Sequence record: OZ346187.1
Source of the DNA: a phage
DNA length: 64,000 bases
Reading direction: 5' to 3' (one strand)
Shown: positions 1 to 64,000 of the stretch, piece by piece
Layout of the letters: each line of letters opens with the position of its first letter
Numbering within the stretch: the first letter of the stretch is position 1
The notes under the pieces: model-generated
What the model saw: only the letters and a program-made list of their open reading frames with translations
Databases searched by the model: none
What the model was told of the DNA's origin: nothing
Program-made: the position numbers and the translations under genes

Positions 1-332
1 ATGAAGGCGGCGTTAGTTTCAAAAATGGGAAAAAACCAGAAGCGCTTTTGAAGCGAATTTTCGAAATGTGTACGCGAGAAGGCGATTTGGTATTGGATTC
101 ATTCGGTGGTTCGGGAACTACTGCTGCTGTAGCTCACAAGATGAAAAGACGTTGGATCTCAATCGAGCTAGGTGATCATTGTCATACCCATATTATTCCG
201 CGCTTGGAAAAAGTGATCGATGGTGAAGATCAAGGTGGTATTTCTAAGTCTGTAAACTGGGAAGGTGGTGGTGGCTTCCGCTATTACAAACTTACCCCGA
301 CCTTAATTGCGAAAGATAAGTCTGACCAATAA
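1..332 (+). CDS. DNA methyltransferase, C-terminal fragment (5' end lies outside window)
   Basis: Frame is open from position 3 with no upstream stop; translation contains DSFGGSGTT, a SAM-binding motif I typical of beta-class N6A/N4C methyltransferases; stop at 330-332. Confidence 0.6.
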   Translation, partial: EGGVSFKNGKKPEALLKRIFEMCTREGDLVLDSFGGSGTTAAVAHKMKRRWISIELGDHCHTHIIPRLEKVIDGEDQGGISKSVNWEGGGGFRYYKLTPTLIAKDKSDQ

Positions 333-345
333 AGAGTACAATCAA

Positions 346-651
346 ATGATGAAACGTTATAAACCATACACTTTTGAAATCGATTTCGAACTTGACGATA
401 TGTTCACTGTGGAAGCTCAGGCAGTTGTCCAGTTGCCAGACCCAGAGTGCCGTGATTCTGATGTTGACTATTACGGATTTAGACAAATTACCGATGTGCA
501 TGTTTACCACAACGGTGAAGAGGTGGACTTCCACCAACTGCCAAACGATTTGCGACACTCAATTTACAAACGTGCAGCCCGTGAACTAGAGTCCTATCTG
601 GATGCAGCGACGACAGCAGCTGCATTTGCTGAAGAAGTGGGAGGTTTCTGA
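346..651 (+). CDS. hypothetical protein
   Basis: ORF track 307-651; first ATG after upstream stop at ~346; no recognisable motif. Confidence 0.35.
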   Translation: MMKRYKPYTFEIDFELDDMFTVEAQAVVQLPDPECRDSDVDYYGFRQITDVHVYHNGEEVDFHQLPNDLRHSIYKRAARELESYLDAATTAAAFAEEVGGF

Positions 652-1046
652 TGATTACAGGTGTGAAGGTTATCCAATACCACTTAACCAAATTGGAAGA
701 TGCTGAAAAAGAGCTTGCAGAAGTTCTGAATAGTGGATATACTTTGCTATCATGCGCCTGCTCAGACACCTACGCTGTGTGGACACTTATCCGGAAGGAG
801 GAGCCTGCAGGGATCTTGGTGCCAAACCCTAAGATTATCAGTGAAGTGGATGACTGCTCTCAGGACGGCCTGTCAGAAGGCTGGGAAGTATGGGAAGGTG
901 GTGAAAACCCTGCACCAGGTAAGTGGGTAAAATACAAACTACGTAGCGGTGCACAGCACGCTGGATACTCTGATAACCTGGACTGGAGTCATTCTTCACC
1001 GGAATCATTGGTAAGTGCATATGATATCGTTGCTTTTCAGGAATAA
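651..1046 (+). CDS. hypothetical protein
   Basis: 131-aa ORF; ATG overlaps upstream stop (TGATGA coupling). Confidence 0.4.
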   Translation: MITGVKVIQYHLTKLEDAEKELAEVLNSGYTLLSCACSDTYAVWTLIRKEEPAGILVPNPKIISEVDDCSQDGLSEGWEVWEGGENPAPGKWVKYKLRSGAQHAGYSDNLDWSHSSPESLVSAYDIVAFQE

Positions 1047-1058
1047 GGAGAGAGTGTT

Positions 1059-1541
1059 ATGTCAGATTTTATGTGGAAAGTAGGTTATGCCTCTCCTGAA
1101 ATGTGCGAGGCTTGCTTTGTAAAAATAGGCCGCGAGGATATTGACAAAGTGATCTTTAAGTTTCGTGATGTATCTGTGATCGGCAACCGAGTGCTTAAGC
1201 ACTTAAAGAATCTGAAGCTCACCAAAAAGAAGTTCTTCGGACTTTTCGAAGAGAAAGTTGATGCTTGGACCCATTGCATTCAGGAAGCTAAATCTCACTA
1301 CAGTGCTATCGTTACCCCAGAACGGGTAGCCAAGATGGAAGGATTCATCAACAGCACAGAGTTTGAGTGCCTAAAGGCTGCCCTTAATAGTTATCCAAAG
1401 TGCCTCAAACACCTTGACAAGTATGTAGAAAAGGATGGGGAAATGTACCTAACCCTGGACGCATATTATGAGATGCAAGAAATTTTAAATTTAGATTTGA
1501 CATTGGTATCCACCGAGTATACAATAGGTATCCGGGTTTAA
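1059..1541 (+). CDS. hypothetical protein
   Basis: 160-aa ORF preceded by AAGGAGAGAG RBS; followed by terminator hairpin. Confidence 0.5.
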   Translation: MSDFMWKVGYASPEMCEACFVKIGREDIDKVIFKFRDVSVIGNRVLKHLKNLKLTKKKFFGLFEEKVDAWTHCIQEAKSHYSAIVTPERVAKMEGFINSTEFECLKAALNSYPKCLKHLDKYVEKDGEMYLTLDAYYEMQEILNLDLTLVSTEYTIGIRV

Positions 1542-1546
1542 CACTA

Positions 1547-1575
1547 GGCCCTGCCCGAAAGGGTGGGGCTTTTTG
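1547..1575 (+). terminator. rho-independent terminator
   Basis: GCCCTGCCC-GAAA-GGGTGGGGC hairpin followed by TTTTT; same hairpin recurs at 12926. Confidence 0.6.
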
Positions 1576-1592
1576 CATTAGGAGACAGCAAA

Positions 1593-2357
1593 TTGAAATT
1601 CATCTACAAAGAACACTACCACAAAGGTGTTGTGTGGAGTCTATTTGACGGGTCTGGTGGTGCAGTTATTGACTGGGCAAAAGCTGGGTACCTGTGCCTG
1701 TGCTTTAATGCAGAAGGTGCTGACCACGGCAGTTATGCAGAGGTGATAACCGATCATCCTAACATTCACTATGTGGATTATTGGATTGACCCATGGTTCC
1801 CTCAGGAAACTTTTTGCATGTATCCAGCTCCAGACTTTATTCTTGCATTTCCTCCGTGCACGCATTTAGCGGTATCAGGTGCTGCACATTTTAAGAAAAA
1901 GCTGGCTAAGGATCCTTTGATCCAAATTAATGCTGTAAAGGATGCTCGGGTTGCGGAAGAGTTGGGAGAGATTTACGATTGCCCGTGGCATGTAGAGAAT
2001 CCTGTAGGGGTTATGTCCACACTGTGGCGAAAACCTGATTACCGTTTTCATCCTTCGGATTATGGTGGGTATTTACCGGAGGATGATGTAAACCCCTGGT
2101 TTCCTGAATTTATAGCTCCACGTGATGCCTACCCAAAAATAACTTGCGGCTGGATAGGCAATGGATTTATAATCCCGGCCACAAAACCTGTCCCGCAAAT
2201 AGTTGACGCGGTTAGCGGGTATTCCATGCAACACGCCAAGCTGGGTGGAAAGAGTGCAAGAACGAAGATGATCCGAAGCCTCACGCCACGTGGCTGGGCA
2301 AAAGCCGTATTCTTAGCAAACGAGCCTGTAGTAAGGAGCAGAATTAATGGGAAGTAA
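1593..2357 (+). CDS. putative cytosine-5 DNA methyltransferase-like protein
   Basis: LFDGSGG (motif I-like), FPPCTHLAVSG (PC motif IV-like), WHVENPVG (ENV motif VI); probable TTG start after GGAGA RBS; start uncertain. Confidence 0.4.
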   Translation: MKFIYKEHYHKGVVWSLFDGSGGAVIDWAKAGYLCLCFNAEGADHGSYAEVITDHPNIHYVDYWIDPWFPQETFCMYPAPDFILAFPPCTHLAVSGAAHFKKKLAKDPLIQINAVKDARVAEELGEIYDCPWHVENPVGVMSTLWRKPDYRFHPSDYGGYLPEDDVNPWFPEFIAPRDAYPKITCGWIGNGFIIPATKPVPQIVDAVSGYSMQHAKLGGKSARTKMIRSLTPRGWAKAVFLANEPVVRSRINGK

Positions 2358-4425
2358 ATTTATGGCATCTGCATACAACCGTTTCGGTGAGCCAAACCCG
2401 AAAGCAATTAAGTATAAAAGTGGGGGAAGTGTGAAACGAGACTATCGTGATGAAAAAGAGGTTGAAACTGTAGAGACTGTTTTAGAAAATACTAAAATCG
2501 TCCCTGTCCCACAACAAAATATCGGTCTGATGGCTGCACAATATTTTGGTGTGCGATCAGCATTGTCCCAAGAAGACGGTGTGACAGTCACTGCAACATA
2601 TTTCCCATATTACGACCGATACGGAAATCTGTCCGGTTTCAAAAAGCGTGACTGGACTATTCCTAAAGAACAAAGGGGCCACTTCTCCGTTGTTGGCATA
2701 GTAAAGGCCAACTCCCAGATGTTTGGTCAAAAGCTGTGTGCATCTTCCAACAACCGTAAGCAGATTAACGTTTGTGAGGGAGAAGGTGATGTTATTGCAG
2801 CATGGCAGGCTGCATATCAGATACAAGTAAAAGGGATTCTCACCAACGCTAAAGCCCCGGCAAAGGTGAAGCAGTGGGCTAAAGAGGTCCAGGACGGGAT
2901 CGACGCAGTTATCAACGGTGGTGATCTGGCAGGAAAACCCTGCCTGCCTTTTGTTGGAATTAACTGTGGATGTGCAAACGCAGTAGATACTTTTGCAAAC
3001 AATGAGAAGTTTATCCGTAGCTATGGAACAGTTGTGCTGGCAATGGATAACGATGCAGCTAACGAGGTAGAGAAGCAAAAACACGTCATTAAAGGTGTTG
3101 AGGCCACGCACAATATCGCAGCATTTTTGATGGCTGATAACGTTTACCACGTAGAATACCCTGGTGAAGTAAATGACCCTGACGGGGTAAAAGATATCCG
3201 TGACATGCTGAAGGCTAAAAAGCTGGAAGATATTGTCAACATGTTCCGGCACCCTGTTAAATATGTGCCTGATGCTGTGTCGGATTTAGAAGACTTCTCT
3301 ATCGAGTCTTTGCGGAAAAAGACTTCCAACGGGGTAGATATCAGCGCAGAGTTCCCAAAACTGCAAAAAATGCTAAAAGGCTTGCACAAAGGGACACTCG
3401 TAATGCTTACAGGGCCATCAGGGGGCGGTAAAACAACTGTAGCTAAAAAACTGGAACATTGTATTGCAAGATACCTAATGGACCCGACATGCCCGAAGGC
3501 TGATGACTATGAAGAGGATGATCGTCTATGTATGATCCATCTTGAGGAGGACCCAGAGGAAGCAATTAACTCCTTGTATGCAAACCAGTTAGGGTTTGAT
3601 GTTAAAGAGTTTGTTGAAGATCCTAGCCAGTTTTTAACTGATCAAGAACACGCAGAGATTCACCAATCATGGGCAAAAGCTGGAAAAATCAAAGTGTTCA
3701 AACATTTCGGATCTATTCCGGTGGACGAGTTGATTACCAAGCTTAAGCAAATGGTTTGCCTGTACCATTGCCGTTATATTGTGCTGGATCACCTATCCAT
3801 GGTAATTTCAGGGCTTAATGTTAAGGATGAGCGAAAAGAACTGGACATGGCTATGACTCAGCTGGCTGCGTTTTGTAAGCAGTTTAACGTGTTTATCTTG
3901 GTGATCGCTCACCTCAAACGTACAGAGATTGTGCCTCCTAAGGACAAGGATGGTAACCCGTTACCTTTCTGGTATCCTGTGCGAAAAGAGAATTTGCGAG
4001 GATCGGCGGGGCTTGAACAGTTGAGTTGGGTAGTCATAGGTGTCGAGGCCGAAGAAATGGTGGATCGTTCTCGTGGACGTGTCCGTCTGGTAGGTCTTAA
4101 AAACCGTCCAGCAAAAACTCTAGGTATTGCTGACACTTTGGTTATGGACCCGCACACAGGTAAGTTCCATGATGCCAGTAATTGGTACTGGGACAAAGAA
4201 ATGCAAATGTTTACAGACGGAGAAGGTGGGGAGGTTGTTTGGAGACCTCAGGCTATGTTTGAGGATCAGGAGCATGCAGTTGTAGAAACACCTATGGGCA
4301 AGGTTGTGGCTGATAAGGTTGTAACTCCTACTGTTAAGCCTGTTGACACGCAGGAAGACCTCCAGTACGATGATCCATCCTCTGACCCGGTCCCTGGTTT
4401 TGAGGATGATGAAACGCCTTTTTAA
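2347..4425 (+). CDS. primase-helicase (TOPRIM primase fused to DnaB-like helicase)
   Basis: TOPRIM-like CEGEGD and VLAMDNDAANE; Walker A GPSGGGKTT; Walker B IVLDHLS; 692 aa. Confidence 0.7.
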   Translation: MGSKFMASAYNRFGEPNPKAIKYKSGGSVKRDYRDEKEVETVETVLENTKIVPVPQQNIGLMAAQYFGVRSALSQEDGVTVTATYFPYYDRYGNLSGFKKRDWTIPKEQRGHFSVVGIVKANSQMFGQKLCASSNNRKQINVCEGEGDVIAAWQAAYQIQVKGILTNAKAPAKVKQWAKEVQDGIDAVINGGDLAGKPCLPFVGINCGCANAVDTFANNEKFIRSYGTVVLAMDNDAANEVEKQKHVIKGVEATHNIAAFLMADNVYHVEYPGEVNDPDGVKDIRDMLKAKKLEDIVNMFRHPVKYVPDAVSDLEDFSIESLRKKTSNGVDISAEFPKLQKMLKGLHKGTLVMLTGPSGGGKTTVAKKLEHCIARYLMDPTCPKADDYEEDDRLCMIHLEEDPEEAINSLYANQLGFDVKEFVEDPSQFLTDQEHAEIHQSWAKAGKIKVFKHFGSIPVDELITKLKQMVCLYHCRYIVLDHLSMVISGLNVKDERKELDMAMTQLAAFCKQFNVFILVIAHLKRTEIVPPKDKDGNPLPFWYPVRKENLRGSAGLEQLSWVVIGVEAEEMVDRSRGRVRLVGLKNRPAKTLGIADTLVMDPHTGKFHDASNWYWDKEMQMFTDGEGGEVVWRPQAMFEDQEHAVVETPMGKVVADKVVTPTVKPVDTQEDLQYDDPSSDPVPGFEDDETPF

Positions 4426-4487
4426 TGTTTAACAAAGAGTGGGAGGGGTAGTACAACCGCCTCCCCTTTAAGGAGAACGTTTATACT

Positions 4488-7400
4488 ATGAGTATGTGGA
4501 ATTTTGACTTTGAGGCCTCAGGTCTTCTGGACGAGGAAGATCTTTACTACCATTGTGGCCTGTTTAAAGAGTTGAATAAAAATAATTTTATGTTGTTTTT
4601 GCCTATCAATGATAGATCTCATTACAGTGAAGAGGAGGTTGAAAAAGCAAAACAATTTATGCTGGCAAAGCAAGATATCTATCCTAGCTGCTCTGTCCGT
4701 ATTGCGGATTTCAGCCAGCTTGAATGGTGGTTAACCGGGAACTCCGATTGGTCACCCACATCATTAAGTTGTCACAACTGTTTTAGTTATGACTTTATCT
4801 TGATGGAGAAGCTGTCTGGTATTCATTTTGATATGTTCCGTGATCCCAAGTGTATGGGGACAATCAATAATCATCAGGTGAACCTGTTCGACACTCTGCC
4901 AATGAGTCGTATACTATGGCCCGACAGACCGTTACCTAAAGGATGCCCTGATTCTGTATACAATCCTGTTACAAAACGTATGCAGCAGGTAGGTCCTCAT
5001 GGCCTAATGGCGTGGGGGTACGCTTTAGGAAACCAGAAGGTTAAAATTGATGACTGGAGAAATTTACCTCTGTGGAAGTATGTTGATCGTGTATTCGAGG
5101 ACGTTATCATCCAGGAGCTGCTCTGGAAAGAGCTGGTAGCGGAATCAAAAGGTGTATTCTACGGCAAATCTGACATGCAGAACTTTATGTACGATCCAGC
5201 CAAAGAGAAGCCGAAAGGGTTCAAGAAGATTACCTGGAAGAATGCATTACGCCGAGGCATGCTGCAGCACTTCCTGATGGAGCTGCAGGCCCGTCAGGGT
5301 GTATACTTCGACATAGATGGAGCTATTGCTTTACGTGACCGTTGCGATGCGTGGATGAAAGAAATCGCTGATCGTGTTGAACCACAACTACCTTTAAAAG
5401 AGCTGTCAATGTCTCAGCGGCCCAAGTTCCCTGAAAAGCCGTTTAACCAAGACGGGACAATCTCTAATAATGGTTGGAAATGGTTAAAAGATAAGCTTGG
5501 CTATCCTGTAGACATGAGTGCTTTAGAGTTCAAAGCCCCGCCTAAGCGAGCATTTACCTCTACAGGAGATGTCAGCAAGATGGGGATAAAATGGTGTGAA
5601 GAGATGGGCTGCAAAGACCCCGATAAGATGGCTGATTTCTTGAGAGGCTATATTAAGGGCACCTCCACACCACAACCCTTACCTAAAGAGCTGATGGATC
5701 AGGCAATAAGTGATCTGCAGCAGAAGCGAATGCCTGACTGCAAGATACCTATGAAAATCAGCAATCAGGACGACATCAAGCGATACCTAATCAGTGCTGG
5801 TTGGCTCCCAACAATGTGGAGAACTAAAGATGTAACTAAAGACAGCAAGAAGAAAGCTTTACCTGATGCAGATGTTGATGCACGAGTATATGCATATATG
5901 GACGAGCTTTTGGAGTCAGAGTATTGTGACCTAATTATCAACTTCTGGAACAAAACTGATGCTAAGTTCCAGACAACCGTGCACAAGTTCCGAAGCTTTC
6001 CTAACTCCGAAAGGATTAAAAAGGAAGTATTCGGGAAAATACGTAGAAAAGCCAGGGCACTTATTACTTCTCCGCAACTGAAAGATACGTTTGGACACCT
6101 ATGCCCAAATCTTGAAAAATTGAACGGAGAGATGGCTAAAGATATCGTCTTGTGGTTATCATTGCGAAACCGCAGATCGGTCCTTGATCCAATCAAGGAG
6201 GATAAGGTTGATACTGGTCTTCTTAATCACCCACGTTTGAAGATTGACCATAAGCTTCCTGCTAAAAGCTCTGGATTAACAAACACTTCCAGACAGAAAC
6301 ACAGTATTTGTGCAAACATGCCTAAACCATCTCCTAAAGTGGTTATGGGTAAAGAGATGCGTAGTCTGTGGGGTGTTCCTCCGGGATACTTTGAGATCGG
6401 TATTGACGGGTCCAACTTAGAGCAGCTTATCGGGGCTTGGGGTGCCTTTGAGTTCGACAACGGCCTGTATTATGATGTTGTAAGTAATGGCGATGCACAC
6501 TGTTATTCAGGAGATACACAAATTCTCACGGAGAAAGGGTGGGTGAGGTTTGAAGATCTTGATCCGGGAACACAAGTGTTCCAGTACGATCACAACACCT
6601 CGTCAATGAACCTTGTTACTCCATTAAATTACGTTAAGCGTAGTTATTGTGGGGATATGTATCATTTCCACAACAGTAGTGTGGATTTTATGGTTACAGA
6701 TCAACACAGGATGCTGACTGTGGATCACAGAAGCAATAAATTGTTTGAAGATTTGGCAAAAGACCTGAAAGCAGGTAAAGGGTCTAATTCAGGAAGAAGG
6801 TTTATCCATGCGGCAGAGTTTTATGGGAATACAACCTTATCTCCTGCCCAGGTTAATTTGCTTATTGCTATTCACGATGATGGGCACTTGCATACAAATA
6901 AGGACGGCAGCATCGTGTGCAGGATTCAGGTCGGAAAGGGAAGAAAAGTTGCAACGCTTTTAGATACTTTTTCTGCTCTAAGCCTTAGTTATGTAGAGCA
7001 GAGCGGGAAAACCACAAAAGGGGGCTTACTGGCGAGAAGGTTCCAATTCCACGTTCCGTCCTGGGTATTTGAGTTTTTGGACAACAATAAGGATTTCACC
7101 TATAACCTGATGAACCTTGATAAAGAATCTAAAAACCTGTTTATAGCTTCTTTATCTAACTGGGACGGGTGGGTATCTTCCGAAGGTGGAAAGGTTGCTT
7201 ACTACTCCCAGGCCGAGTGCAGGAAGAAATCTGTAGAGGTGGTGTCTGCGCTGGCTACTCAGTGTGGTTTACGGAATAATACGGTGGCGATTCACAAAAA
7301 AGGTCGTGCCGTGCAGCACAGAATCACAATTGGTAGCAAACAGAGAGCAGGGTTGCTGACACTATCTAAAGAGTCTGTCGAGGTGAGCGGTTCTTTGGTT

Positions 7401-7880
7401 TATTGCGTTACCGTCCCTTCTGGAGCAATCATTGTGAGAAGGAATGGTAAAGTGGCAGTGTGCGGTAACTGTAATAACGCCAAAGCTTACTCTTCTGTAG
7501 CAGGCAAGGAGATTTCCCGTAACGATGGTAAACCTATCACGTATGGGGTTATGTATGGGGCACAAAAAGATAAAGTTGCAGATATGCTGGACATCTCCCC
7601 AGAGTTGGGACAAAGGGTAATCGATGCACTCTGGGATGCCAACCCAGGTCTTAAGGGGCGCAAAGAGGATCTGGAGAAATTCTGGGAAGCAACAGGTAAG
7701 AAGTTTATCTACTCTTTTGATGGTCATGCTATCTGGACCCGATCTAAACACTCTTTACTTAATGCATACCAACAAAATGGCGGTGCATCGTTGTGTGACT
7801 TAGTTGGAATACTCATGCACCACCAGATGGTGAAGCGTGGGTGGTACGATGAAGGTGTTCGTCGTATTATTTATTACCAT
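4488..7880 (+). CDS. DNA polymerase, family A (T7 gp5-like), exon 1, containing an intein
   Basis: N-terminal FDFEASGL...YHCG exonuclease motif; motif A-like IDGSNLEQL; motif B-like RNDGKPITYGVMYGAQ; ORF stop at 7884-7886 is assigned to the intron. Confidence 0.8.
6501..7469 (+). mobile_element. intein with LAGLIDADG-type homing endonuclease, in-frame between polymerase motifs A and B
   Basis: Starts CYSGDTQILTEKG (intein block A); two LAGLIDADG-like motifs (LLIAIHDDGHL, FIASLSNWDGWV); ends ...VAVCGN followed by Cys at 7470; 969 nt, frame preserved. Confidence 0.65.
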
Positions 7881-8132
7881 AAATAACATTGTGGCTTCAT
7901 AGAGTAATCTATGTCGAATAACCTCTTTAACTGCGGGAAGCCTAAACCTTATGGCAAGGTAATCCGCAACGAAGCGCTCAAAAGAGCGAACGCTCAGAGG
8001 CCATTCCGAAAGGAAGTAGACCAGCAAGTGCGGTCGAAATGGGAGGATTCCTGTGGTTGCTTATCATAGGAATATGAGATGGTCCGATCCTACGTGAAAA
8101 CGTATGGCTATGCACGTAATGGTGCGGGGTAG
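7881..8132 (+). mobile_element. ORF-less group I intron in the DNA polymerase gene
   Basis: P-like CTGCGGGAAGCC and Q-like AATCCGCAACG elements; exon ends in U (7880) that can pair with GUGG 11 nt downstream (P1); ACGU-GAAA-ACGU hairpin near 3' end; last nt G (8132); joining 7880 to 8133 keeps frame. Confidence 0.55.
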
Positions 8133-8510
8133 CTTAACGACCTACCTGAACTATTGGATGAGTACCAACTTCAAGTGCCTGACACACCGAAGTATAAGAC
8201 TGTGTACACCTTCGACACAATTGAAGAACTGGAAGCATTTAAGGCAGAGCAGGAAGCCAAACTTCATGTGTTCGACGGTCATAAGTACAAAAAGGCACGC
8301 AAGGATGAGGACGGAAACGAAGTGGTTGACAGAGACGGAAACACGGTGTACGATCCTATCCTGAACGATGACGGAAAGCTTGAACTTATCTGGAGCCCTG
8401 TGGGTGAAATGGTGGTACATTGCTTCTGGCAAGCTTCTAAAATGATGGGAGTCCCGTTCCAGATCACAGGTGAATACTTGTGTGGTCGTAATTGGGGTGA
8501 TTGTCACTAA
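8133..8510 (+). CDS. DNA polymerase, family A, exon 2 (C-terminal)
   Basis: Frame open from 8133; C-terminus ...CGRNWGDCH resembles the Pol I-family terminus (GENWDQAH-like). Confidence 0.55.
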   Translation, partial: LNDLPELLDEYQLQVPDTPKYKTVYTFDTIEELEAFKAEQEAKLHVFDGHKYKKARKDEDGNEVVDRDGNTVYDPILNDDGKLELIWSPVGEMVVHCFWQASKMMGVPFQITGEYLCGRNWGDCH

Positions 8511-8559
8511 TGTAAACTATCAACACATGGAAGTGTTGTTGAGCAAAGAGGAGACTTTT

Positions 8560-8844
8560 ATGGTAGTAGAACCAACAAAAACATTTACATCCATGACTAT
8601 CCCTGTTATTATGCAGGTGGAGTGTGTTCAGGTATCTCAAGTGTGGCCTGGCACCAAAATCCCAACAGGGCCTGATTTCTTTCAGGTTGGGAAAGTGTAC
8701 AATGTCTGGAAGGCACCAGATTGTTACCCTTTCATTAAAGATGACCGTGGGATGCTGTGGTATCTTGGAAATGACTTGACACTGCACCTTGGGAATGCTA
8801 TTATTGCAGTATTCAGACTTAACAAGAAGGAGACCGATCAATGA
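8560..8844 (+). CDS. hypothetical protein
   Basis: ORF track 8470-8844; internal ATG at 8560 follows AGGAGAC RBS and lies after the polymerase stop. Confidence 0.35.
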   Translation: MVVEPTKTFTSMTIPVIMQVECVQVSQVWPGTKIPTGPDFFQVGKVYNVWKAPDCYPFIKDDRGMLWYLGNDLTLHLGNAIIAVFRLNKKETDQ

Positions 8845-9068
8845 CGACTTTGGTTAAAGCCACCTTTGTAGAAGAAAAGATGACAGACATGTCATTCTTT
8901 AAAGAAGGAAAGACCTACGAGGTTTATTCCGATAAAGCTCGTGCAAACAAAATGATTAAAGACGAGGAAGGGGTTGACTGGTATATCTCTCACCTGGCAA
9001 ACGGTGAGTATCATATCTACGGAACCACTTTGCTTGCCAAGTTTGTAGTTGTTGAAGAGGACCTATGA
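8841..9068 (+). CDS. hypothetical protein
   Basis: 75-aa ORF; start overlaps upstream stop. Confidence 0.4.
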   Translation: MTTLVKATFVEEKMTDMSFFKEGKTYEVYSDKARANKMIKDEEGVDWYISHLANGEYHIYGTTLLAKFVVVEEDL

Positions 9069-9259
9069 AAGTAAAGTATCTTGCTGAAGGTATGAATAGG
9101 TATTTTACCCTTGGTGAAGAATATTGGCCCTTTACAAACAACGGCGATGTCTACGTGAAAGATAATTTCGGCACGCCGTGGTTTCTGCACTCTAATGGGC
9201 TGGGATACTCCATTTACTGCGGTGCAGTGAACAACACAACTCTTGCAGAGTTCGTTTAG
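9065..9259 (+). CDS. hypothetical protein
   Basis: 64-aa ORF; start overlaps upstream stop. Confidence 0.35.
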   Translation: MKVKYLAEGMNRYFTLGEEYWPFTNNGDVYVKDNFGTPWFLHSNGLGYSIYCGAVNNTTLAEFV

Positions 9260-9269
9260 AGGAGGTAGG

Positions 9270-9641
9270 ATGTTAGTAAAAGGTACCCACACAGTCAAAC
9301 AACGTATTGAAGTTGAGATTGATGATTGTGAGCTGAAGCATATTTTACGGTCATGCTCCAACGTTTTGCTCCTTAGTATTCTTCAGGAGCGAGCGGAGAA
9401 CGAGTTCTTAAATGCATTGGCAGGCCGTCCCGGTGACTTCTGTGTGCGTAAGCGTGGTGACAACAAGTCGTGGTTGTGGGAGATCGATGCCGACTGGGAT
9501 TACCACAAAAATGAGGGTATAGATGAGCCTATTCGTGAACTGACGGACAAAGAGATTCAGATGTACAATGAAGTTTGTCATTGGGCAACACGCCAACAAA
9601 TTTACCTAGACCCTGTGTGGCTGATTGAAAATAGTCGTTGA
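9270..9641 (+). CDS. hypothetical protein
   Basis: ATG at 9270 preceded by GGAGG RBS; in frame with ORF 9243-9641. Confidence 0.4.
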   Translation: MLVKGTHTVKQRIEVEIDDCELKHILRSCSNVLLLSILQERAENEFLNALAGRPGDFCVRKRGDNKSWLWEIDADWDYHKNEGIDEPIRELTDKEIQMYNEVCHWATRQQIYLDPVWLIENSR

Positions 9642-9666
9642 CAAGAAGTAAGGTTAGATGTAAGAT
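9638..9666 (+). promoter_or_regulatory. sigma70-type promoter
   Basis: TTGACA, 17-bp spacer, TAAGAT. Confidence 0.5.
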
Positions 9667-9717
9667 ACTCCTCACAAACAGAGTATTGATTGTTAAATAA
9701 TTAAGGAGACCTCTAAG

Positions 9718-9945
9718 ATGAAAATCATGTTGAAACCAGAATGCGTTGCAAACGACCGAGCTTTTAAAGATTGCACACTTGGCGCTACTTATGAAGCAGA
9801 GTTTTGTGAGAACCCTTTGGTAAAAGCCCTTTTGGAAGAAGTACTTTATCACAAGAAGAGCTTGATGAGCTGGAAAACTCAGCACAGTGCCTTACCTTTA
9901 AAGATGATGAAGGAGACTCTGTCTGGTGCACTGTTAACGAAGTAG
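9718..9945 (+). CDS. hypothetical protein
   Basis: 75-aa ORF with AAGGAGAC RBS. Confidence 0.4.
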   Translation: MKIMLKPECVANDRAFKDCTLGATYEAEFCENPLVKALLEEVLYHKKSLMSWKTQHSALPLKMMKETLSGALLTK

Positions 9946-9971
9946 TTTTTGTAAAAACTGAACATTAATAC

Positions 9972-10000
9972 TTGACAACAGCGATAGGACCTAATACAAT
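9972..10000 (+). promoter_or_regulatory. sigma70-type promoter overlapped by a palindrome
   Basis: TTGACA, 17-bp spacer, TACAAT; inverted repeat GATAGGACC / GGTCCTATC brackets the -10. Confidence 0.5.
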
Positions 10001-10031
10001 GGTCCTATCAAAACGAAAGGGGACCACAGCA

Positions 10032-10292
10032 ATGACCAAACAATATCAACGAATTAAAGCCAAGGTTAAGCCAGACTATCTAGAGAAGGACTCTGCTTTT
10101 CGGGACTGCACAGCTGACAAAGTTTACACAGGGGCCGTCCTGTTGAACGATAAACTTGAAGTAGATGTGCTGGGTAAAGAGGCCGTTATCGAGGATGACA
10201 ACGGTGACTGTGTTTTCTGCACCACACGAGAGCTAGAAGTCTTAGAATATTTCGGTGAAATCTTCAACTCCTTAGACGACGAGGAAGCGTGA
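10032..10292 (+). CDS. hypothetical protein
   Basis: ORF track 9972-10292; ATG at 10032 follows AAAGGGGA RBS. Confidence 0.35.
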   Translation: MTKQYQRIKAKVKPDYLEKDSAFRDCTADKVYTGAVLLNDKLEVDVLGKEAVIEDDNGDCVFCTTRELEVLEYFGEIFNSLDDEEA

Positions 10293-10681
10293 TGAAAAAT
10301 ATTTGGGATATCGATATCTTTGAAGCCTCTAAGCTTGACGGTGCTGATGGAGTGATTATGGTGTCTGATGGCAAGGCAACACTAACTTCCGGAGATATCA
10401 TCTATGCCTTGGACGAGCTGGCGCTTCTGAAATCTACCGGTAACACTTTGGAGGAGCGTCTTCAAGGATTCGCTTTCAAAGAAGGTACAAATACAGCCAT
10501 GATGTGCACCACACGGACAGTTCAGGTTGGTAACGGTGTCTATATGATTATTGCTGTGTGTCCTAAATTCAGCAACGTCAACAAAGATGATGCTGACGCG
10601 GTCAACGATGTGGTTGTTCTCTTCGTGGGTGACGCTATGGCAGATCTGATGAATGCAGGAGAAGCAGCAAATGAAGACTGA
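10289..10681 (+). CDS. hypothetical protein
   Basis: 130-aa ORF, start overlaps upstream stop. Confidence 0.4.
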   Translation: MMKNIWDIDIFEASKLDGADGVIMVSDGKATLTSGDIIYALDELALLKSTGNTLEERLQGFAFKEGTNTAMMCTTRTVQVGNGVYMIIAVCPKFSNVNKDDADAVNDVVVLFVGDAMADLMNAGEAANED

Positions 10682-10973
10682 AAACATCACCCCAGCAGGG
10701 TTCTTAAAAGTATACCGTGAACTGCTATATACTACAGAGGACAGTGTTCTAGAGTATCCAGAATATCTTTTGCTGTATAAGTATCTGCAGGAGGCTGGTG
10801 AAAATCTGCCAGTTAGTGCAGAAGGTGGTCCAAACTGGATATACAGCGCATGGAGAAAGGTTGACATTCTCCCAGACCCAGGTAAAGATATGGTAGTTTG
10901 GCAGCTTATCAACAACATCGGGATTCCAATCTTTGATGAAGCTGTTAAAATCTATTTTGAACTTGACGATTAA
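10671..10973 (+). CDS. hypothetical protein
   Basis: ORF track 10653-10973; ATG at 10671 after GGAGAAG. Confidence 0.35.
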   Translation: MKTENITPAGFLKVYRELLYTTEDSVLEYPEYLLLYKYLQEAGENLPVSAEGGPNWIYSAWRKVDILPDPGKDMVVWQLINNIGIPIFDEAVKIYFELDD

Positions 10974-10990
10974 TATCAGGAGACCTTAAG

Positions 10991-11236
10991 ATGACTGAAG
11001 CAGTTGCTCGCGCAGGACAGAAAGTACGTTGTGTTGAAGTAGGTTTTGGTGGCAAAGGGTGTCAAAACTTGACTCAAGGCAAGGAATATGCTGTTATCTC
11101 TGGTGGTGGCGACGAAAGTATTGTGTTCGAGGGCCACATCCTGGATGCTGAAAACTTTGAAATCTTTGACGACGATGGGGATCCGATCACCTGCCTGCTG
11201 GACGGGAATTGGGGAACTTTCGAAGTGATTGGCTAA
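10991..11236 (+). CDS. hypothetical protein
   Basis: 81-aa ORF after AGGAGAC RBS. Confidence 0.4.
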   Translation: MTEAVARAGQKVRCVEVGFGGKGCQNLTQGKEYAVISGGGDESIVFEGHILDAENFEIFDDDGDPITCLLDGNWGTFEVIG

Positions 11237-11319
11237 CAAATACCTATTGTAATTTACAGAAGGGGATGCTAAAATAGTGTCTCCTTCTATGTTGTTCAAA
11301 TAAAATCGGAGATTCCATA

Positions 11320-11688
11320 ATGGAACAAATGAACGATCAAGAGTCGGTTGCGATGAACGAGCAAGAACAACCTCAAGAATTTTTCTTAGGGTTAAGTAAA
11401 GATCAAGTGTCTCTTTTGCTAGTGCTTTCTTCTTTCATGGGAAGACTTCAGGAGCTCACACAACAACCGGAGGCTGAACAATTATTTCAGGCTCTGCGTG
11501 AAGAAGAAAAATATCGTCGTTTGGACTATGCCTTAGGTTGGGTAGCTCAACAACGAGATATGCTGATGGCCCTCTCTGGGACCACAAGTTTTGCAATGGG
11601 CCTGTTGGCTCAAGTTCAGGACAAATTAATTCAAGCAGGGTTTGCACACACGGCAAACACTAACGAAGAACAAGGAGACAAAGAATGA
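11320..11688 (+). CDS. hypothetical protein
   Basis: 122-aa ORF after GGAGA RBS. Confidence 0.4.
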   Translation: MEQMNDQESVAMNEQEQPQEFFLGLSKDQVSLLLVLSSFMGRLQELTQQPEAEQLFQALREEEKYRRLDYALGWVAQQRDMLMALSGTTSFAMGLLAQVQDKLIQAGFAHTANTNEEQGDKE

Positions 11689-12911
11689 GCGTTATTCAAC
11701 AATTCGCTAACCCGATGAATCCGCGTGAAACTGTTTTACTGGCTCACGGCATGATTAAACGCGTCAGCATCAAGCCTATCAAAGGTGCTGATCCTACAAC
11801 AGGTATTAAAACCACTGTGTGGCAAGGTAAGAAAATTGAATCCAGCCACACCATCTCTTTACTGATTTCTGAACTGGATTCCTCTGATAACCTACTTCAA
11901 GGTGGTGAAGAAGTTTGGATCAGTATGGGCGATAAGCTGCTTAAACCGGGTCATCAAGACTCTGTCTCTGTTAAAATTGATGACAAGTGGGAAACCGTAA
12001 CGCCAGGATGGATCGTAAATATCCCTTTGAAGGCAAACGAGCATAACGGTAAGACCTACTACAAAGGCTCACTGGCTAAGATGGTTAAGCTGGGTGCAGG
12101 AGAGGCTCCAGCAGCGACTCAGCAGCAAAAACAGCAACAAGGTGCACAATCACAAGGCCAGAAGCAGAAACCTCAGCAGAATGCCAATCAGGACGTTTTA
12201 CGCATCTATGGTGATGTGACTCAGATTGTTGGCAACGTGGTTACTGTAAATGACCACAAGATTGGCGAAGGTGCTATGGTTGTAACTGATGAGCAGCTTA
12301 AAGACCTGGTGGTAGGTGGTCGTGTTGCAGCCATTGTTGACAAAGACACTGGAAACATTATCAGTGGTTTCAAGGCCTATCCTCCTAAGGCAGAGAACGG
12401 CACTCAAGGCTCCGGTGGCAAGCGTAAATCCTCTTACGACCCTATCGGTGTGGAAACGGGGCATAGCATCAATGCGTTGCAGATCATCCTGGATCGCGGG
12501 TTTAAGGTAGACGACCCACTGGGCGTGGCTAAAACACTGCACGTAGTCACCATTGAGCTTAAGAAAGAGTATGCTCAAGCCACCAACCGAACTGAAGATG
12601 AAGTAGGTGCCAGTGTCGGTAATGCGGTGTTGAACGCTTGTCGCCGTATTGACAAGAAAACGAAAGTTGATGATTTTGCAGCGGCAATTACTGCAGAAGC
12701 AAAAGATGTCTTGACTAATCTGGCTGAGCCGTTGTACGATTGGATCAAGAACGGTGCTGGGTCAACTGACCATCAAGAACCTCAGGCTGCCAAACAGGAA
12801 GCAGCTCCACAGCAAAACACTGTAGACGCTCCTCCTGTAAATGATGGGGAAGATGACCCGATGGATCAGAATCCAGCACAGTACGCCTTTGATGATGACA
12901 TCCCTTTTTAA
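11685..12911 (+). CDS. putative single-stranded DNA-binding-like protein with SSB-type acidic C-terminal tail
   Basis: 408 aa; Q-rich low-complexity linker (QQQKQQQGAQSQGQKQKPQQ); terminates ...FDDDIPF, the canonical bacterial SSB tail. Confidence 0.4.
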   Translation: MSVIQQFANPMNPRETVLLAHGMIKRVSIKPIKGADPTTGIKTTVWQGKKIESSHTISLLISELDSSDNLLQGGEEVWISMGDKLLKPGHQDSVSVKIDDKWETVTPGWIVNIPLKANEHNGKTYYKGSLAKMVKLGAGEAPAATQQQKQQQGAQSQGQKQKPQQNANQDVLRIYGDVTQIVGNVVTVNDHKIGEGAMVVTDEQLKDLVVGGRVAAIVDKDTGNIISGFKAYPPKAENGTQGSGGKRKSSYDPIGVETGHSINALQIILDRGFKVDDPLGVAKTLHVVTIELKKEYAQATNRTEDEVGASVGNAVLNACRRIDKKTKVDDFAAAITAEAKDVLTNLAEPLYDWIKNGAGSTDHQEPQAAKQEAAPQQNTVDAPPVNDGEDDPMDQNPAQYAFDDDIPF

Positions 12912-12925
12912 CAATTAGTTAACAT

Positions 12926-12954
12926 AGCCCTGCCCGAAAGGGTGGGGCATTTTT
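12926..12954 (+). terminator. rho-independent terminator
   Basis: Same GCCCTGCCC-GAAA-GGGTGGGGC hairpin as at 1547, followed by T-run. Confidence 0.6.
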
Positions 12955-12973
12955 GTATAAGGAGATCTGAAAA

Positions 12974-13390
12974 ATGACATTAGAAGATATCATTGTTAAA
13001 CCTGAGAACTATGACCAATACAACCTGTCAACTCAATCTGTAGACCTTGGATGCGCCACAGTTAGTGCGTGGCTGGTTAATGGAAAAGAGCTGGACAAGT
13101 GCTTAGAAGCTCACATGTCTGTTAACAAGTTTCTGGATGAAAATACTCACTGGCTTGAGGGTGCTGGAGTATATGCTTCATGGTTGGAGAGCATGGGCTT
13201 TGACTATCAATCTGATGAAGGGTGGTGGAGCTATCTGGCTATCTGTCCAGAAACACTGCAATGCTTCATGAAATACTCTGAAGATCTTGAGTACCGAGCG
13301 GTGGTTGATAGTGCTATTGCCCGTTATAGCCGTAAACCTTTTTCCCATGACATTAAAACTGTGGAAGAATTTGTTGAAGTTTTCTGTTGA
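12974..13390 (+). CDS. hypothetical protein
   Basis: 138-aa ORF after AAGGAGA RBS. Confidence 0.4.
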   Translation: MTLEDIIVKPENYDQYNLSTQSVDLGCATVSAWLVNGKELDKCLEAHMSVNKFLDENTHWLEGAGVYASWLESMGFDYQSDEGWWSYLAICPETLQCFMKYSEDLEYRAVVDSAIARYSRKPFSHDIKTVEEFVEVFC

Positions 13391-13416
13391 CACAGGTTGA
13401 AAGGTGTGCAATTATA
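13387..13416 (+). promoter_or_regulatory. sigma70-type promoter
   Basis: TTGACA, ~17-18 bp spacer, ATTATA. Confidence 0.4.
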
Positions 13417-13486
13417 ACTTCATAAAACGGGAGGACGCGATGAACGAAGAAAACTGGGATGTATAACTAACAGGAGACCACTGCCC

Positions 13487-13684
13487 ATGATTTATCGAAT
13501 CCGTGTAAGAGAAGATGCACCAGGCTGTTACTTTGACTGGCGTGGGTGGTGGTTTCTCCACCCAATGGATGGACTCACAGATAGAATGCTGGATGCTGCC
13601 CTTTATACAGATACCGACATAGAATATAATCTCTATCTGAAGGACGGTATAGATAACGGTCTATTTGAAGCAATTCCTGTGTAA
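13487..13684 (+). CDS. hypothetical protein
   Basis: 65-aa ORF after AGGAGAC RBS. Confidence 0.35.
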   Translation: MIYRIRVREDAPGCYFDWRGWWFLHPMDGLTDRMLDAALYTDTDIEYNLYLKDGIDNGLFEAIPV

Positions 13685-13752
13685 GAGACTGTGATAGCCA
13701 TGTTTTATGATCTTCCTGTAGCACCACCACCTGTTGAACCTGGAGAACTAAG

Positions 13753-14172
13753 ATGATCTATGAAATGCCAAAACTGATTCGTGACGATGCCCAAAACCAC
13801 ACCATTATTATGGGTAAACGCATGAATATCCTTTGCCGTAACGATTTCTGTGGTGTAGAATACGTTGCAGACTACTTCGGTGAGAATGGTAAACACCCTG
13901 TTCAGTTCTTCCTTGACCATGAGGATAACATTATCTGGGAGTTTGAAACTGAAGATATCCGCAACCTCTTCATCTTCCTCGGTGTCAAGGTTAAGGCCAA
14001 TTTCGCGGAAGGTGAGTGCGACGATTGTGGATTTTATGAGGTGACAGACTTCTATCTCCCGAGTGGCAAGAACATTTACTATGAGAGTCACTTCGGAAAC
14101 ACCAACATGCCTCAAAGCTGGGAAGAATTTTTCAGTATCGTAGAAGAGGAGCTGGCATACCGTGATTATTGA
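13753..14172 (+). CDS. hypothetical protein
   Basis: 139-aa ORF. Confidence 0.4.
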   Translation: MIYEMPKLIRDDAQNHTIIMGKRMNILCRNDFCGVEYVADYFGENGKHPVQFFLDHEDNIIWEFETEDIRNLFIFLGVKVKANFAEGECDDCGFYEVTDFYLPSGKNIYYESHFGNTNMPQSWEEFFSIVEEELAYRDY

Positions 14173-14620
14173 TACTGTAAAGGGAGATTTAATCTCCCTT
14201 TTTAAGAGCGGTGCTGGTCACCTAATCCACGGTTGTAACTGCTTCCACACAATGGGTAAGGGCATAGCAAAACAGATTGCCCGTGAGTTTCCTCAAGCAT
14301 TGTCAGCCGACAAAGAGACCAGACACGGTTGCCTAAGTAAACTGGGTGCGTTCTCCCGATGGGAGCACTTATCTCCGAGAGGTATTGTCTACGGAATCAA
14401 TCTGTATACTCAGTTCTACCCAGGGCCTAATGCTGAATATTTCTCAATCCTGAAAGGCTTTGAGCTAGTCAATGAGGTATTCGAGGGATCGACTTTACCA
14501 TTCTACATCCCTAAGATCGGATGCGGCATAGGCGGTTTGAAGTGGGAGCACGTAGAGGACGTTATTAACCTCGCCACTTTTGATATAGATATTATCGTGG
14601 TGGAGTACAAAGAGTGTTGA
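14162..14620 (+). CDS. macro-domain-like (ADP-ribose binding/processing) protein
   Basis: HGCNCFHTMGKGIAKQIAREFP and IPKIGCGIGG resemble the conserved core of one macro-domain subfamily. Confidence 0.45.
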   Translation: MIIDTVKGDLISLFKSGAGHLIHGCNCFHTMGKGIAKQIAREFPQALSADKETRHGCLSKLGAFSRWEHLSPRGIVYGINLYTQFYPGPNAEYFSILKGFELVNEVFEGSTLPFYIPKIGCGIGGLKWEHVEDVINLATFDIDIIVVEYKEC

Positions 14621-14645
14621 CAGCTGACTTTTGAGATGGTATAGT
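14617..14645 (+). promoter_or_regulatory. sigma70-type promoter
   Basis: TTGACA, 17-bp spacer, TATAGT. Confidence 0.5.
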
Positions 14646-14676
14646 CACCACAACGATTGAGAGAGGGAGCACCACT

Positions 14677-14877
14677 ATGGAGACTAAAATCTTAATTCTG
14701 GCTGTGATAGATACGACCGAAGGGGCCGTGTTCGAATCTGCAGGAGGGTATTTCTACCTGCCCTACGGAAAAATAACTTCCGAACCGAGTAAAGATTCAA
14801 TCCTTAAAGTGTTCCCTTGTGCTTTCTGGCTGGAGATTCTGGTAGAAGATTGCAGAGGATTGGGGAGAGAATTATGA
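14677..14877 (+). CDS. hypothetical protein
   Basis: 66-aa ORF after GAGAGGGAG RBS. Confidence 0.35.
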   Translation: METKILILAVIDTTEGAVFESAGGYFYLPYGKITSEPSKDSILKVFPCAFWLEILVEDCRGLGREL

Positions 14878-15068
14878 GAAACAAGAAAGAGCTTTACTCT
14901 GGCGAGTGGATCAACGATCAACAGGTCGGAGAGGTAACCTGCTTCCGGTGTTTTACTCGGTACAATCTTAAAACTGCACCAAAAAGTGTTCCAAAGACTG
15001 ACGGTTATTACATAAAAGAACCTCATTGCCCAAAATGTAAATGCCGATTGTACTGGAGCAATCTATAA
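14874..15068 (+). CDS. small zinc-ribbon protein
   Basis: ORF track 14817-15068; ATG at 14874 after GGGGAGAG; CFRC ... CPKCKC cysteine pairs. Confidence 0.35.
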   Translation: MRNKKELYSGEWINDQQVGEVTCFRCFTRYNLKTAPKSVPKTDGYYIKEPHCPKCKCRLYWSNL

Positions 15069-15072
15069 GAGG

Positions 15073-15100
15073 TTGACATCTGAAAACTGCAGTGTATAGT
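15073..15100 (+). promoter_or_regulatory. sigma70-type promoter
   Basis: TTGACA, 16-bp spacer, TATAGT. Confidence 0.5.
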
Positions 15101-15131
15101 ATACACATAAACTAACAGAGAGCGATGTATT

Positions 15132-15323
15132 ATGGTAATTTTTAACCGGGATGGTATCATAGTTAGACAGCACCCGTTCCTTGAATACTATCAAATTGAG
15201 CAATGGTGCTACGGGGATTGCAGTCACTCCTATGGGCAAAGTTGGGGATATCGTACAGTTTTTGAATCAACAGACCTTGACAAAGTAAGACAGAAAGTTT
15301 TAGAACTTATTAACAACAAGTGA
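15132..15323 (+). CDS. hypothetical protein
   Basis: 63-aa ORF downstream of promoter. Confidence 0.35.
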   Translation: MVIFNRDGIIVRQHPFLEYYQIEQWCYGDCSHSYGQSWGYRTVFESTDLDKVRQKVLELINNK

Positions 15324-15332
15324 GTATGATAT

Positions 15333-15665
15333 ATGGTAACATTAGAAAGACGTAAAGCTATCGCCGCCACACTGGCAGACATCTTTTGGGATTGCAACTT
15401 AAAAGATACCAGAAATTGTGGCGCATCTGTAGATGTATTATTCCCACGGCCCACCATTGTTGCAATGGGAAACCTGTTAAACGTAGTGTACGGAGCATGG
15501 GACAAAGAAGGTGGATTCTATATCTGGCAACCTGACTACAGAGCCTGGAAAGAGGTAAGGGGTGCGGTTGACTTTGGGCCTGCAAGTGCTAAGATGGATG
15601 GCTGGGAAATTTATGTTGGAAACGACATGAAGCTGAAAGGCGAGATTGTTTACTGGTTACCTTAA
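15333..15665 (+). CDS. hypothetical protein
   Basis: 110-aa ORF. Confidence 0.4.
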   Translation: MVTLERRKAIAATLADIFWDCNLKDTRNCGASVDVLFPRPTIVAMGNLLNVVYGAWDKEGGFYIWQPDYRAWKEVRGAVDFGPASAKMDGWEIYVGNDMKLKGEIVYWLP

Positions 15666-15685
15666 GAGAATGCAGGAGATAAAGT

Positions 15686-15931
15686 ATGAACAAAGGGTGG
15701 ACATTTGTAGACGGCGTTGAAAACATGCCTCTAGGAAAGTATATTGTAGCCATGGCAGATGAGAATGGCAAGGTTGATTTCGGAGCTTGCGAGGTTGTTC
15801 TTGCAGGATCTGGTGACTATGCTCACAAAACTGGGATAATTAACGGTCATTTCTACTTTGATTACAACCCTGTTGTGGCGTATATGGCTATGCCAGAGTT
15901 CGAGCTCCCAAAGGAGGGTGCGGATGTTTAA
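15686..15931 (+). CDS. hypothetical protein
   Basis: 81-aa ORF after GCAGGAGA RBS. Confidence 0.4.
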   Translation: MNKGWTFVDGVENMPLGKYIVAMADENGKVDFGACEVVLAGSGDYAHKTGIINGHFYFDYNPVVAYMAMPEFELPKEGADV

Positions 15932-16121
15932 GCTTAAATCTGCATGGAACATCGCTGTGGGGGACGAGATCCGCATCCCAGGTGGAAAGACCATTATGAA
16001 GATATCTCGTATCGAGTACGAAGGTGATCGTGTATTTCATATCTTTGCAGAAGATGGTCGAGAAATTTATATACAGGCAGGCTCTCACATCTATATTCGT
16101 AAGAAAGGGGACGACAAATGA
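15924..16121 (+). CDS. hypothetical protein
   Basis: ORF track 15858-16121; ATG at 15924 after AAGGAGGG. Confidence 0.35.
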   Translation: MFKLKSAWNIAVGDEIRIPGGKTIMKISRIEYEGDRVFHIFAEDGREIYIQAGSHIYIRKKGDDK

Positions 16122-16447
16122 CAGAGATCATCATTTCAACTGCAGGGTATGTGTTCCTGACAATCATTGCACTGACCATTTTGGTGGTGGTATATGGAAT
16201 TGTTATTCTCCCTATTCTTGAGACAATTAGTTTGTGTCGGTGTTGGAGAAAGGCTTACGGTCCACAGCCGTGGAAGGACTGGCCCCACCTGGTGCACATA
16301 GCGTTCTCTTATGCTTATGATCACGCCAGCAGTGCATGCATAACCGGGTATCACGCCCACAACTGGAGCTGGGAAGGGTTGAGGAAATGGAATGTTACAA
16401 AGACCATACCTCTGCGCATGTACAAACCTAAAAACAAAGACAGCTGA
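16118..16447 (+). CDS. small membrane protein
   Basis: N-terminal hydrophobic stretch YVFLTIIALTILVVVYGIVILPIL; last plus-strand gene before the junction. Confidence 0.4.
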   Translation: MTEIIISTAGYVFLTIIALTILVVVYGIVILPILETISLCRCWRKAYGPQPWKDWPHLVHIAFSYAYDHASSACITGYHAHNWSWEGLRKWNVTKTIPLRMYKPKNKDS

Positions 16448-16758
16448 TACTTGAAAATCCCTGGCATATCAAGTGTAAGGAGGATTTCTAAAATGGATTT
16501 CCTCCTTTTGATATTTCACCGGGCCAGATATTTTAAAATTCTTAGAAAATCAGGTCTTTGAAATGAAAAACAGATCGAGTACCGAAAGAGGATGTACAAA
16601 TTTTCTGATAATAATGGACTTATTGTTATAAAAGGTCAGAGGTAAGCTGGGAAAGTTCTGGTAGAAGGGTGAGAGTATGTGCGGAAAAATCTGGAATAGT
16701 GACTTAAAGTACGGTGCGAACGATAAGGAATTGAGCAGCACATCTTATCGTGCCTGTA

Positions 16759-17149
16759 TTTTGTGTGGATGAATGAGAATACCTATCATTGTGAGAACCA
16801 TTATCATTACGGGCAATTTAACAGTACCGATTATGCGCACCACTGGCGATACATACAGGGATTGATAACATGGGTTACTGTTTACGCACATAACAATTGT
16901 ATTTCTTACTATTTGTGTGGGCGTTTAGACGTTGACGGTCAGAAGTCTGCAGGTTAATATCTAATCTATTGGCTGCTAACTATATCCCACACAAATAGTA
17001 AGAAATACAATTGTTATGTGCGTAAACAGTAACCCATGTTATCAATCCCTGTATGCATGCCAGTGGTGCGCATAATGGGTATTATGTTAAATTGCCCGTA
17101 ATGATAATGGTTCTCACAATGATAGGTATTCTCATTCATCCACACAAAA
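16759..17149. repeat. large imperfect inverted repeat (two ~163-bp arms, 16759-16921 and 16986-17149, 64-bp spacer)
   Basis: Right arm is the reverse complement of the left with a few substitutions; mirror ORFs 16763-16957(+) and 17014-17205(-) give the same peptide; spacer holds TTGACG, 17 bp, TAATAT. Confidence 0.85.
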
Positions 17150-17379
17150 TAGATTGCAAATGTTGTGCCACTGTGTGAACGGCCTGGCCTATTAATTTGC
17201 CTCACTGCCTTGATATTTGAGAATTATTATAAGAATGAGAAGTATTCCCATTTCGTCCGCCTGGCAGCACTCCTGTAGGTCCTGCAAGGACTCTAGCTGA
17301 AAGCTAGACCCTTCGGGCCTCCCTGCAGGTCAGGTCAAAATCGTGGTAGAATTGGGCCTGTTCAGATATTTCTGGCTGA

Positions 17380-18590
17380 CTCTTCAGGTCTGTGTGGGAA
17401 AAGCCAACCTCTCCGGCGGGGCATGGGGTCATGACGGGAAAATTGCAGGTCAATTAAAAAATTTACGTGGTGTATGAAGCGCTCTTCAGGTAAGGCAGGT
17501 ATTATGGGATGAAACCCTCTTCAGGCAATGATATTTGTGGGTGTGATATTTGCTGGAAAGCCAGATATGACGGGACTCCCGGCGGGGCAGGGGTAGTACA
17601 GACAGGGAAAATATGGAGGATGTGGTTGGGTAAATTGATCAGGCAGGTAGAGTATGGAATATGTTACAGGTATGTTAAATAGGGAGGCTGAATATCTGTA
17701 GGATTTGTGTGTAAAATCAAAGACTTAAGTGGTGTTGTGGTATTTTCTATAAATAATTCAAGTTTAATAGGTAATATTTGTCTCTATTCGCTTTGTGTGG
17801 TAAACAGATTCAGATGAGATTGGTTTACAAGTGTATACATAATATACAAATTAAAGATACAAGAAACCCCCCTCCCCCTTCGGCTACCATTCACCTTTTC
17901 CTCTGACTGGTACTTAAACACTTATTCAGACTCTTCAGGTTATCACCCATATATCATATGGCAGTGACTGGTGTCCTCCGGCCCCTCTTTCGTCACCCGT
18001 CCGCTTCGCCATGCTAATGCCATAGCCAATGGTTCGGTTGTTCACCCTGTTCACTCAGGTGTATCTCCATACCCCTTCAAACCGAAGAGAACAGAAAACC
18101 CGAATTACTCGGTAAAAGAAAAGAGAAGAACTTAATTTTATCAGGATAGGCAAGAATGTCAAGGCATGACTGCTCACTAAACAAGCAAACAGTCATGTGT
18201 GGAAGGTAAGTGATTGTGGTGGTAGGAAATTTAGTTGAAAGATGTGTTATAGGTGCTTCCAGCACTTTAGCCGGGCAGCTAATTGTGTGTCAGTCCAGCG
18301 GTTCATCCTCTACTTCACTGAAATCAATGTTCATGGTCTCTTCCCAACCATCGATCTCAGCACAAGAGTGGAGTTCTTTAGGGTTTACTCCCAAAGCCTC
18401 AGCAACAGAGTCTATATTTAACACCTCTGGCAGGTATGATTCATCGAATTCAAGGTAAATCAGGCCACGAGTGTTGTCAGCTCCACCAAATATCTCTATC
18501 TTCATGAAATCTCCTCTGGAAATGAGAGTGTGAACAGGGTTTTATACGTTCTAATGCACAGGAATTATACACGTTTGCCTCTTCAGGCCA
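17380..18590. repeat. repeat-rich non-coding junction with recurring CTCTTCAGG 9-mer
   Basis: CTCTTCAGG at ~17380, 17482, 17516, 17931, 18579; related blocks CCGGCGGGGCA(T/G)GGGT at 17412 and 17578 and GGCAGGTA at 17493 and 17643; several short hairpins. Confidence 0.6.
18290..18505 (-). CDS. small acidic protein
   Basis: 71 aa, strongly acidic (D/E-rich); RBS-like AGAGGAGA upstream. Confidence 0.4.
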   Translation of the reverse strand: MKIEIFGGADNTRGLIYLEFDESYLPEVLNIDSVAEALGVNPKELHSCAEIDGWEETMNIDFSEVEDEPLD

Positions 18591-18626
18591 TGCTTTAGCA
18601 TGAGGAACCTGTGTGGGCTCGGTGCT

Positions 18627-18839
18627 TCATAGTCTACCACCTCTGAACTCTTCGTGCTCAGGCATAATAGAGAACCAGATATCTACGATGTCCTCCCACG
18701 TCAGGTCATCAGCCTCAGGATCTGTCTGGGACGAAGATGAAGAGTCCTCAGAATCTAAGTTTTCCTCTTTAACTGGCTCATCCAAGGGACATATGGTCAC
18801 TCCTTCGGATGTCTCTTCAGATGCATGTGTGTTGATCAT
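18627..18839 (-). CDS. small acidic protein
   Basis: 70 aa, very acidic with a poly-Ser stretch. Confidence 0.35.
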   Translation of the reverse strand: MINTHASEETSEGVTICPLDEPVKEENLDSEDSSSSSQTDPEADDLTWEDIVDIWFSIMPEHEEFRGGRL

Positions 18840-19199
18840 GTTCCCCCCGTGAGTATTCCGGCAACAGCCGCTATGGAAGTAATGATCATCAGGATCACCA
18901 CTAAAACTTCAGACAATGTTCTCATTGTGTATTCCATATTCTCCAAACTGTGTGTGGATACTATCACGGGAGCGGTAATGTGTCAACAGCAACGCCGCGA
19001 GGGTTTGGTTAAAATCCGAGCGTATGGTGATTTGGGTCAAAACGGACGTGCGTTCTCGCTACGCTCGAAATATGGAGTTGTTTGTAGGGAGCTCTTAAAC
19101 GCTCTGTAATGAGATTAACTGCCCAAGGTATGCAATCGTGCACCAGATAAAGAAAAGGACGCCACAGAGCGTCCTAGGTGTCTTAAATTTGATATTTTG

Positions 19200-19511
19200 C
19201 TATACCCACGAGGGCTTATCAAGGTTGGAGTAGCTGAAAGGTGTCAAAAGGTGACTGTCAAAATCTCTCAAACTATCCAAATCTTTTTCCTCGTCCTGAC
19301 ACCATCTGTGCCTACATTTGTTGTTGTAGTGCATGGAATGCATAGCGTTCTGCAACTTAACAGGCACAAGTGATTCAGGAGTAGATAGTATTGTTGGGTA
19401 TGCCAGAACCACCTCAAACAGTGGAAACACATCGAAACTAAAGTCTACCTCTGCAGAGGTTGATGGCATGTAGGAGTATTTAGCCGCCTTTGTAGACATA
19501 ATCCACCTCAC
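19200..19511 (-). CDS. hypothetical protein
   Basis: 103-aa ORF. Confidence 0.4.
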   Translation of the reverse strand: MRWIMSTKAAKYSYMPSTSAEVDFSFDVFPLFEVVLAYPTILSTPESLVPVKLQNAMHSMHYNNKCRHRWCQDEEKDLDSLRDFDSHLLTPFSYSNLDKPSWV

Positions 19512-19834
19512 ACAGGTTTGATAATACCTTCACCGAATAGCTCTTCGTATCTAATCTTGTCCGGATCCCACTCTTGGATAATTTCGAAGACAATATCCAA
19601 CCCAGGGATAATCACTTCTCCAGTGTCAAGTTTGGCAAGAACAAAACCAGAAGGCTGAATGGTTTCCCAGTTGCGCCGATTGGAATAGAAGACCTCGAAA
19701 ATATCGCCGACCTTTATCTGTTGATCAAGATGTTCAAGATTCTCTTTCATATAGACGCAGCGGATTTTTCGTGCAGGCCATAGACCACCTGCATCACGTT
19801 CATTTAGCTCTTTTACAGTAATCGGTATACCCAT
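19508..19834 (-). CDS. hypothetical protein
   Basis: 108-aa ORF, overlaps downstream start. Confidence 0.4.
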   Translation of the reverse strand: MGIPITVKELNERDAGGLWPARKIRCVYMKENLEHLDQQIKVGDIFEVFYSNRRNWETIQPSGFVLAKLDTGEVIIPGLDIVFEIIQEWDPDKIRYEELFGEGIIKPV

Positions 19835-19857
19835 CTCAAATCTCCTTCATAGATAGT

Positions 19858-19888
19858 AAAAAGAGGGGCCCAAGCCCCCCTCTTTGTC
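19858..19888 (-). terminator. hairpin terminator (possibly bidirectional)
   Basis: AGAGGGG-CCCAAGC-CCCCTCT hairpin flanked by T/A runs on both strands. Confidence 0.5.
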
Positions 19889-19889
19889 A

Positions 19890-20195
19890 TTATTCTACAG
19901 AGCGTTTGAACAGAATGTCTGCCTCAGACATGTGCTCAACCTCTTCTTCGATTTTAGCGCGACGTTTTTCAGCCTCATAGCGAATATCGAACTCGGTAGC
20001 CACCAGAGATTTGATGAATTTAGGAGAATACAGGTGATCCTGCTTCTCAACGAGAATGATATCCTTAATGGCATCTTTCAGATCTTTAATCTGAAGTTGG
20101 AGTTCTACCAGTTCTTCGATTGTTTTGCGAAGGCGATCACGCTCTGCAGTGTCAGAAGGAAGAGAGGTGAACAGTTCAACTTTAGATTTAGCCAT
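19890..20195 (-). CDS. hypothetical coiled-coil protein
   Basis: 101 aa, charged heptad-like sequence. Confidence 0.4.
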   Translation of the reverse strand: MAKSKVELFTSLPSDTAERDRLRKTIEELVELQLQIKDLKDAIKDIILVEKQDHLYSPKFIKSLVATEFDIRYEAEKRRAKIEEEVEHMSEADILFKRSVE

Positions 20196-20223
20196 AGTAA
20201 GAGTCTCCTTATGTTGTTTTAAA

Positions 20224-20541
20224 TTAACGTTCTACAAAAATACCGTTCAGTTCAATAACCAGGAATTTCTGGTCTTCACTATCGTCTCGTGCCAGCACCT
20301 CACAGACGTATCGGTCATCCCCATCATCATCGCAGTAAAATACAAGACTGAGGACTTTATCATGGTAAACCTTCGCAACTACCGCCTCGTAAGTATTGCC
20401 GATTGTGAATCCAAGATAATCTCCGATGCATTTGACAACAACATGGTCTCCAGCATTTAAGTCAATCTTCGTCATTACTGCGCTCCTTGGGTAATAATAC
20501 TGTATGTAAAACTTTAACCAGAGATGTGAATAACGCCCCAA
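20224..20541 (-). CDS. hypothetical protein
   Basis: 105-aa ORF. Confidence 0.4.
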   Translation of the reverse strand: MGRYSHLWLKFYIQYYYPRSAVMTKIDLNAGDHVVVKCIGDYLGFTIGNTYEAVVAKVYHDKVLSLVFYCDDDGDDRYVCEVLARDDSEDQKFLVIELNGIFVER

Positions 20542-20630
20542 AACACACCGATAGCGCTAAAACAGACAAGGCCATCATTAAAGCTTCAGTAAAATCAGTC
20601 ATTCCTCACCTCTTGTTAGTCACTATACTA

Positions 20631-20894
20631 TCATTTATCCTTGTCGTCAAGAACTTTTTTAAATCTTTCAGGGATATCTCCCGTTCTTAGATAGTTCATG
20701 ACCTCGCAAGGTTCCCACTTGAATTTCTTACAGAGCAGGGCGGCTGAGATTGTTTCATTGCGAAAAGAAAGGATATTAATATCCCACTCTGAGAACCCCA
20801 ACTTCCGAAGGGTAGCTACAGAAATCCTCACCGCAACCCAGCAGCAAAAACATGCAACAAACGCCACTGCTACAACCCACATCAGGATGTTCAT
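20631..20894 (-). CDS. small membrane protein
   Basis: N-terminal hydrophobic segment ILMWVVAVAFVACFCCWVAV. Confidence 0.35.
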   Translation of the reverse strand: MNILMWVVAVAFVACFCCWVAVRISVATLRKLGFSEWDINILSFRNETISAALLCKKFKWEPCEVMNYLRTGDIPERFKKVLDDKDK

Positions 20895-20983
20895 ATAAGC
20901 ACCTTACTGAAATACAAGACACAGTGTTAAGGTTACTGACCAGCAAATAATTAACAGTGCCGTTGCAACCTTGGCAAGATTTA

Positions 20984-21271
20984 TCATAGTGCCTCTAAGA
21001 TTTCATATCCTTCGGGTCGGAATACAAGCCACTCCGTGGCTCCGTTTGGTCGATACGCTTTATACAGAACAACCTGGTCTCGGCACATGCACATGGCTAC
21101 ATAGTTTTCATCCACACCTGCAGCCTGCATTGCATCTTCTTCTCCGGCAACTGCTTTGCTTACAACTTCCTTGGTAGGCAGGTGTGCGATCAGCTCGTCA
21201 CCATCATTAATTCCAAAATGGCTGAGTTCGCCGTTGGTATCTTTAATCTTAATCTTAACCAGATCTTTCAT
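20984..21271 (-). CDS. hypothetical protein (small-protein paralog group)
   Basis: 95 aa; MK-hydrophobic N-terminus and acidic C-terminus as in neighbouring ORFs. Confidence 0.4.
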   Translation of the reverse strand: MKDLVKIKIKDTNGELSHFGINDGDELIAHLPTKEVVSKAVAGEEDAMQAAGVDENYVAMCMCRDQVVLYKAYRPNGATEWLVFRPEGYEILEAL

Positions 21272-21600
21272 TAGTCTTCCCCCAGGTTCAAAGGTCCTAA
21301 GATTTCATATGCCAGATTAGAAGTTACAAGAGGGTCTTCTGCGTCTTTAGTATTATACCACCCGTGAATAACCAGAGTCCCACTTTGTTTCATGTCCAAC
21401 TGGAACTCTTCTGCCGTTTCCTCATCCAGCTCCAAGATTTCCATAAGGTATTTGATGTTAGGGAGGTATGCAGCTGTTACAGTCCCCTCTACCAGACCTT
21501 CAGGCCAACCTACATCTGGATGACAAGTAGGAACCAGATTGGTCAGCTTAATGGTGTACGCTTTTTCTGCACGAGCCTTCAGTAACGGGTCAATCTTCAT
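21271..21600 (-). CDS. hypothetical protein
   Basis: 109-aa ORF. Confidence 0.4.
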   Translation of the reverse strand: MKIDPLLKARAEKAYTIKLTNLVPTCHPDVGWPEGLVEGTVTAAYLPNIKYLMEILELDEETAEEFQLDMKQSGTLVIHGWYNTKDAEDPLVTSNLAYEILGPLNLGED

Positions 21601-21950
21601 TATTCGTCCTCCTCTTCGGTACCTGCTTCCAGTAATAAGTTAAGAATATCTTCTGCACAAGGCTCATAGAACTCTTGGCCTTCATTATCGATGATTTTGT
21701 AGTCATCTCCGCGAATAATCAGAGGATCACTCTCAAAATTATCGAGACCTTTAACAACGACAACACGATCGATTGCCATCATTGTAAGAACTTTATCGAC
21801 ATCTTCCTCTGCTACACCATACTGCAGCAGAATGTCTTTGGTAGGAGGAACAGCATCCACCACAACACCGTTACCAAAACCTTCCGGTAAGTTAGCTAAA
21901 ATATCTTCCGGAACCACACTAACATCAAAACCAGTAATTTCTACTTTCAT
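21600..21950 (-). CDS. hypothetical protein (small-protein paralog group)
   Basis: 116 aa; MKVEITG start, acidic tail. Confidence 0.4.
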   Translation of the reverse strand: MKVEITGFDVSVVPEDILANLPEGFGNGVVVDAVPPTKDILLQYGVAEEDVDKVLTMMAIDRVVVVKGLDNFESDPLIIRGDDYKIIDNEGQEFYEPCAEDILNLLLEAGTEEEDE

Positions 21951-22211
21951 TTACAGCACCTCTTCGTCAACTACTTCATAAAAATGGCCTGGGATTGCAA
22001 TAGCGTTCTCACCTTCACCTACAAACACAGTTCCGTCAAGAATCAACATCATAAGAGTTTCTGGAATATCCTCTTCCTGAACGTTGCCAAAACCTTTAAT
22101 CAGCTCGTAGGTTGGAAGATTTACCTCTAAGATGTCACCATCTTTAGAGCGGAAATCAACACCATCCTGAATCTCTGCCATTTCAAGGTTTTTCAGTTTA
22201 ATCTTCATCAA
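21951..22211 (-). CDS. hypothetical protein (small-protein paralog group)
   Basis: 86 aa; MMKIKLKNL start, acidic tail ...VVDEEVL. Confidence 0.4.
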   Translation of the reverse strand: MMKIKLKNLEMAEIQDGVDFRSKDGDILEVNLPTYELIKGFGNVQEEDIPETLMMLILDGTVFVGEGENAIAIPGHFYEVVDEEVL

Positions 22212-22240
22212 TCAGTCTCCCGTCTTGTTAAGATGAAGGT

Positions 22241-22269
22241 ATTATTTCACACAGGGTTGGCGTTGTCAA
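22241..22269 (-). promoter_or_regulatory. sigma70-type promoter (minus strand)
   Basis: Reverse complement reads TTGACA, 17-bp spacer, AATAAT. Confidence 0.4.
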
Positions 22270-22287
22270 CACCTGTGTGCAAGAAAA

Positions 22288-22683
22288 TTACTGAAACAGT
22301 GCGGATAAATTACCTTCTGGTGGGAACTTATCTGCCAAAAACGGTGTTAGCACAGTAGCCTTCTGAAGATCTGGGGTCCACTCGTTGTTCAGAACATCCC
22401 AGTAGTACGCAATGTTGCTGTGTGGGTGCCGCATTACGAACTTTTTCCCTTCGTAGTCATCTGAAACCTCTACAGAAGAAATAACAACAGAATCTTCAAG
22501 GGTTTCTTCATAGAAAGATCCACCTTCAAATTTCCAACGAGATGCAAGAGCTCCTGCCTTGAACGCTGCAGATAACGGACTGTCTGCAAGAACATACATT
22601 TCTTGCACTCTGTCGCTGCGATCTTTGCTTCTTACGTTGTATACAGTATCTGAGCTATACTCAACACGGTATAGGCTTACCAT
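22288..22683 (-). CDS. hypothetical protein (paralog of 24490-24888)
   Basis: Shared motifs with 24490-24888: HP(H/D)S...(Y/H)YW(D/N)...(E/T)WTP. Confidence 0.45.
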   Translation of the reverse strand: MVSLYRVEYSSDTVYNVRSKDRSDRVQEMYVLADSPLSAAFKAGALASRWKFEGGSFYEETLEDSVVISSVEVSDDYEGKKFVMRHPHSNIAYYWDVLNNEWTPDLQKATVLTPFLADKFPPEGNLSALFQ

Positions 22684-23042
22684 TACCGCACCTCCTCAAT
22701 AACTTCCACATCTGAGCCCACCACAAATGCAAAAGGACAGGTTTCATGAAAGACATCCGGATCGCCGCCAAGCTTGCTAACAATCTCTCCACCACTAATA
22801 AACACAAGCTCACCGATATTCATCAGATTGCTGAAATAGTACCCATAATGATTAAAGAATGCAGCAGGGTCAGGTAGACTAGTAGCCTCAAGCACTACAT
22901 CAGTTGAGGTTACTTTCTTATCATAACCTCTCGCCTTTTGAGATGCAAGATCTGCAGAATCCTCAGGCGACCGGAGATGCACAGGAATTGTTTCACCAAT
23001 AAAGCGTACTTTCATATTATCACCCAACAACCATAGCTTCAA
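22683..23042 (-). CDS. hypothetical protein (small-protein paralog group)
   Basis: Internal MKVRFIGE... to ...SDVEVIEE matches the family; true start may be at 23015. Confidence 0.4.
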   Translation of the reverse strand: MKLWLLGDNMKVRFIGETIPVHLRSPEDSADLASQKARGYDKKVTSTDVVLEATSLPDPAAFFNHYGYYFSNLMNIGELVFISGGEIVSKLGGDPDVFHETCPFAFVVGSDVEVIEEVR

Positions 23043-23283
23043 AAGGGGTCATGAACGAATAAACGGCATCATCATCTGCTTCAGGGAATGCTCCCAAAGA
23101 CTTCATGTCTGAGCCCTTGACAAATACAAGGTTTTGATCAAAAGCTTCTTGAGGATCAATCCGATACATATTTCGTAGAATATCGCCTACCTCCTCATCA
23201 AGAGGTGAGTATGCTGTGCACGTTTTTCCGATCAAGCTTTGAGAATCAGGGTATCCACCTGAAGTTTTAAAATAAACAATCAT
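23020..23283 (-). CDS. hypothetical protein (small-protein paralog group)
   Basis: 87 aa; contains VFVKGSDMKSLGA. Confidence 0.4.
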   Translation of the reverse strand: MIVYFKTSGGYPDSQSLIGKTCTAYSPLDEEVGDILRNMYRIDPQEAFDQNLVFVKGSDMKSLGAFPEADDDAVYSFMTPFEAMVVG

Positions 23284-23374
23284 ATAGTATCACCTCTGGT
23301 AAGAGATTGGGATTCCTTTCCCACAAATAATTACAAACCTTCCTTATCGAGGAAGTATGCTAATCCAAGCAGGA

Positions 23375-23644
23375 TTATTCCTCTACAATCTCATACACAT
23401 CCGGAGTTACAATCAACTCTTCTCCGTTACCCGGTGCAACAAACACCACCATGCCTTCAGGTGTGTGCTTTTTAGCCATCTCGATAACATCTTCTCGCAG
23501 AGCTGGCTCCATCAGATCAAAACCTTCACCCAGGGCATCACGAACCACCTTCATATAGTCAACTGGTTGTGCTTCGACAATCATACCTTCAACCAGTCCA
23601 CAGTTTTTGTCTGCCAGCTCAGTTTTGAATAATTTAATTTTCAT
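23375..23644 (-). CDS. hypothetical protein (small-protein paralog group)
   Basis: 89 aa; MKIKLFK start, ends ...YEIVEE. Confidence 0.4.
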   Translation of the reverse strand: MKIKLFKTELADKNCGLVEGMIVEAQPVDYMKVVRDALGEGFDLMEPALREDVIEMAKKHTPEGMVVFVAPGNGEELIVTPDVYEIVEE

Positions 23645-23781
23645 TTAGAGGTCTCCTCAATTATTTGATATTAATAGCCGTAACCTAACACATTAACTAC
23701 AACTGCGATTGCAAACATAATTTCAAAGCATGCAATCTCTACATTTGGAACTAATTTCTTGATCACACCCATTGTAGCACC

Positions 23782-24099
23782 TCATTCTCTAAAGTCAATC
23801 TTTACTTTGCCTTTCCCCTTACCTTTCTTTCCACCGCATTTAGCCAGTTGACGTGCTGCAACATCTACCATACGGTCAGTTGCCTCGTAAGCATCACTGC
23901 CTTTAGCTTTGGCAATAACTTCTTTTCCAGAATTGTCAAAAATGAACGCCATAACTTCCTGGTGATCATTTTCAACTTTTACACTCACACGTGCATAGTT
24001 GGCAGAGGGATGCAAACGCTCCAGCTTAGACATTTTGTGGGAAATGAAAGACACCATACCTTCAGTGATTTCTACGTTGCCAGTGATTTCAATTTGCAT
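23782..24099 (-). CDS. hpf: ribosome hibernation promoting factor / RaiA-like protein
   Basis: MQIEITGNVEITEG...KLERL...VKVE...DAYEA.D...RQLAK with basic tail follows the bacterial HPF/YfiA pattern (MQLNITGNNVEITEAL...KL...). Confidence 0.6.
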   Translation of the reverse strand: MQIEITGNVEITEGMVSFISHKMSKLERLHPSANYARVSVKVENDHQEVMAFIFDNSGKEVIAKAKGSDAYEATDRMVDVAARQLAKCGGKKGKGKGKVKIDFRE

Positions 24100-24146
24100 A
24101 ACGTGTTCCTTTTAAAGAAGAGGGAACCAAACCCTCTTTGAAAACA

Positions 24147-24175
24147 ATGATACTAAATCTGAAGCGTTGTGTCAA
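24147..24175 (-). promoter_or_regulatory. sigma70-type promoter (minus strand)
   Basis: Reverse complement reads TTGACA, 17-bp spacer, TATCAT; lies upstream of the HPF-like gene. Confidence 0.45.
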
Positions 24176-24181
24176 CAGTTT

Positions 24182-24472
24182 TTACAGATTGTTGTCGATA
24201 GTTTTTAAAATATCCACAGCAAGATCTGCCATTTTTCGAACATACTCTGCAAACTCAACAGGATCCTTGATCAAAGAATTCACAGGGTCGTACCCTAGAG
24301 CGTTCAAAATGGCTGCAGCATCTACAACCTTCTCATCATTTGCGAAGATCTCTCCATCAAACTTGTAGGTCCATTTTGAGTCAATCTTGGCAGGGAATGA
24401 TTGGTCAACGCTTGTTACACCATCCTTTTTAAACGCTCCGGTGTTATCAGTGTCTAGAACTAAATCCATCAT
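24182..24472 (-). CDS. hypothetical protein
   Basis: 96-aa ORF. Confidence 0.4.
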   Translation of the reverse strand: MMDLVLDTDNTGAFKKDGVTSVDQSFPAKIDSKWTYKFDGEIFANDEKVVDAAAILNALGYDPVNSLIKDPVEFAEYVRKMADLAVDILKTIDNNL

Positions 24473-24489
24473 GTTAGTACCTCACCGTT

Positions 24490-24888
24490 TCAGTTTAGCT
24501 TTTCTTCAACAACCCCATAGCTCGGGACAGAGTCAAGAGCTTTCTGGTTTAAAAGTGGTGTAGCAGAATCTGCAAACGGTGTCCAAGTTTTTGTTCTGGC
24601 ATTCCAGTAATGCTTCACTCTGGAATCTGGATGCACTATAACAAAAACTTTTTCACTTGTCAACACATTAATTTCTTCTACACCCTTGCTGATAATTTCT
24701 CCGTCATAGCCACCAGTCTGGTATCCTTCGTACCAGGTTCTTGCATATGCATAGCCAGCCTGCCAGCATGCAGCCTCCTCCGAGGTGGAGACTACGTAGA
24801 AGTCTTTCTCAAATTCTGGGATACGCCCTTGCTTTACGCTCCAAGCTCCGCGAATTTTCATTGTAACTTTGAACAGTTTATTTTTCAC
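24490..24888 (-). CDS. hypothetical protein (paralog of 22288-22683)
   Basis: Shared motifs VIVHPDSRVKHYWNARTKTWTP. Confidence 0.45.
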   Translation of the reverse strand: MKNKLFKVTMKIRGAWSVKQGRIPEFEKDFYVVSTSEEAACWQAGYAYARTWYEGYQTGGYDGEIISKGVEEINVLTSEKVFVIVHPDSRVKHYWNARTKTWTPFADSATPLLNQKALDSVPSYGVVEEKLN

Positions 24889-24900
24889 AACGGTTACCCA

Positions 24901-25155
24901 TCACAGCTCTACAATCTCTGCATCTGACCCTGCCCCAAAGGCATAATAGGATTCTTCCCCGAAATAATATTCCGGTGCACCAGCAGCGATCAGGTCTGAT
25001 CCCAAGATAAACACCACGTTGTGGCCTACATAACTGTGATGTTGCCGCACAGGATCATCCCACGGCAACCCTTCAAAGTATACCGCAGGAACGACCTTTC
25101 CCTTCAGGAAGGATTGTCCCAAGTAGACGTTAGAATCAAGAATTTTAACCTTCAT
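24901..25155 (-). CDS. hypothetical protein (small-protein paralog group)
   Basis: MKVKILDS...GSDLIAAGA...EIVEL. Confidence 0.45.
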   Translation of the reverse strand: MKVKILDSNVYLGQSFLKGKVVPAVYFEGLPWDDPVRQHHSYVGHNVVFILGSDLIAAGAPEYYFGEESYYAFGAGSDAEIVEL

Positions 25156-25372
25156 TCTCGTCCTCCACTATCTCTACATCCTCACCAAGGGCAAAGTTGT
25201 AGGTCCACTGGCTGTCAAAGCAGTCCTGAGATGCACCAGCGGAAATAAGATCTGCACCTTTTATTTTTAAAAGGTCAGGATAATCTTCGTTAGGGATAGC
25301 GGTAAACACTTTCCCCACTAAGGGCTCCTGACCAATATAGAAGCTTGAATCTAAAACTTTAACTTTCATCAA
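25145..25372 (-). CDS. hypothetical protein (small-protein paralog group)
   Basis: MMKVKVLDS...GADLISAGA...EIVEDENEG. Confidence 0.45.
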   Translation of the reverse strand: MMKVKVLDSSFYIGQEPLVGKVFTAIPNEDYPDLLKIKGADLISAGASQDCFDSQWTYNFALGEDVEIVEDENEG

Positions 25373-25656
25373 CGGTCTCCCTCAGGCGGTTGTGGGACGT
25401 AAACACTGTTACGAATATCGTCAGCAGTGTAGTAATAAGTGGTTCCAACCCTATCTCGGGCTGCAATGTACTCTGCTATACCAATAAGTGCCATTGATTT
25501 GGTGGCGTATCTTCCCCACTCGTTAGCTCCCCAGTAGAATTTAGACCAGTAGGGAATAATACCGAACAAATATACCTTTTGACGAACTTCCCAGTAAGTG
25601 CCTTTTCCGACAAGTTTAAACTCTACTTCACTACTGTTAATCTTTTTCATTATCAA
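25369..25656 (-). CDS. hypothetical protein
   Basis: 95-aa ORF. Confidence 0.4.
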   Translation of the reverse strand: MIMKKINSSEVEFKLVGKGTYWEVRQKVYLFGIIPYWSKFYWGANEWGRYATKSMALIGIAEYIAARDRVGTTYYYTADDIRNSVYVPQPPEGDR

Positions 25657-25949
25657 TCTCCCTCTACCGTGGTCGGATTGTCAGTAAGAAATTGAGCATT
25701 GGCTGGAGGCACGCCTGACATTTTCCACACAACCATAAGTTTGTAACCAGGAACTCTATTAAGTGCAGATCGAGTAGAGTTTGTGCACGTATACTTTCGC
25801 TTTCCAAACCCGTTCTCCATCATAATCCAGTACCCAGTATCTTTGTCACCAGGTATCGGTAGACCACCTTCATCAACCCACTGAATGGACCACGGCACGA
25901 TGGCTACAGCTTTATATTTAAACTTTTTAAACCACTCAAAAAGTTTCAT
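25653..25949 (-). CDS. hypothetical protein
   Basis: 98-aa ORF. Confidence 0.4.
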   Translation of the reverse strand: MKLFEWFKKFKYKAVAIVPWSIQWVDEGGLPIPGDKDTGYWIMMENGFGKRKYTCTNSTRSALNRVPGYKLMVVWKMSGVPPANAQFLTDNPTTVEGD

Positions 25950-26044
25950 AATTCAGCCTCGCATAGACATAATCACTATAAACAGGCAAACAATGAATCC
26001 GAATGCCACGCCACCCATAAACGTTAATATTGATGCAATCATAG

Positions 26045-26230
26045 TCAATCAGCCTCGCTTGGCAACTCTTCTACCTTAACATGCCGAAAAGTGTTACCGT
26101 AATGGTTGATCCATGACATCAGCTCGCTTTCTTGCTCTTCCTCTGGGATGAACTCTCGAATGCTGACAAGTTTTAAGAAAACCCAATCACAATCTGCACC
26201 CATTCTACCAGACAGGCAATAGTGCTTCAT
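26045..26230 (-). CDS. hypothetical protein
   Basis: 61-aa ORF. Confidence 0.3.
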   Translation of the reverse strand: MKHYCLSGRMGADCDWVFLKLVSIREFIPEEEQESELMSWINHYGNTFRHVKVEELPSEAD

Positions 26231-26248
26231 AAAACCCCCCCACCTGGT

Positions 26249-26443
26249 TTAGAATATTGCTTCTTCCATTGCACCTGAGAGCAACAAAGAGGTGATCTGG
26301 CTAACATTCATCTCAGACTCTACTTCCTCCCCTTTGAAAGGTTCGCGGCAGAATAGGACTGTTTCAGGACTTTTACTTCGAACAATATAATACAAATCAT
26401 TCAATGTGTTGTAGTAATAAGTGTTAAAACGTAAGTTTTTCAT
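26249..26443 (-). CDS. hypothetical protein
   Basis: 64-aa ORF. Confidence 0.3.
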   Translation of the reverse strand: MKNLRFNTYYYNTLNDLYYIVRSKSPETVLFCREPFKGEEVESEMNVSQITSLLLSGAMEEAIF

Positions 26444-26727
26444 TTTCTAGTCCCCTTCTTAGATTTTTGTGTAGAAACGCTTTCTGCAATACGAGACAAA
26501 CGTTCTTCTGAAGCCTTGCCTATTCCAGGTTTTTTGAGTGGGTTATCTTTATGACCACAATCCAATTGGATATTGGATACCTCTCCAACCTTGTAAGTCA
26601 ATTCTAGCAAAAGGTTGTCGTCCTTGTCAAATGTTCTTACGATAAATTTTTTATCGTTCTCCTGAACTTCGTATCGGGTACCCGCAGTATACAACATGGT
26701 GCCATCCGCATAGGATATCCAGATCAT
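26440..26727 (-). CDS. hypothetical protein
   Basis: 95-aa ORF. Confidence 0.35.
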   Translation of the reverse strand: MIWISYADGTMLYTAGTRYEVQENDKKFIVRTFDKDDNLLLELTYKVGEVSNIQLDCGHKDNPLKKPGIGKASEERLSRIAESVSTQKSKKGTRK

Positions 26728-27071
26728 TGAACCTCCTTCTGCTGCAACAGCATTAACTCTTTGTTGGAGATTTTTACTGCTGTTTTTATTGTTCCATCTT
26801 CACGAAACCACGACCAGAACTCTACAGTGTCCCCACTGTCAAGCAAAGCATACCCGTGGTAGAAGTCTTTGTCCTTAGACAGTTTCTCATCTATGTCTGC
26901 ATCGACACATTCGTGATCCATAGCATTTTGCCTGAATGCATCGGTTATACCAATGCACGCCTTGCTCTCAAGACTGGTATATCCGATATCTTTTAATTCA
27001 GTTTCCCAAGTCCAGTACCCTATAAAAGCTAAAACAGCTACCCACATTAATAACGTTTTAATCTTTGGCAT
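26724..27071 (-). CDS. putative secreted or membrane-anchored protein
   Basis: N-terminal hydrophobic segment LLMWVAVLAFIGYW. Confidence 0.35.
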   Translation of the reverse strand: MPKIKTLLMWVAVLAFIGYWTWETELKDIGYTSLESKACIGITDAFRQNAMDHECVDADIDEKLSKDKDFYHGYALLDSGDTVEFWSWFREDGTIKTAVKISNKELMLLQQKEVQ

Positions 27072-27133
27072 TCTCTCTACCTCTTTCTTAGTTTATTTCA
27101 CTATGGCACATCCTTTGTGCCATATCTCAACCA

Positions 27134-27595
27134 CTACTTAAATAGTAGTCCAAAATAGTGCAAAATTAACAGAAGTTGAACTACACCTAGTGCAACGGCG
27201 AGTATGTTAATCTTAGAATCGAAAAACTTCTTAACTTTTACTCTAAAAGGTTCCTTAATGTCCTTTACGATCCTATTTATAGATGATTTCATATCCCTGA
27301 TTACCATCCTAAACATTAGAGACGGATCTTCCTTCTCTGTAATAGAATCGAAAACATACTCTCTTCGGTCATAAGGACCTCCAGATCTGCGTATTAACCT
27401 CTCCACAGAGACCTCGTACGACACACCTGTAACGTAATCATCTATGATAAGTAGTGACGGGTCTTTATCGTCCAAGGGTATTAAAGTTATCTTTCCAGAT
27501 TTTGTTAAAATTTCTCCTTTTTCAAGCAAGGTGTACCAATGCTCTCTACCAAGATTGTTGAGGCACGTTTTTACATATTTAACAAACATCGTCAC
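27134..27595 (-). CDS. hypothetical protein with C-terminal transmembrane segment
   Basis: Ends ...ILAVALGVVQLLLILHYFGLLFK. Confidence 0.4.
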   Translation of the reverse strand: MTMFVKYVKTCLNNLGREHWYTLLEKGEILTKSGKITLIPLDDKDPSLLIIDDYVTGVSYEVSVERLIRRSGGPYDRREYVFDSITEKEDPSLMFRMVIRDMKSSINRIVKDIKEPFRVKVKKFFDSKINILAVALGVVQLLLILHYFGLLFK

Positions 27596-27795
27596 CCCTC
27601 ATAGCACGTCTGATATAACCACTCTATGAAATCTTGATACCATTCGCCCTCTGAGCGCTCCGTAGGCCAATAATCTTCACCCTCTCGTGCATTAAAATCT
27701 GAGTATTCAACTTTCCACTCCTTTACCAGCTCGTGGAGAAGGTTTTCAGCCTGCTCTAAAGATTTATTTTTTGCCATTGCTGTCTCCTTTTTCAA
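27592..27795 (-). CDS. hypothetical protein
   Basis: 67-aa ORF. Confidence 0.35.
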   Translation of the reverse strand: MKKETAMAKNKSLEQAENLLHELVKEWKVEYSDFNAREGEDYWPTERSEGEWYQDFIEWLYQTCYEG

Positions 27796-27996
27796 GATAG
27801 TTATACATCAGAACTGCACCACCTAAGATGGCTACCAGTAACAATATCCCAGATAGCATCTCAATAAACATGGCTTGAAACACTGGAAGGTCTCCCTAAA
27901 TTAACGCACCATTTTAAATACATGCTCTTTTCCCATAAAGGTGCCTGGCTAAGATCTGCGTAGAACGCAATCTCTTTAAGAACAGTATAGATAGTT

Positions 27997-28314
27997 TTAG
28001 GTGCGGTCTCCATCCCTACTCTCCTTCCTGATATTCTTGTAGTAATCAACTAGGCACATTATTACGATGAAGATAACAACAGGCCAAAAAGGTGCAGCAG
28101 TGATGATGGTGATAAAATCATCAAACTTCACCCTTCGTCTGGACACGATGCATACACCTGTCAAGAATACCGCTGTTATAACGGACATTACCAGGTAACC
28201 TATTAGCACAACATTTATACTCATTGGTCCTCCCCTTTGTAGGTTAAATTGTATACTACAAATGGTCGCTGAGGGTGTCAAGAAAATTATCCCGTTCTTT
28301 CTCAGAGTTTTCAT
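27997..28314 (-). CDS. small membrane protein
   Basis: Two hydrophobic segments. Confidence 0.35.
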   Translation of the reverse strand: MKTLRKNGIIFLTPSATICSIQFNLQRGGPMSINVVLIGYLVMSVITAVFLTGVCIVSRRRVKFDDFITIITAAPFWPVVIFIVIMCLVDYYKNIRKESRDGDRT

Positions 28315-28789
28315 GTGTGTAGCTGAAAAACATATCGAGAATAACCTTATTGATATATTCCAGCTCCTCTGTGTTCAGATGCTTAGCAGGATCTACAATG
28401 ACATCCCAAATATCATACAGACCACACTCATGATACCCATAACGCCACTCAATTGTCAAGCTGAGCGGCAAATCTTTACCGTCACAAACAACCTTCCATC
28501 TACATATGTTGGTATCTGGTCGTACCTGTGCACGGTACACCTGTACAAAATCCAATTTGAATTTGAGGTACTCGTCATACAATTTAAGCACAAAGCTCTC
28601 GATTTGTGGAGACACTTTTGCAGCAAACTGTGCGTATTTGTACTTGCACTGGATGATCTTTCTGCGTTTTGCAGTTAAATTTTTTGCCGCCAGTTGTTCT
28701 TCAGTGTATCTCCACCTACGATCAACAAACGCAACAGGGTCTTTGTCCCCATAGAGGTCTTCCCAGTTAATCAGAAGCATACCTGTCAC
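28256..28789 (-). CDS. hypothetical protein
   Basis: 177-aa ORF. Confidence 0.4.
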   Translation of the reverse strand: MTGMLLINWEDLYGDKDPVAFVDRRWRYTEEQLAAKNLTAKRRKIIQCKYKYAQFAAKVSPQIESFVLKLYDEYLKFKLDFVQVYRAQVRPDTNICRWKVVCDGKDLPLSLTIEWRYGYHECGLYDIWDVIVDPAKHLNTEELEYINKVILDMFFSYTHENSEKERDNFLDTLSDHL

Positions 28790-29019
28790 TCCTCCACAAC
28801 TTCAAGGCCTTTACCGCCTCGCTCTGGCAGATTACTTAAAGATAGGTAATACATATAATCAGGAGAGATCCTGCCAGACTCTGCACCTGCAGCTAGTAAA
28901 TCCTTCCCTTTAACCAGGACAACATTCTCGTTTGCAGATAGCCGTTTTGCTTCCACAATTTTACCAACACAGTCAACCAAGGAAGGGTACCCTAAATCTG
29001 TAAGAAATTTAACTTTCAT
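28786..29019 (-). CDS. hypothetical protein (small-protein paralog group)
   Basis: MKVKFLTD...GKDLLAAGA...LEVVEE. Confidence 0.45.
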   Translation of the reverse strand: MKVKFLTDLGYPSLVDCVGKIVEAKRLSANENVVLVKGKDLLAAGAESGRISPDYMYYLSLSNLPERGGKGLEVVEE

Positions 29020-29056
29020 GCTACCTCCTACCTACCATCCCTGGTAAGATAAATTA

Positions 29057-29455
29057 TTACTGAACAGAGCGCGGTGCTGGGAAGGATAACTCTTCTAAAG
29101 AGAAGATTTCATTTCCTACCACCCAAGTTGCTGGGTCATCTGGATCAACAGGTTGGATAATCATTACCTCATCAGCCTCGCACACACGTTTCCCACCCAT
29201 AGTAGCGTCAGCCACTAACATACGCGGCTCTTCAGAAATGCACAGGTAGCCACCTCGGCCCACTGTTCCTTCCACGGGATCCTGCCCTTTGACCACAATG
29301 AATACCTTCTCTCCTGTGGCGATATTACTTTTCACACTAACAGTTTGACCAACTTTAGATGTACCGATCTTGGTGGCTTCAAACATTAAATCCCGAATTA
29401 CTGTTGCATAGTTGCCGGACACTTTCTTACCTTCTTTAGTAATCTCAATCTTCAT
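29057..29455 (-). CDS. hypothetical protein (extended member of small-protein paralog group)
   Basis: MKIEITK start; internal VFIVVKGQDPVEG resembles the family core. Confidence 0.4.
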   Translation of the reverse strand: MKIEITKEGKKVSGNYATVIRDLMFEATKIGTSKVGQTVSVKSNIATGEKVFIVVKGQDPVEGTVGRGGYLCISEEPRMLVADATMGGKRVCEADEVMIIQPVDPDDPATWVVGNEIFSLEELSFPAPRSVQ

Positions 29456-29727
29456 AATCTAGGCTCCTTAAATGAATCTATGTAATCAATTAAATCCCAA
29501 GCATCGCGATGGGCTGTCAGAGGGTATACTTCTCCGAGAGGGATCATAGCAATAAGTCTATCAAAAACCCAGTCTGGACGCAACATTTTATGGTGATATT
29601 CCCACTCACCTTCCACAGATTTTTTCTGAGTTATCAGGATCTCTGTGTAGTGTTTCTCCTGTCTTGAGTAGATTGAAAATGACTTGTACATAAATGACCC
29701 CCTCTTGTTGAAAACAACAATACACAA
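29452..29727 (-). CDS. hypothetical protein
   Basis: 91-aa ORF. Confidence 0.35.
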   Translation of the reverse strand: MCIVVFNKRGSFMYKSFSIYSRQEKHYTEILITQKKSVEGEWEYHHKMLRPDWVFDRLIAMIPLGEVYPLTAHRDAWDLIDYIDSFKEPRL

Positions 29728-30042
29728 CTACCAGGTTACTGTCAAGTAGGCAACCGTATTATTTTTCTCTGGGGAGATGCCAACAACATCTACCTGCAGA
29801 CCTCCTGCCCTTAAATCTCCAACAATGTGAGGGAAGTAATCTGAGAGATGCGAGGGTAGATTTATCGAAAATCCGCACCCCAGAAAGCCTGCTAACGCTT
29901 TATTTTGTATCTCCCCCACAATCGCATCATAAATGGAGTTAAGCTCGTCAGGGAGCGTTACAGGACGTTTTAGCGCTAACTGGTGTAATTTGTCCTTAGC
30001 ACTCATTTTCATTTCAGGTCTACCTCTGGAGGTGCCAACCAC
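29728..30042 (-). CDS. hypothetical protein
   Basis: 104-aa ORF. Confidence 0.35.
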   Translation of the reverse strand: MVGTSRGRPEMKMSAKDKLHQLALKRPVTLPDELNSIYDAIVGEIQNKALAGFLGCGFSINLPSHLSDYFPHIVGDLRAGGLQVDVVGISPEKNNTVAYLTVTW

Positions 30043-30542
30043 ATAAACGGCGGCAAGTCTAAACGGTTTTTCTTATCCCACACAAAATATGCATATGCTT
30101 GCCCGTCAGTTCTGCCGTTTGATTGAAATGATGGACGCTTAGATATTGTGATCACAGTAGTAGGTGCATTATCAAGCCACCATTCAAATCTGGCTTTGCT
30201 TTCCAGAAAATTAAGACGCAAAAGCATAATAACTACGTCAGCATCTTTCAACGCCTTGTCTACAAACTCACGAGCCAGGCTGTATGGTGGGTTGGTGATA
30301 ATACAGTCAACATGGTTGTATTCTGTATTCAGATAGTCAACACCTTCTTGTATTTCTCCCCATGCAGATCCTAACGGCATACGGGAGTAGAACACACCTG
30401 AGGCACTATTCCTGCAAGGCTCTAAGTAGGTCCAGTCTTCTGGGAACGGAATAAGGTCATACAGCCCTTCTGCACACCACTCCGGTGTCACATACTCATC
30501 GTAGGCGTTACGTTGTTCATCAGGTTTTCGAGCACAAGTCAT
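30009..30542 (-). CDS. phage-type N6-adenine DNA methyltransferase (short form)
   Basis: DCIITNPPY catalytic motif (NPPY); YLEPC..SASG upstream; 177 aa. Confidence 0.5.
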   Translation of the reverse strand: MTCARKPDEQRNAYDEYVTPEWCAEGLYDLIPFPEDWTYLEPCRNSASGVFYSRMPLGSAWGEIQEGVDYLNTEYNHVDCIITNPPYSLAREFVDKALKDADVVIMLLRLNFLESKARFEWWLDNAPTTVITISKRPSFQSNGRTDGQAYAYFVWDKKNRLDLPPFMWLAPPEVDLK

Positions 30543-30593
30543 GCAAATCTCCAGATCATAAAAGCCCTCCGAAGAGGGCTTTAGAATTAATGT

Positions 30594-31643
30594 TTAAGCT
30601 TCTTCGACAATTCCTGCACCCAGGATTTTTTCATTGAGCTCTTTTGCTGTTTTAATAATATTGTCCACCAGACGCTTGCGAGTCTTATCTTTTACCTTAA
30701 CCTCTTCACCGCCGTTTAGGGTTGTCTTCAATTGGGACAAAATGTCTTGAAGTTCAACGACAGAGAATCGCTGCAGATCTTCTGAGGTAATCTCACCTAA
30801 GGCAATCTTAACGGTCTCACCACTTTCCATCTGCAGGTTCAGGAACACAGTGTGAACATCACCTTTCGAACCACCAGCTTTTGCAGATTCAACAGCATGA
30901 ACTAACTCATCTAAAGAGGTACACTGGTGAATCTCCGGGAGACCTGCTTCACCTAACACACCTTCTTCATCACCTTTTGCCAGAAGCTTTTTCGGTTTTT
31001 GTCCGTTCTGGATGCGTTGTATGTTACCTTCATCCAGAATGATAGCTCCAGTTCGAGCTGCCAGCTCCTCTCCGTCCAACCACACTTCACCACCAGCTGT
31101 GATGGATGCGATCTCATCTTCTGTCAGCACCCAACCGTAGTATTTTTCGATCAGGCGTTCGAAACGCTTTTTCCAGTAGCTGACCTGAGTATTCATGTTC
31201 ACACCGTTACCATAAGTGCCACCTTGATAGTAGTGGAACATAAATTCTGTGTCCGGAGCCACAGTACGTTCTTTGCAACCCAGCCATAAGATTGTTCCCG
31301 CAGAGCAGCACATCCCTTCCGCATGTGCAACAACGCTTGCCTGAGACTCGCGGAATGCCTGCAGATAAGCCATCGCAATGTGCACGCAACCACCAGGGCT
31401 GTTAATGATCACTCGAATGCTTTCTTCAGGCTGAGCCATACGGATCGTCTGCAGGCGAGACATATGATCCTGCAGGTCTTCCAAATCGTCGATATAAAGA
31501 ACGTGGTCAACAACAGGTGTTGGGTAGCTGTATGTCTCCATAATACCACCCGGCATACCGAACATTTTATTACTCATAGGTTCGAAACCGTTCTGTTTTT
31601 CTTTCATGCCGTGTACCATGGTGCTGCGAGGTGTTAAATTCAT
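30594..31643 (-). CDS. ClpP-like serine peptidase with C-terminal extension
   Basis: INSPGG and GMCCSAG motifs resemble the ClpP/S14 core; 349 aa. Confidence 0.45.
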   Translation of the reverse strand: MNLTPRSTMVHGMKEKQNGFEPMSNKMFGMPGGIMETYSYPTPVVDHVLYIDDLEDLQDHMSRLQTIRMAQPEESIRVIINSPGGCVHIAMAYLQAFRESQASVVAHAEGMCCSAGTILWLGCKERTVAPDTEFMFHYYQGGTYGNGVNMNTQVSYWKKRFERLIEKYYGWVLTEDEIASITAGGEVWLDGEELAARTGAIILDEGNIQRIQNGQKPKKLLAKGDEEGVLGEAGLPEIHQCTSLDELVHAVESAKAGGSKGDVHTVFLNLQMESGETVKIALGEITSEDLQRFSVVELQDILSQLKTTLNGGEEVKVKDKTRKRLVDNIIKTAKELNEKILGAGIVEEA

Positions 31644-31703
31644 GAGAAATCCTTAATATTGGAAGTTGAAAGCTATTTATTTAAACCTGATTCACATTTA
31701 CCT

Positions 31704-32015
31704 TTATTTAGCAATCACTAGTGAATACTTACGATTGTCAGAAGCATCACAGCTCAATGATTGCCAGTCTACCACATACCACGTATCATTGTCAACAATT
31801 ACTTTATCGCCTGTTCTGTAGCAGGTACTGCTTTCAATAATCCGAGACTCGATAAAGAATCTGTGTCGGCGCTCACGTAGCAACGCTAAGTTGATTATAT
31901 TACCACCGCTGTCCTTGATCCACACATTCTTGGATCCTTTATTTGCCAAAATTGTCTCGCCGTTGTAGACAAACAGGCAGTATATTTTATTCAGTTTCTC
32001 TTGTATTGTAGCCAT
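31704..32015 (-). CDS. hypothetical protein
   Basis: 103-aa ORF. Confidence 0.4.
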   Translation of the reverse strand: MATIQEKLNKIYCLFVYNGETILANKGSKNVWIKDSGGNIINLALLRERRHRFFIESRIIESSTCYRTGDKVIVDNDTWYVVDWQSLSCDASDNRKYSLVIAK

Positions 32016-32116
32016 ACTGTCCTTCTCTCTGTTTTGTCCGATAATAATATCTAAAGCTTACCTATTTGTCAACAACTGTTTTAGATATTTAAGGGTGGAA
32101 TAACCACCCTTCTGTA

Positions 32117-32905
32117 TTACTCGGAAACAGGGGTCCAAATATGGTTTGCACGATCCTCAATAAGATTGAGTGCGATCTGACGACCCAACCCGGAACGAAC
32201 GACATCGTCTGGACTATCAAAGCTGATCATTCCAACCTCAGGATCTGGATGACGAGTAAAGAAATCCGTCACCCATGCAAGGCCAGATTTACCAGGGATG
32301 TCACGTTGGCTATTATCACCCATAATTACAAGGGTGGCCTGATCAGAGATCCTTGTGATAATTGACAACATTTCTTCAGGGTTAGTTTGCTGTGCCTCGT
32401 CAATCAGGACAAAGCATCGCTCATCGAAACTACGACCACGAATGCTTTCAACTTCACAAATCTCGATACGACTGTTCTGACCGTCTCCCAGCATTGCGGC
32501 AAAAGCACCTTTGCCAACACGACGACAAATCGTGTCCATCATGCTTCGAAGATAGGGCCACAGTTTCTGCATTGCATTTCCGGGTTTAAATCCTGAAGTC
32601 TTTCCTGTCTGGACGTAAGGACGTGCAACAATGATCTTATCAATCTCGTTCTTACGCAGAAGATCACCTGCATATGCAGATGCCATAAATGTCTTACCGG
32701 ATCCAAACACACCGTTTACAATAATAATCTTACGTGACCCCAGATAATCAAGATACTTTTGCTGCTTCTTATTCATTGGTCGGAGAGCTGGAGCGGTGTG
32801 CTCTCTTTCGTCAGCAAATTTCTCAGCAGCCTTACGCAGGCGATCAGATTTGCGAGCCTCTCTAGCTTCATCACGCATGCGTTTTGTTTCTTTAGCTCGA
32901 CCCAT
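32117..32905 (-). CDS. phoH: PhoH-like ATPase
   Basis: Walker A GVFGSGKT; overall PhoH-like organisation. Confidence 0.7.
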   Translation of the reverse strand: MGRAKETKRMRDEAREARKSDRLRKAAEKFADEREHTAPALRPMNKKQQKYLDYLGSRKIIIVNGVFGSGKTFMASAYAGDLLRKNEIDKIIVARPYVQTGKTSGFKPGNAMQKLWPYLRSMMDTICRRVGKGAFAAMLGDGQNSRIEICEVESIRGRSFDERCFVLIDEAQQTNPEEMLSIITRISDQATLVIMGDNSQRDIPGKSGLAWVTDFFTRHPDPEVGMISFDSPDDVVRSGLGRQIALNLIEDRANHIWTPVSE

Positions 32906-32943
32906 GTTGGGACTCCTTTCAGATTGAGATGTGCCAAGTACTT

Positions 32944-33294
32944 TTACTGCAACAGTTTTTCAATAGCCGCTTCCATGCTGCTTGCAACAGCCTGAACTCG
33001 GATATTCATCTCTTCTTGGTGGATCAGCTCCTTAAGCTCTTTAATGGTAAATTCTTTAGAGAAACCTTCCACCATAATCTTGTGCAAGGCTTCTTGCGTG
33101 TCTACTTGCAAGAACTTTTCCAGTTTGTTGGCAGAGGCTTCTAAATCAGCCCGAATACGAGGGTCATCTGTGCGATTCAGCATTAGGCGTAAGCCATCAA
33201 GATTAGTAGAAATAGCATCTGCATGTTGAGTAACTAACCGTGGCAAAATGAGGTCTACAAACTTATTAGCCAAATCGATACGTTCTTGTGTCAC
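32944..33294 (-). CDS. hypothetical protein
   Basis: 116-aa ORF. Confidence 0.4.
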   Translation of the reverse strand: MTQERIDLANKFVDLILPRLVTQHADAISTNLDGLRLMLNRTDDPRIRADLEASANKLEKFLQVDTQEALHKIMVEGFSKEFTIKELKELIHQEEMNIRVQAVASSMEAAIEKLLQ

Positions 33295-33434
33295 TGTTGC
33301 ACCCCCTCTTCATCTTCATGATGTTTCTTTTCACGCTTGTGTTTTTTCTTAAGCTCAAGCGCAATCTCTTTTCTTGTACGCCTTCTTCAAGGCTTTTTTA
33401 GCCATTTGGCACCTCCTCTGCTTTCATTACGCTA

Positions 33435-33464
33435 ATTATAACCAACTTAACAAAACTTTGTCAA
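33435..33464 (-). promoter_or_regulatory. sigma70-type promoter (minus strand)
   Basis: Reverse complement reads TTGACA, ~18-bp spacer, TATAAT. Confidence 0.4.
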
Positions 33465-33467
33465 CAA

Positions 33468-33941
33468 TTAGTCAACCTGAACCCAACCACCTGCTGCCTT
33501 TTTAAACATTCTTTGGTTATCACTACCTCTGAAGGGTTTTTTGGTTGGGTTATCTTTTTCGTACTTACCATCCATAATGTAATCGACACTATCTTTAATG
33601 TAATCGGGAACCTCTTCAAACAAATACCCTGTGTACACCCAGATAGTTTTTGTGTTGCCGAAGTGTTCACGGATAGCGCTAATGATCGAGTACATACCCT
33701 CAATATTGTAAGGCGCTAAAGGTTCGCCACCGCATAATGTAACGCCAGTAATGTGTTTCGGCTCTATAGAGTGAAGTATACTCTCAATAGTGTCATTTGT
33801 TAACGGTTCCCCTTTAGCTGGTGACCAAACACTTTTGTTTTGGCAACCGACGCAGTGATGTGGGCAACCAGAACAGAACACCGTTGTCCTAATGCCTGGG
33901 CCGTCAACCATGCTACACTCTATAATATTAACAACATTCAT
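33468..33941 (-). CDS. nrdG: anaerobic ribonucleotide reductase activating protein (radical SAM)
   Basis: Cys cluster CPHHCVGC with preceding CSG; ~157 aa; adjacent to nrdD. Confidence 0.7.
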   Translation of the reverse strand: MNVVNIIECSMVDGPGIRTTVFCSGCPHHCVGCQNKSVWSPAKGEPLTNDTIESILHSIEPKHITGVTLCGGEPLAPYNIEGMYSIISAIREHFGNTKTIWVYTGYLFEEVPDYIKDSVDYIMDGKYEKDNPTKKPFRGSDNQRMFKKAAGGWVQVD

Positions 33942-34174
33942 TCCTTATCCTCTTTTAGGTAAGGATATTCAGGCCCACAATAAGCTCTATCCAAGAAAAC
34001 AGCTTCTTCCCCTCTGGAATCAGTAGATCTATAATACCCATCACCATGGTAACTAACGAACCAGTGGCACCCATCATCGCTTTCTACTGTTGTGGCTCTG
34101 TCCGAATGAAAGATAATTTCGTAATCCTTACCGAATGTAAACCATCTGTTAGCTTTTACACAGACACCTATCAT
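33938..34174 (-). CDS. hypothetical protein
   Basis: 78-aa ORF. Confidence 0.35.
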   Translation of the reverse strand: MIGVCVKANRWFTFGKDYEIIFHSDRATTVESDDGCHWFVSYHGDGYYRSTDSRGEEAVFLDRAYCGPEYPYLKEDKE

Positions 34175-34505
34175 AAGGAACCTCTCTTCTGTGGTGTGCT
34201 TCTATTCAAGATAAACCTATAAAAGTCCATTTGATGAAGCCGTATAACTTTTTATACTTACGCTTCAGTGCTAACAATTTTATCTTGATTTTCTTGATAG
34301 ATTCCCGCATTTCGACCCCTTATGCTTATAAGTACTCCGCATCGCATTCAGGGCAATGCCAAATAAAATCGTCCAGTGCCTTGCACCAACGAAGATTGCA
34401 ACGACAACCACACTTGCAAATTTTATAAATACCTTTAGACATACTGTACCCCCCAGCTCACTGTGTGTCAATAATATGCCACATCCTTGTGGCTTTTGTC
34501 AAGTA

Positions 34506-35768
34506 TCAGCAACTACAACTTCCATAGTGCTTAACTCGCTCGATAACTTCCGCTTGCTTACCTTTATTGTAAGGACGGGAGTTAGGACTGGAAAGGTATC
34601 CAGACACACGTCGAATTACACTGATCGTTCCCTCTTCATGGTTTCCACACTCTGGGCATACAAAGCCTTTAGCTGTTGCACTGAACTCACCAGAGAAACC
34701 ACACTTGAGACATTTATCCACAGGTTGGTTAATACCAAAATACATAATATGTTTATACCCGAAGTCAACAAGAGCCTCTAAAGCATCCAGGTTGTTTTTC
34801 AGGTTAGGTGTCTCTACGTATCCAATGTTGCCACCAGAGGAGATCATAGCAAAACCTTCCTCATACTCCCACTTATCAAAAGGAGAGCTATTTATCCACA
34901 CTGGCTGATGGAAACTGTTGGTGAGATATTCATGCTCGTGCTTTAACACTTCTGGATATTCACGATCCAGACAGGTTGCAGCTTTATAGCATAGACTCTC
35001 AGAAGGAGTGCCGTACAAGCTAAATGCTAGTCTACTTTCCTTCTTGTATCGCTCACAAGCATCTCTCATGTGCTGAAGGATTCCAAGAGCTAAAGCCTTG
35101 TCACCTTCTCTGCCCAAAATCTGACAGGTTTCATACACACCAATATACCCAATACTGATGGAAGCGTACCCGTCATAGAAGAGTTTATCAATACTTTCTT
35201 CGGGATCCAGGCGAGCAAGAGCGCCTTCACACCACATGATGGGGTTCTGCCCTGCCTTTGTTCCTTTTAGACGGTTAACCCTTACAAGGTGAGCCTCGTA
35301 TGCAAGATCCAAGTATTCGTCAAGAACTGCAAAGAAATCAACACATTCCGTCTTAGCTTTTGCCGCAATCATTGGCAGGTTAAGGCTAACAACACCCAAG
35401 TTGAATCTGCCGAGGTATTTCTCCTCACCTGTTTCCAAGTCATTGTATTTGCTAAGAAAACTCCGGCAACCCATACTCGTTACTTTGCCATCTGTCGAGC
35501 CTGTCACTTTACGATTTAGTGGAACAGAAACAAAGTCAGGATAAATCCGCTCTGCAGAGCATTCCAGAGCTAATCGTTTCAAATCATAGTTAGGATCTCC
35601 GGGGTTCATGTTGACACCCTCTTCTAGGAAGAACAGCACTTTAGGGAACACAGGTGTGATACGTTCTTCACCAAGACCCATTTTGTGGACTTTCAAGTAA
35701 TTTTTGGTAATCATTCTACCAAAGACCGAGGTATCCAGTCCTAAACTTAATGTGATGAATGGAGTCTG
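34506..35768 (-). CDS. nrdD: anaerobic ribonucleotide reductase NrdD, exon 2
   Basis: Frame is open upstream of the ATG to 35768; starts QTPFITLSLG...; C-terminal glycyl-radical-like RRVSGYL and Cys pairs. Confidence 0.7.
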   Translation of the reverse strand, partial: QTPFITLSLGLDTSVFGRMITKNYLKVHKMGLGEERITPVFPKVLFFLEEGVNMNPGDPNYDLKRLALECSAERIYPDFVSVPLNRKVTGSTDGKVTSMGCRSFLSKYNDLETGEEKYLGRFNLGVVSLNLPMIAAKAKTECVDFFAVLDEYLDLAYEAHLVRVNRLKGTKAGQNPIMWCEGALARLDPEESIDKLFYDGYASISIGYIGVYETCQILGREGDKALALGILQHMRDACERYKKESRLAFSLYGTPSESLCYKAATCLDREYPEVLKHEHEYLTNSFHQPVWINSSPFDKWEYEEGFAMISSGGNIGYVETPNLKNNLDALEALVDFGYKHIMYFGINQPVDKCLKCGFSGEFSATAKGFVCPECGNHEEGTISVIRRVSGYLSSPNSRPYNKGKQAEVIERVKHYGSCSC

Positions 35769-36565
35769 CTGTCTCCTCCCTGTGTTTCCACAGGGCCAGA
35801 CTATCTATTACTCTACTTCAATAAGATAATAACCCTTTATTGTGAGATGCTTACCTTCGGCATTTCCTTCGATAGCCCTGTGAACGTTACCTACGTTCAA
35901 ATTTAAGGCTTTTGCACAGGCGTAGAGTGAAGGATATTCACCCACCAAGATTTTCCCTTTGTATGCCTGCACTTTCCTATAGCACTTACCTGGACAAAGT
36001 CCTGTTCGGAAAGCATGTCTCTTATTATCTTCCGGCAAAACCCACTCTAGGTTAGACGGATGATCATTCAATGTATTGCCATCTTTATGATTCACTTCCC
36101 AGTTTTCAGGGTCTTCTGGGACATCTGGCAAACAATACAAGGCAACAACCCTTGAGGTTTGGATTCGAATCTTTTTACCTTTGTGGTTGAAAGAGTACAT
36201 ATAACGGCGTTTAACATGCTTATTACCTTTTCCATAACCTCCCCACAATATTGGGTGCAGCATTCCACGTTTTCCGTATACGTTTCCAACTTCATCAATC
36301 ACATAGTTTGATTCTTCACCATTAAGAATGATCTTTTTCATAGAGCCTCTCCATTTCGAAGTTAGTATTTCAACTAACCCCTACACTACTTGGTTCAGAA
36401 ATGTTTGTCAAGCATCTCTGCCTTTCGTTAGTCGTTACAACCGTTCCAACTCCTGTAAGAACTAGTCACGGGATTGGCATAGCTTTCGCCTTAGCGTTCC
36501 CCGTTAGCCGGATTTACCGACCCCTCTTATGAGGTTAGGAGAGTTTTACAACGGCCAGTTTGTTA
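35769..36565 (-). mobile_element. group I intron in nrdD carrying an HNH homing endonuclease gene
   Basis: On minus-strand RNA the exon 1 end AACGGU pairs with GCCGUU 8-13 nt into the intron (P1, U.G at the splice site); Q-like AAUCCGGCU, R-like GUUGUAACGACUAAC, S-like AUAGAUAGUCU overlapping the HEG stop; CCCUGUGG-AAAC-ACAGGG hairpin; intron ends in G; splicing gives ...SVNG|QTPF... in frame. Confidence 0.7.
35808..36341 (-). CDS. HNH homing endonuclease (intron-encoded)
   Basis: NHKDGNTLNDHPSNLEW HNH motif; 177 aa; lies inside the nrdD intron. Confidence 0.7.
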   Translation of the reverse strand: MKKIILNGEESNYVIDEVGNVYGKRGMLHPILWGGYGKGNKHVKRRYMYSFNHKGKKIRIQTSRVVALYCLPDVPEDPENWEVNHKDGNTLNDHPSNLEWVLPEDNKRHAFRTGLCPGKCYRKVQAYKGKILVGEYPSLYACAKALNLNVGNVHRAIEGNAEGKHLTIKGYYLIEVE

Positions 36566-37426
36566 ACCGTTGACAGAAGTTAACGTATTGATTTGATAGA
36601 GCAAAGTCTGCATGCTGTCAAATACGTCTTTATCTGTCATTTGCATTGCAACAGTCTCAGCATCTGGCAACCAATGTTCCTGGCAAAATTTAAGGTTCTT
36701 CTCATAAGTCGCCTCAGCATACTGTGCCAAATAATGGTCAATATGGCTCATAGTCTGACCCCCATATTGAGCACTAGCTACTGCACTAGAGATTTGGCTA
36801 AGGATTGTTGTTGCAACCCCTATTGACTTCGGCTTACTGACATGGGCGTTACCAATGTTGAATCCGTTTTCCAACATATCTGGATAATTTACCAAACAAC
36901 AGTTTGTTAACGGACTGATCAAGTAGTCAAGATCATGCACATGGATGAAGCCTTTATTGTGCTCTTCTGAGACACGGTCTGGCAGGATCTGTGTTGATGC
37001 AAGGTGTTTGCTAAGGATGCCTGCAAGCAGGTCACGATGAGTGTGTACATGATTGGTAGGCTTATTTGCGTTTTCTTTTGTAAATTCATCACAAGTTCGA
37101 TCCAAGAAGCCACTAATATCTGCAAGCAGTTTTCCACCTGCCTCTCTGTTATTATCTCTTGTCTGTCTATACTGGATGTATTCTCTGGCTGCACATTTTA
37201 AACCCATATCCATAAGAGCATCTTCAACAAGGATATGGATATTTTTTACAGAGATCGTGCACTGGTCGGTTGGTAGATTGTTAGCAACAACTTCATTAAC
37301 CGCACAAGCGATCCGGTAAGCTTCTTCTTCAGTATGTCCAGACTCAAGTAAGGCGGACTCTGCCGCCTTGATCACCTTAATTCCGTTATAGACCTCTTCT
37401 CTACCGTCCCGTTTTACAACTTTCAC
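36566..37426 (-). CDS. nrdD: anaerobic ribonucleotide reductase NrdD, exon 1 (ATP-cone, N-terminal)
   Basis: N-terminal ATP-cone-like MKVVKRDGREEVYNGIKV; ends ...SVNG at the proposed 5' splice site; ORF stop 36563-36565 is intronic. Confidence 0.7.
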
Positions 37427-37701
37427 TTTTTCTCTCCAAAACCATTCTTAACAAAAGAGATGAAATCGTCGGCACCGCCTATATGGACACTTTCAAGATT
37501 GCTTTCTAAGAAGATCTGCGGCAACGTTCTGGGGACAATTGGACTACACTTCTCAATAAGCTCTTCTTTTGTGTAGCCCTCGCCAAGTGTCTTATATACA
37601 AAAGGCAGACCTTTGCTGATTGCAAATTCTTTTGCTCTGACACAGTGTGGGCAGTTATCCTTACCGTAAATGATGATGAAAAAAGATTTTTCGCAGCTCA
37701 T
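37423..37701 (-). CDS. glutaredoxin-like protein
   Basis: CPHC active-site motif in IYGKDNCPHCVRAKEF; 92 aa. Confidence 0.65.
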   Translation of the reverse strand: MSCEKSFFIIIYGKDNCPHCVRAKEFAISKGLPFVYKTLGEGYTKEELIEKCSPIVPRTLPQIFLESNLESVHIGGADDFISFVKNGFGEKK

Positions 37702-37704
37702 ATA

Positions 37705-38793
37705 TTAAAACTCCCAAATTTCTTCTTCAGCGTCGTTAACAGTTGTGTTGACGCGGTAGTCAGTGTTCGACATTTCTTGGTTCGCCGTCTGTTGCAATGA
37801 AGGTTTCATCCACACCTGCATAAACGGTAGCGGGTCCTTTGTTGGCGGCACAAAGTCTTTGTCGATGTCGTAGTAATCATAAATCGGTGAGCAGTTATAG
37901 TCAACCCATTCTTTAAGCAACGGTGAGTTAAGACCTATAATCGCTCTTCCTTCGCTGAAAATATAGTCACTCCAACCGTACTCTTTGGTTCGCACTTCAT
38001 CAAGAATCTCTTTTAACTCCCCTTTTATCTCAAGGAAGCTTTTCTCCCATGCGGGATCATTAAGCAGGATATCAATGATGGCAAAATCACCTTTCGAATG
38101 TAGCATTTCGTCAAGCATGATTTTTTGAACAAGCTGCGCCACCTGAACAAAGATACCCTGTTCAGCTACTGCGAAAGTGCATGCAAAACTTGCAATAAAC
38201 TCAATACTTTCCAGAGCTAAAAGTGCAAAAAGCGCTCTAAGAATGCATTTCCGCACAACATCTTCTTCAACACTAGAAGGATCCAGTCGGTATTTTGCAC
38301 CAATAACCTCAAGCTCTTGCATGTATTTGACAATAACGCCGGATCTGCTCAGAACGTTTTGGTTTTCCTGAATCTCTTCTATAATCTCACGGGCATTGGG
38401 GAGGCATTGTCTAACAATCTCTGAGTAAGTTAGTGCGTGAAGAACTTCAATCTCCGACTGTTTCATCAATAGAGTGAAAAGCTCACTATTAGTGATGAAT
38501 GGTGAAAAGAGGCAGATGATCGATCTTGCCGCAACGCTATCAGCCTCCCATTGCCACATCAAGGTCTGAACCATCACATCATAAGTTGACTTTGAGCATG
38601 TTACAAAATCTGAAATAGATTGCGACAAATCCACTTCATCCTCTGCCCAGTCTTGTTCTTTTTGTTTTTTGTACAGTTCGAACAGTTGTGGATATTTTTT
38701 GTTGATAGAGTCGTACATACCCATTTGCTGTCCCAGAAACAGCGGATAGTCACCAGTTTTATGAGCGGTGTTCTCAGCATTAAATACAGCCAT
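37705..38793 (-). CDS. nrdB: ribonucleotide reductase small subunit (class I)
   Basis: Ferritin-like RNR beta pattern; start taken at MAVFNAENT (ATG 38793) after GAGGTAG RBS; ORF track extends to 38853. Confidence 0.75.
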   Translation of the reverse strand: MAVFNAENTAHKTGDYPLFLGQQMGMYDSINKKYPQLFELYKKQKEQDWAEDEVDLSQSISDFVTCSKSTYDVMVQTLMWQWEADSVAARSIICLFSPFITNSELFTLLMKQSEIEVLHALTYSEIVRQCLPNAREIIEEIQENQNVLSRSGVIVKYMQELEVIGAKYRLDPSSVEEDVVRKCILRALFALLALESIEFIASFACTFAVAEQGIFVQVAQLVQKIMLDEMLHSKGDFAIIDILLNDPAWEKSFLEIKGELKEILDEVRTKEYGWSDYIFSEGRAIIGLNSPLLKEWVDYNCSPIYDYYDIDKDFVPPTKDPLPFMQVWMKPSLQQTANQEMSNTDYRVNTTVNDAEEEIWEF

Positions 38794-38805
38794 TATTCTA
38801 CCTCT

Positions 38806-38830
38806 AAAATGGGGCCGAAGCCCCTTTAAA
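38806..38830 (-). terminator. intergenic hairpin between nrdA and nrdB
   Basis: GGGGC-TTCG-GCCCC hairpin followed by ATTTT on the minus strand. Confidence 0.45.
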
Positions 38831-38831
38831 A

Positions 38832-48506: not shown

Positions 48507-49645
48507 CAGATTGCTCCAACATTTCTAAGAACGTTAACAAGTTTTGTCTGGTCATTAAATGTCCGCTTCATATACAAACAGTCAAAAATTATACTCATCC
48601 ATTGACCTACGGAAATTCTACGATCAATACCATTGAAGTCAGTATACTTAACAACACCTTTCGGGAACCACTTCTTGTACTGATCAATAATAGCCACCCA
48701 CATCTCCTTTGGAGTGCTGCACTGAGACAGTAGGTAGAATGCTGAGGCATCCCCGAACTTACCCTTACCGATAAGTCCTTGATACGGCTTGATGTTGTCA
48801 GCAGAGTCACCACACAGCATTTGGTATCCGAAGAACAGCATCCCGTAACCGCCAACCTCTCCATTAGGCTTCATGAAGATGTTCCCCATACCGTTATCGA
48901 TCAGCATAGGGGTTTCCCTTACAAAATCTCCCTTATCGTTTCGCATGGGATCGAACACAAGCCCCGGTAGTGTTCTTTGGTCCTTATCAATAGAGATAAT
49001 AAACTTGTTGAACTTACCTGTTTTTTGGTAGTGGTTCCAACCTTCAAATTGCTGGATAGCTAACCAGTCGTCAGCCTCGATACCGTTGATCACTTGAGCA
49101 TTATACTGCTTTTGGAGATACTGTCTTGCATCTCCAAGCAGCAGTGGTCTAAGAGTATTGTTACGGTTGGCTTTATATCTTTCCGGCATGGGAAGATCTA
49201 GTCTGAAATTACCTGTGCCTCCAAGTACCCCCACGCACCGATCTTCCGGAATACCGAGATAATTAAGGACTGCATTAGCTTTACACTTAATTGTGTGCAA
49301 GCAGTTCTCTACAGGATCAGGGGTTTGGATATCCAAGACATCGAAATCTTCTCGTGTCCACGGAATAAACTCCTTGCCAGCCTTTTTACATGCAGCTTCA
49401 CGGTTGGTATTCTCAGCTTTTAACCAACCACCAACGGTGTTCTTCTGCCGCCCCCAGAACTCTGTTCGTGTTTTAAACATCTTCTTACGTCCGGAGGCTT
49501 TGTGTGTTACCTCAATTGTCCTTTTTTCACAACTTGCTGCAGCTTGATATGCAACCTGATCGAAGTCATAATAAACTATAGCGTCAGGTTCAAGAAGATC
49601 AGCTAGACAATCTATGGACTCAATAAGTGGATATTCTCTACTCAA
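48506..49645 (-). CDS. 5'-3' exonuclease / flap endonuclease
   Basis: YKANR motif and H3TH-like GDSADNIKPYQGLIGKGKFGD. Confidence 0.65.
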   Translation of the reverse strand: MSREYPLIESIDCLADLLEPDAIVYYDFDQVAYQAAASCEKRTIEVTHKASGRKKMFKTRTEFWGRQKNTVGGWLKAENTNREAACKKAGKEFIPWTREDFDVLDIQTPDPVENCLHTIKCKANAVLNYLGIPEDRCVGVLGGTGNFRLDLPMPERYKANRNNTLRPLLLGDARQYLQKQYNAQVINGIEADDWLAIQQFEGWNHYQKTGKFNKFIISIDKDQRTLPGLVFDPMRNDKGDFVRETPMLIDNGMGNIFMKPNGEVGGYGMLFFGYQMLCGDSADNIKPYQGLIGKGKFGDASAFYLLSQCSTPKEMWVAIIDQYKKWFPKGVVKYTDFNGIDRRISVGQWMSIIFDCLYMKRTFNDQTKLVNVLRNVGAI

Positions 49646-49946
49646 AGACCCTCCTGTTAGTTATTCTGCAAGATGGTTGGATGCTGTAATGAAATGCATC
49701 ATCACTCTCTGCAATAAGTGACTCAACATCCCAATACTTTTCAAAAAGGAACGGATTAGACCCCCAGTGGTGGGTTATTTTCATCAATGAGTCTGGTAGC
49801 AGATAGCCACAGATCTTAATTACATCACCAGGTTGAATTGTGTTTTCATAGAGGTTGCTTTCCTTCTTCAGAATAATACCTTTATGATTCTCGTTTGCAT
49901 ACAACTGGACAATATCTTTATCTTCAACAATAAAAATTTTAAGCAT
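49638..49946 (-). CDS. hypothetical protein
   Basis: 102-aa ORF. Confidence 0.4.
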   Translation of the reverse strand: MLKIFIVEDKDIVQLYANENHKGIILKKESNLYENTIQPGDVIKICGYLLPDSLMKITHHWGSNPFLFEKYWDVESLIAESDDAFHYSIQPSCRITNRRVFE

Positions 49947-50005
49947 GTCTAGTTCTCCTAGTTTATAAATATCTGACTGATAATATCAGATTAATAACAC
50001 TTTTG

Positions 50006-50302
50006 TCAAGACTTTTTAGTCTTTCTTGGAGAGCTTTTTGTTGATCTTTTCCTTTTGTGGTAGATTCCAAGTGCAGCGTTTTCTTGGGCGCACGTTTTAA
50101 CAGTTCTCAGAGAAGAACTTTCAGCTTTAGGCAGGTTTAACTCCCACCAACCGAGCCAGTAAAGTTCTGATTCCGACAGCTGCTCAGATTCAGCCTTCCG
50201 ATACAATGATTGCATACCTCTAATGATGTCGTCCAGAGGTGTATCGAATACAAAAGCTGTCTTATCAAATTTCTCTTTTACAGGTTTCTTAGCCATGCTC
50301 AC
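50006..50302 (-). CDS. hypothetical protein
   Basis: 98-aa ORF, basic C-terminus. Confidence 0.4.
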   Translation of the reverse strand: MSMAKKPVKEKFDKTAFVFDTPLDDIIRGMQSLYRKAESEQLSESELYWLGWWELNLPKAESSSLRTVKTCAQENAALGIYHKRKRSTKSSPRKTKKS

Positions 50303-51173
50303 CTCTCACACAATCATCCACTGACTTCATAAACTCTTGCACCCAAAGTGCCCCTATTTGAGGAACTATGGCGTTACCGAAGCCTTTGTGGCGAGACAAT
50401 CCCATTGGGGTGGATAGCCCATCAACCAACAAGGGAATGCCGGGTTCAGGAAGTTTACGCCATTTTCCGTCTCGGCATAGATACTGTCTTGTATGCTCCC
50501 ACACCCGTAATACATCCTCACCTGCTCCCACAGATTCCCAGGACTTAATGACTTCCTGCCAGTTGCTAAGCGTTGTTGCTTGCGCCTTTCCATCGCTTCC
50601 TGAGATCTGCACCCTACCTGAGTTACCGTAGGGGTTAACCACGTTGCTAACTGCCCCGAAGTAAAGTCGTTCGCGGCGGTGCGGGGCGTTGAGGATTGCA
50701 GCATTAAGTATGGAAGCCCCGAAGCTGTAACCAGCGTTTTCCATTTCATTCTGCATATCGTCGAGCCATCCGGATTCAATCGCTTTTGCAACCTGCTCTC
50801 CAAACATGAACTCAGGTTTAAGCTGTTTAACGAGCCGGAGGTATGTTGGTGCAAGATGTCTTGGGTCAAATTTTCCACGTTGCTTACCTGCTTGAGAGAA
50901 AGGTTGGCAGCACGGAGATCCTGTGCATACCGACCAAGTTTCTGGAATGCCAGCAAGTTTCAAGGCCAAAGGCCATCCACCTATACCAGCGAAGAAGTGC
51001 CACTGTGTGAAACCTCTAAGATCTTCTACAGTAACCTCTGTAATAGAACGATCATCCACCTCGCCTTGAGGAAGTAGTCCTAAAGATATTAGATTCTTCA
51101 ACCAAGCAACTGCATCTTTATCATTGTCATTGTAGTATACCACACTTAATTCTCCAAATACTGATGTATCCAA
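50289..51173 (-). CDS. cytosine-5 DNA methyltransferase
   Basis: Motif I FAGIGG, motif IV GSPCCQPFSQAG, motif VI-like FGEQV, motif VIII-like HRRERL, motif X-like GFGNAIV. Confidence 0.7.
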   Translation of the reverse strand: MDTSVFGELSVVYYNDNDKDAVAWLKNLISLGLLPQGEVDDRSITEVTVEDLRGFTQWHFFAGIGGWPLALKLAGIPETWSVCTGSPCCQPFSQAGKQRGKFDPRHLAPTYLRLVKQLKPEFMFGEQVAKAIESGWLDDMQNEMENAGYSFGASILNAAILNAPHRRERLYFGAVSNVVNPYGNSGRVQISGSDGKAQATTLSNWQEVIKSWESVGAGEDVLRVWEHTRQYLCRDGKWRKLPEPGIPLLVDGLSTPMGLSRHKGFGNAIVPQIGALWVQEFMKSVDDCVRGEHG

Positions 51174-51661
51174 GAAAAGTCAGTCTTCCATTCCGGAACC
51201 TTGCTAAGCTCCCGCCACTCTGCAAAGCAGTCTCGATAATAAGCCTCTGCCATGCCCTTGGTGATCTTATTCACCTTAGCCAACTGATTAACTGCCTGAG
51301 CATACTTTCCACGGATATTTGCTAACCCAGGGTGCACCGATGTGTGACAATCCGGGCACAACGCTATCAGTCCGACAAGACGGATCACTCCATCTTCGAA
51401 AGTGTAAAGTTCATGACACTCCACTGGGTGTTTGCTGCCCTTACCGCCGCACACCTCACAAGTGTAGTTGGCTTCTCTGTAGCACTTCTTACGGATCTTA
51501 TCCCACTCACTCTTCTTCACAGCGTTTCGGAGGTTATTATACCAAGCTGTTTCTGGGATCAGTTGCACAATAAGCCTGCGTTCAGACTTCATTAAACGTC
51601 CGTCTTCCACGTGTTCTCCCTCATTCAAAGAAATGGGTGCGAGGGCAGGAACCTGCCTCAC
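51146..51661 (-). CDS. zinc-binding protein, possibly HNH-like nuclease
   Basis: CEVCGG...ECHELY...LCPDCHTSVH cysteine/histidine pattern. Confidence 0.3.
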   Translation of the reverse strand: MRQVPALAPISLNEGEHVEDGRLMKSERRLIVQLIPETAWYNNLRNAVKKSEWDKIRKKCYREANYTCEVCGGKGSKHPVECHELYTFEDGVIRLVGLIALCPDCHTSVHPGLANIRGKYAQAVNQLAKVNKITKGMAEAYYRDCFAEWRELSKVPEWKTDFSWIHQYLEN

Positions 51662-51827
51662 CTTGTTTCACAAGCTCGTAGAGCTCACCTTGGCCTGTCT
51701 CATAAAGGCAAATACGTTTACCATTGTCCCGATATACATCGACAAGATACGCTGTTTCACCTGCAAACACGACACCACAGGCCAGACATGCTGTCATGAA
51801 CAAAATTGCCAACAGAAAATCTTTCAT
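51621..51827 (-). CDS. small putative lipoprotein
   Basis: Signal-like N-terminus with LAC lipobox-like motif (MKDFLLAILFMTACLACG); directly downstream of endolysin. Confidence 0.35.
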   Translation of the reverse strand: MKDFLLAILFMTACLACGVVFAGETAYLVDVYRDNGKRICLYETGQGELYELVKQGEAGSCPRTHFFE

Positions 51828-51890
51828 GGTTAAACCCTCCTAAACATTTTATGAGGTAACAATACCACGTCCGTGTGGTTATGTCAATGA

Positions 51891-52361
51891 TCAATCCAGG
51901 ACAACGCCACCTGCTTTTTTAAACACATCGATCAACTTCTCGATCTTCTGTTCATGCTGACCATATCCAGCACCAGGTAGCGAAGCCCAGCGGGAACGGC
52001 ATTTGTGGATAGCTTCGTGGATACGCCCTTCGTCAATGTCAGCGAGAGCCTTGCACTCACGGATCAGTTGCAACGCAATCTTGTCCTGACTGGCAGGGCC
52101 AAAATCTGGTAATCCTAGCTGCTTCATATAGTGTTTAGCGAACTTCTCCAAAACCTGGTAACGCCCAGCAGCGGAGGAGGTAAGTTTAGCATTTAGCTTA
52201 ACGTAAACACCGGGATGCTTGCTGTAATCGCTGAACAGCTTGCCACCGACTATGACATCGTATCCACGATCCTTGGTAGGTTGTCTACCATTATCTGTGC
52301 CTTCCGAATATGCGATCATATCCAAGAAAGCTTTTCGTTGAACATTTTTATCAAGTTTCAT
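51891..52361 (-). CDS. endolysin, lambda R-type lytic transglycosylase
   Basis: Near-collinear with lambda R: AFLDMIAYSEGTDNGRQPTKDRGYDVIVGG ... RYQVLEKF ... ASLPGAGYGQHE. Confidence 0.85.
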   Translation of the reverse strand: MKLDKNVQRKAFLDMIAYSEGTDNGRQPTKDRGYDVIVGGKLFSDYSKHPGVYVKLNAKLTSSAAGRYQVLEKFAKHYMKQLGLPDFGPASQDKIALQLIRECKALADIDEGRIHEAIHKCRSRWASLPGAGYGQHEQKIEKLIDVFKKAGGVVLD

Positions 52362-52485
52362 TTTTCATACTCTCCAGTTTACTCATAACTAACCCGATCA
52401 ACAACACTGCATAGTGTGGTTATGTAGGTGCCAATTGAAAAACCATCATTCAATTGACTACCGTTGCCTACTAAACCTTCCTACA

Positions 52486-53769
52486 TCATTCCAGCACCTC
52501 CCAAGTGTCTGGGTTAACATTCCGGACGCAGATACCGACAGGGAATTGGTAGTTGTTGTCTTCTGTCCTTGCTTGATATTTGAAGGTGACAAACTTGCCG
52601 ATCATTTCCTGCATTCTGTCATAGCTACGCTCCTCGTGCGTACCTTTCATCTTCATTTTAACAACAACACCTTCCTTGTCAACACAGATAAGAACACCTT
52701 CATCATTCTTATCTTTCTCAACGTCAATAACTTTCACCTCTGCGTCGTTGAACTTTTTCCATTTCAATGCTTCAGATGTTCGCTGACCATACTCATATTT
52801 ACCGCAGAAATTACGCATGATAGTACCTTCATATCCTTCGGACATGAATATACCAACAGATTCTTCGCAATGATCAACTGTGTACGCAAGCTCTGCGTCA
52901 ACAACCTTGATATGATCAAGCATCAGAGTGGTAACGGTATCCTCTGCATCCATAAGATCCTTGCAGCGTCCAGACTCTGTTTCTGGATCCCACCACACCT
53001 TGTCGCTAGGAATATCAAAAATGTGATACTCCAGATCGTAGCTACAGTATCCACCGTAACGCAAATCATCACGAACAGGCTCAACATCGACAGGAATATC
53101 TACCTTGTTGAAGTTTTTGTATGTTGATAAGCCTGCCTTAATTGCTGCATGACGGCGTTTTTTATCTGCCTCATAGTCTTTATCGATCTCGGCCTGAATC
53201 TCTTCCTGTGTGCGCCACCGTTTAGCAAGAGACACTATTTTCTGCAAAGGAAGACCATGAATGTATAGTTCCCCATCAAGTTGTTTAATCCCAGTGGTAG
53301 AATGGAAAGAACGAAGTTGCTCTAAAAGCTTTCCTTGAATAGGGTAGGACTTATTACCACGGGAAATAAATTTAGGCTCACCATTTTGGAAAACAACAAG
53401 CAGACGAAGGCCATCTAACTTACGCAAGATCCAGCAAGGTAATTTAAGTGCCTTGCCACGCTTCAGGTAGTCATGCACCAGCATAGGTAAAAGATCAACA
53501 CCCTGCTCGCAATCTTCCATGTTTTCAACATACCCCAGACGGACTTGTTTTTCCCACTTGCTGATAGCCTCAAGCTCGGCCTGTTGCTCAGCTGTAGTCT
53601 CGTTGGCACGACCTACGTTTTTAGGTGTGCATACCGTCTCTTTGTACTGCAATTTACCGTCAAGCTTGCCAAACTCTACGATAACCTTTTCGCCATCAGT
53701 GAATACTTTCCACTGTTGGTAGCTGCCATCTTTGTTCAGTGCGTACAGTGTTGTTTTGATTTGATGCAT
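52486..53769 (-). CDS. ATP-dependent DNA ligase
   Basis: Nucleotidyltransferase motif I KLDGLR (KxDGxR); 427 aa. Confidence 0.65.
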   Translation of the reverse strand: MHQIKTTLYALNKDGSYQQWKVFTDGEKVIVEFGKLDGKLQYKETVCTPKNVGRANETTAEQQAELEAISKWEKQVRLGYVENMEDCEQGVDLLPMLVHDYLKRGKALKLPCWILRKLDGLRLLVVFQNGEPKFISRGNKSYPIQGKLLEQLRSFHSTTGIKQLDGELYIHGLPLQKIVSLAKRWRTQEEIQAEIDKDYEADKKRRHAAIKAGLSTYKNFNKVDIPVDVEPVRDDLRYGGYCSYDLEYHIFDIPSDKVWWDPETESGRCKDLMDAEDTVTTLMLDHIKVVDAELAYTVDHCEESVGIFMSEGYEGTIMRNFCGKYEYGQRTSEALKWKKFNDAEVKVIDVEKDKNDEGVLICVDKEGVVVKMKMKGTHEERSYDRMQEMIGKFVTFKYQARTEDNNYQFPVGICVRNVNPDTWEVLE

Positions 53770-54038
53770 TACTCGGCCTCTTCCTTAAAAATTTTAAACA
53801 TCTCTTCTTTACTCATTACCAACCAGTCTCCCATAAAGTCAACTAACCAATCTCCCTGGTACAAAACCAAGTTGCCAAACGGCTCAACAAGCTCACACAT
53901 GCGACGAATATCTCTGGTCCGAACAGGTGACGATGTAAACACACCTGTATCAATCCACCGTTGCAGATCAGATACTGATGAAGAGCTTCCATCAAACTGG
54001 TGTGCTTCTACAGGTTTAGCAAGATTAAATAACGGCAT
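53769..54038 (-). CDS. hypothetical protein
   Basis: 89-aa ORF. Confidence 0.4.
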   Translation of the reverse strand: MPLFNLAKPVEAHQFDGSSSSVSDLQRWIDTGVFTSSPVRTRDIRRMCELVEPFGNLVLYQGDWLVDFMGDWLVMSKEEMFKIFKEEAE

Positions 54039-54333
54039 TGCAGTCCTCCTTCTGTAGTAGGTCTTTTATAGGATAAACAAGTAAGTGTGGATCGGAATAA
54101 CGTATAGTCCTATTCTGCCATACTATGAACTTTATTACAACCAAATTTACAATATCTTTATCACCATGTAGCCCAACACACACATTTGTCCATATTTTGT
54201 GGTTGAAGATCTTGCTATCGATGTAGATTTTAGTGTCAAACTTATCTTCCATTCTACCTATAAGTTTGATCAGCTCCTTCATCTGGTCGCCAAACACAGC
54301 ATCTTTTTCAAGATCTCTGGAATGCTTGTACAT
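54025..54333 (-). CDS. hypothetical protein
   Basis: 102-aa ORF. Confidence 0.4.
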   Translation of the reverse strand: MYKHSRDLEKDAVFGDQMKELIKLIGRMEDKFDTKIYIDSKIFNHKIWTNVCVGLHGDKDIVNLVVIKFIVWQNRTIRYSDPHLLVYPIKDLLQKEDCNAVI

Positions 54334-54395
54334 AACTAACTACCTCACTGCATACTTTCCATAATAAGTAAAGCCGGGTAATCCCGGCTATGTTG

Positions 54396-55109
54396 TTAAA
54401 TATACTCTGTTACATCCTTGAAGCTCGAAGGCTTCATAATCTTACCTTTACTGTCAAGGAATATAATAGCTTTATTACCGTTGTAGAACTCCTCTTTAGC
54501 AACGAAACCTTCGTAGCGACCACCAAAACGACGCTCAAGATCTTCAATCTCTAACTCTATGAGCAATTCAGTAGACATATCTGCACTGGCACCGTGAGAA
54601 TATCGTAGATGGTTGATCCGTGCAAACTTGCTGTCATTAGATTTGAGAACCTTCCGCATCATCCCACACACATCGCCGCGAAGCTGGAACAGCAAAGCTG
54701 TTGACAACTCCGCTAAGCGGTAAGCTGACGCTCTTTGCTTGGATGTGTTTTTCGCAGCGATCAGTGTATCATAGAACTCACCGATCTTGAACTTAAGACC
54801 TCGTGGATTATCAAACAGGTTTGACCACTTTTCGTGATTATCATTAACAAGATAAGCGGCATAACTTGTGACAACGTGAAGATCGCAGGCCTCTTTTAGC
54901 AGGTGATCTCCACCATCACCTTTCTCCAGCTCTTCCAAAACCTCATTGAACTCTTCCTCAATGAAGCTAAGCTGTAATTCGAATGGTGTGTATGATTTTT
55001 TCACTTTAGCTGCCACACGGTTCCAGTTTTCCACCCAGTTGGCAGACCAAAGGTAGTTTTCAGGCTGAGACAGTTTTTCCAGGTTGTCGATCAGTTTAGT
55101 ATTCAGCAT
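54396..55109 (-). CDS. putative MazG-like nucleotide pyrophosphohydrolase
   Basis: EEEFNEVLEELEKGDGGDHLLKEACDLHVV resembles the MazG EExxE...E..D metal-binding helix pair. Confidence 0.35.
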   Translation of the reverse strand: MLNTKLIDNLEKLSQPENYLWSANWVENWNRVAAKVKKSYTPFELQLSFIEEEFNEVLEELEKGDGGDHLLKEACDLHVVTSYAAYLVNDNHEKWSNLFDNPRGLKFKIGEFYDTLIAAKNTSKQRASAYRLAELSTALLFQLRGDVCGMMRKVLKSNDSKFARINHLRYSHGASADMSTELLIELEIEDLERRFGGRYEGFVAKEEFYNGNKAIIFLDSKGKIMKPSSFKDVTEYI

Positions 55110-55122
55110 TGAAGGTCTCCTT

Positions 55123-55884
55123 TTAAAGTTCCATAAAGTTTTCTACAGTTTCAATAAATGCTTTATCAGAGAAAGCGTCAACAGCACCGTTAAACCATAC
55201 AGGGATCCCGCGATCCTCATATTGATAAAGGTCGCTACGTGAAATGCCACTTCCATCTGCACTCTGCGAGTCATACTTGTTTACAATCAGCAGTTTTGTG
55301 CCTTTACAAGTAGCAGGAAACAATTCCCAGTTAAAATTAATAACTGTGTTAGAACAACCTACTAGGATCACCATATCATTGCTTGTGAGAGATGTCAACA
55401 GGTCATACATGTCTGTATACTTAGGAGCAACCTCACCGAAGAACACTACATTGGGCTTAACCCAGGTATACTTGCCTGTATCTACCTCCGTGTATCCGAT
55501 ATTTTTAATTACATCATTACCTTCAGCATCTTCGTAGGTGATTTCAGGCAAATACCCGTGGACATGTAAAATATCTTCATGTTTTACACCAGCACGCTCC
55601 AGCAAATCATCTACATTGGTGGTAAGGTTGATCACACGACCAGACCAGCGGGAATACCACTCAGCGATCCGAAGATGTGCAAGGTTAGGATCAACACTGC
55701 CCAGAGCTACACGACGTGCATTGTAAAAGTCATGCACCTTATAGTAATTCTTGGCAAAGGTGTGAATGTTGCACACCTCATCGATGCTGAAATTCTCCCA
55801 CATTGCAGTGCTACCAGATCGGAAAGTGGGAATACCAGATTCAGCGCTCAAACCAGCACCGGAGATAATAATCAGTCGTCGCAT
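55123..55884 (-). CDS. Sir2-like NAD-dependent enzyme lacking the zinc ribbon
   Basis: GAGLSAESGIPTFRSG, TTNVDDLLERAG, HVHGY sirtuin motifs; no CxxC...CxxC zinc module. Confidence 0.7.
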   Translation of the reverse strand: MRRLIIISGAGLSAESGIPTFRSGSTAMWENFSIDEVCNIHTFAKNYYKVHDFYNARRVALGSVDPNLAHLRIAEWYSRWSGRVINLTTNVDDLLERAGVKHEDILHVHGYLPEITYEDAEGNDVIKNIGYTEVDTGKYTWVKPNVVFFGEVAPKYTDMYDLLTSLTSNDMVILVGCSNTVINFNWELFPATCKGTKLLIVNKYDSQSADGSGISRSDLYQYEDRGIPVWFNGAVDAFSDKAFIETVENFMEL

Positions 55885-55892
55885 AAGTGTCC

Positions 55893-56243
55893 TCAGTAGA
55901 TGTTTTGTTTAATCTCTATTCCAAACTTCTTGAATGAGTCAGCAGCAAGCATAAATTTACGAGCTGCCGATGGATTAGAAGTATGCACGAAAATAATCAC
56001 GTTGTCAATAAGTGGTGGCTTTCCGAATACAAGTTTCTCCTCTAGCGCAGAGAAGCAGTCGTACCCTTCAAGCACTTCACCTAGATCATTGTCAAAATAC
56101 CACTCAGATACGCGTCTGTAGAGCTTTCTCTTATCATTAAGAAAATCCATAAACTCAGAAGAATTCTTTAGCCACAGAGCGTCTGGGAGTCCATAATCTG
56201 ACGGATCTCTAAAATCATCAAGCCACACAATCCACTTCTTCAT
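55893..56243 (-). CDS. hypothetical protein
   Basis: 116-aa ORF between Sir2-like and RNA-ligase-like genes. Confidence 0.4.
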   Translation of the reverse strand: MKKWIVWLDDFRDPSDYGLPDALWLKNSSEFMDFLNDKRKLYRRVSEWYFDNDLGEVLEGYDCFSALEEKLVFGKPPLIDNVIIFVHTSNPSAARKFMLAADSFKKFGIEIKQNIY

Positions 56244-57175
56244 TGCATATAGTCCTCGTTGTGGAAATAGTAGTCCAGTATCTCACGACGCTCCTGCTCT
56301 AATAAGCAATTCCACACATCTTCTGTATAGTTGCTACGAATAAATTTTACCATACCGTAAAACTCTTCGTCAACACGTTTAAAGATATCATCATCCCAAA
56401 TCTTCCAAGCTTTACCCCTCATTACTGCCTTCTGTGCCAGATAGTATGGAGACTTGATCTTCAGCTGCAGATCATAAGGGTAGTAAGGCTTACGAATCAT
56501 ATACCCTTCACCTCTTGTTTCTGCAGCTAATTCTTTTGCATAGCTGAACGGAATTTCACGCACAGTGTTAGGACGTTTTGCACCAAGGTATTTGGCAATC
56601 CCATCTAAAGCTGCTTCTGGTAGCATTATTCCAGAATCATTATATCTGCAACCTATCAAATATGCGCCATGGTCTTCTTGAACAATATGCGGATCTGAAG
56701 GGTGACAAATTTCAAACATGAATGTCATGTTTTCATTGCCCATAACCTTCTTGATAAGATCTAAATTACCACATTGCTCTTGGATGGTTTCCTTTGCAAG
56801 GTTACAATATGGAGAATCAAGAGACCCGGTTGTTGAGAACAATAGGTCACCTTTATGAGATGATACCACACCAAGGAATCCGTTCTTTTTCTCTACCGCA
56901 GTCACAAGCTTATTGTCAGGCAGGTTGGTGGAGTTTTCTCCCAAGTTAAACACTTTTGTGAAGGGCCATGCCACAACATTTCCTTCATTACCTACAACAA
57001 TGCCTCGGCACTCCAGTAAACGAGGGGACAAATGCCATAAATTGTTGTAAAATACTTTTCTAGCATATTTATAGATCTTTAACCCGAGATCTGGGTAATA
57101 CCTACTGGTTGCAAGACCTTTGTCAACTAGGTCGTCTGCATTAAAATACTTCATTATATGTTCCTCATTTGTCAT
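56240..57175 (-). CDS. putative RNA ligase (Rnl1-like nucleotidyltransferase)
   Basis: Motif I-like EKKNG, motif IV-like EGYMIR, motif V-like LKIKSP; likely start is the second Met (57154) after a GAGGAA RBS. Confidence 0.45.
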   Translation of the reverse strand: MTNEEHIMKYFNADDLVDKGLATSRYYPDLGLKIYKYARKVFYNNLWHLSPRLLECRGIVVGNEGNVVAWPFTKVFNLGENSTNLPDNKLVTAVEKKNGFLGVVSSHKGDLLFSTTGSLDSPYCNLAKETIQEQCGNLDLIKKVMGNENMTFMFEICHPSDPHIVQEDHGAYLIGCRYNDSGIMLPEAALDGIAKYLGAKRPNTVREIPFSYAKELAAETRGEGYMIRKPYYPYDLQLKIKSPYYLAQKAVMRGKAWKIWDDDIFKRVDEEFYGMVKFIRSNYTEDVWNCLLEQERREILDYYFHNEDYMQ

Positions 57176-57218
57176 TTTGTCAGTCTATCCTGCCACACAA
57201 ATAACTTAGTGTCAACAC

Positions 57219-57247
57219 TTGAAATTAACAAAACAGTTAGGTATACT
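57219..57247 (+). promoter_or_regulatory. sigma70-type promoter
   Basis: TTGAAA, 17-bp spacer, TATACT. Confidence 0.45.
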
Positions 57248-57275
57248 ACCGTTGAAATTAAAACGGAGGGTCGCT

Positions 57276-57686
57276 ATGTCTAAAATGCTATATATCGTGC
57301 GTGGTCTACCAGGGTCTGGCAAATCAACACTGGCAAATGCGCTATCTTTAGAGGGTCTGTATCCACATTTTGAGAACGACATGTTCTGGTATGACGATGA
57401 CGGCAATTACAACTGGGATGCAAGTAAAGTAACACTCGCAGCAAAATGGTGCAAAGATAACGTAGAAGATATGATGCGTATGGGATACGACCGTATCGTG
57501 GTAAGTAATACGTTTACAAAAGAAAAACATGTGCAGGAATATGTTGACATGGCAATCACTCATGGGTATAGTTATACCGTGATCGTGGTTGAAAACCGCC
57601 ACGGCAATAAAAGCATTCATGATGTTCCAGACAAGGTTGTGGATCGTATGGAACGCCAGCTTAAAAACTGCATTAAACTTAAATGA
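57276..57686 (+). CDS. P-loop kinase, polynucleotide-kinase-like
   Basis: Walker A GLPGSGKST; ATG at 57276 after ACGGAGGG; ORF track 57219-57686. Confidence 0.5.
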   Translation: MSKMLYIVRGLPGSGKSTLANALSLEGLYPHFENDMFWYDDDGNYNWDASKVTLAAKWCKDNVEDMMRMGYDRIVVSNTFTKEKHVQEYVDMAITHGYSYTVIVVENRHGNKSIHDVPDKVVDRMERQLKNCIKLK

Positions 57687-57693
57687 GGAATGT

Positions 57694-58248
57694 ATGAAAT
57701 ACTTTGTAACAAGCGACACACACTTTCTCCACCAGCGGGTCATGGAGTTTGATTCATGTCAAAAACACAGATCTCAGTATGATCACAATCTTGACAGTAT
57801 GAATGCGGGAATCATCACCAAGTGGAACTCTGTTGTGTCACCTGCAGACACTGTGTTCCACTTGGGAGATATTGCATGCACTAATGATAAGAATATCAAC
57901 AAATTGCTCCCAGATATTCTAAATATGTTGAACGGACATATTATTCTTGTTCGTGGCAACCATGACACAAGGACGACTGTCAAAATTATGAAAGAGTTCG
58001 GTCATGAGGTTGTAGATTATTACGAGCTTCGCCACAACAAGAATTTGATCTGTATGAGCCATTACCAGTTTGCAAAGTGGAACAGAAAGCCTCACGGATC
58101 AGTCCAACTGTTCGGTCATGCTCACGGAACCACACAACAGTTGTTTGGCAGGCAGCTTGATGTCGGTTGGGATGTGTGGGGGAGACTCTTACCATTAGAA
58201 GAGGCATACCGTATTGCAATGAGTTTTGATATTGACAGCAGGGAGTAA
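57694..58248 (+). CDS. calcineurin-like metallophosphoesterase
   Basis: SDTHF, GDI, GNHD metallophosphatase motifs; ATG at 57694 after GAGGAA; ORF track 57589-58248. Confidence 0.6.
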   Translation: MKYFVTSDTHFLHQRVMEFDSCQKHRSQYDHNLDSMNAGIITKWNSVVSPADTVFHLGDIACTNDKNINKLLPDILNMLNGHIILVRGNHDTRTTVKIMKEFGHEVVDYYELRHNKNLICMSHYQFAKWNRKPHGSVQLFGHAHGTTQQLFGRQLDVGWDVWGRLLPLEEAYRIAMSFDIDSRE

Positions 58249-58295
58249 TCCCTGCTATTTTAAAGAAAATTGCCACACAAGGAGAATCAGGAGAT

Positions 58296-58646
58296 ATGAA
58301 AGATGGGGATAAGCTGCTATATCTTAAAGTCCCCCTTGAAATACTATCTATGTCAAAAGTTTTGAATGACACAACTGGGGAGGTTGTTGTTCTTGACTTG
58401 TATGACAAGATCGTATACTGCTACCTGCACAACTGGTATAAGCTTGGAGGAAATTCACGCTTCACACCAAGCACAAGGAAAATTGCAGCAGATGTTGGGA
58501 TAAAGAAAACAAAAGCAGCAGCGTGCGTTAAAACTTTAGAATGTGCAGGAGTGGTTGAAACATCCACACAAGGGAGAGGTAAAAGATGCACATTTTCCAA
58601 AGTTTTGCCACCAGAAGAAGTTATTCGGATGTCAACAACTGGTTAG
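58296..58646 (+). CDS. hypothetical protein, possibly DNA-binding
   Basis: 116-aa ORF directly upstream of the iteron-like repeats. Confidence 0.35.
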   Translation: MKDGDKLLYLKVPLEILSMSKVLNDTTGEVVVLDLYDKIVYCYLHNWYKLGGNSRFTPSTRKIAADVGIKKTKAAACVKTLECAGVVETSTQGRGKRCTFSKVLPPEEVIRMSTTG

Positions 58647-58717
58647 ACCAGTAAAAACTTAAATATCTGTACTATAAGGATTCGTATGTTTTATGTTCGC
58701 CATGGAACGGATACTAT

Positions 58718-58783
58718 TAACTGTCCGTGATACGGACACATCTGCCCGTAATACGGACACTAACTGTCCGTGATACGGACACA
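58718..58783. repeat. three tandem ~21-bp iteron-like repeats, each an inverted repeat
   Basis: TAACTGTCCGTGATACGGACACA at 58718 and 58761 (identical) and TCTGCCCGTAATACGGACAC between; each is GTCCGT-N3-ACGGAC; followed by an AT-rich segment with GGTACTAAGTAC / CTAAGTACC palindromes (58790-58920). Confidence 0.8.
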
Positions 58784-58920
58784 TAAAGAATATAACTAAA
58801 ATAACTAAATAATAAAAAATAAAAGATCTAGTACTTATGGTACTAAGTACATATACTTAACTTATGTAGAATATACTAGATCCTAAGTACCATGTTTTAA
58901 ATTTATTACTTACTATGGGC

Positions 58921-59170
58921 AGTGTCGGCCCTTCATTGGCACTCGCCTACGAGGGGCGAGATGCCGGGCCTCCTTGGTGCACACAATAACAGAAGTTCAT
59001 ACATGCAGGTCTGTTAACATGTGTGGGAGCGAAGCGATAGCGCAGGCCAAAGGCCGAGCACTGATGTGGGCCACCGACGAAAGCTTGCCAGCGCCGTAAG
59101 GAGTCGGTTGAGAGTCTCCCGCACGAGCTTGGATGAAGTTTATGTGTGGAAACTGACAAGAAGGCCCCTA
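58921..59170 (+). ncRNA. candidate structured non-coding RNA (unclassified)
   Basis: ~250 bp GC-rich block in AT-rich surroundings; several hairpins (CTCGCC-TACGAGG-GGCGAG, GGCC-AAA-GGCC); only a weak overlapping minus-strand ORF. Confidence 0.25.
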
Positions 59171-59285
59171 AATCGCTCCACAGCTATATAAACTATACCA
59201 GGTAATGCAATCGCACCAGTTTGATAGAAAAGCTCGTTACAAAGCGATACAGTGAGTTTTTCTATAACTTGAAGAGGAGGCAGCT

Positions 59286-59864
59286 ATGGGTTCACGCAAA
59301 GATGACCGTGAAAAGATTGCAAAACGTTATCAGAATGAAGAACAGATGGAGAAAACTTTCAAGTGGAAGCCAGGTTTCCAGCGTAATCATTCTAACGCTC
59401 GTGATCGTAAGCATCCGGATAAGTGGTTAACACCGCCAAATGATGGCATGCAGGTTGGGGATGAGAAGGAGCTGTCACCTGGAAAAGATGGCAACTACAT
59501 TCGCACTAAGGAAGCAGGTCCAAAGGATGACAGCTATCTTGTAGATAAGGTTCTTGACGGTGTTGATGTAGGTGTTGACACTGTACGAAACCTTTTTCTT
59601 GGTTGGTATCGCACAGGGTTTTTCGACATCAAGGCTATTCGTCGTGTTTGTGATATTAAAAAGTCTGCCTACGATGATGATTCCCTACATCGCACTCTGA
59701 GACAATACTCAGAGAGGTACGGTCATCCAGTTATCACTCTTGACGATATTAACGAAGTTATGTATCATGTAGAGGTTGTTGCAGGTAGGTTCGGTGATGC
59801 ATATCTCGGTATTCTTTCTGCAAAGGATGAGGTAATGTTAAATAAGATTTACTATGAACGCTGA
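59286..59864 (+). CDS. hypothetical protein
   Basis: 192-aa ORF after AGGAGG RBS. Confidence 0.5.
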   Translation: MGSRKDDREKIAKRYQNEEQMEKTFKWKPGFQRNHSNARDRKHPDKWLTPPNDGMQVGDEKELSPGKDGNYIRTKEAGPKDDSYLVDKVLDGVDVGVDTVRNLFLGWYRTGFFDIKAIRRVCDIKKSAYDDDSLHRTLRQYSERYGHPVITLDDINEVMYHVEVVAGRFGDAYLGILSAKDEVMLNKIYYER

Positions 59865-59874
59865 GGGGCGATTA

Positions 59875-60063
59875 ATGAACAATCCGGTAGCAAAGAACTG
59901 TAATAAATTCAACAAGTCTGCGATTCACACTGACAGGAAAAAGAGTTGGTTTCCTGACATTGACGAGGAGCTTGAGAGTTACTTTGAAGATTTAGTCACC
60001 AATGCAGATGAGGTTGCGATTAAAGAATACGCAGACAGGAGGGATAAGGCCGGAATCTGTTGA
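59875..60063 (+). CDS. hypothetical protein
   Basis: ORF track 59854-60063; ATG at 59875. Confidence 0.35.
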   Translation: MNNPVAKNCNKFNKSAIHTDRKKSWFPDIDEELESYFEDLVTNADEVAIKEYADRRDKAGIC

Positions 60064-60088
60064 CAAAAATAATGTTACCTGATAAGAT
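60060..60088 (+). promoter_or_regulatory. sigma70-type promoter
   Basis: TTGACA, 17-bp spacer, TAAGAT. Confidence 0.5.
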
Positions 60089-60139
60089 CTGCAATATGAT
60101 GTGATACAATTTTAACTTACGAGGTCTACAGGTAATGCT

Positions 60140-60382
60140 ATGTTTAAGGTTAAGCTCGTTTTTCGTTCCATGAATGAGGATTATTTAGAAGATGAAGGTG
60201 AATTTCGTGCACTGGATGATGCAATAGATTTTGCCAACGACTTAGCTTGTATGAATACGGGTTATGGGCTATGCTGTTGGGATGGTGGTGTTCAGATCGG
60301 TGATAGCAAGATCTTCTACTTCTACCCTGAGCCTGATAACAAACAAATTAAGTATGTTTTATTTATTTGTGCTTTACAATGA
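60140..60382 (+). CDS. hypothetical protein
   Basis: 80-aa ORF downstream of promoter. Confidence 0.4.
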   Translation: MFKVKLVFRSMNEDYLEDEGEFRALDDAIDFANDLACMNTGYGLCCWDGGVQIGDSKIFYFYPEPDNKQIKYVLFICALQ

Positions 60383-60669
60383 GGTTGTTTTCGTGTATCA
60401 TGATGAATATCCAATTTAAAGATGAATTTGATGGCTTTATCTCCGGATGCTTTGAAACAGGGTTCGGAGAAGGCTGAGTTCCCCTTAGAGGGCTTGATAG
60501 TGCACCACACTTAAAATGGTAGGGGCAGCCAGCACATGACGATGTGACCCCAGCCAACCTGTAATAAGGTCGAGCCAAAGTGCGGTAATGGGCTCTGGTA
60601 ACCCACTTGTTGGGTCTTGCTGGTCCAGGACGCTGGACAAGTCGCAGGGAATACCACCCTGCGGCGAAC

Positions 60670-60698
60670 TTGACAATCAGTATTTGCTATGATAAAAT
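60670..60698 (+). promoter_or_regulatory. sigma70-type promoter
   Basis: TTGACA, 17-bp spacer, TAAAAT. Confidence 0.5.
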
Positions 60699-60726
60699 CC
60701 ACCTATCACGTGATAATGGAGGAAAC

Positions 60727-61065
60727 ATGGCGGATACAACTAAAAAGCGTCGCCGTAGAGGCAGACCTCTGAAAGAGGAGTCCAACGCCATTCAGCTAGA
60801 GAAGAACATCCTTGATATGAAGGAATCTTTTATAGCGATGGTTCCAGAAGCTCACAAAGTTTTAAGAGAGCTGATGTTGGACCCGAAAACCAAACAAAAT
60901 ATTCGTCAAAGCATTGCAGAGTATGTTCTTGATAAGGCAGACCGAATGCAGGAAGAATATGATGAGATGTTTGGTGAAGAGGAAGAGGTGGTAGTGGAAG
61001 AGGCTGAAAAACCAGCACCTTTTATGCCATTTACTACAGAAATACAGCCTGTTAGCAATAGCTAA
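60727..61065 (+). CDS. AT-hook-containing small acidic protein
   Basis: ATG at 60727 after GGAGGAAAC; N-terminal KKRRRRGRPLK (AT-hook-like RGRP); acidic C-terminus; ORF track 60607-61065. Confidence 0.4.
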   Translation: MADTTKKRRRRGRPLKEESNAIQLEKNILDMKESFIAMVPEAHKVLRELMLDPKTKQNIRQSIAEYVLDKADRMQEEYDEMFGEEEEVVVEEAEKPAPFMPFTTEIQPVSNS

Positions 61066-61074
61066 AATATTTTC

Positions 61075-61103
61075 TTGACAAACTTTGCTTAACAGTGTAA
61101 TAT
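61075..61103 (+). promoter_or_regulatory. sigma70-type promoter upstream of tRNA cluster
   Basis: TTGACA, 17-bp spacer, TAATAT. Confidence 0.5.
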
Positions 61104-61162
61104 TGTAAACATGGTCTCCCACCTTTTCTGGCGGCTAAGGTGTAAAAGAAAGCCACCCAGTG

Positions 61163-61237
61163 CCCTGTTAGCTTAGTGGATAAAGCAGCGGCCTTCTAAG
61201 CCGTTGACACTGGTTCGAGTCCAGTACGGGGTGCCAA
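61163..61237 (+). tRNA. tRNA-Arg (anticodon TCT)
   Basis: Hand-folded cloverleaf: acceptor GCCCTGT/ACGGGGT (with G.U pairs), anticodon loop CTTCTAA, T-loop GGTTCGAGTCC, CCA encoded. Confidence 0.65.
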
Positions 61238-61241
61238 ATTG

Positions 61242-61327
61242 GGGAGTTATCCCGTAGAGGTAGCGGTGTAGACTGTAAATCTATTGTCATTGCGACTCGG
61301 GTGGTTCGACTCCACCACTCCCCACCA
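61242..61327 (+). tRNA. tRNA-Tyr (anticodon GTA), long variable arm
   Basis: Acceptor GGGGAGT/ACTCCCC, anticodon loop CTGTAAA, T-arm GGTGG-TTCGACT-CCACC, CCA encoded. Confidence 0.65.
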
Positions 61328-61441
61328 AATTTATATTTTTAGATGCATAAATAATACAGATAATGGCATTGATATTTATCGTCGTTTATACTAGTCACTA
61401 ACTGCTCGAAAATCAGTGTCATTATCAGTATAATTTATAAA

Positions 61442-61532
61442 GGAGGGTAGGGAGCAATGGTGCTCAAGCGGTCTTGAAAACCGTCCCGTTGAGGATGACT
61501 CGATGATGGTTCGATTCCATTACTCTCCGCCA
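61442..61532 (+). tRNA. tRNA-Ser (anticodon TGA), long variable arm
   Basis: Acceptor GGAGGGT/ACTCTCC, D-stem GAGC/GCTC, anticodon loop CTTGAAA, T-loop GGTTCGATTCC, CCA encoded. Confidence 0.6.
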
Positions 61533-61630
61533 CATTGTTGACCTTGTAATTAAGCGAAAGCCGGAAGCAGAACCGGATTATCAAATGTTACAGTCGTCAT
61601 CGCCGACTAGCAACATGGTCAACATACTGA

Positions 61631-61729
61631 GCTAGGTAAGCCCTTTGGCAAGGGCGAGGATTTTTAATCCTGAAAATAGACGAGGTAGTCGTTGAATACA
61701 TAGGTGGTTCGATTCCATCACCTAGCACC
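61631..61729 (+). tRNA. atypical tRNA-like gene (~99 nt), anticodon ambiguous (most consistent with TTT)
   Basis: Perfect 7-bp acceptor GCTAGGT/ACCTAGC, D-arm GCCC-TTTGGCAA-GGGC, T-arm GGTGG-TTCGATT-CCATC; anticodon stem imperfect with loop TTTTTAA; ~29-nt extra region before the T-arm; 3' end ACC then T (CCA not fully encoded). Confidence 0.35.
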
Positions 61730-61734
61730 TTTTT

Positions 61735-61810
61735 GCTGATGTAGCACAATCGGTAGTGCAATTGATTTGTAATCAATAGGTTGTAGGTTCAAGTCCTGCC
61801 ATCAGCACCA
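61735..61810 (+). tRNA. tRNA-Thr (anticodon TGT)
   Basis: Acceptor GCTGATG/CATCAGC, D-arm GCAC-AATCGGTA-GTGC, anticodon stem ATTGA/TCAAT with loop TTTGTAA, CCA encoded. Confidence 0.7.
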
Positions 61811-61811
61811 A

Positions 61812-61886
61812 GGCCCTGTAGCTGGAAGGTTCAAGCAAGCGACTCATAATCGCCAGACGGTGGTTCAATTCCACCCAGGGCCACCA
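61812..61886 (+). tRNA. tRNA-Met (anticodon CAT; initiator, elongator or Ile-lysidine type not resolved)
   Basis: Acceptor GGCCCTG/CAGGGCC, anticodon loop CTCATAA, T-arm GGTGG-TTCAATT-CCACC, CCA encoded. Confidence 0.65.
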
Positions 61887-61897
61887 AATAGTAAATA

Positions 61898-61974
61898 CTC
61901 CGCGTAGCTCAGCTTGGTAGAGCGCCTGATTTGGGATCAGGAGGTCGAGTGTTCGAATCACTCCGTGGAGACCA
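61898..61974 (+). tRNA. tRNA-Pro (anticodon TGG)
   Basis: Acceptor CTCCGCG/CGTGGAG, D-arm GCTC-AGCTTGGTA-GAGC, anticodon stem CCTGA/TCAGG with loop TTTGGGA, T-arm GAGTG-TTCGAAT-CACTC, CCA encoded. Confidence 0.7.
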
Positions 61975-62020
61975 CTTTCAGTTATACTTTAAACATATAT
62001 AAACAAAAGGAACCTTTAAA

Positions 62021-62290
62021 ATGTATACACTTAAAATTGTAGAGCGTGTAAATCCAACTCATACCGTAGATTTTCGTGACGATTTCAATCCTCTGGCTGT
62101 AAATCTTCGAGAGTCATATCATGAACTCAGCTGCGATGCAGTGGTGGTCTTTTTTGAAGACAACTCTGAAGGGGCGGTAGCTTGTGTTGTTGATAGTGAG
62201 CAGAAGTTTTATATTTACAGAGATGTAGATGCATACTTGATGAATGAAAATGCAGTTACTGTTAGAATCATCCACCGAGTGCCTCGATAA
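62021..62290 (+). CDS. hypothetical protein
   Basis: 89-aa ORF after AAAGGAAC; followed by terminator. Confidence 0.45.
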   Translation: MYTLKIVERVNPTHTVDFRDDFNPLAVNLRESYHELSCDAVVVFFEDNSEGAVACVVDSEQKFYIYRDVDAYLMNENAVTVRIIHRVPR

Positions 62291-62342
62291 GTATTAGTCT
62301 CCTTTTAGTTAGTTTCGATCTATTTAGGTTACTCAATTTTAA

Positions 62343-62377
62343 CCCGCCCCGTTAGCTGTATAGCTGCGGGGTTTTTT
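62343..62377 (+). terminator. rho-independent terminator
   Basis: GC-rich hairpin CCGCCCCG...CGGGG followed by TTTTTT. Confidence 0.55.
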
Positions 62378-62395
62378 CGTTTCTGGAGCCTTAAA

Positions 62396-62794
62396 ATGAT
62401 TTCAGTTTTAACATGGCTGAGCAGGTATAAAGGGATCATAAAAGGTTTAGTTTTTGCAGCTGCGATAGGTACAGCTTATCTTGGGGCCGTGTATTGGTTT
62501 AACTCTAAGCTTAATGATGCCTACCAAGAAGGTGTGTCAGCAACAGAGTTAAAGTGGGAACGGATCCTTGATCAGCAACAAAAGCAGGCCGACAAAATTA
62601 AAATGGGCCACGCAGAGGAGGTTAAAAACCTTGAAAAATCCCTTTCTGATCTGCAGGATAAATTAAATATAGCTGAGAAGGCAGGTAAAGAAAAGCAGAT
62701 TATCTACCTCCAGTCACCTGAAGGCAAGAAGTCAACACTTCCTGATCAGCTTATAGATATTTATAATGAGAGTATCAATCAGGAGGATCAATGA
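62396..62794 (+). CDS. inner-membrane spanin (i-spanin, Rz-like)
   Basis: N-terminal TM segment GLVFAAAIGTAYLGAVYWF followed by charged coiled-coil; followed directly by a lipoprotein gene. Confidence 0.6.
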   Translation: MISVLTWLSRYKGIIKGLVFAAAIGTAYLGAVYWFNSKLNDAYQEGVSATELKWERILDQQQKQADKIKMGHAEEVKNLEKSLSDLQDKLNIAEKAGKEKQIIYLQSPEGKKSTLPDQLIDIYNESINQEDQ

Positions 62795-63078
62795 GAGTTG
62801 CTACACTGTTTATTGTGTGCTTGTTATTATGTGGGTGTGCAACCAGCGTTGAGAGAGAATACAAGATTGACCCTCCTGATGTAGGAAGGTTGATTGTTAA
62901 ACCCCCGGAAGGTGCCATGAAACCACCTGCTAAAGCTATGCCTTTGAAGAAAGGTGCGCCAGATGCAGTGAATTCTGGCATTATGAGGGATAATAATCTG
63001 TCTTGTAGCAATGATAGAGCTAAATTGATCATTTTGCAAGACTATATTAGAACACTTTTTCCAAAGGAGAGAGGTTAA
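62791..63078 (+). CDS. outer-membrane spanin (o-spanin, Rz1-like lipoprotein)
   Basis: Signal peptide with lipobox LLCGC, proline-rich mature region; start overlaps the i-spanin stop. Confidence 0.6.
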   Translation: MRVATLFIVCLLLCGCATSVEREYKIDPPDVGRLIVKPPEGAMKPPAKAMPLKKGAPDAVNSGIMRDNNLSCSNDRAKLIILQDYIRTLFPKERG

Positions 63079-63503
63079 TGTCTAAGATTTACGGACCGTG
63101 TTCTGAAAAGCAGAAGATGATCCTAGAAAACGATGCAGATATTTTGGTAATCGGCGGTGCCGCAGGGTCTGGCAAGTCGTTCCTCTTGCAATTGATGCCA
63201 CTTAAAATTATTGATGACCCCCACAGCTCTGTGGTTATGTTCCGAAGAACAACCCCACAGTTGGAAGGTGAGGGTGGATTATGGCCTAAAGCAGTAGCTA
63301 TTTATAGTGATCTGCCTGAAAACATTAAGCCAAAGTTTAGAGAGAAGGATCATAAGTTCATTTTTCCACGGTTTGATCCGAACACTGGCAAGTGGGATAG
63401 AAGCAAAAAGGGAGCTGTTGTAAAATACTGCCACATGGAGTATGTACAAGATAAGCTTAACCATCAGGGGCTTGAGTACACCATGGTTTGCTTCGATGAG
63501 GGT
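63078..63503 (+). CDS. terL: terminase large subunit, exon 1 (ATPase N-terminus)
   Basis: Walker A GGAAGSGKS, Walker B MVCFDEG; ORF stop 63504-63506 falls immediately after the proposed 5' splice site (exon ends in U). Confidence 0.5.
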
Positions 63504-64000
63504 TAATTTGTAGCTCTCGTAAAACCTCCCTAATTGCGGGGAAATCTTTATTATTGACACCACCAACCTGTCATGGTAACATGACAGAGGCTTCGAAGAG
63601 AGATCGAAGGTATGGTAACAGTGTGTTAATTTAGATAATCCGCAGCGAAGCATCCGAGAGGATGAACGTTCAACGACTAGTCGAAAGACGTAGAATCAAG
63701 CGATTCGAAACGGGAGGGTGAATGTGTAATACTAAGAAATGTATGGATTGCCAAAGAGTTCTACCTATTGATGATTTCTTTTTATCATCTAAGAGCAAGG
63801 ATGGATACTCAGGTACATGCAAGGAATGCTATATGTACTACAGGAAGGGTGGATCTCGTAAAAACAAAAATATGGTTAAGAGAGATGATGCAGCATTGTT
63901 TATTCAAGACTTGCTGAAGAAAGGTGAACTTTTTGAATGCAAATCTTGTCATGAAAGTATGCTCGCTGATAGTTTTTACACAAAACGTGACTATGGTAAA
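63504..64000 (+). mobile_element. group I intron in terL (3' end beyond window)
   Basis: P element AATTGCGGGGAAA (63531), Q element AATCCGCAGC (63640), R element GTTCAACGACTAG (63682), followed by an RBS and ORF. Confidence 0.6.
63722..64000 (+). CDS. intron-encoded zinc-finger protein, probable homing endonuclease (3' partial)
   Basis: ATG after GGGAGGGTGA RBS inside the intron; CxxC ... CxxC and CKSCH cysteine pairs; continues past window end. Confidence 0.4.
   Translation, partial: MCNTKKCMDCQRVLPIDDFFLSSKSKDGYSGTCKECYMYYRKGGSRKNKNMVKRDDAALFIQDLLKKGELFECKSCHESMLADSFYTKRDYGK

What the first reader, a model, noticed from the sequence alone, without database searches (positions are those of the whole stretch)
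61631..61729. Atypical 99-nt tRNA-like gene inside the tRNA cluster
A perfect 7-bp acceptor stem, canonical D-arm and T-arm (GGTTCGATTCC) flank an imperfect anticodon stem with loop TTTTTAA and an unusually long (~29 nt) segment before the T-arm; the 3' end is ACC then T. This could be a tRNA with a non-standard variable region, a tRNA carrying a small insertion, a pseudo-tRNA, or a tRNA-like regulatory RNA.
Basis: seen in the sequence. Interest (0 to 1): 0.55.

Follow-up and report, generated by a model that had tools for sequence, protein, structure and literature searches.

The report
Conserved tRNA-shaped phage RNA, non-decoding
The odd 99-base "tRNA" in this rV5-like coliphage is a real member of a conserved, undescribed family of tRNA-shaped RNAs found in the tRNA clusters of several phage groups; its anticodon arm looks unfit for reading codons, so it is probably a tRNA mimic whose job is still unknown.

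Summary
Window 61631-61729 (+) has a 7-bp acceptor stem, D arm, T arm, a short "anticodon" hairpin and a 31-nt variable region, and it ends in ACC-T. ARAGORN calls exactly these coordinates as tRNA-??? and Rfam tRNA scores 35.5 bits.

It is neither chance nor a pseudogene. Homologues occur in more than 180 phage genomes (Vequintavirinae, Stephanstirmvirinae, one N4-like phage), always inside tRNA clusters and almost never annotated. Across 27 distinct sequences every helix cell pairs, and 11 pairs show compensatory changes. The tertiary G19:C56 elbow pair switches to U19:A56 without exception.

It is not a conventional tRNA. The anticodon hairpin is 15-16 nt, against the canonical 17. Its loop differs between lineages (YAUCAAA, CAUCCA, UUUUUAA, UUUAUAA). 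Positions 8 and 14 are swapped to A8/U14. The variable region is 31-40 nt with invariant linkers.

The best reading is a tRNA-processed, non-decoding tRNA mimic. In rV5 its loop copies E. coli tRNA-Lys(UUU), and a T4-type RNA ligase/kinase/phosphoesterase cassette lies 3-5 kb away. That points to the contest over tRNA cleavage, but the function is unproven. A decoding tRNA-Lys remains a live rival.

The parts
61631..61729 (+). Whole tRNA-like gene, 99 nt through the encoded ACC. The next base is T, so A76 is not encoded.
   Evidence: ARAGORN; Rfam tRNA 35.5 bits; family covariance model R1 101.4 bits.
61631..61637 (+). Acceptor stem 5' strand, GCTAGGT. It pairs with 61720-61726.
   Evidence: Seven Watson-Crick pairs. 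Pairs 3:70, 4:69, 5:68 and 6:67 change on both sides across the family.
61638..61656 (+). A8-A9, D arm GCCC-TTTGGCAA-GGGC, then G26. It has A8/U14 instead of U8/A14. The arm can extend to a 6-bp stem with a 4-nt loop.
   Evidence: D-stem pairs 11:24, 12:23 and 13:22 covary. The D-loop G that corresponds to G19 covaries with T-loop C56 (GC in 18, UA in 9). The MFE fold gives 6 bp plus a 4-nt loop.
61657..61671 (+). Hairpin at the anticodon position, AGGATTTTTAATCCT, 15 nt. It reads as 4 bp plus UUUUUAA, or 5 bp plus UUUUA.
   Evidence: Stem level 4 is A-U, U-A or C-G in different lineages. The loop sequence and length are not conserved. It shares UUUUAAUC with E. coli tRNA-Lys.
61672..61702 (+). 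Variable region of 31 nt: linker GAAAATAG, extra hairpin ACGA-GGTAG-TCGT (61680-61692), then linker TGAATACATA.
   Evidence: AATACATA is invariant in 27 of 27 aligned members and GAAAA nearly so. The extra-arm stem covaries (ACGA/TCGT versus ACGG/CCGT) and has other forms in other genera.
61703..61719 (+). T arm, GGTGG-TTCGATT-CCATC.
   Evidence: Pair 51:63 is U-A or C-G and pair 50:64 is G.U or G-C. T-loop C56 covaries with the D loop.
61720..61729 (+). Acceptor 3' strand ACCTAGC, discriminator A73, and CC.
   Evidence: Most relatives encode U73 plus CCA. The rV5 and Av-05 groups do not encode a full CCA.
61162..61974 (+). The surrounding tRNA cluster (context): Arg-tct, Tyr-gta, Ser-tga, the element, Thr-tgt, Met/Ile-cat, Pro-tgg.
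   Evidence: ARAGORN. A promoter-like site TTGACA-17-TAATAT lies at 61075-61103. GenBank annotates a P(tRNA) promoter in rV5, slightly downstream of this site.
56240..58248 (.). RNA end-healing and sealing cassette 3-5 kb upstream. This is context and not shown to be linked. It comprises a T4 Rnl1-type RNA ligase (56240-57175, -), a P-loop kinase (57219-57686, +) and a metallophosphoesterase (57589-58248, +).
   Evidence: Pfam PF09511 1e-14, AAA_33 1.6e-10, Metallophos 5e-6. Annotated as RNA ligase, polynucleotide kinase and phosphoesterase in phage AlexBoehm.

Best explanation
The element is a functional gene for a tRNA-shaped RNA that belongs to a conserved, so far undescribed phage family.

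Shown:
- It lies in the same orientation inside the phage tRNA cluster.
- It keeps a 7-bp acceptor stem, a D arm, a T arm and the D-loop/T-loop elbow contact under clear purifying selection.
- Its anticodon-position hairpin and its 31-40 nt variable region are non-canonical in every lineage.

Inferred:
- It is co-transcribed with the tRNAs.
- It is released by RNase P and 3' trimming, and completed to CCA by the host enzyme. Most relatives encode CCA. rV5 lacks only A76.
- The hairpin is 15-16 nt rather than 17 and its loop changes in both length and sequence between lineages, so the RNA most likely does not read codons.
- It probably acts as a tRNA mimic that engages a tRNA-binding factor through its acceptor/elbow body, with the hairpin and extra arm as the specific part.

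My preferred concrete mechanism is speculative, at about one chance in three given the mimic reading. The RNA would be a decoy or competitor for host tRNA-directed nucleases. In the rV5 lineage the hairpin presents a copy of the E. coli tRNA-Lys(UUU) anticodon loop, the classic target of PrrC-type anticodon nucleases. The phage also carries a T4-like RNA ligase/kinase/phosphoesterase repair cassette.
For: - **Real gene, exact boundaries:**
- **Family size and placement:** 129 and 189 phage records match by BLAST. Further members come from IMG/VR and metagenome scans. All lie in tRNA clusters.
- **Separation from ordinary tRNAs:** model R1 scores members 82-121 bits and ordinary tRNAs at most 28.6 bits.
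- **Covariation:** 100% of 540 cells pair. Eleven pairs change on both sides. No shuffle of 500 reaches this, and slid controls give 0-2 such pairs. The tertiary 19:56 pair is GC in 18 sequences and UA in 9, with no exceptions.
- **Anticodon hairpin stem:** level 4 is A-U in 4, U-A in 12 and C-G in 9 combinations.
- **Non-decoding signs:** the hairpin is 15-16 nt. The loops are UUUUUAA, UUUAUAA, CAUCCA, CAGCCA, CCUCCA, CUUCCA, YAUCAAA and AAUCAAG, with A33 in the most widespread form. ARAGORN misses all but the rV5/Av-05 type, and relaxed runs give inconsistent isotypes.
- **Neutral variation within the rV5 type:** variants change only loops or switch between wobble and Watson-Crick pairs.
- **tRNA-damage context:** Rnl1-type ligase, kinase and phosphoesterase lie at 56240-58248. 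The ligase is shared with Mydovirus and phi92-like phages that also carry the family.
- **Resemblance to tRNA-Lys:** the rV5 hairpin shares UUUUAAUC with the verified E. coli tRNA-Lys.
- **Phage-specific:** no copies in 5,426 E. coli genomes, PLSDB plasmids or GTDB genomes.
Against: - There are no expression, processing or aminoacylation data of any kind. Maturation by RNase P and CCA addition is inferred from context.
- The decoy idea rests on an 8-nt resemblance and on a repair cassette that many phages without this RNA also carry.
- Loop type follows phage lineage rather than host genus. That is not what a simple host-nuclease decoy predicts.
- The rV5-type loop obeys canonical anticodon-loop rules (U33, A37) and has A73, so decoding as tRNA-Lys is not excluded.
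- Phage V18 has lost the 5' half through a Tyr/element chimera and is still a viable isolate. The RNA is therefore dispensable under some conditions.
- The invariant linkers may serve folding only and need not mark a partner-binding site.
Confidence: 0.45

Rival explanations
1. It is a working elongator tRNA-Lys(UUU) with an exceptionally large variable arm. It would be charged by LysRS and used to read AAA/AAG, perhaps as a nuclease-resistant replacement for host tRNA-Lys.
For: - The rV5-type loop UUUUUAA has U33, anticodon UUU and A37, and the discriminator is A73. Anticodon and A73 are the E. coli LysRS identity elements (my own knowledge of tRNA identity rules; sequence).
- The BASEL-collection phage records (AlexBoehm and related phages) annotate it tRNA-Lys.
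- The rV5 cluster has no other tRNA-Lys.
- Rfam tRNA scores above the gathering threshold.
- van den Berg et al. (PMC10264068) argue that phage tRNAs replace nuclease-targeted host tRNAs and note coliphage tRNA-Lys together with rnl1.
Against: - The stack from the D stem to the loop is one layer short (G.G plus 4 bp). U-A pairs can close the loop to 5 or 3 nt.
- The sister clade Av-05 has UAU with U73 or C73. All other lineages have 6-nt loops or A33 loops with U73, so no anticodon or identity is conserved in an otherwise strongly conserved RNA.
- A8/U14 and a 31-nt variable region are not known in any tRNA-Lys.
- LysRS is a class II enzyme that approaches from the variable-loop side (my own knowledge), so the extra arm would probably clash.
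- No CCA is encoded, unlike the six canonical tRNAs of the cluster.
Confidence: 0.17
2. It is aminoacylated but used outside the ribosome. It would be an amino-acid donor for a transferase, as with the non-proteinogenic tRNA-Gly of staphylococci, or a charged or uncharged tRNA signal, as with B. cereus tRNA-Other.
For: - Most members encode an intact NCCA end.
- G1:C72 is kept in 25 of 27 and C2:G71 in 27 of 27, with U73 in most.
- Together with C35-C36 in the CAUCCA lineages, this matches five of the six E. coli GlyRS identity elements (identity set from my own knowledge).
- An aberrant anticodon arm would keep such an RNA off the ribosome.
Against: - The discriminator varies (U, A, C). G3:C70 is never present. 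C35-C36 is lineage-specific.
- The rV5 and Av-05 groups have lost the encoded CCA.
- No aminoacyl-tRNA-dependent transferase is annotated in the AlexBoehm genome, though most of its genes are hypothetical. Pfam found none among the eight ORFs scanned in the window.
Confidence: 0.1
3. It is a cis-acting element of the tRNA operon. It would serve as an RNase P entry site or a transcription attenuator or terminator that shapes processing or the levels of the neighbouring tRNAs.
For: - It abuts the neighbouring tRNAs. It lies 5 nt before tRNA-Thr in rV5 and 2-5 nt after a tRNA in other genera.
- In rV5 the acceptor/T-arm hairpin is followed by TTTTT and scores as terminator-like.
Against: - The T-run is specific to rV5. 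Other members are followed by CCA-AA.
- A punctuation role would not need an invariant variable-region core, elbow covariation or a conserved extra-arm loop.
- The canonical tRNAs around it already supply RNase P sites.
Confidence: 0.07
4. It is a recoding tRNA. It would be a natural quadruplet (+1 frameshift) decoder, as ARAGORN's 4-base anticodon AUCC suggests, or a stop-codon suppressor, as the tRNA-Stop(tta) annotation and the UCA-centred loops of relatives suggest.
For: - ARAGORN reports (atcc) for rV5 and Av-05.
- If the closing C-G pair opens, the CAUCCA lineages have an 8-nt loop CCAUCCAG that also centres on AUCC.
- The widespread YAUCAAA loop centres on UCA and resembles the tRNA-Sec loop. 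The D arm can form 6 bp plus 4 nt as in tRNA-Sec.
Against: - ARAGORN's stem for rV5 (ATTTT/AAAAT) cannot form in relatives and conflicts with the covarying hairpin.
- No single loop reading holds across lineages.
- A33 replaces U33 in the UCA forms.
- The acceptor/T arrangement is 7/5 with U73, not 8/5 with G73, so the tRNA-Sec tests fail.
- TTA is off-centre in the rV5 loop.
Confidence: 0.03
5. It is a decaying relic, a pseudo-tRNA with no function of its own.
For: - V18 has lost half of it.
- The rV5 and Av-05 group has a shortened extra arm, an AU-rich loop and no encoded CCA.
Against: - It is conserved across at least three phage taxa.
- All 540 helix cells pair and many changes are compensatory, including within the rV5/Av-05 clade.
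- The flanks have diverged while the element is kept.
Confidence: 0.04

Closest known systems
Stable tRNA-like RNAs of phage tRNA clusters: T4 species 1 and 2 RNAs (rnaC, rnaD) and T5 RNA1, RNA2, RNAI and RNAIII
   Same: Small RNAs of roughly 100-145 nt encoded among the phage tRNA genes. The T4 and T5 records annotate them as stable or tRNA-like RNAs of unknown function.
   Different: There is no detectable homology. The family model gives rnaC 9.2 bits (E=0.28) and finds nothing at the T5 RNAs. The present family keeps a complete cloverleaf plus an extra arm.
Class II (long-arm) tRNAs Leu, Ser and Tyr, and tRNA-Sec (Rfam RF00005, RF01852)
   Same: Cloverleaf with an extra arm between the anticodon and T arms. 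A 6-bp/4-nt D arm is possible, as in tRNA-Sec. The best non-family hits of the model are Leu(taa), Ser(tga) and Tyr. Relatives score 23-40 bits on the tRNA-Sec model.
   Different: The variable region is 31-40 nt with 7-10-nt invariant single-stranded linkers. The family has A8/U14, a 15-16-nt anticodon hairpin and non-conserved loops. It has 7/5 rather than 8/5 and U73 rather than G73. The tRNA-Sec scores fall below the gathering score of 47.
Non-translational tRNAs and tRNA mimics: B. cereus tRNA-Other (PMC3399842), bacterial Y-RNA YrlA tRNA-like module, staphylococcal cell-wall tRNA-Gly, gammaherpesvirus vtRNAs
   Same: tRNA-shaped RNAs that are processed like tRNAs but act outside decoding. 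YrlA is encoded with an RNA-repair ligase operon (my own knowledge), and here a repair cassette lies nearby.
   Different: There is no sequence or model match. Rfam YrlA gave only a 25-bit chance-level hit elsewhere in the cluster. The architecture differs and the hosts are virulent phages.
Nuclease-evading phage tRNAs (anticodon-loop variants; van den Berg et al. 2023, PMC10264068)
   Same: Phage tRNA-cluster genes with altered anticodon loops, interpreted in the context of host anticodon nucleases. Coliphage tRNA-Lys is linked with rnl1.
   Different: Those are otherwise canonical, decoding tRNAs with point changes. This RNA has an altered arm length and a remodelled core, and it shows no conserved anticodon.
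allo-tRNAs (Mukai et al., PMC5389517)
   Same: Non-canonical long-arm tRNAs found in bacteria and phages during tRNA-Sec searches, with diverse anticodons.
   Different: allo-tRNAs are defined by 8/4 or 9/3 acceptor/T branches and normal 7-nt anticodon loops. This family is 7/5 with abnormal loops.

Membership tests
Canonical elongator tRNA (Rfam RF00005) | 7-bp acceptor stem, 4-bp D stem, 5-bp T stem with a T-loop of the TTCRANY type | tested here: met
   All pairs are kept in 27 of 27 sequences with covariation.
Canonical elongator tRNA (Rfam RF00005) | G19:C56 elbow tertiary pair | tested here: met
   GC in 18 and UA in 9 sequences, never mixed.
Canonical elongator tRNA (Rfam RF00005) | 5-bp anticodon stem plus a 7-nt loop with U33 and purine 37 (17 nt in all), and an anticodon conserved among orthologues | tested here: not met
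   The hairpin is 15 or 16 nt in all 32 members. Loops are 5-7 nt, with A33 in the commonest form. The loop sequence differs by lineage. The rV5 type alone shows U33 and A37, but on a 4-bp stem.
Canonical elongator tRNA (Rfam RF00005) | U8 and A14; variable region of 4-5 nt (class I) or roughly 13-22 nt (class II) | tested here: not met
   A8 and U14 are invariant. The variable region is 31-40 nt.
Canonical elongator tRNA (Rfam RF00005) | Score above the Rfam gathering threshold; called by tRNA finders | tested here: inconclusive
   rV5 scores 35.5 bits against 29. Relatives match only tRNA-Sec, below threshold. ARAGORN calls only the rV5 type, as tRNA-???. tRNAscan-SE was not available.
Canonical elongator tRNA (Rfam RF00005) | Aminoacylation and use on the ribosome | not testable with these tools
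   Needs tRNA-seq, charging assays and polysome analysis.
Bacterial tRNA-Sec (RF01852) | 8-bp acceptor plus 5-bp T stem (13-bp branch) and G73 | tested here: not met
   7/5 branch. The discriminator is U, A or C and never G.
Bacterial tRNA-Sec (RF01852) | 6-bp D stem with a 4-nt loop, a long extra arm, and anticodon UCA | tested here: inconclusive
   The 6/4 D arm is predicted, but the two extra pairs never vary. UCA occurs only in some lineages, and there with A33. Scores of 23-40 bits fall below the 47-bit threshold.
T4 rnaC/rnaD and T5 stable tRNA-like RNAs | Sequence or structure homology to those RNAs | tested here: not met
   Model R1 gives 9.2 bits at rnaC and no hit at rnaD or at T5 RNA1, RNA2, RNAI or RNAIII.
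T4 rnaC/rnaD and T5 stable tRNA-like RNAs | Encoded within the phage tRNA cluster; a stable processed RNA | tested here: inconclusive
   The location criterion is met. Stability and processing were not testable.
tmRNA | tRNA-Ala-like domain plus a tag reading frame | tested here: not met
   ARAGORN tmRNA search and Rfam found none. There is no G3:U70.
allo-tRNA | 8/4 or 9/3 acceptor/T branch | tested here: not met
   7/5 in all members.

The most novel reading that the evidence does not exclude
This is the founding member of a new class of phage non-coding RNAs. They would be tRNA-bodied molecules matured by the tRNA machinery, whose remodelled anticodon hairpin and extra arm make them inhibitors, decoys or sensors for tRNA-directed host immunity or RNA-repair enzymes. 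That would make them an RNA-based anti-defence factor hidden in plain sight in tRNA clusters. A second aberrant tRNA with a 6-nt loop sits next to it in Mydoviruses, which hints that such molecules are a wider phenomenon.
Probability: 0.2. Interest if true: 0.85.

Novelty: new variant of a known kind. Interest (0 to 1): 0.62.

Why it matters
Why phages carry tRNA genes is a 50-year-old question. Current thinking links them to host nucleases that cut tRNAs. Here a strongly conserved RNA uses the tRNA body but seems to have given up the anticodon, in phages that are easy to manipulate (rV5, the BASEL collection, PVP-SE1 relatives, phi92 relatives). If it proves to be a mimic or decoy, it would add an RNA player to phage counter-defence. 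It would also help explain the long-mysterious "stable tRNA-like RNAs" of T4 and T5.

There is a practical side. The gene is unannotated or mislabelled (Lys, Stop, OTHER) in well over a hundred GenBank genomes. It has no Rfam family of its own: rV5 matches only the general tRNA model and relatives match only tRNA-Sec below threshold.

Tried and rejected
- **ARAGORN's own fold for rV5** (stem ATTTT/AAAAT, 8-nt loop, anticodon ATCC). Rejected because relatives cannot form it and the alternative hairpin covaries.
- **Homology to T4 rnaC/rnaD and the T5 stable RNAs.** None found.
- **A bacterial or prophage origin.** The invariant motif has no exact hit in 185,579 GTDB species genomes. BLAST finds nothing in 5,426 E. 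coli genomes or in PLSDB plasmids.
- **Descent from a particular tRNA isotype or from the neighbouring tRNA-Ser.** Gapped identities of 76-82% to Thr, Gly, Cys, Met and Arg tRNAs are at noise level and give no clear parent.
- **An sRNA-like seed.** The complement of the invariant linker (CCTATGTATTY) occurs nowhere else in the window.
- **Literature.** Seven full-text searches found no description of this RNA. The rV5 genome paper lists six tRNAs and omits it.
- **A tRNA-dependent enzyme partner.** A whole-genome annotation read of phage AlexBoehm found only the RNA ligase/PNK/phosphoesterase cassette.
- **Pairing between the two variable-region linkers** (AUGU with ACAU). It is seen in pEa55 and L038 only and is not family-wide.

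Full report
**What is there.** The window matches rV5-like coliphages (Vequintavirus), at 100% identity to rV5_ev168 and to several phages of the BASEL coliphage collection. A tRNA cluster lies at 61162-61974 (+): Arg(tct), Tyr(gta), Ser(tga), the element, Thr(tgt), Met/Ile(cat) and Pro(tgg). Rfam's tRNA model aligns it end to end at 35.5 bits against a gathering score of 29. It does so only by deleting one base at the start of the anticodon stem and inserting 26 nt in the variable region.

Read directly, the parts are:
- acceptor GCTAGGT/ACCTAGC, seven perfect pairs
- A8 A9
- D arm GCCC-UUUGGCAA-GGGC
- G
- hairpin AGGA-UUUUUAA-UCCU
- G
- linker AAAAUAG
- small hairpin ACGA-GGUAG-UCGU
- linker UGAAUACAUA
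- T arm GGUGG-UUCGAUU-CCAUC
- discriminator A, then CC, then U

The minimum-free-energy fold is this five-arm cloverleaf (z=-3.7).

**Annotation history.** GenBank records disagree. The original rV5 record and its paper list six tRNAs and omit this one. The BASEL phage records call it tRNA-Lys(AAA). JLBYU08 calls it tRNA-Stop(tta). Several Danish isolates call it tRNA-OTHER.

**It belongs to a conserved family.** BLAST with the element finds it nearly unchanged in about 120 Vequintavirus genomes and at about 93% identity in Avunavirus. In those matches only the element itself aligns, not its flanks. A search seeded with the Seunavirus copy finds 189 records across several groups, almost always with no annotation:
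- Seunavirus (Salmonella, Cronobacter, Enterobacter)
- Mydovirus (Klebsiella, Raoultella, E. coli)
- Henunavirus (Erwinia)
- one N4-like Schitoviridae phage of Salmonella, UTK0002

Motif scans of IMG/VR and of metagenomes add more variants. These include Stephanstirmvirinae phages of Klebsiella and phi92-like coliphages. Every copy sits in a tRNA cluster, usually 2-5 nt from a neighbouring tRNA. No copy exists in 185,579 species-representative bacterial genomes (exact motif), in 5,426 complete E. coli genomes or in PLSDB plasmids. A covariance model built from 27 distinct members scores family members 82-121 bits and ordinary tRNAs at most 28.6 bits.

**The tRNA body is under selection.** On the 27-sequence alignment, all 540 helix cells form standard pairs. 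Eleven of 20 pairs change on both sides. No shuffle of 500 reaches this, and sliding the partner columns gives 0-2 such pairs.
- Acceptor pair 3:70 is C-G, A-U or U-A, and pair 4:69 is G-C, A-U or U-A.
- Three D-stem pairs flip.
- T-stem pair 51:63 is U-A or C-G.
- The D-loop base corresponding to G19 and the T-loop base C56 change together to U and A (18 GC, 9 UA, no exceptions). This is direct comparative evidence for the tRNA elbow, and so for an L-shaped fold.

Within the rV5 type, the few variants change only loop bases or switch between wobble and Watson-Crick pairs.

**It is not a conventional tRNA.** Four traits are family-wide:
1. A8 and U14 replace the near-universal U8 and A14. The D arm can extend to 6 bp with a 4-nt loop.
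2. The hairpin at the anticodon position is 15 or 16 nt instead of 17. It reads as 4 bp plus 7 nt, or 5 bp plus 6 nt (5 bp plus 5 nt in rV5), bracketed by a conserved G.G. Its stem covaries (fourth pair A-U, U-A or C-G), so the hairpin itself matters.
3. Its loop is not conserved:

| Lineage | Loop |
|---|---|
| Henunavirus, Stephanstirmvirinae, phi92-like, N4-like | YAUCAAA (A33, not U33) |
| IMG/VR contig L075 | AAUCAAG |
| Seunavirus, Mydovirus | CAUCCA (variants CAGCCA, CCUCCA, CUUCCA) |
| rV5 type | UUUUUAA |
| Av-05 type | UUUAUAA |

4. The variable region is 31-40 nt. Its linkers are almost invariant (GAAAA at the 5' side, AAUACAUA at the 3' side). Between them sits a helix that varies in length and sequence and comes in at least three forms. 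One form has a conserved 12-nt loop, GAAYUAACAGUA.

Most members encode U73-CCA. The rV5 group has A73-CC and the Av-05 group encodes no CCA. ARAGORN detects none of the non-rV5 types. With relaxed settings and introns allowed, it assigns Gln, Tyr, Gly, Leu, Trp and Asn to six members, which is no consistent conventional fold. Its fold for rV5 uses a stem that relatives cannot form. No orthologous decoding tRNA changes its loop length and anticodon between sister genera while keeping everything else. I therefore conclude that the RNA most probably does not read codons.

**Context.** Three to five kb upstream the window encodes a T4 Rnl1-family RNA ligase (56240-57175, -), a P-loop kinase (57219-57686, +) and a metallophosphoesterase (57589-58248, +), next to a Sir2 protein. 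AlexBoehm annotates the first three as RNA ligase, polynucleotide kinase and phosphoesterase. In T4 this enzyme set repairs tRNA-Lys cut by the PrrC anticodon nuclease (established knowledge, summarised in PMC10264068). The ligase is also present in Mydovirus and phi92-like phages that carry the RNA, but it occurs in many phages that do not.

The rV5 hairpin shares the eight bases UUUUAAUC (tRNA positions 33-40) with E. coli tRNA-Lys(UUU), whose sequence I verified in all 5,426 genomes. These points make the contest over tRNA cleavage a plausible arena, and they are the basis for my preferred decoy mechanism. They are circumstantial.

**Rivals.**
- A real tRNA-Lys with a giant arm cannot be excluded for the rV5 lineage, which has U33, UUU, A37 and A73 and no other tRNA-Lys in the cluster. 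It fits poorly with the short stem stack, the swapped core, the missing A76 and the family-wide loss of any anticodon identity.
- A charged but non-ribosomal role is possible. G1:C72 is kept in 25 of 27, C2:G71 is invariant, U73 is frequent, and CC is present in many loops. Together these resemble the GlyRS identity set, but the discriminator varies.
- A recoding tRNA (quadruplet AUCC or UGA or UAA suppressor), a cis-acting processing element and a decaying pseudogene are each disfavoured by specific observations listed under the rivals.

**Comparison with known systems.** Functionally the nearest precedents are the stable tRNA-like RNAs annotated in the tRNA clusters of T4 (rnaC, rnaD) and T5 (RNA1, RNA2 and others), all of unknown function. 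The family is not homologous to them by the covariance model. Structurally it resembles class II tRNAs and tRNA-Sec, but it fails their defining tests. In Rfam 15 rV5 matches only the general tRNA model and relatives match only tRNA-Sec below threshold. Seven literature searches found no description. I therefore rate it a new variant of a known kind, a phage tRNA-like RNA.

**Limits.** Everything about expression, maturation, charging and partners is inferred. tRNAscan-SE and R-scape were not available. The shuffle control does not correct for phylogeny, although the slid-partner control does keep relatedness. The comparison with E. coli synthetase identity sets rests on my own knowledge of the tRNA identity literature.

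Noticed in passing
L007 (Escherichia phage V18, NC_041937) 1155-1245: V18 carries a chimera. The 5' part of tRNA-Tyr(gta), through ...AAATCTATTG, is fused to the 3' part of the tRNA-like gene (GTCGTTGAATACATAGG...ACCTAGCACC). The deletion removed the rest of Tyr, tRNA-Ser and the 5' half of the element, so the element is dispensable in at least one isolate.
   Followed up: partly
L016:1411-1485, L018:1411-1485, L035:4166-4240, L006:1419-1494: In Mydoviruses the 75-nt tRNA immediately upstream of the element has a 6-nt anticodon loop, ACGAUA. ARAGORN reports '???(ga)' for it and GenBank variously calls it Ser. The Seunavirus orthologue has ACGAUUC, without U33 or a purine at 37. This looks like a second aberrant tRNA family next to the first.
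   Followed up: partly
window 61533-61630: The 98-nt spacer between tRNA-Ser and the element has an 8-bp inverted repeat, TGTTGACC...GGTCAACA, enclosing two hairpins (CCGG-N8-CCGG and AGTCG-N7-CGACT). The fold is -25.8 kcal/mol, z=-2.6. One GenBank record (phage isim) marks a repeat_region here. It could be another small structured RNA or a remnant.
   Followed up: partly
window 63494-63720: A group I intron-like match (Rfam RF00028, 41.3 bits, below the gathering score of 50) falls inside the large terminase gene. The rV5 record annotates that gene as joined from three pieces.
   Followed up: no
window 55123-58248: A Sir2-family gene sits beside the Rnl1-type RNA ligase, P-loop kinase and metallophosphoesterase cassette. 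This is a possible RNA-repair or NAD-linked module a few kb from the tRNA cluster.
   Followed up: partly
L051 (Klebsiella phage KP13-26) 1208-1309: An unannotated 102-nt tRNA-like sequence with a long variable region and an encoded ACCA end lies in a gap between two annotated ORFs (1153-1326). It scores 23.8 bits with the family model but is not a family member.
   Followed up: no
L038:7862-7934, L047:2791-2865, L051:2757-2831: Stephanstirmvirinae Klebsiella phages that carry the family also encode a tRNA with anticodon CUA. ARAGORN and GenBank label it tRNA-Pyl. It is a putative amber suppressor.
   Followed up: no
GenBank MG0656xx records: About 18 records named 'Campylobacter phage' are 99-100% identical to rV5-like coliphages across the tRNA cluster. 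They are probably mislabelled or contaminant assemblies.
   Followed up: no
window 61442-61532: The phage tRNA-Ser(tga) is itself unusual, with A at position 8. The rV5 authors found it only with ARAGORN. Here it scores higher on the Rfam tRNA-Sec model (41.5 bits) than on tRNA.
   Followed up: no

Follow-up and report, generated by a model that had tools for sequence, protein, structure and literature searches.

A terminase gene cut short after Walker B

How is a large terminase subunit made from a gene whose reading frame closes three residues after the Walker B motif? The question is raised by the last kilobase of the window, by which we mean the whole 64,000-nucleotide stretch of phage DNA analyzed here (record OZ346187.1). 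The terL-like ORF at 63078-63506 (plus strand, like all features of this region described below) encodes 142 amino acids, with MVCFDEG at the C-terminal end followed by a stop. Its coding part, exon 1 (63078-63503, 142 codons), carries a Walker A motif, GAAGSGKS, and a Walker B motif, MVCFDE. Its last codon, GGT, abuts a TAA (63504-63506) that provides the in-frame stop. On its own, exon 1 matches the Pfam profile Terminase_6N with 25.6 bits over positions 2-104 of 215, indicating that it represents a truncated, front half of the terminase ATPase domain. No second terL-like sequence, and no complete terminase ORF, was found in the window by tblastn. Phages with this terL arrangement are viable isolates.

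The first-pass annotation had proposed that terL is interrupted by a group I intron, on the basis of the early stop, three group I core motifs downstream and a ribosome binding site (RBS) followed by a CxxC-rich ORF running off the end of the window. These observations were all borne out. The ORF is indeed far too short, and the core motifs lie at 63532-63544 (AATTGCGGGGAAA), 63637-63646 (AATCCGCAGC) and 63668-63680 (GTTCAACGACTAG). The downstream ORF (63722-64000) starts with ATG at 63722, is preceded by the RBS GGGAGG (63712-63717) and has 93 codons within the window, with CxxC pairs at residues 7-10, 33-36 and 73-76.

The phage from which the window derives is a Vequintavirus, an rV5-like coliphage. 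Positions 62300-64000 match 122 phage records with 94-100% identity, nearly all of them from Vequintavirus (rV5-like myoviruses of Escherichia). Upstream of terL lie seven tRNA-like genes (61162-61974), a small ORF between these and the spanin genes, and, in the ORF list, the i-spanin (62396-62794) and o-spanin (62791-63078) genes, the latter with terL directly 3′ to it. The last 1605 bases (62396-64000) are 100% identical to positions 1-1605 of phage MaxBurger (MZ501093), with no difference in this interval. Further upstream, the two sequences are not collinear as mapped: when MaxBurger was treated as circularly permuted (73952 onward), its annotation did not match the polymerase region of the window, which may therefore derive from a different but closely related isolate. 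No single phage record matched the last 20 kb of the window at 100% identity.

The interruption is a group I intron

To identify the interrupting sequence, we ran the group I covariance-model scan that had been suggested as a check. Rfam model RF00028 matches 63494-63720 with 41.3 bits, below the gathering threshold of 50 bits; the E-value is 4.4e-9 when scanned locally and 4.1e-7 when the whole window is searched. A default Rfam scan at the gathering threshold therefore missed the terL intron, the 3′ third of the ribozyme being cut off by the window end. The full-length copy in MaxBurger (1099-1941) scores 48.7 bits (E-value of 9e-11), just under the threshold, a consequence of the penalty for a P8 insert that is 564 nt larger than in alleles without an ORF. 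An allele that lacks the ORF but shares the core, differing by 3-4 substitutions outside P8, reaches 84.3 bits, well above the threshold.

The boundaries were set by aligning one allele of each kind (see below), including an intronless one. The intron begins with TAA right after ...GATGAGGGT, i.e. between 63503 and 63504, so that the stop codon closing exon 1 consists of the first three intron bases. The window holds its 5′ 497 nt (63504-64000). Four parts lie beyond 64000 and were read from MaxBurger and other relatives: the ribozyme's 3′ third, the 3′ splice site, exon 2 and the nuclease domain of the intron-encoded protein. In relatives carrying the endonuclease gene the whole intron is 883 nt and would end at window-equivalent position 64386; its 3′ end reads ...ATAAACG, with the terminal G in place, followed by exon 2, ACACAATTCGAATGG. 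The sequence expected past 64000 thus comprises the 3′ strand of P8 (TTACACATTCA), AAGATATAGTC, a P9 hairpin, ...ATAAACG and exon 2 (ACRCAATTCGAATGGGAG), the last about 387 nt downstream.

Joining exon 1 to exon 2 restores the reading frame. The first-pass annotation had suggested extending the sequence past 64000 to find exon 2 and the 3′ splice site, and in the relatives both were found. The window exon 1 joined in silico to MaxBurger exon 2 gives a 515-aa TerL identical at 515/515 positions to the uninterrupted TerL of the intronless phage JeffSchatz, whose residues 1-142 are 100% identical to exon 1. In the joined protein the Terminase_6N match becomes contiguous and rises to 72.2 bits (profile positions 2-211 of 215), and a Terminase_6C nuclease domain is added (27 bits). 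The spliced protein thus has both parts of a terminase large subunit (PF03237 and PF17289), a Walker A/B ATPase and a C-terminal RNase H-like nuclease, with the interruption falling within the ATPase domain, three residues past Walker B. Taken together, the covariance-model match, the intronless and ORF-less alleles and the exact exon join identify the interrupting sequence as a group I intron, as judged from sequence comparison.

The idea that the gene was instead interrupted by an intein, or that the interruption is an assembly artefact, can be set aside as having next to no chance of being right: the mere fact of an interrupted gene would fit either, but the in-frame TAA opening the insert and the lack of an ORF continuous with terL exclude an intein, and the presence of the same insert in dozens of independently sequenced phages excludes an artefact.

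Anatomy of the ribozyme

The catalytic core can be followed from the 5′ splice site to the end of the window and on into the relatives; the window contains the 5′ strands together with P3-P6, while P8 3′, J8/7, P7 3′ and P9 were found in the relatives' sequences. In the covariance-model alignment, P1 (63498-63518) is formed by exon GAGGGU and intron UA pairing with an internal guide, UAGCUCUC (63511-63518), and U63503 makes the U.G wobble at the 5′ splice site. No P2 was seen in the covariance-model alignments of either the window copy or the full-length copy. The 5′ strand of P3, CCUCCC (63525-63530), pairs with GGGAGG (63712-63717) both in this alignment and in an RNAalifold prediction from six alleles. 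The latter also gives J3/4, P4, P5 and an extended P5a-c domain (63532-63646), in which 63534-63540 pairs with 63639-63645 (P4), and P5b and P5c are hairpins at 63568-63587 and 63589-63611, respectively. P6a (63651-63664) is the hairpin CAUCC-GAGA-GGAUG.

J6/7 and the 5′ strand of P7 (GUUCAACGACUAG, 63668-63680) are near-identical to the RF00028 consensus, GUUCAaAGACUA. The P7 strand proper, GACUA (63675-63679), pairs with UAGUC beyond the window, its partner AAGAUAUAGUC being found at MaxBurger 1909-1919. Two further hairpins were read from the sequence, P7.1 (GUC-GAAA-GAC, 63680-63689) and P7.2 (GAAUC-AAGC-GAUUC, 63693-63706). Such hairpins between P7 and the 3′ strand of P3 are typical of phage introns of subgroup IA. 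The presence of both suggests, by inspection only, that the terL intron belongs to this subgroup. The P8 5′ strand, UGAAUGUGUAA (63719-63729), has its 3′ partner, UUACACAUUCA, at window-equivalent 64292-64302. A sigma-70-like site within the intron (63554-63582) was also considered and was discarded, as it is no more than expected by chance for the region.

Three allelic states of terL

A query with the synthetic exon 1-exon 2 junction revealed three kinds of terL allele among Vequintavirus genomes. Some align as one uninterrupted piece (JeffSchatz, FFH2, nimi and BP9, among others). Others have a 319-nt interruption (slur12, JEP1 and O157 typing phage 5, among others), consisting of an ORF-less intron with the same ribozyme and a short P8 hairpin. 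The third kind has the 883-nt intron with its endonuclease gene (MaxBurger, JES2013, ECP26 and others). The exon junction region is present in about 119 Vequintavirus records (at least 90% identity), the 5′ half of the intron in 53 and the endonuclease ORF in 30, so that the ORF-less alleles make up about 23 of the 53 intron-bearing records. As judged from these sequences, this patchy spread among near-identical genomes is what is expected of a mobile intron in a homing cycle.

The two intron forms are not simple deletion derivatives of one another: outside P8 the ribozymes are about 98% identical, but the P8 helices have no sequence relationship. The swap of P8 between them is a hint that ribozyme and endonuclease cassette may travel separately. 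One possible scenario, which we put forward tentatively and at odds below even, is that the endonuclease VII-type gene behaved as a mobile cassette of its own, complete with its stem, which was gained or lost by a ribozyme already in place and had its Shine-Dalgarno sequence supplied by P3. If this were true, the three states co-circulating among more than 100 nearly identical coliphages would make a tractable natural system for the homing cycle and possibly for intron-mediated competition.

Nucleotide changes in and around the intron indicate selection on the RNA

To see whether the alleles bear the mark of an RNA function, we compared the sequences flanking the insertion site and the substitutions within the core. 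The base at -1 is T in 6/6 intron-bearing alleles and C in 6/6 intronless alleles. Both versions of the codon encode Gly, and no other flanking site in these 12 alleles tracks the intron perfectly. The 5′ splice site is marked in P1 by a conserved U.G pair, which requires a U at -1.

Within the 214-nt 5′ core of the six alleles folded by RNAalifold, 5 pairs are variable and none is broken. In rV5, the C69-G80 pair has become U-A by a compensatory double change. Two changes in P5a of slur12 keep the pairing (G.U to A-U and C-G to U.G), and the P6a tetraloop GAGA is replaced by GAAA in two alleles, so that it still conforms to GNRA. The P8 stem is wholly different in the two intron forms (UAAGCG/CGCUUA vs. 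UGAAUGUGUAA/UUACACAUUCA), and both versions pair. The covariation support amounts to few events, since the alleles at hand vary little. Selection on the RNA is thus indicated both by the U at -1 and by substitutions that leave pairing intact.

The intron encodes an endonuclease VII/HNH-type protein

The ORF that runs off the window was followed in MaxBurger (1327-1917), where it is complete, encodes 196 amino acids and is looped out of P8. The name 'zinc-finger ORF' given to it in the first-pass annotation is fair for the Cys-rich N-terminal half that the window contains: a zinc-ribbon-like module, C-x2-C ... C-K-x-C, occurs twice, at residues 1-45 and 66-110. It does not, however, describe the protein as a whole, which is of the endonuclease VII/HNH type. 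The full protein matches Pfam PF02945 (Endonuclease_7) over residues 110-192 with 76.1 bits (cut-off of 23.6), and endonuclease VII families in PHROG match it over its full length, as well as the 93-aa window fragment. Pfam matches of this fragment to Cytochrome_C7, LIM and Stc1 were sub-threshold and uninformative, and were not used.

Comparison with PDB entries gave the same picture. Hpy99I (3fc3) aligns with residues 57-192 (E-value of 9.6e-6) and T4 endonuclease VII (1en7/1e7d) with residues 117-177 (E-value of 5.7e-4). The catalytic D-H..H..N residues and the Cys4 zinc site are intact, CAIC...CVDHDHKTGAVRGLLCDKCN (DHDH...CN) aligning with both enzymes. Both share the beta-beta-alpha-metal nuclease motif and the zinc-binding cysteines with the C-terminal domain of the intron protein. 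In contrast, endonuclease VII is a branched-DNA resolvase and Hpy99I a restriction enzyme, while the intron protein is intron-borne and has two extra N-terminal Cys4 modules. By its sequence, the product is a putative homing endonuclease of the endonuclease VII/HNH type; we infer the homing role from context rather than homology.

The signals for expression of this protein are embedded in the ribozyme. The 3′ strand of P3 doubles as its Shine-Dalgarno sequence, the AUG is contained in the 5′ strand of P8, and the UAG that closes the ORF falls in the 3′ strand of P7. Because the signals occupy these three helices, folding of the ribozyme and translation of the endonuclease should exclude each other: the folded ribozyme would hide the translation signals and, conversely, a translating ribosome would unfold the core. 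Coupling of folding and translation of this kind is known from T4 introns.

A probable mobile intron in terL and the alternatives

Four things are matters of observation: how the intron is built, the families to which the parts belong, where exactly the exons join, and the presence of the intron in some alleles and its absence from others. The reading that best accounts for them, to which we give a probability of about 0.93, is that a mobile IA-type group I intron with an endonuclease gene resides in the terL gene of Vequintavirus, that it is spliced out to give the 515-aa TerL and that it spreads by homing; splicing, the activity and target of the endonuclease and the translational coupling enter this reading by inference. 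According to this model, terL and the intron would be transcribed together and the ribosome would halt at the TAA with which the intron begins. The RNA would then fold into the P1-P9 ribozyme, a guanosine cofactor would attack after U63503, and exon ligation would yield an mRNA for the 515-aa TerL. The gene in the P8 loop would give rise to the 196-aa endonuclease, with the N-terminal zinc-ribbon-like modules presumably binding DNA and the C-terminal endonuclease VII/HNH domain acting as the nuclease. In a mixed infection, the endonuclease would cut an intronless terL close to where the intron inserts, and the intron would be copied in when the break is repaired from the genome that carries it.

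A more modest version of this model, in which splicing persists while the endonuclease, carried along as a passenger, is inactive and decaying, homing having been lost and the intron being inherited vertically, is improbable. The ORF-less alleles (about 23/53 intron-bearing records) are expected late in a homing cycle and would fit this idea. Decay of the gene would be harder to reconcile with an ORF that is full-length in 30/30 carrier records, at 96.6-100% nucleotide identity, and in which the catalytic and zinc-binding motifs are intact. In addition, intronless targets are still common in close relatives, so that selection for homing can persist.

Much less probable still, to the point that we would be very surprised to see it confirmed, is that a free-standing endonuclease gene has split terL and that the two products, each translated on its own, come together as a two-piece terminase, no RNA splicing taking place. 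Unspliced split genes have been reported for some T4-like phages. Several GenBank and RefSeq records give two 'terminase large subunit' CDSs around an 'endonuclease VII' gene, and exon 2 has an in-frame ATG 11 codons past the junction (MaxBurger 2025). However, the endonuclease ORF sits within a complete group I core, and the 319-nt ORF-less form occupies the same site, making the interruption independent of the ORF. The U at -1 and the pair-preserving substitutions point to selection at the RNA level, and the break would fall inside the ATPase domain, just after Walker B. The most likely explanation is the spliced, mobile intron.

The intron has a practical consequence for annotation: at terL, automatic pipelines call two 'terminase' genes along with an 'endonuclease VII' or 'recombinase' gene, where the correct product would be one 515-aa protein made via RNA splicing. 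In other respects it adds one more example to the mobile group I introns of essential phage genes, and it opens no new question. The existence of three allelic states in near-identical, easily grown E. coli phages does make terL a convenient site for homing and competition tests.

Other split genes in the window

The first-pass annotation had counted three intron-invaded genes in the window: terL, a polymerase gene and nrdD. This stands for terL and for the polymerase. The polymerase ORF (4488-7886) runs into a group I intron at 7871-8106, which scores 64.7 bits (above the threshold), and a short ORF lies downstream. The nrdD gene is certainly split, with pieces on the minus strand at 36566-37426 (positions 1-154 of the Pfam NRDD profile) and 34509-35714 (positions 180-562). 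The gap between them contains a 177-aa HNH ORF (35808-36341) and a group I match that is weak (23.3 bits, E-value of 0.002). An intron in nrdD seems likely, with a less clear group I signal than in the other two genes.

Comparison with known systems

The terL intron is already known, both from the rV5 paper and from GenBank annotation in the form of a joined CDS with an endonuclease. The section 'Introns in terminase' of Kropinski et al. (2013, Virol J 10:76, PMC3606486), who credit D. Shub for help in locating the intron, describes rV5 terL as consisting of three segments, one of them containing a homing endonuclease, and the rV5 record (DQ832317) has a three-part joined terL CDS. The first rV5 intron is in the same gene and at the same site (after the GGT of ...FDEG) and has the same ribozyme, its 5′ 215 nt being 98.6% identical to the window copy. 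It is of the 319-nt ORF-less form (rV5 sequence piece L005, 2501-2819), and its P8 is a short hairpin, TAAGCG/CGCTTA, where the window intron has the P8 that bears the endonuclease gene. The rV5 terL has a second intron further downstream with an unrelated HNH endonuclease (ORF 65), whereas MaxBurger lacks this second intron.

The closest counterparts are in phages of the BASEL collection, whose terL intron is identical or nearly identical to that of the window. The records of MaxBurger, DrSchubert, WalterGehring and HeinrichReichert annotate a joined terL and a 196-aa 'putative homing endonuclease', the intron boundaries having been set via comparative genomics (Maffei et al., 2021, PLoS Biol). 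More distant precedents are the terL intron with an HNH gene of Pectobacterium phage CB7 (Certrevirus, Vequintavirinae), which was seen to splice by RT-PCR (PMC7344957), and the terL group I intron of Lactobacillus phage LL-H (Mikkonen and Alatossava, 1995), cited as a precedent in PMC3606486. Both are group I introns with an endonuclease ORF in terL, and are precedents in kind rather than demonstrated copies of the same element. Our literature search found no paper on the structure, splicing or endonuclease cleavage of this particular terL intron.

A broader likeness is to the IA introns of T4 (td, nrdB and nrdD, also called sunY) and of the Bacillus SPO1 type. The window core is near the Rfam consensus at AAUUGCGGG, AAUCCGCAGC, GUUCAACGACUA and AAGAUAUAGUC, and this consensus was built largely on T4/SPO1-type introns. 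Short BLAST matches of the P6-P3′ core were to introns of Bacillus and Staphylococcus phages. The resemblance to the T4/SPO1 type extends to the in-frame stop at the start of the intron, the endonuclease ORF looped from a peripheral helix and the burial of translation signals in structure. The terL intron differs from them, however, in its host gene, a terminase rather than a gene of nucleotide metabolism or a polymerase, and in that no P2 could be aligned. Its endonuclease also sets it apart, being of the endonuclease VII/HNH type with N-terminal Cys4 modules, whereas I-TevI and I-TevII are GIY-YIG enzymes.

Other interrupted genes and endonucleases in the window

A second group I intron lies at 7871-8106 (+), where it scores 64.7 bits against RF00028, the Rfam group I intron model, above the threshold. 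It is located at the 3′ end of a DNA polymerase ORF of 1132 aa (4488-7886, +) and is followed by a further ORF at 8104-8364 (+). The intron itself contains no ORF. A bigger insert, with an HNH endonuclease, occupies this site in some relatives. The nrdD gene is found in two pieces (34509-37426, -), the N-terminal piece at 36566-37426 (-) and the C-terminal piece at 34509-35714 (-), with an HNH endonuclease ORF of 177 aa (35808-36341) in the gap between them. The match to a group I intron in this gap is weak (35778-36065; 23.3 bits, E = 0.002); the interruption is probably a third intron.

The window also encodes a second protein of the endonuclease VII family (201 aa; 46994-47596, -; 31.7 bits against PF02945), which is apparently free-standing. 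The DHDH..G motif is the sole feature that it shares with the endonuclease encoded in the terL intron.

The terL region and its relatives

Upstream of terL, positions 61631-61727 (+) hold a tRNA-like gene of 97 nt whose variable arm is long (Rfam tRNA model, 35.5 bits). ARAGORN assigns it no identity and gives it a four-base anticodon, and in the covariance-model alignment the anticodon loop holds UUUUUAA. The gene lacks an annotation at the matching place in the rV5 record (DQ832317).

Within the terL intron, a sigma-70-like site (63554-63582, +; TTGACA, 17 nt, TG-TAACAT; 10/12 matches) falls in the extension of P5, some 140 nt before the start codon of the endonuclease. In the surrounding region, the count of such sites is not above that of shuffled controls. 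Among alleles of the intron that lack the endonuclease ORF, TTGACA is replaced by TTAATA in one (slur12) and kept in two others.

Some 18-20 GenBank records named 'Campylobacter phage' (MG065653-MG065690) are at least 97% identical to the window's E. coli Vequintavirus, over terL and 20 kb upstream. This degree of identity suggests that the data set includes phages that were mislabelled or entered it as contaminants.

The terL gene of rV5 (DQ832317, 2075-4920) has an additional intron further downstream, encoding a different HNH endonuclease (ORF 65, 231 aa). This second intron is missing from terL of phage MaxBurger (MZ501093), and there are thus at least two independent sites of terL intron insertion in this phage group.
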